Source: a virus
Taxonomy: Duplodnaviria > Caudoviricetes
DNA length: 35,874 nt
Virus record (IMG/VR): IMGVR_UViG_3300044675_004984
Span: 1-35,874 of that record
Direction: 5' to 3' (one strand)
The notes under the pieces are model-generated. The model had not been told where the DNA came from and made no database searches. It saw only the letters and a list, made by a program, of their open reading frames with translations. This document shows positions 1 to 35,874 of the stretch, piece by piece (the stretch's first letter is position 1; every line of letters starts with the position of its first letter). The translations under genes were made by a program, and so were the position numbers.

Positions 1-441
1 ACCGGGCCGGGAGACAACGACGATGTTGCCGTATTTGAAATGGTTGCTGAGGCGCTGGCAGTAAATCCCGACGCTTTTGGTCATGTTTCGTTTCACATCC
101 CCGACGACCGCCTGCATCTTGTTTTTGATATCTACGACAAACTGTGCGGATTCGCTCATGGGCACATTGCTGGTCGTGGTTCAACCCCGCAGCAGAAGCA
201 ACAGAATTGGTGGAAAGACCACGCGTTTATGCAGTCACCGATTGGCGATGCCGAATATCTTGTAACCGCCCACTATCACCATTTGTCCGTTGTTGATCAC
301 GGCCCTCGCGTGCATTTTCAATGTCCGGCGATGGACGGCGGTTCTGTTTGGTGGGAGAACCGTGGTGGTGGGAAGTCAACGTCCGGCATTTTGACCTTTA
401 CCGTTGATCAAAACGGTTGGGATAATTTGCGGGTGTTGTGA
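1..441 (+). CDS. Metallophosphoesterase-like protein, C-terminal part (5' truncated)
   Basis: The frame is open from base 1 (TGPGDNDD...). It carries calcineurin-like metal-binding motifs FAHGH and AHYHH, as in actinophage phosphoesterase/Mre11-like proteins. Confidence 0.65.
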   Translation, partial: TGPGDNDDVAVFEMVAEALAVNPDAFGHVSFHIPDDRLHLVFDIYDKLCGFAHGHIAGRGSTPQQKQQNWWKDHAFMQSPIGDAEYLVTAHYHHLSVVDHGPRVHFQCPAMDGGSVWWENRGGGKSTSGILTFTVDQNGWDNLRVL

Positions 442-500
442 CGTTTTTTGCTTCTAACCCAAAGGAAAGGTGTAGCGGGTGTTGATAGCGTGGTCCCCCT

Positions 501-650
501 ATGACTCCCGCAACGCTTACGCAAACAAACACCACGACAACAACTCAAACGCAAACCAATTTGAAATGCAAAGCGTGTGACTGGAATCTGACTCACAAAA
601 ATGTGATGTACGGACATTGCCCACGTTGCGGACGATACATTCAGGTGTGA
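501..650 (+). CDS. 49-aa zinc-ribbon microprotein (not in ORF track)
   Basis: Hand translation gives MTPATLTQTNTTTTTQTQTNLKCKACDWNLTHKNVMYGHCPRCGRYIQV, with CxxC...CPxC. An extended -10 (TG-A-TAGCGT, 483-491) lies 9 nt upstream. Confidence 0.6.
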   Translation: MTPATLTQTNTTTTTQTQTNLKCKACDWNLTHKNVMYGHCPRCGRYIQV

Positions 651-662
651 GATACTTATTTC

Positions 663-836
663 ATGGCTAGACCAAAAGGCAGCGCCCTCCGCATCCGCAG
701 CATTCGTGGAGCCACTTACAAGGCAGGCAAATTGCTTGGCGACCTATCGGCTATCACCCGAGGACAGGTAGGTGGGCGCGTGACTCGTCGCCTTGCCGGA
801 AAAGTTACAGGCCGAGGGTTGAAAATCTTCAACTAA
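663..836 (+). CDS. 57-aa highly basic microprotein (not in ORF track)
   Basis: Hand translation gives MARPKGSALRIRSIRGATYKAGKLLGDLSAITRGQVGGRVTRRLAGKVTGRGLKIFN. The YK..KLLGD..A...G....R..RR.AGK.TG pattern resembles a small basic phage/bacterial family I recall. It fills the gap neatly. Confidence 0.7.
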   Translation: MARPKGSALRIRSIRGATYKAGKLLGDLSAITRGQVGGRVTRRLAGKVTGRGLKIFN

Positions 837-840
837 TTTG

Positions 841-849
841 TGTTAGTAT
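841..849 (+). promoter_or_regulatory. Extended -10 promoter for the capsid operon
   Basis: TG-T-TAGTAT (TGnTAnnnT). The predicted start near 856 coincides with the 5' end of the structured leader. Confidence 0.5.
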
Positions 850-855
850 TCTTTT

Positions 856-999
856 TGAGTAATTCGCCGCCTAGCCGCGAATAAAGGTAAGGCCCGCATA
901 GCCGGTCAATCCGCACTCGTAAAGCAAACATGACTTGTTGTTTCAAAGCCCACAACGGGCATTGCCCACAACGGGCATTACGAGAAAGCCTAGATCGCT
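856..999 (+). ncRNA. Candidate structured cis-regulatory leader RNA of the major capsid gene
   Basis: Two hairpins share the loop CGC(C/A)TAGCC (862-882, 891-907). Two tandem GCCC-ACAAC-GGGC hairpins follow (948-960, 964-976). Competing long-range pairings: 856-860/915-919 versus 916-922/978-984. Confidence 0.5.
948..979 (+). repeat. Perfect 16-bp tandem repeat GCCCACAACGGGCATT x2
   Basis: Seen directly at 948-963 and 964-979; each unit can fold as a hairpin. Confidence 0.9.
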
Positions 1000-2715
1000 A
1001 TGACTCGCATTACCGAAATTCTTGATGCGTGTGAGAACTCTGACCTGACTGACGTTCAGATCGGGGAGTTCCACACCGAACTTGTTGACCTTTTCGCTGC
1101 CATTCGCGAGGGCGAGGTTGAAGGCGTGGACGCCACCGACCTTGACACCCTGCGCGTGGTCGTTGAAACCACCGAACTTCTTTCCGTCGCTGCCGCCGAG
1201 CGTTTCGCTCAGGCTGAGGCTGCCGCCGCCGAGATTGCCGCTCTTGAAGCACGCCTCGTCGTGGCCGAGGTTGAGGCTCCCGCCGAAACCGAGGTTGTCG
1301 CTGAGGACGCTGCGACTGAGCCGACTGAGGCAGAGGTCGCTGAGGTTATCGCTGAGGCTGAGGCTGTCGTTGAGGCGGAAATCGCTGAGCCGGTCGTTGC
1401 TTCGGCCCCCGCTCTTGGCGAAATCGCTAAGGCTGCCCCCGTGAAGTCCCGCCCCCGTCCCGCTGCTCCGGCCAAGAACTACCGGATCATGGGTCAGAAT
1501 GGTGAGATTGATGGGTTCAAGGGTCTTGCTAAGGAAATGGCTGAGACTTGGAACTCGGGTACCGCAGGCGTGTACGGAAACCGTGTCCGTGTGGCCCGCA
1601 TCGCCGCTTCTTACTCCGAGGATCGTGTCCTGTCCGAGATGGACGGGTCCGCAACCGAGGACAAGATTCAGGCTGTTGTCGCCGCTGGGCAGAACCCCGC
1701 TTCGTGGACGGAGAGCATCGTTGCCTCAGGCGGCTGGTGCGCCCCGACCGATGTGGATTACGGCCTTGTGCAGATCAGCGAGGCTGGTCGTCCGGTGCGT
1801 GACTCGCTTCCCGCTTTCGCTGCAACTCGCGGCGGGCTTCGGGTTGCGACCTCCCCGACCCTTGCGGACATTGTGACCTCATACGATGCGTCTGATGCCG
1901 ATGCCGCCATTTCGGTTTGGGACAACGCAACTGACGAGGACCCCGATGGTGCGACCAAGGGCGTTCAGTCCATTGATTGCCCCGAGTTCACCGAGTACCT
2001 GACGCAAGCAATCGTGAAGCGTCTACGGTTCGGCAACATGGGTTCACGGGCGTTCCCCGAGAACGTGGCTCAGTTCAACGAACTGGCGTTTGCCGCTCAT
2101 GCTCGCGTTGCGGAAACCATTCTTCTTGACGGGATCAAGGGCGCTTCTACCGCTGTGACTGTTTCGCAGTCGTTCGGTGCGGCCCGCGATCTTGCCGAGG
2201 CGATCAAGCGTGCGGCGGTTGCTTACCGCAGCCGTCACCGTGCCCCCGGCGTGGTGCTTCGTGCGATGGTTCCCCGGTGGATCACCACCCTTGGCGATGT
2301 TGACCTCATGCGTGGTCTGCAGAGCGAGGCCGCTTTCGTGGCTGAGGGCGAGTCAATCTTCCGTAGTGCGGTTGCTGTTGCGGGCGTGAACATCACGTTC
2401 TACGACGACACCCCCACCACCGGCGTTTCGCAGGTGTTCGGCGCACAGGGCGCTGGCGCTCTGAACCCGTTCCCCAGCACCGTGCAATGGGGCCTGTACG
2501 ACGAGGGACACCACCTGTTCCTTGACGGCGGCACCCTTGACCTCGGCATCGTGCGTGACGCGAGCCTCAACAGCACCAACGATTACGAGACTTTCGTTGA
2601 GACTTTCGAGGGCCTCGCTCATCGTGGCGTTGAGTCGCTGTGGATCACTTCCACGGTTTGCCCGGACGGAACTTCGTCGGCGGGCATTGACGCCGAGGGC
2701 CTTTGCGCCTCCTGA
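1000..2715 (+). CDS. Major capsid (hexamer) protein with fused N-terminal scaffold region
   Basis: 571 aa. An acidic Ala/Glu coiled-coil N-terminus precedes IVASGGWCAP, RGGL and GGTLDLGIVRDASLNSTNDYETFVETFEG, signatures of cluster B-like actinophage capsids. Strongly biased codon usage. Confidence 0.9.
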   Translation: MTRITEILDACENSDLTDVQIGEFHTELVDLFAAIREGEVEGVDATDLDTLRVVVETTELLSVAAAERFAQAEAAAAEIAALEARLVVAEVEAPAETEVVAEDAATEPTEAEVAEVIAEAEAVVEAEIAEPVVASAPALGEIAKAAPVKSRPRPAAPAKNYRIMGQNGEIDGFKGLAKEMAETWNSGTAGVYGNRVRVARIAASYSEDRVLSEMDGSATEDKIQAVVAAGQNPASWTESIVASGGWCAPTDVDYGLVQISEAGRPVRDSLPAFAATRGGLRVATSPTLADIVTSYDASDADAAISVWDNATDEDPDGATKGVQSIDCPEFTEYLTQAIVKRLRFGNMGSRAFPENVAQFNELAFAAHARVAETILLDGIKGASTAVTVSQSFGAARDLAEAIKRAAVAYRSRHRAPGVVLRAMVPRWITTLGDVDLMRGLQSEAAFVAEGESIFRSAVAVAGVNITFYDDTPTTGVSQVFGAQGAGALNPFPSTVQWGLYDEGHHLFLDGGTLDLGIVRDASLNSTNDYETFVETFEGLAHRGVESLWITSTVCPDGTSSAGIDAEGLCAS

Positions 2716-2746
2716 TATTCACTAAGACGTAGGAAGGTGGTGGATC

Positions 2747-3625
2747 GTGGCTGATCTGTCGTACATTACGGTTGAGGGGCCACGGTCCACCCCGCCTCGT
2801 CATAGTTTGGTTGCTTCCGCTGAGGAAGTGACTGATAATGACCGTTGGATCGCAGGTATCGCTTTTGATGCGATGGGTTGCGTTGATTACGGTGGGGCAC
2901 AGTTTTATTGCCCTCCTGCTTCGGAGGAAACTCCTGAGCAGGACGCAAAAGATGAGTTCCCCGACAGTTGGGTTATTGAGTACCAGCCTTACACGCTTTA
3001 CGCTGGCGATAGATGCTCACCGGCTACTTTCCGTAGTCGGGATTTCGTTGGTCGTGCTACTGCGGCTTACGAAATTGCTGAGTCTGCGGGTATGGCAAAG
3101 GAACTTTGGGAAGGAAACGTCGCTCAGGTTGCCGGTTTGCCGAATGCGTATTTGGCTAGTCCCGATGCCGATCTGATTTCAGGCGTTTTTGCCCCGTCTT
3201 ATGGTCTTGTTGCTTTGCAACGAGAACTGGCAGAGGTTCTTCCGGGTCGTGCGATGATTCACGCTCCGAGGGACATTGCTTCGTTGTGGTATCAGGCTGG
3301 CATCATTCGCAAAGAAGGCCCGCTTCTGTTGGACGCTTTCGACAACCTCATTGTTGCCGATAACGGGTACAGCGGATCGGGTCCCAACGGCGATGCTCGC
3401 ACCGATACGACAGCGTTTGTTTATGCGACTGACCCGGTTCAGATTCGTCGGGATAGCCGCATCAGCATTCTTCCTAACCCTGATGATTACGCGGCTGCGA
3501 TGCAGCGCAACACGAACCTCATTGAGTGGCGTGCGGAGCGAATCGTTGCGGCCTACTGGAAGGGCTGCGCTCACCTTGCTATTGAAATTGATTTGTGTGA
3601 AACAGAATGTTCCACCGGTTCCTGA
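2747..3625 (+). CDS. Second capsid protein (pentamer/minor capsid type)
   Basis: 292 aa directly after the major capsid gene, with RW..G, PYTLYAGDRCS, MIHAP, GYSG.GP and N.....AER motifs of the partner capsid protein in this phage group. SD AGGAAGGT. Confidence 0.75.
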   Translation: MADLSYITVEGPRSTPPRHSLVASAEEVTDNDRWIAGIAFDAMGCVDYGGAQFYCPPASEETPEQDAKDEFPDSWVIEYQPYTLYAGDRCSPATFRSRDFVGRATAAYEIAESAGMAKELWEGNVAQVAGLPNAYLASPDADLISGVFAPSYGLVALQRELAEVLPGRAMIHAPRDIASLWYQAGIIRKEGPLLLDAFDNLIVADNGYSGSGPNGDARTDTTAFVYATDPVQIRRDSRISILPNPDDYAAAMQRNTNLIEWRAERIVAAYWKGCAHLAIEIDLCETECSTGS

Positions 3626-3666
3626 TCTGCTATTATTCGCTTTGAACGATTTGAGGTAATGAACAA

Positions 3667-4365
3667 ATGTCCGTTTGTGTAGGTTCTCTCCAAGTTTGCC
3701 GAATCCGTGTGGCTGGCCTCACGGCTGGTGGACTTCCCGACGCCGGTGAGGACACCGGCTACTCGTCTGACGCCATCATTCAGGCCAACGTGAACGTTGA
3801 GTTGGAGGCTGGCGACGACTTCGTGTTGAAGAACGGTTGTGGCAACCTTTGTCAGACGTTCAAGGACGTTGACCGTGTGAAGCGCGTCAACCTTGATATG
3901 GAGTTCTGCCAGTTGGATTCAGAACTCGTTGGTCTGCTTGTCGGCGCTGAAACGTTCTACGATCAGGCCGAGGCTGTTACCATCGGTGCTGCGCTGCCTT
4001 CTTCGACGGCTACGGCCCCGAACGGTGTCGCTCTTGAACTGTGGACGAAGGCGTGGGACAGCAACCAGCACGCCAACGCAAGCCTTATCGGTGGCGACGC
4101 CAACGATGTTCTTTACTTCCGTTGGTTCTTCCCGAAGGTTCAGTTCCAGTTGGGTCAGTTGACCTTGCAGAACGACATTCTTCGTATCCCGGTGACCGGT
4201 TACGGTCAGGAAAACGCCGAGATGCCCGCAGATGGCCCGTATCAGGATTTCCCGACCGCTGTTGTGGATGCCGGTGGCATCACCACCGCAGGCGGCTGGT
4301 TCCTTGATGACGAGATTCCCGAGGCCAACTGTGGCTACATTGAGGTTCCCACTCCGGCTTCCTGA
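3667..4365 (+). CDS. Major tail tube protein
   Basis: 232 aa; RIRV..L, E.GDDF..KNGCG.LC, GVALELWTKA, YFRWFFP and GPY motifs. SD GAGGT, with TG-C-TATTAT at 3628-3636 upstream. Confidence 0.8.
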   Translation: MSVCVGSLQVCRIRVAGLTAGGLPDAGEDTGYSSDAIIQANVNVELEAGDDFVLKNGCGNLCQTFKDVDRVKRVNLDMEFCQLDSELVGLLVGAETFYDQAEAVTIGAALPSSTATAPNGVALELWTKAWDSNQHANASLIGGDANDVLYFRWFFPKVQFQLGQLTLQNDILRIPVTGYGQENAEMPADGPYQDFPTAVVDAGGITTAGGWFLDDEIPEANCGYIEVPTPAS

Positions 4366-4383
4366 TAATCCGGGGGAGGTCCG

Positions 4384-5250
4384 GTGACTGTTCAACCGCG
4401 ACCGTGGATCACTCTTGCTGACCTAACGGACGAAGATTATTCGGACGTTTTGTGTCCGTTGCCGGAAAGCGTCAATGACGTTGCGGCACAGGCAGGTATT
4501 GATATTGCCACCGCCGTTCTGTATGAAATGACAGGGCGGCGGTGGTCCGGTACCGCTGTCTCAATTGTTCGTCCTTCTGCTGAGGACACTTCGACGGACA
4601 TTATTGTCCCCGGTTGGGTCGAAGGTTGGGGCAAGTTTGATGGTTCTACGGAATCTTGCACGCCTACACACAAGTTGGATTTGGGTTATTTCCCTGTCAT
4701 TTCTGTTGATTCTGTGCGTATCAACGGCGCTGTAGTTTCTGCTTCTACTTACCAGTTGCAGGAACAACGGTATTTGGTGAGAACAGACGGGAATGATTGG
4801 CCTTGCACGCAAAACTGGCTTTTGCCTGCGACTGATCCGAACACTTTTGCTGTGACCATCACACATGGCATTGAGCCGCCCGAAGCGGGCAAATTGGCTT
4901 GTGCCGTGTATGCGGCAGAACTGGCGAAGTCTTTCTGCAATTTGGATTGCGCTTTGCCGCAACGCACCCAATACATGACCCGTCAGGGCATCTCAACGAT
5001 CCTTATGGACCCCCTCAACGTTATTGAGCGGGGAATGATCGGGCTTCCTACCGTGGACGCATGGATCAAGGCTGTGAACCCACACAGGCGCCGTAAGCGG
5101 GCAATGATGGTTTCGGGTCGCAATGTTGAGGACCCGTATTGCCGTCCCCCGCTATCCGTTTCTCGTCTTGGGGTGGATTATTACGCTTATCCGTATCGGG
5201 AAGTGAATTGTTTCTGTGGCAGACCTAAGTTCTCTTGCGGCTGCGATTGA
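4384..5250 (+). CDS. Head-to-tail adaptor
   Basis: 288 aa; LYEMTGRRWSG, WPCTQN, G..PP..G..A....A.E..K....C.LP.R....TRQG and GLPTVDAWIKAVNP motifs. SD GGGAGGT. Confidence 0.8.
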   Translation: MTVQPRPWITLADLTDEDYSDVLCPLPESVNDVAAQAGIDIATAVLYEMTGRRWSGTAVSIVRPSAEDTSTDIIVPGWVEGWGKFDGSTESCTPTHKLDLGYFPVISVDSVRINGAVVSASTYQLQEQRYLVRTDGNDWPCTQNWLLPATDPNTFAVTITHGIEPPEAGKLACAVYAAELAKSFCNLDCALPQRTQYMTRQGISTILMDPLNVIERGMIGLPTVDAWIKAVNPHRRRKRAMMVSGRNVEDPYCRPPLSVSRLGVDYYAYPYREVNCFCGRPKFSCGCD

Positions 5251-5623
5251 AAGTCGCGCCCAAGAAATTGTTGAAGAAGCGGCTCAAAACGCTGGCGGTC
5301 GTTTAGATCGTATTGCCCCTCGTTCGGGGGACAACATCGGTGAAACTCTTGCTGAAACGCAGGAAATTTCTGAGGTTCGCCAGCAGGGAACTTTGTTCAG
5401 CGTTGAAATCGCTTATACGGCTGAGTATGCGGAAACCACCGATCAGGGCGGCAGCGATTACTACTGGATTTTTCCGGTCGAAGCAGAACGCTTGGTTTTT
5501 GAAGGTACAAACGATTGGGCTGGAAAAATCATTTATACAAGTGCGGTTTTTCATCCACCCCAGCGTGGAACCCGGTGGTTTACTGACACAATGAAAGAAG
5601 ATATTTGGCCTTCGGGTCGCTAA
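5216..5623 (+). CDS. Neck/tail-completion protein (HK97 gp10-like)
   Basis: 135 aa; AP..SG....., AEYA....G, I.P.....LVF and V.HP pattern; position in the neck module. Confidence 0.55.
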   Translation: MADLSSLAAAIESRAQEIVEEAAQNAGGRLDRIAPRSGDNIGETLAETQEISEVRQQGTLFSVEIAYTAEYAETTDQGGSDYYWIFPVEAERLVFEGTNDWAGKIIYTSAVFHPPQRGTRWFTDTMKEDIWPSGR

Positions 5624-5645
5624 AACCGTGGGTTAGGATAGGTGC

Positions 5646-6131
5646 GTGAACCCGACTTACATTTGGGAATTGTCCCAAGAACTTTTTGATATTGCTGTTG
5701 CGGCGATTGATCCATCACGGACAGGTCAGGACGTTCCTGATCACCGGTTCATTCATCATGGGCAACCGGTGGTTGAGTTTTGCGACGGCGGCACTATGGC
5801 CCTGTGGCACACCCCCATTGAGTTTCGGCAAGTCGGGCGTTACGACGCCCCTCAAATTCAGACTGTTACAACTTTCAACGTTGATTTGTGGCGGTGTTGG
5901 CCTGTTGGAAATAATATTCCACCATCGCTTGAACGCATCGAAGATGCGGTTAGACTCTTGCAGATAGACGCTTGGTGCTTGATTGAAGGAATGCAATCCG
6001 GGCTGGCTCCTTTGGCCGCTTGCGAATTGGTCCAATATCAAGAAATTCGGGCGTTGGGACCTTTGGGGGGTATGGCCGGTTGGCGTATGCCTGTCACCAT
6101 TGGTCTTTCAGGCAAGACACCTTCATTGTAA
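5646..6131 (+). CDS. Tail terminator-like protein
   Basis: 161 aa; DLWRCWP and GPLGGMAGW motifs; position. TAGGAT lies 6 nt before the GTG. Confidence 0.6.
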   Translation: MNPTYIWELSQELFDIAVAAIDPSRTGQDVPDHRFIHHGQPVVEFCDGGTMALWHTPIEFRQVGRYDAPQIQTVTTFNVDLWRCWPVGNNIPPSLERIEDAVRLLQIDAWCLIEGMQSGLAPLAACELVQYQEIRALGPLGGMAGWRMPVTIGLSGKTPSL

Positions 6132-6143
6132 AAGGAGCCAATA

Positions 6144-6548
6144 ATGGCAGACACTTCGGTCACTATTTGTGGCAACGCGACTAATGCGCCTGAACAGCGG
6201 TACACGCAGTCAGGTATGGCGGTTGCTTCGTTTGGTGTGGCGGTTTCGTCACGCAAGAAGAACGCTTCCGGTGAATGGGAGGACGGCGAAACATCGTTTT
6301 TTGATGTGTCGTGTTTCGGTCGTTTGGCTGAAAACGTTTCTGAGTCCGTTCAGAAGGGCAAGCGTGTTGTCGTCGCAGGCGTTTTGAAGCAGTCGTCGTG
6401 GGAAAGTGACGGCGGGCGGCGAACAAAGGTTGAGATTGTCGCTGACGATGTGGCGCTCTCAATGAAGTGGGACAGTTATGCAAATGATGGTGGGGCAACA
6501 CCCAAGGTTCGTGCCGCCGCTATCGCCAATGATGACGAACCGTTCTAA
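6144..6548 (+). CDS. ssb: Single-stranded DNA-binding protein
   Basis: OB-fold pattern (VTICGN..PE.RYTQSG.AVASF.VAV, W.DGETSFFDV..FG.LAENV.ES..KG.RV.V.G.LKQ.SWE), acidic tail DDEPF, SD AAAGGAG. Confidence 0.93.
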   Translation: MADTSVTICGNATNAPEQRYTQSGMAVASFGVAVSSRKKNASGEWEDGETSFFDVSCFGRLAENVSESVQKGKRVVVAGVLKQSSWESDGGRRTKVEIVADDVALSMKWDSYANDGGATPKVRAAAIANDDEPF

Positions 6549-6559
6549 GGAGAACGAAA

Positions 6560-6931
6560 ATGGCTACAAAGATCAAGAATGACGCCTGCGAACTGCTTGA
6601 TGACGGCAAGGTGCGTGTGACGTTTGGTGGTGCTTCCCGCACCCTTGAACGCCCGAAGATCGGGCAGATGAAGCGTTACAACGCCGATCTTATGGACCTC
6701 GCCAAGCATCAGAACGATGCCCGTGAATCGGGTGCCGATATGAACCTTGATGATGTTATTCAGGGGACGTTGGAATGGTGGACGCAGGTTATTGACGAGT
6801 TGAAGGGCGAGGACGAACTGCCTTGCCCGTCCGATCCTGACGAGTTCCCGATGTGGCTTATGAACTCTGACCTCATTGTGAAGGTTCAGGCTCATTGGCG
6901 GGAAGTCCCTTACATCTCTGGCGGGAAGTAG
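6560..6931 (+). CDS. Tail assembly chaperone (gpG-like)
   Basis: 123 aa, two ORFs upstream of the tape measure; SD AAGGAG; ends ...GGK-stop. Confidence 0.65.
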   Translation: MATKIKNDACELLDDGKVRVTFGGASRTLERPKIGQMKRYNADLMDLAKHQNDARESGADMNLDDVIQGTLEWWTQVIDELKGEDELPCPSDPDEFPMWLMNSDLIVKVQAHWREVPYISGGK

Positions 6932-7329
6932 GGCGGAACCGGTCAGAGTTTCCTGAGTTGGGGGAGCCGCCCCCTACTGCCCTCGCTGGAACACCTTTTG
7001 AATGGTTCGCCTTGATTTATAGGCAATGCGCCGTCAATTTTGGGTGGACTCCCGCTCAGGTAGACGCTATGGAGGTTTGGGAGGTCGGTGCCGCTTTGGG
7101 TGCGGCGACCGGCGATTTGGAAGATTGGCAAGAGGATCGCGCCCGTTTAGAGGCTGAGTTGGAGCGGGAATCCGACACTCCGGGTGCTATGCCACAGAGA
7201 GTAAAATCCGGTAGGGACATTTTGGCGCAGAGGGTTGCTGCTTCGCGTGGCGAGGCACCTGACCCGGAAGCGCCTGTAATGCACCAGTTACAAATGGCGA
7301 GCATTATGAGGACTCTCGGTGGCAATTAG
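6919..7329 (+). CDS. Tail assembly chaperone extension (gpT-like), probably reached by recoding into the -1 frame
   Basis: Overlaps the previous ORF in the -1 frame, has no convincing start or SD, carries the GWTPAQVDAMEVWE motif, and abuts the tape measure gene. The start coordinate is approximate. Confidence 0.6.
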   Translation, partial: WREVGRNRSEFPELGEPPPTALAGTPFEWFALIYRQCAVNFGWTPAQVDAMEVWEVGAALGAATGDLEDWQEDRARLEAELERESDTPGAMPQRVKSGRDILAQRVAASRGEAPDPEAPVMHQLQMASIMRTLGGN

Positions 7330-10300
7330 AGAAGAACTTGAACTTGATATTAGTTCTGCTCTCGCGAGCATCGAAGAAGTCGGTGCTGCGCTTACTGCTG
7401 TTGCCGACCAGTTCCGGCAGTCAATTTTCCAAGCGGTTGATGCTTTGGCTCAGGGTATTCCCGCTTTTCAAATTCCTGTTGAAGTTATTGTCGCAAGTAG
7501 TGATCTTGGGCAAGTTGTAAATCAAGGTTTGAGCGAAAACGATGGCGAAACTATCAATACCAATATTACTGGTGATACTTCGTCCGTCCAAGAATCTTTT
7601 GAGGATTCGTTACGAAACGCCGCTGCTCAACCTTTGGATTTGGCTCCTGCGAACATTGAAGGGAATTTGGTAAACGCAGAGCAACTTTCTTTCGATTTCT
7701 TCGAAGCGGCATCGGGCGGCGGCGAAACCTTAGAATTCAACGCTGAACTGCAACCCGAAATCAACTTAGAAGGAATTCAAGACAGCATCACTCAAGTTTT
7801 TGCTGAGCCACCGCCCATCGAACCCGAAGCGGATTTGTCCGGCGCTCTTGCTGATTACGATGCTTTTGTTGACCAGTTGAACAACCCGGTAGAGATTCCT
7901 GTAGCCGTTGATGAAGGGGCGGCAGAGCAAGCAGATAAAACCACGGAAGCGGTCAAAAAAACGGAAGAAAGTTTTGACGGTGCTGCCGCCGCTGTTGGCG
8001 CTTTAGCGGTTGGGGCAAAGATTGGTGTGTCTGCGCTTGCTTTGACTGCCGCCACCGCCACCGGTTTGTTTGTTTCTGCGGTGGAAGCAGAAGGCGCAGT
8101 TATTTCTTTCAATCAAACGCTTGGAGAACTTGCACCAGCGATCAGAAACGTTGACGTAAATGGTCTAAACACCGATTTGGGTGATTTGGCTATTCAACTT
8201 GGTTCTGATGACGAAGCGGCCCTCGGGGTTGCTCAACGCTTTGGGTTGCTTGGCATTACTGCCGGTGCCGCCGCAGACGACATTTCTACTGCGAATAATC
8301 AGTTGTTTGCGGTGGCAGCAAATCTTCGCGCCACAAATCCGGCGTTGGGAGAGTTGGACCAAATCGCTTCTCGTGCCGGTACTGCTTTTATCCGTGGTGG
8401 CCGTGCCGCTACCGCTTTGGGTTTGAGTTTGACAAGTCAAGAAATCCGGGCGCGTGCCGCAGAGCAAACAGGCAAAGAACTGAACTCCGCATTCACGCAG
8501 TTTGAATTGTTTGCTGCTGGCGCTTCGCTCGCGTCTGAACAATTTGGTTCTGCGATTGAACGCAACGTTGCTTTGGCGGCGCAAAACCCGATTATTGCGC
8601 TCAGCAACCTAAAAGTCCTTTTTGCTGACACATTGGAAGAATTCGGTAAGCCGCTTGTTGTTCCGATTCTTGCGATCCTTACAGATTTGGTTCCTGTTGC
8701 CACAAGCGTAGTTGGCGTGATTGGCGATTTGGCTTTGGCGTTGCTGCCGATTGCGGATCGTCTTTTTGAAGCGTTGGTTCCGATCACGACACAATTGGTT
8801 GATACTTTCAACAACTTGATTGACCGGCTGCAACCAACTTTTGATGCTTTGGCTGATGCGGTCGGAAATCTCGTGACCGCTTTTGAGCCGCTCTTTGATA
8901 TTTTCGGTGGCGCTTTTGCAGGCTTGATCGAAGGATTTGCGTTTCTTGTCACGCCGGTCATTGAAGCATTTGCAGCCTTGACAGAAGCAACTGGCGCAGC
9001 GATACCAGTTGTTTTCTTGCTTTATCAAACCATTGAAACTCTAGGTTCTGCACGAGCATTCAAAACTTTGGCTCCCGCCCTATTTGGAATCATTCAAAAC
9101 ATTTACCAATACATCGCTACGGTTCAAACTGCGGTGATTGTCACCGCACCATATATCGCTGCTGCGGCTGCTTTGGCGGCTGCTATTGGTTTTTTGATCG
9201 CCAAAAGTCGTGAAACTCCCCCCGTTTTTGATGATGTTATTCAGTCTACGTTGGCTACCGCTTCTGCGATTACTGATGTTGAGGCAGCGGTTCTTGCGTA
9301 TACGACTGCCCTAAGCGATTATGTGACCGAATCGGAAATTTTGAAAAATGAGAAGTTGGTAGAAGCACTTGCTGAAACGGGAATTTCGATTGAGCAATTT
9401 CAAGGTTTTGTTGAGGGTGGCTCGCAAGGTTTGAATGAGTTCTTGCAAGCCCTCGCCTCTATTAGCGACGGCGGGGTTTTGAGAAGTTATGCCGGTGGCG
9501 TGGAATACACCGCTGAACAAATTGCCAAGTTGACGGACGCTGAACGCGAAGCGTTATTCCTTACTCGTGATACAACCGGCGCAAGAAATACTATTGCTGA
9601 CGAATACAATCGTTTGACCGGAAGTTATGGGGCGACTAACGAAGCAGCATTCAATTTGCTTGTCACCCAAAATCAACTTAGCGATCAATTCAGAAGGGAC
9701 ACGATCCAAGCCGTCACGAACGCCGAAACGGGACAAATTGATTACAAGGCTGCGATCCAAAGAACCAATGATGAAATAGTGAGGCAGAAACGTTCTCAAG
9801 ATGAAGCGAATCTTGCTTCCGGTCAGGCCGCTGCCGATTTGCAGACTTTGGGCACGCAACTCGATTCTTACCGGCAGCAATTGGCGTTGGGTGCTGATTC
9901 GACAAGGATTTTGAGTGAGGCGACACTCGCTTTTGGCGGCGATGCTGAGGCTGCACAAAAGTTTGTTGACGATTTTACAAAAGAAGTCCAAGAGTTTACC
10001 GACACGGTTGTCGGTAACGTCCCTTCCGTCATTGACGCGTTTAGCGAACTGAGTCGCGAGGAAGGCGGTTCTTTTGCTGAGATTTCAGCGAATCTTGATA
10101 AAAATCTTCAAGATACGTTGAACTGGTCGGACACCTTGATTCGTCTTTCGGAAGAAAACCGTCTTGGTATTTTGCAAGTTGCGGCACAGGTCGGTGCTGA
10201 ACGGACAGCGATTTTGCTAGAGGCGTACGGTGGCGATGAGGCAGAGTTGGACGCCCATTTGCAGCGCATGTTTGCCATTGAGGAAAATGCTCGTAACGAA

Positions 10301-11416
10301 GCCCGTATTGCTGCTGCGATTGCTTATGCAAGCCGTTTTGGTTTGGAAGGCGAGCAATTAGACGAATTGGCTAATCTGCTGCGTTTGAAAGCCCCGTGGC
10401 TTCCCATTACCCAAGAAGATATTGACGCTGCGCTTGGGTATGTCAAAGATAAACAACCTGAATTTGAAATCGAAACAGAGGTTTTGGCGCAGGGCAGTCG
10501 TGCCGGTTGGGATCGCGGATTCCGAGGTTTGGACGCATTTGACCCTGCGAACCCTCTTGCGGACCGTGTGCAAGAACAGGGTGAGGCTGCTGTCGCCACG
10601 GCAGAGGAACAGGGCGCTGCTGCTGGTACTGCTTATGTGGAAAGCGCAAGTGAAACTGTTGCGAACAACGGCGGGGTTCTCGCCACCAACTTTGCGGTCA
10701 TTCTCGCCAACGCTTCAAGCCGATCAGAATTCTTTGCCCGTCTTGTAGGCATTTTTGCTGGGGCGCGAATCATAGATGGTTTGGAAGAAACACTTCAAAA
10801 TGGTGTGCCGTCTTTGACGCAAACCGTGAACGATGTTTTGTTGCGGGTATCTGCCGATACGTCTTTTGCGTCGCTATACACCGGGTTTGTTATTGCGAGC
10901 GGTATCGGTAGGGGCGCTTACGATAATCGTGCTTTTATTGGTGACGAACTGGTTCGTGGTTTCACTTACGTTGTTGAGAATTACAGCGACGAAGCGGATA
11001 TGACCGGTTGGTATTTGGGTTCTGCTTTGGCGGAAGGTTTGAAGCGCGGTTTGCGTGACAATGCTTCGTCTGTTGCTCAGGTGGCCGCTCAAATTATTCG
11101 TGATGCGGAAGAAGCGGCAAAAGCGGAGGCCGAAACCGAATCTCCTTCTAAGGTTTGGGAAGGGATCGGTCGTGATCTTGTGAATGGTTTGGCCCGAGGT
11201 TTGGAACGGACTTCTCCGGTGTCTGATCGGGCGGCTGCGAACGTGATTGGTTCTGCTGGCAATGTTGGCGGCGGTGGTGGCGGGGTTAGTAATATTTCGG
11301 TGACGGTTCCTGTGACGATCAACGGTAATGCTGATCCGGCTATGGGTTCTCAGATTGGTCGTGCGGCGGCGACGGAGTTGCGTCGTGTGTTGCAGTTGGA
11401 AGCGAGAATGGCATGA
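7319..11416 (+). CDS. Tape measure protein
   Basis: 1365 aa, Ala/Leu-rich and helical with hydrophobic stretches; C-terminal ESPSKVW..IG.DL..GL..G motif; position after the chaperones. Confidence 0.92.
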   Translation: MAIREELELDISSALASIEEVGAALTAVADQFRQSIFQAVDALAQGIPAFQIPVEVIVASSDLGQVVNQGLSENDGETINTNITGDTSSVQESFEDSLRNAAAQPLDLAPANIEGNLVNAEQLSFDFFEAASGGGETLEFNAELQPEINLEGIQDSITQVFAEPPPIEPEADLSGALADYDAFVDQLNNPVEIPVAVDEGAAEQADKTTEAVKKTEESFDGAAAAVGALAVGAKIGVSALALTAATATGLFVSAVEAEGAVISFNQTLGELAPAIRNVDVNGLNTDLGDLAIQLGSDDEAALGVAQRFGLLGITAGAAADDISTANNQLFAVAANLRATNPALGELDQIASRAGTAFIRGGRAATALGLSLTSQEIRARAAEQTGKELNSAFTQFELFAAGASLASEQFGSAIERNVALAAQNPIIALSNLKVLFADTLEEFGKPLVVPILAILTDLVPVATSVVGVIGDLALALLPIADRLFEALVPITTQLVDTFNNLIDRLQPTFDALADAVGNLVTAFEPLFDIFGGAFAGLIEGFAFLVTPVIEAFAALTEATGAAIPVVFLLYQTIETLGSARAFKTLAPALFGIIQNIYQYIATVQTAVIVTAPYIAAAAALAAAIGFLIAKSRETPPVFDDVIQSTLATASAITDVEAAVLAYTTALSDYVTESEILKNEKLVEALAETGISIEQFQGFVEGGSQGLNEFLQALASISDGGVLRSYAGGVEYTAEQIAKLTDAEREALFLTRDTTGARNTIADEYNRLTGSYGATNEAAFNLLVTQNQLSDQFRRDTIQAVTNAETGQIDYKAAIQRTNDEIVRQKRSQDEANLASGQAAADLQTLGTQLDSYRQQLALGADSTRILSEATLAFGGDAEAAQKFVDDFTKEVQEFTDTVVGNVPSVIDAFSELSREEGGSFAEISANLDKNLQDTLNWSDTLIRLSEENRLGILQVAAQVGAERTAILLEAYGGDEAELDAHLQRMFAIEENARNEARIAAAIAYASRFGLEGEQLDELANLLRLKAPWLPITQEDIDAALGYVKDKQPEFEIETEVLAQGSRAGWDRGFRGLDAFDPANPLADRVQEQGEAAVATAEEQGAAAGTAYVESASETVANNGGVLATNFAVILANASSRSEFFARLVGIFAGARIIDGLEETLQNGVPSLTQTVNDVLLRVSADTSFASLYTGFVIASGIGRGAYDNRAFIGDELVRGFTYVVENYSDEADMTGWYLGSALAEGLKRGLRDNASSVAQVAAQIIRDAEEAAKAEAETESPSKVWEGIGRDLVNGLARGLERTSPVSDRAAANVIGSAGNVGGGGGGVSNISVTVPVTINGNADPAMGSQIGRAAATELRRVLQLEARMA

Positions 11417-14181
11417 GTTGGAATCCTAACGCTGATACTGATTGCGCTTTTGGTTTGGAGTGGGCACCGCTGCGCGAAGTTGATCGTCCTGTTGGTGGGA
11501 CTGGTGAAACTTCTTATTCGTGGGTTATGGAATCTACGGCTACGGAAACTGTCACGAAGATGTGGACTTTTTCTTCTGTTGCTGTTCCGAACGCGTATGA
11601 CGTTATTGATATTTATGATGCGGCCACGGTTCAGCCGGTAAATCGAACGGTTGACCGGTATTCGTACACGGACGACGCAGATTCTTCTCTGTTTATTCGT
11701 CCGACCGGTGGCCGTTGGTATTCCGCCAATTCGCGTGTCGAATCGGTTGATCAGACACGAATGGACGATGTTTCTCCCACCCCTGACAAATGGGTGAATT
11801 TGTTGGGTGATCCTTCGGTCGAAGGTTTGTACGCAGGCTATTTGAATTTGATTGGACCGGTATTTGATGATCCGGTGCCTGTTATCAACCGTCAGTTTCT
11901 TGGCTTGGTTCCTACGCCACTCACTCCGGTTGCCGGCGATTACACTTCTTCGTTTTCTCAATGGGCTTTTTATGTTGATGATTTGGAATCGGGTGTTGGT
12001 GGGCAACGCATTATTGGTTTGACGGTTGCCTGTTTGTGCCAGCGCATTGTTGAGCCGAGGGCAAGATCGGGCGAATACGATCAGCCTTACCGGATTCGAC
12101 CCGCTATTTCGGTGGACGGCATTATCCGGTGGGGTCAGGCACAAATCATGCCGTCCTCCCCGTCCGTAGTTTCTTACACTTGGTATCAAAACCCGAATAC
12201 TGGCCGTGCTTGGACAGAAGCCGAGTTGGAGGATTTCAACACAACCGAGCAAGACAATTCGGTGATGTGGCTTATGTCGCGTCCTAATGATCCTGAGGTT
12301 CGTCAGGTTACCGCTGGTGTGATTTATGAGGCTTGGGCTGATGTTGAAGTTGTGACGGAAACTCGTGCCGCGCAAGCGATCCGTGTTGACGATCAGCAGT
12401 TCTTTGGTTGGAACGAATGGGACGTTGAAACGATTGGTGGCACGGATTGGGTGAAGGGTTCAGGCAACTCCTATTTGTTCAATGCTCGCATTTTTCAGCA
12501 GCAATCAGTTGATTGGCGTCCTGCTCTTTCCACACAAGGTTTGTCTATTAGGGCTTTGGGCGACGGTTCAGGCCCTCAAAACGGGGTGTATGAAACACAA
12601 CCCGAGTTTCTTTATGGGATTCCTCGCACGGTTGGGAATCAAACAGATTATGCGCCCGCGGTGGTTTTGTATGACGATGATGCGAATGCTTTGTCAGATG
12701 ATGGGCAGCCGTATGCGTATATCACGGACGGCGACGGCGAGTTGGGTTTGGTGCGTGATCCTGACCGCCCTCAACTTTGGCAAGGCGTGACGTTCACGCC
12801 TCAGGTCGGCGTTGATTACAAAGTCAGGTTTTGGGCACGTTCAATAACTGAGGCGCAGCCTGACAGTTTCATGGTCGTTTATGTGGTGGATTCAAACTAT
12901 GTTCTTGAAGCGACTTCTCCTATTATCCGACCTTCGGATTTGCAATTTCCCGGCAAGTGGCAGAAGTTTGAATTGGAATTGGTTGAGGACGCTTGGAATA
13001 CTTCCGATAGCGATCACATCGTCATGTTCGTTGTATACGGGGGCGGTTCAGAAGGCTGGCAAGTGCTGACCTTGAATACCGGCATTACCCGCCCCAACGC
13101 AACTATCGCTAGCGAAGATGTTGATGTTGTCACCTATGGCGGTGACGCGTATTACGCCGCTGGCGGCGATGTGGAAGGCAACCCCGGTGGCGATCCGTGG
13201 GTTCTTCGTGAAGATGCCGATGTTTCGGTGGTTGTGGGGGCGACACCTGAAATGCCGACAGGCTTTTCCGCAACTTACGTTGATTTCGATACGGGCGTTT
13301 ATGGGCCTTCGGTCACATTGGAATGGGACGGTCAAGACGACCCTGACGACTGTTCGCTGCTCGGGTATTACGAGATTCAGCGCAAAACTCTTGTGGTCAG
13401 CGGCAACAATTTTGATACCGGTTGGCAAACCATTTTTTACGCTGACGTTGACGGAACAGAAGAAACGTATTCGGTGTCAGATTATGAAGCAAACCGCAGT
13501 TCGTTGGGGGTGTCCGAAAACCATTACCGAATCAGATTGGTAAGCGATATCGGTTTCACTTCCGAGTGGAGCGAAGAAATCGAAATCGTTATCCCCGATG
13601 ACGAACGTTGCGGATACTTTTTGTCTACAAACGAAGTGCCGCCGTTGAATCTGTGGTTCAACGATGTTGGTACCCGTTCCTACGAATTCCTAGAAACTGT
13701 TTCCTACTATGAGTTTGAGGGGCGTGACGGCGCTGTAGAGGCCCGTGGACTGACTGACCGTTTGGACCAGTTCGCCGTTGATTTCCTTTTGACGGCGGCG
13801 GGGGCAGCGAATTTCACACCCGACATTTCAACTTTCGATAACCAAGGCCGACGCATTTTCGACAGACTGCTTTTTCTCGCCGGAAACAAACGTCCGCTCA
13901 GCGAACCCTTTACACAACTGGTGCGTCTGCCTTATGTTTGCGTGACGGACAATAACGGCAACCGTTGGTTCAGCAGCATTCAAACACCTACCGGTGTTGA
14001 TACTGAACCGGGAAGCCAGTATCGGATGCAGACAACTATCCGCGAGTTGACTCGGACACCTTCACCGGTCACGGTTGTTGATTCGGGCGATGGTGTGCTT
14101 ATCTCCTTGCAACTTCTTGCCATTCTTGCCCCGGCCTTGGAGCCGCCGACCCCTCCGGCACCGTTTGTGCCCTCATCGTGA
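11413..14181 (+). CDS. Minor tail protein (distal-tail-like, with FN3-like and beta-sandwich domains)
   Basis: 922 aa, ATGA-coupled to the tape measure gene. FN3-like segment PEMPTGFSATY...VTLEW...YYEIQR...YRIR...SEWSE. Ends in a Pro-rich tail ...PPTPPAPFVPSS. Confidence 0.7.
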   Translation: MSWNPNADTDCAFGLEWAPLREVDRPVGGTGETSYSWVMESTATETVTKMWTFSSVAVPNAYDVIDIYDAATVQPVNRTVDRYSYTDDADSSLFIRPTGGRWYSANSRVESVDQTRMDDVSPTPDKWVNLLGDPSVEGLYAGYLNLIGPVFDDPVPVINRQFLGLVPTPLTPVAGDYTSSFSQWAFYVDDLESGVGGQRIIGLTVACLCQRIVEPRARSGEYDQPYRIRPAISVDGIIRWGQAQIMPSSPSVVSYTWYQNPNTGRAWTEAELEDFNTTEQDNSVMWLMSRPNDPEVRQVTAGVIYEAWADVEVVTETRAAQAIRVDDQQFFGWNEWDVETIGGTDWVKGSGNSYLFNARIFQQQSVDWRPALSTQGLSIRALGDGSGPQNGVYETQPEFLYGIPRTVGNQTDYAPAVVLYDDDANALSDDGQPYAYITDGDGELGLVRDPDRPQLWQGVTFTPQVGVDYKVRFWARSITEAQPDSFMVVYVVDSNYVLEATSPIIRPSDLQFPGKWQKFELELVEDAWNTSDSDHIVMFVVYGGGSEGWQVLTLNTGITRPNATIASEDVDVVTYGGDAYYAAGGDVEGNPGGDPWVLREDADVSVVVGATPEMPTGFSATYVDFDTGVYGPSVTLEWDGQDDPDDCSLLGYYEIQRKTLVVSGNNFDTGWQTIFYADVDGTEETYSVSDYEANRSSLGVSENHYRIRLVSDIGFTSEWSEEIEIVIPDDERCGYFLSTNEVPPLNLWFNDVGTRSYEFLETVSYYEFEGRDGAVEARGLTDRLDQFAVDFLLTAAGAANFTPDISTFDNQGRRIFDRLLFLAGNKRPLSEPFTQLVRLPYVCVTDNNGNRWFSSIQTPTGVDTEPGSQYRMQTTIRELTRTPSPVTVVDSGDGVLISLQLLAILAPALEPPTPPAPFVPSS

Positions 14182-15194
14182 CTGCGTTCGCTGTTGAATG
14201 GGCTGTAGCGGACAGCACCGGCGCTTTGACCGGTGTTATCGCTGGGAGCGGGGGAACGCTGTCTTGGGACGGTAGCGCCACCGTTCAAAGGGTGGCGCGT
14301 GGCGTAACTTTTGAAACTTCTGAATGGGCGCAGATAGACAAATTGAATGACTGGCTTGTTCCGGTTTTCAAAAGGTCAGATGGTTCCGCTGTTCGACTTG
14401 GAATGTTGGCTGTTGCTTCTGATCAGCAAAGGTTTTTGGGCGATGGTTTGCTGGCCCCTGCCGAACCGTATTTGGTGGATCACGGTTCTTTTTTGGCGAC
14501 TGCTTCTCCTTACAATTTGTCGGGCAGGGTCGGAGAGTCCATTTCGGACGCTTTGATCCGCATTTGCGATATTGCCGGGATTGAACGTCGCATTATTGAA
14601 CCTTCGGGCGAAGTGCTTGGTGAACCGGTTGCGTATCCGGTTGGCAGCACTTTTGAAAACGCGTTGAATGGTTTGTGTGTCCTCGCCGGGTTTCTGCCTC
14701 CGCATTTTGACCGTGATGGTGTGTTGCGGTTGAGGCCACTTTCCCCGAACAACGCTGAACCTGCCGCCACCTATGACGGTTCTTCAATTGTGTTTGATAC
14801 AAGAGTTGAGGGTTCGGATTATTTGGACGCACCCAACGTTTTTATAGTTGTCGGTTCGGGCGCTCAGGACGGGGCGGTTGTGGCAACTGCCGAAGTGCCG
14901 TCGAATGCACCGAATAGTGTTGTGCGCCGCAATGGGCGACGAATCGCTCAGGTGATTCGCGAGCAAGGCATTGATAATGTTTATCAGGCTCAGCAGTTGG
15001 CGGAATTGGTGGCGTCAACTTCGGTGGCGAGTTACCGAACAATCAATTTTGGTGCTGTTCCAAATCCGGCGCATGATTGTTTCGCTCTTGTCGAAGTGAA
15101 CAATACGATTTATCGCGAGTTGTCTTGGGATTTTGATATGTCGGTTGGTGGTCTTATGTCGCACACGGTTGTTTCTGAATTGAGGTTGACGTAA
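14178..15194 (+). CDS. Minor tail protein (baseplate hub-like)
   Basis: 338 aa; G.LSWD...VQR, LAGF....FDRDGVLRL, PNVFIVVG and P.P.H motifs typical of actinophage hub proteins. Confidence 0.7.
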   Translation: MTAFAVEWAVADSTGALTGVIAGSGGTLSWDGSATVQRVARGVTFETSEWAQIDKLNDWLVPVFKRSDGSAVRLGMLAVASDQQRFLGDGLLAPAEPYLVDHGSFLATASPYNLSGRVGESISDALIRICDIAGIERRIIEPSGEVLGEPVAYPVGSTFENALNGLCVLAGFLPPHFDRDGVLRLRPLSPNNAEPAATYDGSSIVFDTRVEGSDYLDAPNVFIVVGSGAQDGAVVATAEVPSNAPNSVVRRNGRRIAQVIREQGIDNVYQAQQLAELVASTSVASYRTINFGAVPNPAHDCFALVEVNNTIYRELSWDFDMSVGGLMSHTVVSELRLT

Positions 15195-15913
15195 TGGACG
15201 TTCAGGACATTCGGCTTGTTGTGCAAGCGATGGAGGCACGCCCTTCTGATATCCCGTCATTATTGCCGGGAACTATTTCTGAGGTTTCGGAAGATGGTTC
15301 TACGGCGATTCTTGTGATGGACAGCGATCCTGATGGGATTACTGTTCAGGCCCGCATGTTGTTTGCCGATTTGGGTGAGGGCGACCGGGCGATGGTGATG
15401 TTTGATCCGCCTAGAGGCGTGTATGTCGTTGGCACTATCGGCAGAAGAACCGAAGCCGGACAAATTGTTGTTGATTATGCACAGGACGTAGACGACATTT
15501 TGATCGAAACAGACGAAACTCAACTTATAGAGTTTCCAAGTTTTACGTTTTATGCAGAACCCAACAGGATGTATAGATTTGATTTGACTGCTTCTTTATA
15601 TGTGCAGGCCGGAGGTTGGAACGGCTGTTTTGATTTTCAACCACAGATTGATTTGTCCCCTTGGTACTTTCCCGGCCCAAACGGATCTACCAGTTTTTAT
15701 CTTGATTACCAAACCTGTGCTTACGACAGCCAGCAGTCTCGAATTACGGGAACAGTTTTTGGTACGACCTCTTACCCGGAAGCCACACTTCAAACGGTTG
15801 ATGTATTTACTTATTTGAAAATAGATGATCCTTCAAGTGTCGGTTGCTATACATTTATTCATGTTTTGGTGACGGACAGCGGCCCAATCAACGCCGCACA
15901 ATTCATTAGATAG
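15194..15913 (+). CDS. Minor tail protein (N-terminal OB-fold-like, C-terminal beta-rich)
   Basis: 239 aa; GTI..V...G...V...........GDR.MV.F.PP.G.YVVG.IG N-terminus; last gene of the tail module, with an AT-richer 3' half. Confidence 0.55.
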   Translation: MDVQDIRLVVQAMEARPSDIPSLLPGTISEVSEDGSTAILVMDSDPDGITVQARMLFADLGEGDRAMVMFDPPRGVYVVGTIGRRTEAGQIVVDYAQDVDDILIETDETQLIEFPSFTFYAEPNRMYRFDLTASLYVQAGGWNGCFDFQPQIDLSPWYFPGPNGSTSFYLDYQTCAYDSQQSRITGTVFGTTSYPEATLQTVDVFTYLKIDDPSSVGCYTFIHVLVTDSGPINAAQFIR

Positions 15914-15922
15914 AATTATTGA

Positions 15923-16714
15923 ATGACTTCGTATTATCTTCTTGATCACCCTCCGGCGATCCAACAGTTTCACACGACACGCGCCAACCCAATGACGGGC
16001 GGCGTTCTTGTCCACACCACAGAATCAATTATGGACAACGTGGGGCCGGACACCGGGGCTGAAAACGTTGCAGCCTATATCGCTCGCAGAACCGAATACG
16101 GTTCTTATCATGTGATCGTTGATTCGGATTCGACGGTATTTTTGATGCCGGACTCGTACACGGCTTTTCATTGTGAGGTCAAGAACTTCAATAGCCGCAC
16201 TTGGGGAATTTCTTTTGCTTGCCGCAGCACCGATCTTGACGTTAGTAATGCTTGGACCCAAGCGGCAGTAAAGCGTGCCGCCAATGAAATCTATGCGTTT
16301 TGGATTCGCAACAATTTCGATCCGATAACATCAGCCAACTTCATTCCTGCGGATCAAACACTTTTTGCCGCCGGATTGACAACGCACGGTGACGCCCAGC
16401 CATACAACCGCAGCGACGCTTGGACGAAGCACCCGCAACGAGGGCAACTTCAAGCCATGCTGATTCGCGGTATCCTAGAAAACGTAAATCCACCTGATCC
16501 TGAGGACGACGAGATGAAGCCTGTAGAAATGTGGCGTGACCCCAAAGACGGCTCTATTTGGCTGTTTTGGACCGGGCCGTACCGTACTGGCCTCAAAACG
16601 CAAGAAGATGTGAAGGCGTATCAGTCGCTTGGTGTCCCGTTTCGTGGCGATTTCCCGAACGCCGAGTTCGGAGCGATGAAGATTCGCAACACGCATTGGT
16701 TGAAAACTGGCTGA
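15923..16714 (+). CDS. Endolysin, N-acetylmuramoyl-L-alanine amidase (Amidase_2-like)
   Basis: VLVHTTE, SYHVIVD, AFHC, N....GISF and THGD....RSD motifs. An acidic linker PPDPEDDEM precedes a C-terminal domain. Confidence 0.85.
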   Translation: MTSYYLLDHPPAIQQFHTTRANPMTGGVLVHTTESIMDNVGPDTGAENVAAYIARRTEYGSYHVIVDSDSTVFLMPDSYTAFHCEVKNFNSRTWGISFACRSTDLDVSNAWTQAAVKRAANEIYAFWIRNNFDPITSANFIPADQTLFAAGLTTHGDAQPYNRSDAWTKHPQRGQLQAMLIRGILENVNPPDPEDDEMKPVEMWRDPKDGSIWLFWTGPYRTGLKTQEDVKAYQSLGVPFRGDFPNAEFGAMKIRNTHWLKTG

Positions 16715-16716
16715 TC

Positions 16717-16992
16717 ATGGAAGATTTGTGGTCACACCCGCTTGTCGTGGCGACATACGCTGCGATGTTTTCAATGGTGGTTGGTGGTATTCGCGCTGTT
16801 ATAAAACTGTTTGATCGGGTTACCGATCTTGAAAAATCGTTGGCTGAACTTCATAAAGATTTGGATACTTTGTCAACAGAGTTGCGGGCGCACATGGCTG
16901 ATGAGTCCCGCAATGTTCAGCAGTTAGAAACGACTATCAACAATTTGGCGGCTTCTATGGGTCGCCCACAAATCGGTTTGCGTTCCGAGTAA
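16717..16992 (+). CDS. Holin-like membrane protein (one TM helix plus coiled coil), 91 aa
   Basis: ATG 2 nt after the lysin stop; hydrophobic PLVVATYAAMFSMVVGGIRAVI followed by a heptad region. Confidence 0.55.
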   Translation: MEDLWSHPLVVATYAAMFSMVVGGIRAVIKLFDRVTDLEKSLAELHKDLDTLSTELRAHMADESRNVQQLETTINNLAASMGRPQIGLRSE

Positions 16993-17181
16993 TTAGTCGT
17001 TTGGAGTTTGGCGTCGTTCGGCGGCTTCTGCTGCTTTGCGCTGTTTGCGTTTGCGGTACAGCACACGATGGTAAGCGGCCCATGCCGCTTTGCATTCCCG
17101 GCTAGGGGTTTGGCCGTTGCGGATCGCCCTCTTGTAACTGCTGACTGTGCCTAATGGTGCTGTTGGTTTCGGTCCCGGCAT
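16993..17181 (-). CDS. Small basic protein (62 aa)
   Basis: MPGPKPTAPLGTVSSYKRAIRNGQTPSRECKAAWAAYHR..., a degenerate form of the actinophage (C/H)GT..Y.R..R.G..PC..C..A motif. Starts 4 nt after the upstream stop. Confidence 0.65.
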   Translation of the reverse strand: MPGPKPTAPLGTVSSYKRAIRNGQTPSRECKAAWAAYHRVLYRKRKQRKAAEAAERRQTPND

Positions 17182-17185
17182 TTTC

Positions 17186-17488
17186 CTACTCGTAACTTGC
17201 GATGAAGCCTGTGACAGTTGATGCTGCCAAGACGTATTTGAGATTGTTCCAAAAATCGGGCATGTAGCGGCGCATCGCCAAGGCAAATGAGGCTGCCCAA
17301 ATTGAGGCGCACCAGTCGCAACCCATCAGGTAAATAAGTTTGTCGGCGGTGCTTTGAGAAATGATTTTAGCGGTTACGGCTGTACCGATTTCTTTTTCGA
17401 TGGTTTCACGCAAGGGGTTCGTGATTTCGTCGCGTGTGATTAGTCGGGTCAGCCTGTGTACGGCAAGTAAATCTAAAAGCAGGTTCAT
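17186..17488 (-). CDS. DUF1360-like membrane protein (100 aa)
   Basis: LAVHRLTRLITRDEITNPLR...L.GCDWCASIW signature; ATGA overlap with the upstream stop. Confidence 0.8.
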   Translation of the reverse strand: MNLLLDLLAVHRLTRLITRDEITNPLRETIEKEIGTAVTAKIISQSTADKLIYLMGCDWCASIWAASFALAMRRYMPDFWNNLKYVLAASTVTGFIASYE

Positions 17489-18180
17489 GTTTTGACTCCC
17501 ACATAAATATCTTCGTGTCCAACCCGAAGTTCGTGATTTTGCCCGTACCGCATTCTTGGGGTTTCTACCGGAATGCGGTACTTCCACTCTATCCCTAGTT
17601 GGGTGAGTGTGGCGGTGTGGAAAGCCGTTACTGGCATGACCAACCCTTTTCTGATGTGATCAGAAATGTTTAGAACAAAAATGCCTTTAGGTTTCAGAAC
17701 ACGAACCGCTTCTTGCCACGCTTTGCCATGAAGATCACGGTATTGCTTGCCCCATTGCATAGCGCCAGCGTTCCCTTCGGTTAGTTTCCTTCCTAAACGG
17801 TGCGTGTAGGTAAGGCGCTTGTATTCGTTGCGCCCTTTTTGGTCGCAGTTGTCGCACCCATTACCTAAGCACCTTTTACAGCGTTCTGTTGCGTTGTGAC
17901 AGTCCGACATTCGGTTTCCGTACACCGGGCTAGTGAACACGGCGTCAAAGGCGTGCTGAGGAAATGGAAGGCGTGTGGCATCGCCACGAATAGTGTCGGG
18001 GTGCTGACCGGCCCATTCTTCTTCCAGTTCGACGCCAACAGTCCGCAATTTGTCGTGGGCGATTTTATGTATGTTCCCAACGCCCGCAAACGGGTCTAAG
18101 GCGATACCGGTGATGCCAGTCGCCAGTTCTTGCATAAGTTCAAGAATGCGGTTCGTGTATTGGGCCGGGTGGTTGGTCAC
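17485..18180 (-). CDS. Orphan amino (N4-C/N6-A) DNA methyltransferase with Cys-rich insert
   Basis: HPAQY, LDPFAGVG (SAM binding), FTSPVY (SPPY-like catalytic motif), EAVRVLKPKG. GTGA overlap sets the start at 18180. Confidence 0.75.
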   Translation of the reverse strand: MTNHPAQYTNRILELMQELATGITGIALDPFAGVGNIHKIAHDKLRTVGVELEEEWAGQHPDTIRGDATRLPFPQHAFDAVFTSPVYGNRMSDCHNATERCKRCLGNGCDNCDQKGRNEYKRLTYTHRLGRKLTEGNAGAMQWGKQYRDLHGKAWQEAVRVLKPKGIFVLNISDHIRKGLVMPVTAFHTATLTQLGIEWKYRIPVETPRMRYGQNHELRVGHEDIYVGVKT

Positions 18181-18524
18181 GGCATTGTCCTTGCGAACTC
18201 TGCTTCTGCGCGTTCTGCGGCGACCCACGATTGCCAAGCAGACAATTGTTGCCGATTTGATCTGACGGCCTCTAGAGCAGACTGACGTTTGCCTTCTGCC
18301 AAATCTCTGTTTCGGCGTTCTGCGGCGGTGGCCGAATCAACTATGGCCTCTCGTTCGGCAACCACATACCCCTGACCTGCTGTTTGAACCCATGCCCGCC
18401 CACGCGCTAACCGATAATCGTGTTCTGCTTCGGCAAGTTCTTGTGCTGCTTCCCGTAAAACGTCTAGGCCGCGATCAATGTTGCGAGACAGGCGGATCAT
18501 TTCTTTCTGATTCTCGCTAGACAT
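18177..18524 (-). CDS. Coiled-coil hypothetical protein (115 aa)
   Basis: SD GGAGG before ATG 18524; Ala/Arg/Glu helical sequence. Confidence 0.6.
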   Translation of the reverse strand: MSSENQKEMIRLSRNIDRGLDVLREAAQELAEAEHDYRLARGRAWVQTAGQGYVVAEREAIVDSATAAERRNRDLAEGKRQSALEAVRSNRQQLSAWQSWVAAERAEAEFARTMP

Positions 18525-18912
18525 AACTGCTTCGCCTCCACACGGCCCGCATCGCTTCCCGCTCCCTGATTGACTTGCCGCCCCATACACCGAACTCTTG
18601 ATCTGTTCTTAGGGCGTAAGCCAAACAGTCGTCGGTTACGGGACATTCAGCGCAGATTTTGCGCGCCCTGTTCATGCTTTGGGAGTCGCCTCTGCCCGGA
18701 AAAAACATTGATGTGTCTTTGTCCCGGCAAGCCGCTTTAGACACCCAAGAAGTGTCACCCTCCCTGTATCCAAGAAGGTTGTGAGCCACGGTTGTCAGCG
18801 CAGAACGCTGGCGTTCCCGGTATTCCTTCACATTGTCTGCGTTTGCTCTTTTGCAACGGGCGCACCGACAACCCGTTCGGTAGCCGCGCATCGTTCCACA
18901 ATCATCCGTCAA
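18517..18912 (-). CDS. whiB: WhiB-family regulator with N-terminal CGT..GY..GCRC..C module
   Basis: W...AAC.....MFFP, ICAECPV...CL.YAL and FGVWGG motifs; SD AAGGAG. Confidence 0.9.
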   Translation of the reverse strand: MTDDCGTMRGYRTGCRCARCKRANADNVKEYRERQRSALTTVAHNLLGYREGDTSWVSKAACRDKDTSMFFPGRGDSQSMNRARKICAECPVTDDCLAYALRTDQEFGVWGGKSIREREAMRAVWRRSSYV

Positions 18913-19942
18913 TTCCTTGCTCCTTCACCCATTCCAATATCGCTAATGCTGCACTTCGACTAGAGAGATGCCCCGAGTCCGGTTGGATAGCATACACGGA
19001 CCGGGCAACCTCTCTGCGCCGCTCCGCATAAATTGGATCAAACGCTTTCGCCAACCCTTCTGCCAAAGATTCGTTTGGTCGCACAACCGGCCCAACATCT
19101 GCGTAATCCCAAAAGCGCAAACCGTGTGAAACCCCTTTGCGCCATTTTGCTGACTCCATCAAGACAACGGGAATGTCTAGAGCCGCTGCTTCAAAAATGA
19201 TTGAACTGTTATCTATAAACAAAACGTCAATTCGTTTGACGACCTGATCCCATTCTTTTACAACGTCAACTTTTTGGTCCAGCCAGTATGGAAACAGATA
19301 GTTCCAAGCCTTCGGATGGCCGTGCCCAACAACGTCATAACCGCACACTCGCGAGTAGTGCAGAAAATCTTTCATTTGATCAGAGAATTCCCCAAAGGCC
19401 GAACCGCTTTCCGGCGTTATTTGGCAGTCCCAATGGAAAGACACGCCAATAGTCGGTGTCTTGAACCCCTTTTTGACTCTGCGATTCACAAAAAGATCAT
19501 CTAAGCGCGGTGAGCCAACAACCGCCACAGAACTAGACGGATAGGCGTCAAGGTTTCTTTTAGCCACTTCGTTGTTAGGGCAGATAAACAAACCAACTTT
19601 GTTTCGGTTCCTGCCACCGGAATAGCCGCCATGAATAGATCCGTCCTCACGAACGTAAGTTTGTCCTGCCCCGTGTTCAACAAAAATGATTGGCCTTTTG
19701 CTCATTTTTACTAGGTCCGAATACCCGGCAACGATCATCGGTTCGTTATTGCGTAAGGCGAGTGCGGTCTGACCGTTTGAGCGACTTAGTGTTGCTTCGA
19801 TGCCCCAATTCGCTAAATGGTTTTTGATGGTTTGGGACGGGACAACAAACTGGCCTTTGTGTTCATTGTCCAACCGATCCCAAATAGGAGCGATGTGATC
19901 GGCGTAATGCGACCACGCTGCGTATGCGTTGATTTTGGTCAT
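18902..19942 (-). CDS. GT-B fold glycosyltransferase (CDP-glycerol glycerophosphotransferase/sialyltransferase-like), 346 aa
   Basis: IFVEHGAG, VVGSPRLD, GHPK and DVLFIDNSSIIFEAAALDIPVVL motifs; ATGA overlap gives start 19942. Confidence 0.7.
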   Translation of the reverse strand: MTKINAYAAWSHYADHIAPIWDRLDNEHKGQFVVPSQTIKNHLANWGIEATLSRSNGQTALALRNNEPMIVAGYSDLVKMSKRPIIFVEHGAGQTYVREDGSIHGGYSGGRNRNKVGLFICPNNEVAKRNLDAYPSSSVAVVGSPRLDDLFVNRRVKKGFKTPTIGVSFHWDCQITPESGSAFGEFSDQMKDFLHYSRVCGYDVVGHGHPKAWNYLFPYWLDQKVDVVKEWDQVVKRIDVLFIDNSSIIFEAAALDIPVVLMESAKWRKGVSHGLRFWDYADVGPVVRPNESLAEGLAKAFDPIYAERRREVARSVYAIQPDSGHLSSRSAALAILEWVKEQGIDG

Positions 19943-20382
19943 GGCAATTTTTGGAGGAAAAACTGAATGTCCCCACCGTTCCTTTTCATTCGGACCTTTT
20001 TGAATTGATAAATGTCCCCTAAGAATTGTGCGCCAAGCGGCCCATTCAAGGTTTCGCCCTTGCACCAGTAATCGAAAGTCCGGTCGGTCACAAACCGAAC
20101 GTGAGTGGGATCAGTAAACGCGTTTTCGGAAGTCCAATGTGGGCAAATGATGGTCAGTCGGCCACCCGGCTTCAACACACGCCAACATTCCAATACGAAA
20201 TCAATTGGCTTGCCTACATGCTCGTAAATGTGTGAAGCAAAAATGTCTGATGCGGAATCGTTGTCGAACGGCCACGGAAAAGTATCCAAGTCCATAACAA
20301 CGTCCACGCCGGGAAGCGGATGATGATCACAGTTGGTCCAGCCGCCTTTCACATCTTTGCCACAACCCAAATTGATTTTCAT
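19939..20382 (-). CDS. Class I SAM-dependent methyltransferase (Methyltransf_11-like), 147 aa
   Basis: INLGCG, WPF.NDS, SHIYEHV, ECWRVLKPGG and DPTHVR motifs; ATGA overlap. Confidence 0.85.
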   Translation of the reverse strand: MKINLGCGKDVKGGWTNCDHHPLPGVDVVMDLDTFPWPFDNDSASDIFASHIYEHVGKPIDFVLECWRVLKPGGRLTIICPHWTSENAFTDPTHVRFVTDRTFDYWCKGETLNGPLGAQFLGDIYQFKKVRMKRNGGDIQFFLQKLP

Positions 20383-20927
20383 TCCGGCCCCCATTCTCCG
20401 AACCAAACTGATCCTGCACCAATTGTGTACGGCTCCCATTTGAAACCGTTTTTGTATTCCCAAACGCCTTCGCCACGATAAACGCAGCCCCATCGGTCAG
20501 CACCGAATCCGTCAACCAATTCTGCGTCTAGCGTCCAGTTGTATCCGAGCGGGACCGTAACAAGCATTGATCCGTTTGCCGATAGAAGCGACAACAAATG
20601 TTGTATTGCTTCTGCCGGGTTACGTCTACCCGGCTCGTTGTCCCAGCCCACATGCTCAATAGTGGAAATTGCTAAAACCCAATCAAATTGTTCTCCAACT
20701 TCAAACAGGTTTGTGTTGCTTACCCATTCGTCGGTTTCCATAAGGTCAATAACTTTGTGATGTGGCTTGATGTAATGGCCGGTTACGTTGCCGACCTCCA
20801 AACCTTTGCCGCTTCTGCGTCCGAGCCAATCAAAAACGACAGGGAGTTCTATCTGCCGTTCGTTGGTGTGAGTCCAGTTGTAGGAGTGCCAAAACGGGCG
20901 CAAAGTTTTGTCCCGGTATCTAAACAC
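20379..20927 (-). CDS. SAM-dependent methyltransferase-like protein, 182 aa
   Basis: NERQIELPV, LEVGNV, FDWVLAISTIEHVGWD and G.MLVTVPLGYN motifs; the GTG start overlaps the upstream stop. Confidence 0.7.
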   Translation of the reverse strand: MFRYRDKTLRPFWHSYNWTHTNERQIELPVVFDWLGRRSGKGLEVGNVTGHYIKPHHKVIDLMETDEWVSNTNLFEVGEQFDWVLAISTIEHVGWDNEPGRRNPAEAIQHLLSLLSANGSMLVTVPLGYNWTLDAELVDGFGADRWGCVYRGEGVWEYKNGFKWEPYTIGAGSVWFGEWGPE

Positions 20928-21930
20928 TTTGCAAACCCGTTTCCCAAACCGGCAATAAACGTTCCCAAGATCGTGTCTCTGCCCATGCCCGACCTTCTTC
21001 GGAAGCACGCACAATCGGGTGAATTGTTGATCCGGCAATGGCGTCAATGCGACTGGCAAGCATTTGGGGTTCGACGCCCCACATTGGGATTTTGCCGCCC
21101 TTCATCAAACGTGGCCTTTCTCGAAACGCCGGTACCCCAATAATGGGCCATGCGGCCTGCGGGTCAACTTCCGGCATCATCACAAGGCAGCCATGACCGA
21201 ACGCTTCAAAAGCGGGGAGGCAAAGTCCTGCGTAGCGGCGCGGCAGAACAACTAGATCGGCCCATTGGAAAAGAACTTTCATCGAATCCATGTATTCGGT
21301 GTTTTGCCGCATTTTGATGTTTGACGGCATTTTGCGGTGAAGCAAGTCGTTTGTTTGATTGCTTTCGTCGGGCTGGTGAACCATTACTTCCAGCGATGAC
21401 GAAACGTGCTGCAACGCTTGAAGAAAAAGTTCGGTTCCGTTTCTGTCGTATTGAGCGCCACCCGAAATGTGAAGCACGCGCTTGATAGAAGTTCTTGCAT
21501 TCCATTTGATCGGCGGATCGGTGGGCCAATGAACCACTTTTGATCCTTTAGGCATTCGGGATTGCAAGTAATCGGTCGGGTTCCAAACTTGCGTTGCCGT
21601 TGAACCGGAGAACAGTTCCGGCATGGCATACAAAACGGATTTCTTACCGGCGTCCTCAATGATTTTTTCTGCGTGGTTGTTGTACCAAGTCTCAGCGGTC
21701 CACCAAATGTCTGCTTGCGGAGCAAGGAATTCCCATATGTCGTCGCTAATTGGGTTGCTGACAAGAAATGTAGAAGTCCACGCTTCTTCAAAAACTATGG
21801 GCCTTGGTTCGCCACGGCAGGGTCGTGATTGGACAACAACGGTTGTCGCTGGTTTCAAGTTTCTAAATGCGTCATAGGTCAGATTGCCCAACCCGCCGTT
21901 GTCGTCACGAACCACAATCCCGAGTTTCAT
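20920..21930 (-). CDS. GT4-like glycosyltransferase, 336 aa
   Basis: N-terminal LGIVVRDDNGGLG, AETWY, DRNGT and ADLVVLPRRYAGLCLPAFEAFGHG (E-x7-E-like region), like mycobacteriophage glycosyltransferases. Confidence 0.8.
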   Translation of the reverse strand: MKLGIVVRDDNGGLGNLTYDAFRNLKPATTVVVQSRPCRGEPRPIVFEEAWTSTFLVSNPISDDIWEFLAPQADIWWTAETWYNNHAEKIIEDAGKKSVLYAMPELFSGSTATQVWNPTDYLQSRMPKGSKVVHWPTDPPIKWNARTSIKRVLHISGGAQYDRNGTELFLQALQHVSSSLEVMVHQPDESNQTNDLLHRKMPSNIKMRQNTEYMDSMKVLFQWADLVVLPRRYAGLCLPAFEAFGHGCLVMMPEVDPQAAWPIIGVPAFRERPRLMKGGKIPMWGVEPQMLASRIDAIAGSTIHPIVRASEEGRAWAETRSWERLLPVWETGLQSV

Positions 21931-21942
21931 TTGAGTCCCCGC

Positions 21943-22122
21943 TCAATAGTCAATGTCAAGATTCGATGCTTGCCGTATCGCGTCACGTTCTCGGCGCAAT
22001 TCTTCGCAGTAACAAAGTTCTTCCGGGTCGCAATCGTCGTAGTGGTCGTCGTGGAGGAAGCCGTCTGATGAGTAATAAGCGTCAGAAAGCGATTCTGCCT
22101 TGCGGAAACTAAATGAAGTCAT
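21943..22122 (-). CDS. Small acidic Cys/His protein (59 aa)
   Basis: Fills the gap between two glycosyltransferase genes; HDDHYDDCDPEELCYCEEL. Confidence 0.55.
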   Translation of the reverse strand: MTSFSFRKAESLSDAYYSSDGFLHDDHYDDCDPEELCYCEELRRERDAIRQASNLDIDY

Positions 22123-23080
22123 TCCCCACACCTGTTTCTTCCAAAAGTGTTCTCACCCTATTATTATAGGTATGGTTACGCGCTGTCCAGTCACGACACA
22201 CGGATCGCGTGTCGGCATTGGCCCCCGAATCGCTCAGAAAGGCCCCTATTTTGCGTTCTAAGGCCGTCCAGTCCCCCCAGCCGTACATCGGGACCTGATT
22301 TTCGGATTGAACGCTCAGGGCCTCTATTTTCGGCATGATCAGCAGCCCGCCACGACCGGTGGCCTCATACACCCGATCAGACCAATACAAGGACTTTTCT
22401 CTGTCCAAACAAAGGCTGTCACCAACGGTCACTTTTGCCGACCGATAAAAATCGTTCATTCTTCGGTTGCGTTCCAAACGCCGAGTATCCCCGCCGGGAT
22501 TCTTGAACTTCCAACCATTTCTTTCGCACATTTCCCGCAAAGCAGCAATCAAATCGGCACGGTACGTCCATTGCTTGTGATAATGGCCGCCATTGCTGCC
22601 AATGAAAGCAACATCACATTTATCGCTTGCACGCAAACGACCCACATCTTGTGTCCAGCGCCGTCGAACCCCCGGCAACAACCACTTGTGGTTTACGCCC
22701 ATTTTTTCCCAATCTTCAGCGTGCCCACCATCGGCAGTAAAGACAAAATCTGCTGCCCACATCGCAGAACGTTTCCAATTCGGACGGCTCAAACCCCAAA
22801 AAAGGTCGGCGTGCCAACCAGCCGTTACGCAATACCGTGACAGCGACGACATAAATCTTTTGCTGTGATTCAGGCGAGAAGAAATCCACAGCAACAATTC
22901 TGAACGCTTTGCCGCTTGCCGAATCTGTGCTTCGGTCGCCAATTCGTCAAGGAAAATAACGTTGAAGCCTTCCGCTTCAAATGCGTCCTTCCAATCCGCC
23001 TCAGCGTTCCACAGCCAACCCGTATAGCCGACAATTGTGATGTTGGGTTTATCGTCCGCAGCCACAGCCCGATTTAGCAA
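22109..23080 (-). CDS. CgeB/Glyco_trans_1_2-like glycosyltransferase
   Basis: HADLFWGL.R, FTADGGH, GVNH.WL.PGV, DVAFIGS, FYRSAKVTVGDS and YWSDRVYEATGRGGLLI motifs, then HTY..RV. The start may be GTG 23065. Confidence 0.82.
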   Translation of the reverse strand: MLNRAVAADDKPNITIVGYTGWLWNAEADWKDAFEAEGFNVIFLDELATEAQIRQAAKRSELLLWISSRLNHSKRFMSSLSRYCVTAGWHADLFWGLSRPNWKRSAMWAADFVFTADGGHAEDWEKMGVNHKWLLPGVRRRWTQDVGRLRASDKCDVAFIGSNGGHYHKQWTYRADLIAALREMCERNGWKFKNPGGDTRRLERNRRMNDFYRSAKVTVGDSLCLDREKSLYWSDRVYEATGRGGLLIMPKIEALSVQSENQVPMYGWGDWTALERKIGAFLSDSGANADTRSVCRDWTARNHTYNNRVRTLLEETGVGNDFI

Positions 23081-23282
23081 CTTTCACTTGGCCGTCAGAA
23101 GTTTCAAGAAGCCACTTGTTGCGACCCACTTGCTCCACACCCAACGGAACAACTTCGTACTTGACTTTAGCGGTGCGCTTATCGAACGCCCGAAATGTGC
23201 CCGATTCATCCATGACGGCACGTTGACGGCGAAGAATTTCACCGGAAGGCAACGTCACCATGCAACCGTTTACAACAAACAT
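23049..23282 (-). CDS. Small hypothetical protein ending GCGCGR
   Basis: Sits between the terminase and the glycosyltransferase; AGGA before ATG 23282. Confidence 0.6.
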   Translation of the reverse strand: MFVVNGCMVTLPSGEILRRQRAVMDESGTFRAFDKRTAKVKYEVVPLGVEQVGRNKWLLETSDGQVKVAKSGCGCGR

Positions 23283-23291
23283 GAACAAATC

Positions 23292-24746
23292 CTATCTCAA
23301 TCGCGCCAAAGGTCGGCTAGAAACTCTGCTTGAAGGTAATGCTGGGCGAGAAGTTGGAATGCTTTTCCGACGCCGAGAAACTCGTCTGCCCGTCAGCCAA
23401 CCAGCCGCCAAAGAAACAGCGTCCACTTGGTCGTCATGGTTGCCCATCGGGAATTCTTCAAGTTCTTCCAAGAAGTCAGGAATCCAGTCTCCGTCCAAAA
23501 CGGTGACGCGACCCTGTTCGGCAAGCAATGACCAAATCTCTGCGCGCGTCTGCTTATCCCCCGAAGGCGCTACTCCTTCGACGCGAGCGAAGCCTGACAA
23601 CGCCCGAGAGTATGCGGCGATCATTGCCTTACCTGCCGAACCCGGTTCTTTTTCAATCAACACGCGAGGCAAGGCATCTACACGGGTTTGACGCATAACT
23701 TTGTCTTGCGTTGCTCCCGGCCCCAATCGCCAACGAACAATATGTTGAATTTGCAAAACGCCGGGAACGTCCGACCCTTCAACGGGGCGGGTGCCGTCCC
23801 AAGCCAAAAGCGCACCAACCGTCCAGTCGGGATCAGGGTTGCCGTCTGATGGTTCCGTAGCCGCCAAGTCCCATGCACGAATCCGTTTCACGTTTGGCCC
23901 ATCAAGAGGTTTTTCTGTAATCGGAAACCATTGCCGAGAAAAAACCGAACCGGAATCCGTCAGCAATTCCGCCATAAGTTCCTGACGCCCAAGTCGTGTT
24001 CCTTCATAACGAGAAAGAATCCGATCACGGTATTCGGCACCAAGGTTCATAAGGTTGTCGTAAGTCGTTCCACGCGTGACAACGGTTCCATCATCGTTCA
24101 TAAGATCGTGAATAAGGCGCACATTTTTGGGTGTACCCGTGACCATGATTCGTGGATCAGGCGGCAGACGGCAACCAATCAGCGCCATAGCCATTGTCGT
24201 GTCCTCTTTCATACCTAAAAGGGCATCACGGAATTCTGCGGGTTCGTCGCACCAAACAAAGTGATGCTGTGGCCCACGAAGCCGAGCGGCCTTCTCTGCG
24301 CTGAACCCCTTCATTTTTGCACCGTTCGCCAAAGTCAATTCGCAGGCAACACGGTTCCATGAGTTTTCAACAGAACCATTCACCAACATTGAAGGCGGCA
24401 AAACCCGCAGAAGGCCCGATTCGCCTTCCACCATAACCAAACGAACGTTTTCTAGTGTCGGCGCTACCAGCGCCCCTCGGGGAACGCCGCCCGGAACGTC
24501 AAGAGTTTCGCAGCGGTGCTTGACCCATTCGGCACCGGCCCGAGTTTTTCCGGCACCACGACCAGCCATGAAAAGCCAAACCGACCATTGACCATCAGGT
24601 TCCAACTGTTCAGGTCGTGCCCAAAACGGCCAATACTCTTGCAAGGATTCTTGTTCGGCTTTGCTGAGACTTTGAAAAATCTCTGTGCGCTGCTCAGGGC
24701 TAAGCCCAGCAACGCGTTGCGCCAAACTTTTACTGCTGCCGGTCAT
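23292..24746 (-). CDS. terL: Terminase large subunit
   Basis: ARPEQ, Walker A GRGAGKT, LRGPQHHFVWCDE (Walker B), VTGTPK, YEGTRLGRQEL, nuclease motifs AWDLAA and HDDQVDA. Confidence 0.95.
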   Translation of the reverse strand: MTGSSKSLAQRVAGLSPEQRTEIFQSLSKAEQESLQEYWPFWARPEQLEPDGQWSVWLFMAGRGAGKTRAGAEWVKHRCETLDVPGGVPRGALVAPTLENVRLVMVEGESGLLRVLPPSMLVNGSVENSWNRVACELTLANGAKMKGFSAEKAARLRGPQHHFVWCDEPAEFRDALLGMKEDTTMAMALIGCRLPPDPRIMVTGTPKNVRLIHDLMNDDGTVVTRGTTYDNLMNLGAEYRDRILSRYEGTRLGRQELMAELLTDSGSVFSRQWFPITEKPLDGPNVKRIRAWDLAATEPSDGNPDPDWTVGALLAWDGTRPVEGSDVPGVLQIQHIVRWRLGPGATQDKVMRQTRVDALPRVLIEKEPGSAGKAMIAAYSRALSGFARVEGVAPSGDKQTRAEIWSLLAEQGRVTVLDGDWIPDFLEELEEFPMGNHDDQVDAVSLAAGWLTGRRVSRRRKSIPTSRPALPSSRVSSRPLARLR

Positions 24747-25200
24747 TTTGACGTTCGGCCAACATATCCATCTTGGTCAGCAACTTTTGGAGAGCGTCAT
24801 CAGGATTTGCCGCGTCGTCATTCTCGGGGATTTCCTCAATGTCGCGATGGCGTGCCCAACGCTGCGGGAAACTGCGCTCCAAAAACCAAGCGGACGCCTG
24901 CCAACTTCCATTCTTTCCAGCGTCACGGACCTCGCCAACTGCTTCGATTTCGGCTGCTGCGCGAGCAATGTCAACGTCACGCTTGAAAAGCAAATACTTT
25001 TGTTCGGACTCAATGGGATCGAAGCCTTCGGCAATGCGGGCTTCTTCCATTTCTCCACGGCTGATCCAAGCAGTAAACGTTGACCAGCCGATTCCGGCCT
25101 TTTGAGCAGCGACTTTCTGATAAGAACCACGACGCAAATCACGCACAATTTTTTCGTGCATCTGCTCGTCCAACTTGCCGCCCGAAGTCTTTTTTTCCAT
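24730..25200 (-). CDS. terS: Terminase small subunit
   Basis: HTH (AAQKAGIGWSTFTAW) and WQASAWFLER motif, directly upstream of and overlapping terL. Confidence 0.75.
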   Translation of the reverse strand: MEKKTSGGKLDEQMHEKIVRDLRRGSYQKVAAQKAGIGWSTFTAWISRGEMEEARIAEGFDPIESEQKYLLFKRDVDIARAAAEIEAVGEVRDAGKNGSWQASAWFLERSFPQRWARHRDIEEIPENDDAANPDDALQKLLTKMDMLAERQNDRQQ

Positions 25201-25209
25201 TTTTCTATT

Positions 25210-25413
25210 CTATCCCATGAATATTGCTGCGTATTTGAGGGCCACGATTATAAAAACCCAAGAGAACAAACTTGCAACAACAATTGTTGATGCCGCTGTC
25301 CACGCCATTTTAGACCAAGAGGTTTCTAGCCGGTAGGTCGAAAATGCTACGCAAGCAACAAAGACGCACAAAATGGCGGCAAGAGCAGCCAACGATGAAA
25401 AAACCAAGTTCAT
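25210..25413 (-). CDS. Small two-TM membrane protein (67 aa)
   Basis: Two hydrophobic stretches; ATGA-coupled to the upstream ORF. Confidence 0.6.
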   Translation of the reverse strand: MNLVFSSLAALAAILCVFVACVAFSTYRLETSWSKMAWTAASTIVVASLFSWVFIIVALKYAAIFMG

Positions 25414-25568
25414 GCCAACCCCGTAAGGTCCGGCATGATTGAAGGGTAATCAGGGTGCCCGATGGACTTTTCTCTAATCGGTTGAAACTTTGATTCTTTT
25501 TCAAGGTTTTTCTTGATTATCCGCAACAAATCTAAAACAAGTTGTTCTTTTTCCTCAGTTTCGTGCAT
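25410..25568 (-). CDS. 52-aa hypothetical protein (not in ORF track)
   Basis: Hand translation MHETEEKEQLVLDLLRIIKKNLEK...LTGLA; SD GAGGA; overlaps both neighbours in coupling fashion. Confidence 0.6.
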   Translation of the reverse strand: MHETEEKEQLVLDLLRIIKKNLEKESKFQPIREKSIGHPDYPSIMPDLTGLA

Positions 25569-25884
25569 CGTATTCCTCAATTCTGCAAGGTCGGCAAGTG
25601 GTATGGCTGGTCAACCGTGCTTTCGGCCACCGGCGACCACATTTCTTGCAACGAGAAAAACGTTTCGTGCGAATGCCTTTCAATTCTGCTTGGGTAAAAC
25701 CACCCCAAATGCCACGCTTCTCCACGTTTTCCAATGCTGCTTCCAAACATTGTTCTTGGACTGGACAGACTTCTATACAAATTCTTGTCATCTCGGTATC
25801 GTGATCTTGCGAATACTCCATCGGGAACCACAACTCAGGGTCCATGCCCCTGCAAGCCGCTTCTTCCCGCCAATCACCCATCAT
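25555..25884 (-). CDS. whiB: WhiB-family regulator with C-terminal zinc ribbon
   Basis: WREEAACRGMDPELWFP, ICIEVCPV...CL and GIWGG motifs, followed by CKKC...CRPC. Confidence 0.88.
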   Translation of the reverse strand: MMGDWREEAACRGMDPELWFPMEYSQDHDTEMTRICIEVCPVQEQCLEAALENVEKRGIWGGFTQAELKGIRTKRFSRCKKCGRRWPKARLTSHTTCRPCRIEEYDARN

Positions 25885-26384
25885 TATTGGGTGCGCTCCT
25901 GAAACCGCTGAGCGATCCCTTCTCGCATCGCAAAAACAATTATTTCGGTGGCTAATTCCGGGGCAAGGTCGGAATCAATTGACGCAAGACGAAAAAGGGC
26001 GATGCTTGTCGCCATAGGACAAAGGTAACTATCGGCGCAATGCCCGCCTAGCACAATTCCCGCTGAACGAAGTTCTTGCTCTTTTACTTCATCGGAACAA
26101 AACAAGATTGCTGAAAACGCGTCCGTCAAATCGCGTTCGGCTTGCGCCTCTCCTTCTTGTGTCCGTTCGGGGCTGTCTCCAATAAGAAGAATGTTCTCGG
26201 CATCTTGAACAATAATTTCCCCGCACATTTCTTCAAGCAGTTCCAAATCCATGCTCAAAGACTCAACAAGTTCGTTTAGAACAGAATTCTTTCTGCGTGT
26301 TTCAACAATTTCGTTTTGAAGGCGTTTTATTTTCGCCAATTCCGACCTTCGTCGCCATTCCTTGAATCTGAGCCACATAATCAA
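25884..26384 (-). CDS. Hypothetical protein with N-terminal coiled coil (166 aa)
   Basis: Coupled to both neighbours; no recognised motif. Confidence 0.6.
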   Translation of the reverse strand: MIMWLRFKEWRRRSELAKIKRLQNEIVETRRKNSVLNELVESLSMDLELLEEMCGEIIVQDAENILLIGDSPERTQEGEAQAERDLTDAFSAILFCSDEVKEQELRSAGIVLGGHCADSYLCPMATSIALFRLASIDSDLAPELATEIIVFAMREGIAQRFQERTQ

Positions 26385-26761
26385 AGTTCCCCGTCAATGC
26401 TTCGTCTTGGGCGTTCAACCTCTGACCGGCCATAATTCTTTGCCCGCAAATGAAATACAGCGGCGCGACCGTTTTCGGTGATGCGACAAATCATGCGTTC
26501 GTGCCCTGATGAACCAACACCGATTTTTACCGGTTCGATAAAACCGTCACGCCGCAGATCGGAGCAACGTTTTGACGCTTCGTAAATCGTCATGCCGACT
26601 TGCTCTGCTGCCTGTTCGTCGCTCAAATCAAAAAGGTAATAGCGGCCCAACAAAGCCGCCTTTGCGCTGTGGGGCTTCAACCTCATGGCTGCTTTAGCGG
26701 AAGTTTCGGGATCGGTTTTGCGAACCTGCAACTTTGGTTCGTATTCCTCAAACAAACTCAC
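26381..26761 (-). CDS. Winged-HTH DNA-binding protein
   Basis: R.TDPETS..AA motif, then LSDEQAA and KRCSDLRRDGFIE...SSG......IT..G. Confidence 0.65.
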   Translation of the reverse strand: MSLFEEYEPKLQVRKTDPETSAKAAMRLKPHSAKAALLGRYYLFDLSDEQAAEQVGMTIYEASKRCSDLRRDGFIEPVKIGVGSSGHERMICRITENGRAAVFHLRAKNYGRSEVERPRRSIDGEL

Positions 26762-27231
26762 TTGTCCAACCCCAAAACTGCTGCTGCCACATCTTCAATA
26801 TCATCAAGCGCCACTAAACAAACCTCCAAATTGTCGTGAACGACAACTCCCATGAATGGTCGGTTGTCGCCAATCGGACGAGCCAATTCTGATTGATCCC
26901 GTGTTCTACGGAACGCCGTTACAGCGGCCTGAACCTGTTTGCCTTGTTTCACTTCGATACGCAAAGACGAGCGCCAAGTTTCTTCGTTTCCCCCATCTAT
27001 GCCGGTGGGGATACCGAGTTTGTTCGCCACTTTGCGTTGAGCGCGTTTGCCTTTGGTTCGGGCACGCTTGCCCCTAGCAACAGGATCGCCGCAACCACGG
27101 ATTCGTCGTTTGCCGTCTTTGTTCGGCTTTAGCAGCGTCCCGAAAAGCGGGCAGTCGTGTCGGCCACACTTGTCGGTGTTGCCTTCACAACTGCCCTTTT
27201 CGGGTCCCTGATGCGGGAGTTGTTCAGTCAT
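26758..27231 (-). CDS. Cys-rich N-terminus plus possible PD-(D/E)XK (Holliday-junction resolvase-like) domain
   Basis: G...R.KG...QR.VA..LG, IEVK and P...V pattern. The ORF is solid; the function is tentative. Confidence 0.45.
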   Translation of the reverse strand: MTEQLPHQGPEKGSCEGNTDKCGRHDCPLFGTLLKPNKDGKRRIRGCGDPVARGKRARTKGKRAQRKVANKLGIPTGIDGGNEETWRSSLRIEVKQGKQVQAAVTAFRRTRDQSELARPIGDNRPFMGVVVHDNLEVCLVALDDIEDVAAAVLGLDK

Positions 27232-27418
27232 TCAAAGAGATTCCACAAAATTGGAAGTAAGTGTTGAGAGCATTTTCAAGGGCGATAGCGGAACCCTCCC
27301 ATTGCTCTGCGGTGACTTCATTGCCTGCACGCTTTTCGCGGAAAAGATATGCCGCGTAAGCCATGCTGTCGGCCATGAGTTCCATAACATCATTGATTGA
27401 AAGTTGTTCTGTGTCCAT
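27224..27418 (-). CDS. Hypothetical protein (64 aa)
   Basis: SD GAAGGAG before ATG 27418. Confidence 0.6.
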   Translation of the reverse strand: MDTEQLSINDVMELMADSMAYAAYLFREKRAGNEVTAEQWEGSAIALENALNTYFQFCGISLND

Positions 27419-27470
27419 TTTTCTCCTTCCGGCAAGACGTACATCGCCTTGTCCTGCTTCTAACCATACA

Positions 27471-27884
27471 TCAGTTGAACGGTTTGTCCAACTCTTTCCG
27501 TGACTGGTCAACCCATCGCCGCCAGTCAGCAGATCGCATCGCCGCCGCAGAAGGCCCTAAAGCCTCTTGTGGGGCGTCCGGTCGGCAAACACGACAGAAA
27601 GTAACGTCGCCGTTTGCCATAACAATGAAACCATTCTCGCAATCGCCGCATTCCCTAGAAACCGACGACCGCCTCAACTCGATTCCTAAGACTTCTCTGA
27701 ACCGGGCAACCGTAGGGAACCATTCGTCCGACGCAACGATTCGTTTAGCAACTCGTACCGCCAACTCATAATCGGCGTTACCAAACTGATCAATCCAAAC
27801 CAAAACAGTTTCTTCATGTAAATCAGTCCTTGGATAAGCGGCTGACAAATAAGCCAGCACTTCCGCTGTTTCACGGGCGTCCAT
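27471..27884 (-). CDS. G39P-like helicase loader/inhibitor domain plus zinc ribbon
   Basis: E.AEVLA.L.AAYP, W...F...DY..A, FPTVA.F motifs, then CGDC...CRVC; directly downstream of the initiator. Confidence 0.7.
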   Translation of the reverse strand: MDARETAEVLAYLSAAYPRTDLHEETVLVWIDQFGNADYELAVRVAKRIVASDEWFPTVARFREVLGIELRRSSVSRECGDCENGFIVMANGDVTFCRVCRPDAPQEALGPSAAAMRSADWRRWVDQSRKELDKPFN

Positions 27885-28671
27885 CGCCCAGCGCTTTCAA
27901 AGGCAAGGAGCCACTTTCGACCCTGTTCAACGCAGACACAATCGAATCAAACCCCTTTGGTTGAGATTTGATGGGACCGTCAACGTACAAATCCCTGAAC
28001 TTCTCCACCTGAGAACCGTCCCGCAAAGCAATGGTCAAATCATCGTAACGCTGCCCTTTTGGGTTTTTCCCCATATGGAAATCGGAAAGCGCAATACCCT
28101 GCACAGCATGAATCAAATCCAATTCGCTGAAACCTTCTGCGAACCGGGCACGAATTTTAGCCAACCTGTCTTTCGTCAAACGAGTTCGCAAAGCATCACG
28201 ACCGGTGGCGATAACCCAAGCGGCCAAAATGCGTTCGGCAGATTCACGTTCGTCAATTTGACCCAACTCAACGACATTCTTGTTTGGCTTACTTACGGCT
28301 TTACTTACGGCTTTACTATTGTGGTCCCCAATTTGGGTACCACCCTCCTCCCCAATTTGGGTACCACCCTCCCCCCCATCTTGGGGAGGACACAATGCCG
28401 GGAAACTATACAAATTTGGGCGGTGGCGAGAATGGGTTCTCTCAAATCCGCCCTCGTACTGGTTCCGAGTCAATTCACCGTTCTCTTCAGCCCAAGAGAT
28501 AGCCCGATGGTACGAATTGATAGAACAGTTGGCTTCCTTGCAAACCCGCTCCACATAAACCCAACCAGTTCCATCAGGATTCACATGGTTGGCAACAGAG
28601 ATAAGCACGCACCTAGTCGCACCTGTCGAACGAGAGTTTGCCAACACCCAAGCAATCGCCTGAACGCTCAT
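27871..28671 (-). CDS. Phage replication initiator (N-terminal HTH)
   Basis: MSVQAIAWVL...VLISVANH...W....R....A N-terminus, internal iterons, and C-terminal R...IRARF.EG.S..DL..AV.G...S.FHMG.N.....YDDL motif. Confidence 0.8.
   Translation of the reverse strand: MSVQAIAWVLANSRSTGATRCVLISVANHVNPDGTGWVYVERVCKEANCSINSYHRAISWAEENGELTRNQYEGGFERTHSRHRPNLYSFPALCPPQDGGEGGTQIGEEGGTQIGDHNSKAVSKAVSKPNKNVVELGQIDERESAERILAAWVIATGRDALRTRLTKDRLAKIRARFAEGFSELDLIHAVQGIALSDFHMGKNPKGQRYDDLTIALRDGSQVEKFRDLYVDGPIKSQPKGFDSIVSALNRVESGSLPLKALGDGRP
28289..28389. repeat. Iteron-like repeats: putative replication origin
   Basis: TCCCCAATTTGGGTACCACCCTCC x2 (28325-28348, 28349-28372) plus a degenerate third copy, each containing the palindrome CCCAA-T-TTGGG; also TTACTTACGGCT x2 (28289-28312). 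Confidence 0.75.
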
Positions 28672-28916
28672 TGGATTTCTGCCCGTTGAATGCAGGCATC
28701 AAGGAAAGCCTTCAATTGTGCGGCGACAGAAACGAGTTGTTCCTCATCGAATTCTGCTGCACCGCCAACAAATCCAGCCGCCAAACCTGCACCTACTTCA
28801 AACGCATTTGCAATCAAATCATTATCAACAACGGTTGTGCCTTTACCTAATCCTGCACGTTCAATTGTTGAATCAAGCAATGCGTTTTTGATTGCTTCCA
28901 CAGCCCAATCTTCCAT
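28668..28916 (-). CDS. Hypothetical protein (82 aa)
   Basis: Coupled to both neighbours (TGATG and ATGA overlaps). Confidence 0.6.
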   Translation of the reverse strand: MEDWAVEAIKNALLDSTIERAGLGKGTTVVDNDLIANAFEVGAGLAAGFVGGAAEFDEEQLVSVAAQLKAFLDACIQRAEIQ

Positions 28917-29581
28917 CAGAACGGTCGCCCTTCATCTTTTTGCATTGTGTCGGCTACAGCAAACATAATTTCCAAAATGGTGTGCGAATCAATAGGACCC
29001 TTCTTCAATCCGCAAGCCTCCCAAGCAATCTGAGCGGCTTCTTTATCGTTGCCCGTCGCAGCAAGCACGATCTTCTTGGCCTGAGCAACAGTCACGGAAT
29101 CGCCCCAAGTCTCAGGGACGCCGGGGTCAAACGATACTGCTGGCTCTGCGACCATTGCCGATTCACGTTCGTAGGAAAACGAGTCGGGGTCGGGTTCGTC
29201 TGTTGGCAGCATAAGAGATTGGAGGAGGCAGGTTCGCAATGCAACGCTCATAGCCTTAGCGACAGCCTTGTCTCCGCTGTCCATGCTTTCACCGATGGAC
29301 ACAGCGATCAGAGTGTCGCCTTCCGGCCCTACAAATGTGTATTCGACCATGACCGTAACTGCACGCATCTGTGTGCTGTTACGACCAACCGTGATGTTCT
29401 CAGCCTCATATGACAGGACCCTCGGAACGACAACCACATGATGCTGTCGTAGCGCAGGGCCGACAGCATTGACTACTGCGTCAATCCCGCGGAAGTTGTA
29501 ATTCTGATGAGTGTTGCGTTCCGTTTTGCCAACGGCGCGCACATCTTCCATCACTTTTGCCAATGCTTCATGTACCTTCAT
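28916..29581 (-). CDS. erf: ERF-family single-strand annealing recombinase (221 aa)
   Basis: K..RN..QNYNFRGIDAV, GESMDSGDKAVAKAMSVA.R..LLQ...LPTDEPDPD motifs; SD GAAAGGA; ends ...RPF. Confidence 0.88.
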   Translation of the reverse strand: MKVHEALAKVMEDVRAVGKTERNTHQNYNFRGIDAVVNAVGPALRQHHVVVVPRVLSYEAENITVGRNSTQMRAVTVMVEYTFVGPEGDTLIAVSIGESMDSGDKAVAKAMSVALRTCLLQSLMLPTDEPDPDSFSYERESAMVAEPAVSFDPGVPETWGDSVTVAQAKKIVLAATGNDKEAAQIAWEACGLKKGPIDSHTILEIMFAVADTMQKDEGRPF

Positions 29582-29807
29582 TTGTTTTCCTTTCGGGCCA
29601 GCACGCATACAGCGTGATTCTGCCGTTATGTGTTCTCTCATGGACTAGACACCCACGGCGCTGTAGCGCCATGTAGCAACTATGGATAGCAGGATAGGTG
29701 CCCCGGTACACACCTTTGTATCTTCCGGGTTCTTGTTTCAAGCGTTCGACAACTTTTTCGTAATCAAGCGTATTGCCGCGACGCCTCTTATCAGGTTTCT
29801 TCTTCAT
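29568..29807 (-). CDS. Small basic hypothetical protein (79 aa)
   Basis: Overlap-coupled in the early operon; ...VVERLKQEPG...TLYACW pattern. Confidence 0.6.
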   Translation of the reverse strand: MKKKPDKRRRGNTLDYEKVVERLKQEPGRYKGVYRGTYPAIHSCYMALQRRGCLVHERTHNGRITLYACWPERKTNEGT

Positions 29808-30087
29808 GGAACCGTGGAGTCCACCAAACCCAAATATCCCAGCACTTCAACCCATTTTCATCACGGGTAAGACGTTGTGCAAAACCCCATTTGCGGTATC
29901 GGGCAGCAGACGCCCACCGATTCCTATCCTTCCAAGTGTTGACACGATCAACCATCAAAGGCTCATCAGGATTGCTTTTGATTTTCATTTCAATCCTGTC
30001 GTATTTGTCTTTGTGCGCGCCAACAAATCTCTTAGGGATTTTTCTGAACACCGGCACAAATTCTTCTTCCATTGTTTCCCTCATCAC
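29791..30087 (-). CDS. Small basic hypothetical protein (98 aa)
   Basis: Overlap-coupled; KYD.I...IKSNP...DIWVWW pattern resembles the neighbouring ORF. Confidence 0.6.
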   Translation of the reverse strand: MMRETMEEEFVPVFRKIPKRFVGAHKDKYDRIEMKIKSNPDEPLMVDRVNTWKDRNRWASAARYRKWGFAQRLTRDENGLKCWDIWVWWTPRFHEEET

Positions 30088-30638
30088 CCGTTACTCCTAT
30101 CTCTCGTGAACTGGATTGAGTAACCGTCTTTGTTTTCCTCGCACCACTCGTCAGGGTCGTAGCCACGTTCTTTGAGGGCACCGACACGCCAAGCAGTTGA
30201 CCCGGTAAACGGAACACATGCACGAATCTCGGCAACGACCTGATGCACGGCCTCTACCGGAGAGGACGGAATTTCTCCGGTTTCTTGATCAACAAGTGCA
30301 TTGACCACAATCTTCCGCAAAAGTTCTTCGCTGTCCCAATTTCTGCGCGTTATTTTTGCTTTGCGTTCCACGATGCCGACACCGGAAACAACCACCTTGC
30401 GTTCCGGCATTGTGTCAGCGATGTAGTTCTTGACTGCATGTTCCAAAATTCGCAGATCGCTAAGAATCTGCTGCAAGGGTTCAAGGCCACGAATTAGCGC
30501 TTCGTAATCTCCCGCCTCTGCCAACGCTTTTGCGTCGTCAACCATTTGAGCGATGCCCAAACGGGTTGCCATGACAGAGGTTGTAGGGGCCTCTTGAAGT
30601 TTGTTTTCCGGTACTGCCGGTAACGATTGATCAGACAT
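30084..30638 (-). CDS. Hypothetical protein (184 aa)
   Basis: SD AAAGGAG; RRNWD, D.ETGE and WRVGALK..G.DPDEWCE motifs, of a type I recall near phage recombination genes. Confidence 0.65.
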   Translation of the reverse strand: MSDQSLPAVPENKLQEAPTTSVMATRLGIAQMVDDAKALAEAGDYEALIRGLEPLQQILSDLRILEHAVKNYIADTMPERKVVVSGVGIVERKAKITRRNWDSEELLRKIVVNALVDQETGEIPSSPVEAVHQVVAEIRACVPFTGSTAWRVGALKERGYDPDEWCEENKDGYSIQFTRDRSNG

Positions 30639-30927
30639 TCTTTTTTCTCCTTTTGGGTTCCTTCCGCTTCACAAGGCGAGAAGCCAAAACCGAATGGGTC
30701 TGCCCCCGACCGCGATGCAAGCAAAAAATATTGACAAATACTTCGGGGTTTTCACCGGCCTGCAAATTGGTGATGATACGCAGAATCCGATTTTCTGACG
30801 AGGGCGACTTGCGCCAACCGTCCACCCAAACGGATTCCCCGATCACGAACTCGCCGTTCTCTGTCTCCACTTTTTCGTGGTAGACGATGTGCGGCGGTAC
30901 CGGCAATGGCACAGCACTTTTCTTCAT
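30631..30927 (-). CDS. Small beta-rich (SH3-like?) protein, first gene of the early operon (98 aa)
   Basis: SD GAAGGAG before ATG 30927; basic C-terminus. Confidence 0.65.
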   Translation of the reverse strand: MKKSAVPLPVPPHIVYHEKVETENGEFVIGESVWVDGWRKSPSSENRILRIITNLQAGENPEVFVNIFCLHRGRGQTHSVLASRLVKRKEPKRRKKNV

Positions 30928-30957
30928 TTGTTCTCCTTCCACACAACCATTCCTCAC

Positions 30958-30986
30958 ACTTTAGCGCACAACCTCACAAACGGCAA
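30958..30986 (-). promoter_or_regulatory. Sigma70/SigA-type promoter of the early operon
   Basis: TTGCCG (30986-30981), a 17-nt spacer, TAAAGT (30963-30958). Confidence 0.6.
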
Positions 30987-31027
30987 ACCCCCCTCGGGCA
31001 AACAAGAAACCGAGGGGGGCCTACCGT
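30975..31027 (-). terminator. Intrinsic terminator-like hairpin
   Basis: Perfect CCCCCCTCGG/CCGAGGGGGG stem that extends to 18 bp with G-U pairs only on the - strand; 12-nt loop; short U-rich tail. Confidence 0.65.
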
Positions 31028-31075
31028 GGGTGTGGAAGAAGGCCGATAGGCGAAAGGAGCAAATTCCTATCGGCG
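30975..31075 (-). ncRNA. Candidate two-hairpin small RNA (about 100 nt)
   Basis: Extended -10 TG-G-TAACCT (31089-31081) lies 6 nt before a perfect 9-bp stem GCCGATAGG/CCTATCGGC with loop AAUUUGCUCCUUUCG; the terminator hairpin follows. Confidence 0.45.
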
Positions 31076-31104
31076 TAAAAAGGTTACCACAGCAACTTAT
31101 GTAT

Positions 31105-33564
31105 TTATGTACCCATCTCATAAATGTATTCGATGAGGCAACGGCACCCGTTGTGGTCGCCGGGGAAGAAAAACGCTGTGTCAGGGAAAGTTTCTGTATT
31201 TGAAAGAATCTCATCCTCAAATGAAACAAATTCAGTTCCATCTAGGTCCAAGTGGGGTTCAAACGTAACTCGGTCGTCCTCACCATAAACCCAACGGTAA
31301 CCGCCGACAGACAGCCCCGCCGCTTGGAAATACAAGTCTGCGGTTTCCCCCGTAGCCAAAAGCCCCAACGGACGATCTTCGATATCAATAATGGCTCCAC
31401 CGGAAGTGCCAACTCCCATATTGCCCCCGGCAGCAGAAAGAGCGGCACGAATTACATAAGTTGGGACAAGAGAAATCTCGTCGAATTCGCCACGGTCCTC
31501 CCCATTCAAATCAATGGGGCTGATTTTGGGGCGGTATAGCAAAGACGCTGCGACAGCAACCAAAGCGCCGGAAAGAAGAAGCCAAGCGGCGTCCCTTTCT
31601 ACATTCTGCTGCTGTTCCATAAGCACAATTTCGGCCTCGCTGAGTCCGTATTCTTTGGCGAGTTGACGTACCTGTTTTTGGGCACGACGAGTCAAAGAAT
31701 CAAACTGTTCACCAAAATCTTCAAATTCTTCGCCGGTAAGAAGGGAAACATTGTCGAATAGTGTTTCAACAGTTTCGCGACCCAAAACAAAAGCAACTTC
31801 GTGCGCCGGGGCAGAAGCAACCAACGCTTTCTTTTCGGGGTCACGCGAAACCCGTGACCGCACTCTTGCCCCCGCCTTCTCTAAAGCACGCTTCATTGCA
31901 GCGCTGGCAAGAATTTCCAAACGGTCCAACAGGCGTGCATCAATCGTGACAAGTCGGGCACCAAGATCAATGCGAGTTGCCGCAGCAACCAAAGTGTCAG
32001 GTTCACTACGCTCAATGTCGGCAGGATTATTTGGTTCAATCGGACGCTCAACATCAGGTGCCCGACCCCGAGGATCAGGATCAGCGGTAATGGACTCCGG
32101 CGTCGGAACACCCGGACGGACCCGAGCGACCGAATCGTCAAGCGCTTGCGTCACAGAATCAATTTCGCCCGCCGCAACTGGCGTCAACGAAAGCGCCGCC
32201 TGCTGCAACGCCATACGACGCTTATATTCCAAATCGTCAGGTGCGTCATCATCAGAAAAACCAAGCGCACGCCGGTAAGTGGAATCAGAAATAACCAGCG
32301 ACGAATGACCATCTTTCGCGTTCATGCGCCGGTCAATGTGAGAAATCAAATCAATGGGATCGGACATAACGACAAGGCGCTGATCAACATCTTGACCAGT
32401 AGCAACCTGAATCGCAGGCCAAATCAAGTTGGCGGTAATCGCCCCGCAGAACAACGCTGCTGCTGGCGCGATGTGAGCCTTGTAAGCCATTTCTTCAACG
32501 GCCCACGCAGACCAATGGTTCATCTGCCCGATGCCGGAAAGAATTTCGCTTGGAAGATCAATCCCATGAGCAATACGAGTAATGAGTTCGTGACGCTGCT
32601 CAGCGGCGATCTGATCAACTTCCCGATCAAATTCGATAAGCCGCACCTGTTCCAAATCTTCGGGGTCGCCCGTCAAAATAAAAGGCGCTACAGCCGCAGC
32701 AGAGTTCGGGTCGGCAATCGGGGTGATGAAGTGGTTATAAATATCTTCAAGCGTTGATTGCGACTGTTGTTCTCGCGCCGCATCATTGTTCAAGTTTTCA
32801 GGTTCGTAATCGGGGCCTGCGTCAAGCATCGTGTCGGGCATCAACAAAATCCCTGCCGGAATCCGCGAAAGTGCTGTAGCGCGCACGTTTGCGGACAGCA
32901 ACAAAAGTTCTTCGCAGAGAGAAAGCACGGAACGTAGCGGCGAATCCGGCTCGTCGGAATAGCGGGGGTGCGCTTGCCAAACACGAATGACGTAATCGTC
33001 GCCGGACAACTCAATAAGTTGATCCGTTTTCCAAAGAACGTTTTCTTTCAAATACCAACGGCTGTTCAACCAAACCAATTGTTCCGTTGAGTAAAAATCC
33101 CAGCGCTCAACACCCGTTTCTCTGTCTGTGCGGCCAACCAAATATCCTTCGCCAGCAACAAACAGGTTCACACCGTAGGCACGCAGGATTTCGTTGATGC
33201 TTCCTTCCGAGGAATGCAAACGGTCCAATGTGGAAACAGCGATTTCGTACTGTGCCCGATTGAAACCTTCGGGCGGATTTTCTAAATCAATTGGTTGAGG
33301 GGAACTGCCCGAAGATGGTTTCCAACCGATTTCAAGGCGGAGTTGCGAAAGGGCGTTGCCGTAATAGCGTGCCCCATAACGCAACTCACCGATGAGGTCA
33401 TAGAAGTTCCATGCCTGCTGCTGCCATTCGACAATACGGTGATCTTCGGGGCGGTACGCAACCCCCCCATTGGGGTGCATCACTCGTTGCGAGGCGGCGA
33501 CTAGAGCGCGTGGCGTGAATGTTTTTGCCGTTTGTGTCGGCTTGTTACGAAAAGCGGGAGGCAT
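31105..33564 (-). CDS. Portal protein fused to C-terminal MuF-like domain
   Basis: WQQQAW.FYD.IGELRY, L.VAGEGYL, R.W..HPR....DSP, AGIL.MP and NHWSAW portal motifs; Pro-rich linker; C-terminal Y.W.YG...F.PH..LDG and FPGDHNGCRC. Confidence 0.88.
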   Translation of the reverse strand: MPPAFRNKPTQTAKTFTPRALVAASQRVMHPNGGVAYRPEDHRIVEWQQQAWNFYDLIGELRYGARYYGNALSQLRLEIGWKPSSGSSPQPIDLENPPEGFNRAQYEIAVSTLDRLHSSEGSINEILRAYGVNLFVAGEGYLVGRTDRETGVERWDFYSTEQLVWLNSRWYLKENVLWKTDQLIELSGDDYVIRVWQAHPRYSDEPDSPLRSVLSLCEELLLLSANVRATALSRIPAGILLMPDTMLDAGPDYEPENLNNDAAREQQSQSTLEDIYNHFITPIADPNSAAAVAPFILTGDPEDLEQVRLIEFDREVDQIAAEQRHELITRIAHGIDLPSEILSGIGQMNHWSAWAVEEMAYKAHIAPAAALFCGAITANLIWPAIQVATGQDVDQRLVVMSDPIDLISHIDRRMNAKDGHSSLVISDSTYRRALGFSDDDAPDDLEYKRRMALQQAALSLTPVAAGEIDSVTQALDDSVARVRPGVPTPESITADPDPRGRAPDVERPIEPNNPADIERSEPDTLVAAATRIDLGARLVTIDARLLDRLEILASAAMKRALEKAGARVRSRVSRDPEKKALVASAPAHEVAFVLGRETVETLFDNVSLLTGEEFEDFGEQFDSLTRRAQKQVRQLAKEYGLSEAEIVLMEQQQNVERDAAWLLLSGALVAVAASLLYRPKISPIDLNGEDRGEFDEISLVPTYVIRAALSAAGGNMGVGTSGGAIIDIEDRPLGLLATGETADLYFQAAGLSVGGYRWVYGEDDRVTFEPHLDLDGTEFVSFEDEILSNTETFPDTAFFFPGDHNGCRCLIEYIYEMGT

Positions 33565-33635
33565 AAGTCCTCATTTTAGAGTATTTGTGTTTAGAAAAAC
33601 GGAAGTTGTTTCAACGTGGAGGGTCACGGGAAACA

Positions 33636-33869
33636 CTAGGGCACCGGGTCGGTAGTGAACTCGGCCCATGCTTCGGCCTCGTCGATGAGTGCTTGCGGTT
33701 CCAACCCAACAGCGTTAGCGGCGTCCTGCACAGTCACCACTTCGGTAACGGCGAGCAGGGTGGCGAGCGCCCCGATCGGGTCTAGCGGTGACGGGTCACG
33801 CCACACCTCAACGCTAGACACAAGGTTGCCGTCGGCGTCCCACGTTTCGTCAATGTCCAAGCGTTTCAT
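33636..33869 (-). CDS. Small acidic protein coupled to the fibre gene (possible fibre chaperone), 77 aa
   Basis: ATGA overlap with the collagen gene; GALATLL...[16 protein letters not shown]. Confidence 0.6.
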
Positions 33870-35872
33870 GTGTCCCACCTTGCCCTCACCCAATAACAGA
33901 ACAGGCCACTAGAGGTTCCCCCACCGGCTCCGAACGCTGTACCGGGGTTCTCCGCAACACCGAACGTTCGTGCAACCTCAGCGGTGAACCGGTACTGGTC
34001 GCTGTTGTTCATCGGGATAGTGCCCCGTGCAATGAAACCGCGATGGCCTGTGAATTGCGGTCGGGTTGCACTTGCGTCTGTCTGATACCTGAACAGGTAC
34101 ACACCGGGAGACAGCACAACGCTCAAAGAGGTCAGCGCCTTATCTCCCGTTGAGTCCACCGTGACGAGGCCAACGTCAGAAACCAAGTCGCCCGGTTGGA
34201 AATCGTCGCCTGCCTTGTAGATAGAGATTCGTCCCTGCGCTCCAGCCGTGCCAGCGACAGAAACCCTGACCATCATTGACGTAATTGTTATCTGTTTCTC
34301 AACTAGCACAGGTTGGTAGTAGGCGGTCGAAGCGCCTAGAAAGTTGATTGCCTGTCCGGTGCTAATGAACAACCCGGGATAGCCCCACCAGTTACTCACA
34401 GCGAAACGGTTGTTGATAGCGAGACCGGGACCGGTCGCACCCGTCGCACCGGTGGCCCCAGTGGCACCGGTAGCGCCGCTTGGACCTTGTGGTCCTGTGT
34501 CACCAGTCGGTCCTGTGTCACCGGTAGGACCTTGAACACCAGCCGCAATGTAATCCCAATAAGCGGTATTGACGGTGCCGCCAATAACCGGAGCCTCATT
34601 AGTGGAACCCGCCGTCGCAATGTACGAACCGACCGTCAAACCGACACCGGTGATCGTCCCGGTATAAACAACAATGTCACCCACCGAGTAGGTGGTCCCC
34701 GAGTTCCACTCGCCCTCCCACGTCGAGATGAACGCACCCGTTGGTCCGGTCGCCCCGGTCGCCCCGTTCGCACCCGTTGCGCCTTGCGGACCAGTTGCAC
34801 CGGTCGGACCGACAGCACCCGTCGCACCGTTCGCACCGGTCGCACCCTGCGGTCCAGTTGCACCCGTGTCACCGACAGCGCCCGTGGCACCGATAGCACC
34901 TTGCGGGCCTTGCGCTCCTTGCGGACCTTGCGGACCTGCGGCACCCGTGTCGCCCGTCGCACCGTGAGCGCCCTGAGGACCCACCGCACCCTGCGGACCC
35001 TGCGGTCCCGTATCGCCTTGCGGCCCGATAGCACCCTGAGCGCCCGTAGCACCCTGCGCACCAACGGCGCCCTGCGGACCGGTGTCCCCCGTAGCGCCGA
35101 CAGCGCCCTGAGGACCGACCGAACCCTGCGGACCAGCAGGACCCGTATCGCCCGTGTCGCCCTGAGGTCCCTGAGGACCGATGGCCCCCTGAGGTCCCTG
35201 AGGACCCTGAGCGCCGGTAGCCCCGGTGTCTCCTGTGGACCCGGTAGCACCCTGCGGACCCTGCGCTCCTTGCGGCCCCTGCGGGCCTGTAGCACCCTGA
35301 GGACCAGCGGCACCCTGAGCACCGGTAGCGCCCTGAGGACCGGTCGGACCCTGAGCGCCTGTAGCGCCCTGCGGACCGATCTCGCCTTGCGGACCCGTGG
35401 AGCCTTGTGACCCTTGCGGGCCGACTGAACCCTGCGGCCCTTGCGGACCGGTAGACCCCTGAGGACCGGTCGCCCCGACCGCACCCTGAGGACCTGTGGC
35501 ACCTTGCGAACCCGTAGCCCCCTGTGGGCCTGCCGCTCCCTGAGGGCCGGTTGGACCTGTAGGGCCTTGCGGACCCTGTTCACCGGTCAACGCCAATACC
35601 AAAATAACCTCGTGGTTGTTGGCGAACCCGGTTGTTCCGGTGCCGCCACTAGCAACCAGCGTCACAGGAAACACCCAATACGTCACCTGATTAGTTGGCG
35701 TGCCGGACACTTCCCACCGTTGGAAGTTGTCGGACAACGAAGCGTCCTGAATCACGAAAGTGTCGCCGTCGTTCAACAAGCCAAGAAAAATATCAACGTC
35801 AAAGCCGTCTTTGTCAATGTGACTGACGTGAATTGCCGTCGCTGACGTTTGCGTAGCGTTGTTGTAGAGCAG
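33866..35872 (-). CDS. Collagen-like fibre protein (5' truncated) with CBM5/12-like module and C-terminal beta domain
   Basis: The frame is open to the window end ([12 protein letters not shown]...). 94 uninterrupted Gly-X-Y triplets, then [17 protein letters not shown]...SY.A....P.....YW, then 13 more triplets. Confidence 0.88.
34424..35584 (-). repeat. 9-bp-periodic collagen-coding repeats (two blocks)
   Basis: Blocks at about 35584-34739 and 34540-34424 encode [12 protein letters not shown] triplets. Confidence 0.9.
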
Positions 35873-35874
35873 AT

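What the first reader, a model, noticed from the sequence alone, without database searches (positions are those of the whole stretch)
841..999. Multi-hairpin leader RNA with duplicated loops and an RBS-occluding alternative pairing before the major capsid gene
Seen: an extended -10 predicts a start near 856. ATTCGC[CGCCTAGCC]GCGAAT and GGCC[CGCATAGCC]GGTC have different stems but nearly identical 9-nt loops, and are closed by TGAGT/ACTCG (856-860/915-919). Two identical GCCC[ACAAC]GGGC hairpins follow. CTCGTAA (916-922) is perfectly complementary to TTACGAG (978-984), which overlaps the likely RBS GAGAAAG, and this pairing excludes the first closing stem. A third GCCTAG sits at 988-993. Inference: a protein-responsive translational switch with paired binding loops that controls capsid output. 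I do not recognise it as a named RNA family.
Basis: partly seen in the sequence, partly recalled or inferred. Interest (0 to 1): 0.72.

Follow-up and report, generated by a model that had tools for sequence, protein, structure and literature searches.

The report
Twin-hairpin switch on capsid translation
In front of the main capsid gene, many uncultured viruses of actinobacteria keep a folded RNA leader with two matching loops that is in no RNA family library searched; it is predicted to hide the gene's start signal until a protein, possibly part of the viral portal, binds the loops and likely switches capsid production on.

Summary
Twin hairpins with C-V-U-A-G loops (V = A, C or G), 20-40 nt apart, occur in 41 of 111 non-redundant leaders of this capsid family (shuffles 1.9). 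Their stems covary, they follow a conserved -10 box (27 of 38), and they occur once per phage. In folding models both hairpins form in the nascent 5' part (27 of 38) but survive in the full leader in only 2 of 38, because one arm pairs over the ribosome-binding site or start codon. The hairpin state is therefore the predicted ON state. The GCCC hairpins and the third GCCTAG are not family features. No Rfam match. The ligand is not shown. The best lead is a basic domain on the portal, present in 19 of 19 CVUAG phages with a portal and 0 of 11 of the other leader clade.

The parts
819..849 (+). Predicted promoter: TTGAAA (819-824) and extended -10 TG-n-TAGTAT (841-849); predicted start near 856
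   Evidence: Sequence; TANNNT lies 15-32 nt before loop 1 in 27 of 38 family leaders versus 0-2 in four shifted controls; start site not mapped
856..860 (+). 5' strand of closing stem P1 (pairs with 915-919 in the nascent, ON-type fold)
   Evidence: Prefix folding probability 0.83-0.86 up to nt 980; TGAGT...ACTCG kept in L002
862..882 (+). Hairpin H1, loop CCUAG at 870-874
   Evidence: covariation
891..907 (+). Hairpin H2, loop CAUAG at 897-901; the switching hairpin in this phage
   Evidence: Formed (0.91-0.97) until the start codon is transcribed, then 0.0; locking it lowers RBS opening energy from 11.1 to 5.2 kcal/mol
897..922 (+). Anti-start / anti-RBS strand of the OFF fold: 897-902 with 997-1002, 904-907 with 993-996, 916-922 with 978-984
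   Evidence: in L002 the H2 3' arm pairs with a different spacer sequence (CAGGUG/CACCUG), so the helix is kept with changed letters
923..979 (+). Non-conserved spacer hairpins (923-944, 948-960, 964-976; 948-979 is a 16-nt tandem duplication) that would bring the anti-RBS and RBS together
   Evidence: single copy in L002
982..1002 (+). Likely ribosome-binding site GAGAAAG (982-988; weak, 11 nt from the start) and ATG at 1000
   Evidence: Sequence; start matches profile position 1 of the family; CGAGAAAG kept in L002
1000..2715 (+). Major capsid protein, HK97 fold with a ~245-aa N-terminal extension; first gene of the head-tail operon
   Evidence: phrog_777 E=1.6e-58; AlphaFold model and Foldseek matches to HK97-fold capsids
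31570..31977 (-). Basic helical domain (about aa 530-665, R-x-x-E-R/K-A-G-x-R motif) of the portal-MuF-like gene 31105-33564; candidate trans-activator, inferred only
   Evidence: Co-occurrence; motif changes in phages with other loops; portal phrog_776; weak MuF hit at aa 748-810, E=0.004

Best explanation
The leader carries two covarying hairpins with C-V-U-A-G loops that are predicted to fold first and then be replaced by a longer helix over the ribosome-binding site and AUG, so it likely acts as an OFF-by-default translational switch that a loop-binding protein would hold ON. Shown by sequence comparison: loop conservation, stem covariation, position just after a -10 box, one copy per phage, and co-evolution of the hairpin arms with each phage's own RBS region. 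Predicted by folding models: the two states and their order. Inferred: that the trigger is a multivalent protein from the phage's own head-assembly module. The top candidate is the basic domain appended to the portal, which would tie capsid synthesis to the presence of portal.
For: Twin CVTAG in 41 of 111 leaders; shuffles mean 1.9, max 6; reverse strand 1; upstream 0 of 106; coding 0 of 111. With one loop mismatch allowed, 49 of 111 versus 3-8 in 12 shuffles. Stems: 78.6% of 360 cells paired versus 57.1% shuffled, 86 versus 38 double changes, slid controls 25-41% (36 sequences). In 16 pairs of relatives, 25 of 96 cells show compensatory double changes versus 4.8 expected. Motif-to-own-RBS duplex -23.8 versus -19.1 kcal/mol for other RBSs, 0 of 20000 permutations. 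Locking both hairpins lowers RBS opening energy by 4.6 kcal/mol (at least 2 in 27 of 38) versus 1.0 in 228 chimeric controls. Both hairpins are formed in the 5' prefix in 27 of 38 but in the full leader in 2 of 38. One site per genome: the 17 hits at E<0.02 in 36 records were the capsid-leader training sites (window). Only core virion genes are shared by 11 or more of 13 motif-bearing genomes. Other clades keep leaders with other twin loops or another 5' motif. The portal domain is in 19 of 19 CVUAG records that have a portal, 3 of 3 class III twin-loop records, 0 of 11 class II records, and 0 of 8 cultured phages plus one weak hit, E=8e-5, in the ninth. Its ERAG motif is altered in the 3 class III phages. 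Satellite-like elements without a portal keep twin CVUAG loops (L209, L220).
Against: No binding, probing or reporter data. The switch is not predicted in 11 of 38 leaders, including satellite L209 (opening 6.0 versus 6.6). 25 of 96 relative-pair cells changed with a broken pair. Holding the window's ON state costs about 6 kcal/mol, and about 13 if P1 is also required. The portal link is essentially one phylogenetic contrast (class II is one side of the tree), and the domain also occurs where no CVUAG twin was called (G025/L072, L051, G052, G053/G054). An OFF-by-default leader on a highly expressed gene is unusual. The loop consensus was first spotted by eye in 25 of the leaders later counted.
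Confidence: 0.55

Rival explanations
1. Kinetic switch with no ligand: the hairpins delay the OFF helix and give ribosomes a short window during transcription, as recalled for the MS2 maturation-gene leader; CVUAG is just a fast-folding loop.
For: Prefix folding gives hairpins first and the OFF helix later. No motif-specific trans gene among 13 genomes.
Against: It does not explain two copies of one loop sequence held at 26-28 nt (23 of 42 spacings) across capsids about 30-40% identical, or clade-specific alternative loops.
Confidence: 0.15
2. Autogenous activation: the capsid protein itself, through its basic linker or the ~90-aa middle domain released on maturation, binds the loops and amplifies its own translation.
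For: The capsid protein is the only homologous gene shared by the phages and the motif-bearing satellites. Satellites keep the basic linker and middle domain. A plant-virus coat-protein arm binds a hairpin with an AUA loop (PMC5758871).
Against: No capsid column separates CVUAG from non-CVUAG leaders. The linker is basic in five of the six non-CVUAG groups too. Positive feedback is the opposite of the autoregulation named in the P22 scaffolding reference titles.
Confidence: 0.12
3. A host RNA-binding protein of Actinomycetota recognises CVUAG hairpins and opens the leader under some physiological state.
For: The motif spans phages and integrated elements in several actinobacterial groups and persists in satellites that lack head genes.
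Against: Five host genomes gave 14-23 pattern matches each, most at spacings in multiples of three that look like antisense codon repeats, with no evident regulon by eye. Loop dialects follow the phage tree.
Confidence: 0.12
4. The loops are nuclease or repressor sites: cutting or binding there favours the OFF helix or mRNA decay, so the element limits capsid output.
For: The anti-RBS strand lies 3' of a loop, so cleavage in the loop would free it (anatomy).
Against: The OFF fold already dominates without help, so a repressor adds little, and a second loop that excludes OFF would not need conserving.
Confidence: 0.06

Closest known systems
Phage Mu Com / mom translational activation (PMC6483171, Introduction read)
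   Same: A phage protein binds a hairpin upstream of a start site and exposes signals hidden in an inhibitory structure.
   Different: Here there are two identical loops, the target is the major capsid gene, and no Com-like gene is family-wide: a small zinc-ribbon ORF at 501-650 occurs only in the window's own clade (phrog_13819 E=0.11).
ANTAR dual-hexaloop RNAs (PMC8934654, passages)
   Same: Two tandem hairpins with like loops; one overlaps a mutually exclusive inhibitory helix; the bound state is ON.
   Different: Loops are C-V-U-A-G pentaloops (C-G-closed triloops), not A1/G4 hexaloops. The competing helix covers the RBS and start, not a terminator. No ANTAR protein was seen among shared genes.
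P22 scaffolding-protein autoregulation (reference titles only; mechanism recalled)
   Same: Post-transcriptional control of a head-assembly gene by the state of assembly.
   Different: Predicted sign is activation, the regulated gene is the capsid, and a defined covarying RNA structure is present.
Candidate phage cis-regulatory motifs: GP20-a (RF02991), GP20-b (RF03003) and capsid-linked csRNAs of Fremin et al. (PMC10690425); Mu-gpT-DE (recalled)
   Same: Structured leaders upstream of phage head genes, function untested.
   Different: No Rfam match. The capsid rows in their within-25-bp table name HK97, N4 or podovirus domains, while this capsid has no Pfam family hit. Their alignments and diagrams could not be read, so overlap is not excluded.
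Brome mosaic virus stem-loop C AUA loop, clamped adenine motif (PMC5758871, passages)
   Same: A small AUA loop recognised by viral proteins; CAUAG is the commonest loop here.
   Different: Unrelated plant RNA virus; the first loop base tolerates A, G or C here, whereas A-to-G damages the BMV motif.

Membership tests
Any Rfam 15 family | Covariance-model match at gathering score, or a weaker match | tested here: not met
   0 in the window at gathering, 0 at E<=10 in 600-1100, only a tRNA in 17 motif loci
ANTAR-target RNA | Two tandem hairpins, one exclusive with an inhibitory helix | tested here: met
   (computational)
ANTAR-target RNA | Hexaloops with conserved A1 and G4 | tested here: not met
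   Loops are C-V-U-A-G, second base A 34 / G 30 / C 17 / T 3 of 84; definition
ANTAR-target RNA | A cognate ANTAR-domain protein | tested here: inconclusive
   None among shared phage genes; no ANTAR hit at E<=1 for 19 portal-domain members; host ANTAR proteins not examined
Mu Com/mom system | Start signals hidden in an inhibitory structure beside the binding hairpin | tested here: met
   (folding models)
Mu Com/mom system | Com-family CCCC zinc-finger activator encoded with the target | tested here: not met
   The zinc-ribbon ORF has no Pfam Com hit at E<=1, a weak PHROG hit, and is confined to four related phage groups
Mu Com/mom system | Protein binding activates translation | not testable with these tools
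   Needs binding and reporter assays
Small-molecule riboswitch | Conserved ligand-binding core beyond simple loops | tested here: not met
   Only the two 5-nt loops are 90% or more conserved in alignment A2
Fremin et al. 2023 candidate RNAs | Identity with a listed model | not testable with these tools
   Model and diagram files unreadable

The most novel reading that the evidence does not exclude
A portal-sensing RNA switch: a basic domain on the portal ring binds the twin CVUAG loops and licenses capsid translation, so coat protein is made only when and where a portal exists. Portal-less satellites keep the same leader to make their own capsid only when a helper phage supplies portal, and loop and domain have co-diverged into several dialects.
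Probability: 0.3. Interest if true: 0.9.

Novelty: new variant of a known kind. Interest (0 to 1): 0.74.

Why it matters
It defines an uncatalogued, strongly covarying RNA switch on the major capsid gene of a broad group of uncultured actinobacterial phages and their satellites. It points to late-gene control at the level of translation behind an ordinary-looking -10 promoter. How a phage ensures one portal per capsid is open: PMC5529062 lists an obligate portal/mRNA interaction among proposals with little evidence. This leader and the portal domain give a concrete RNA and protein pair with which to test that. Related dialects occur in cultured Gordonia phages (class II), and orthogonal loop-protein pairs would be useful translation switches.

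Tried and rejected
Rfam: nothing. blastn of the leader against cultured phages: only short chance hits. Cultured phages: 0 of 11 capsid leaders have twin CVUAG. Regulon in the phage: no second site. Zinc-ribbon ORF as family-wide ligand: rejected. WhiB: BLAST found it only in the window's clade. Large terminase: different PHROG families among motif carriers. No conserved small gene between protease and capsid. Capsid, protease and minor-capsid column tests gave no convincing signature; adaptor and portal hits had too few independent negatives. Capsid middle domain: no fold match, best Z 3.5. Portal domain: no Pfam, PDB or Atlas identification; no complex prediction was obtained, so its oligomeric state is open. 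DNA-operator reading: rejected because spacing varies 20-40 nt, the stems covary and the site is downstream of the -10. RNA data: lake metatranscriptome contigs cover 876-4420 in patches and none of 1-875 in 4 runs; two runs share an 876-1026 piece joining leader and coding region. These are 151-nt low-depth pieces, no DNA control was laid and only 4 of 24 listed runs were examined, so this does not map the start. The label 'Patience/Rosebush-type' in my notes was recalled and is not supported (no PDB sequence match). My class II pattern over-called some rows, so class II counts use the tree clade.

Full report
Context. The window is a whole 35.9-kb virus record. It has WhiB genes, terminase, portal and a head-tail operon led by a 571-aa major capsid protein at 1000-2715 (phrog_777; HK97 fold with a long N-terminal extension). 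Relatives are annotated 'major capsid hexamer protein' in cultured actinobacteriophages, and most related genome contigs are titled Actinomycetota. An actinobacterial host is therefore inferred.

Observation. The first relatives already showed what is conserved: L002 (capsid 90% identical) keeps TGAGT...ACTCG and two CATAG loops on different stems, but has one GCC-type hairpin rather than two and no third GCCTAG.

Family. Four searches gave 232 loci. After removing loci without a usable start or with under 170 nt upstream (16 removed by hand), 188 leaders including the window fell into 111 clusters at 80% identity. Twin C[ACG]TAG sites 20-40 nt apart occur in 41 of 111 (shuffle mean 1.9, max 6; reverse strand 1; upstream control 0 of 106; coding control 0 of 111), and C.TAG ranks first of 256 such patterns. 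Allowing one loop mismatch gives 49 of 111 against 3-8 in 12 shuffles. I first saw the loop in 25 of these leaders, so the count is not fully blind; a later unbiased scan added two new capsid leaders. The stems covary: the top three pairs are formed in 68-85% of loops against 40-66% permuted; on alignment A2 (36 of the 41) 78.6% of cells pair against 57.1%, with 86 against 38 double changes; among 16 pairs of relatives that I chose, mostly from the tree, 25 of 96 cells are compensatory double changes (null 4.8), 5 single, 41 unchanged and 25 changed with a broken pair. A -10 box lies 15-32 nt before loop 1 in 27 of 38 against 0-2 in shifted controls. The motif occurs once per phage (the model is weak, 0.49 bits per position). 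Rfam has nothing.

Switch. For these tests I dropped L207, L210 and L211 as doubtful, leaving 38. The motif region pairs with its own RBS region more strongly than with others (-23.8 against -19.1 kcal/mol; 0 of 20000 permutations). Both hairpins are predicted in the 5' prefix in 27 of 38 but in the full leader in 2 of 38; H1 is lost in 11, H2 in 19, both in 6. Locking them lowers RBS opening energy by 4.6 kcal/mol against 1.0 in 228 chimeric controls, and by at least 2 in 27 of 38. In the window P1, H1 and H2 form until nt 980. In L002 the same arm pairs with a different spacer sequence. So the predicted resting state is OFF and the twin-loop state is ON. These are thermodynamic models, not measurements, and 11 of 38 leaders do not show the effect.

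Trigger. Two identical loops on variable stems suggest a multivalent protein (inference). Among 13 motif-bearing genomes only core virion genes are widely shared. A zinc-ribbon ORF at 501-650 resembles Com weakly but is confined to the window's clade. On a FastTree tree of the capsids, CVUAG leaders fill one 79-row side (support 84, not strong) that also holds a small clade with twin AU(G/C)(A/G)AUU loops (class III); the other side mostly has a GAG-YGM...G-UAC-CUC leader (class II) whose 3' strand again looks like an anti-SD, also seen in cultured GMA2 and Mareelih. A basic helical domain after the portal core is present in 19 of 19 CVUAG records with a portal and 3 of 3 class III records, and absent from 11 of 11 class II records and 8 of 9 cultured phages, with one weak hit. 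It is kept where the distal MuF-like part is lost, and its R-x-x-E-R-A-G motif is changed in the class III phages. Against this: it is close to one phylogenetic contrast, and the domain is also in G025, G052, G053/G054 and L051, where no CVUAG twin was called. Fifteen of 23 genome loci tested are solitary capsid genes. Those annotated lie in elements with terminase and, variously, primase/helicase, WhiB and integrase, with shortened capsid N-termini; these look like satellites. L209 and L220 keep twin CVUAG loops, and their host assemblies gave no portal match (the assemblies may be incomplete). That fits a helper-supplied trigger, the capsid itself, or a host protein.

Comparison. It works like Mu Com/mom (PMC6483171, Introduction read) and like ANTAR dual-hairpin RNAs (PMC8934654, passages), but fails their defining features: no family-wide Com, and no A1/G4 hexaloops. 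P22 scaffolding autoregulation is known to me from reference titles and recall; the MS2 kinetic leader and Mu-gpT-DE are recalled. PMC5758871 (passages) gives a precedent for protein reading of an AUA loop. PMC11965321 (passages) did not bear on the RNA. Nine literature searches listed no description of this motif. The library lacks most subscription papers, and the model files of PMC10690425 could not be read (passages; supplement list and searches), so an unannotated entry there is not excluded.

Verdict. The RNA motif is real (about 0.95) and is probably an OFF-by-default translational switch (about 0.8). A protein activator from the phage head module is my best reading (0.55), and the portal domain specifically about 0.3. 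New variant of a known kind; interest 0.74.

Noticed in passing
L196, L201-L203, L205, L206, L208-L211, L213, L214, L216, L219, L220 (genome contigs): Solitary capsid genes with shortened N-termini and no protease, portal or minor capsid within the flanks; those annotated have terminase plus primase/helicase, WhiB or integrase: likely an undescribed satellite group of Acidimicrobiia and Solirubrobacterales.
   Followed up: partly
capsid leaders of L074, L078, L082, L087, L089, L102, L112, L059 and cultured GMA2 (L235), Mareelih (L242): A second leader motif, GAG-YGM...G-UAC-CUC(C), whose 3' strand looks like an anti-SD; testable in cultured Gordonia phages. No covariation test run.
   Followed up: partly
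capsid leaders of L020, L024, L028, L030, L031; L217; L203, L205, L208, L216; L051, L079, L133, L144, L147: Further leader dialects: AU(G/C)(A/G)AUU loops, twin GGUAUGA loops, a GAGCCGGUGGCAGCGU motif in satellites, and a GGGUCCAGGGGACUCC motif.
   Followed up: partly
window 501-650 (+): Small CxxC...CxxC zinc-ribbon ORF conserved in three related phage groups near the capsid gene; weak Com-like hit.
   Followed up: yes
window 663-836 (+): Small basic 57-aa ORF ending just before the promoter; a similar ORF precedes the leader in L002; no family hit.
   Followed up: partly
window 31105-33564 (-), 1000-2715 (+), L115 10-1359: Portal, capsid and protease share (L/V)-V-A-(A/S)-(A/G/S) motifs at domain borders, possibly maturation-protease sites (inferred). 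The portal carries a MuF-like C-terminus.
   Followed up: no
capsid aa ~160-245: Compact middle domain (pLDDT 85 alone for L045) with no fold match; class II clade capsids share a GGDGE(Q/K) loop there.
   Followed up: partly
window 18902-23080 (-) and 33866-35779 (-): Cluster that reads like glycosyl- and methyltransferase genes (by eye, not scanned) and a collagen-like repeat protein; portal and terminase lie on the strand opposite the capsid operon.
   Followed up: no
window near 24704 (-): GGG[CUUAG]CCC hairpin inside the start of the large terminase gene; single, probably chance.
   Followed up: no
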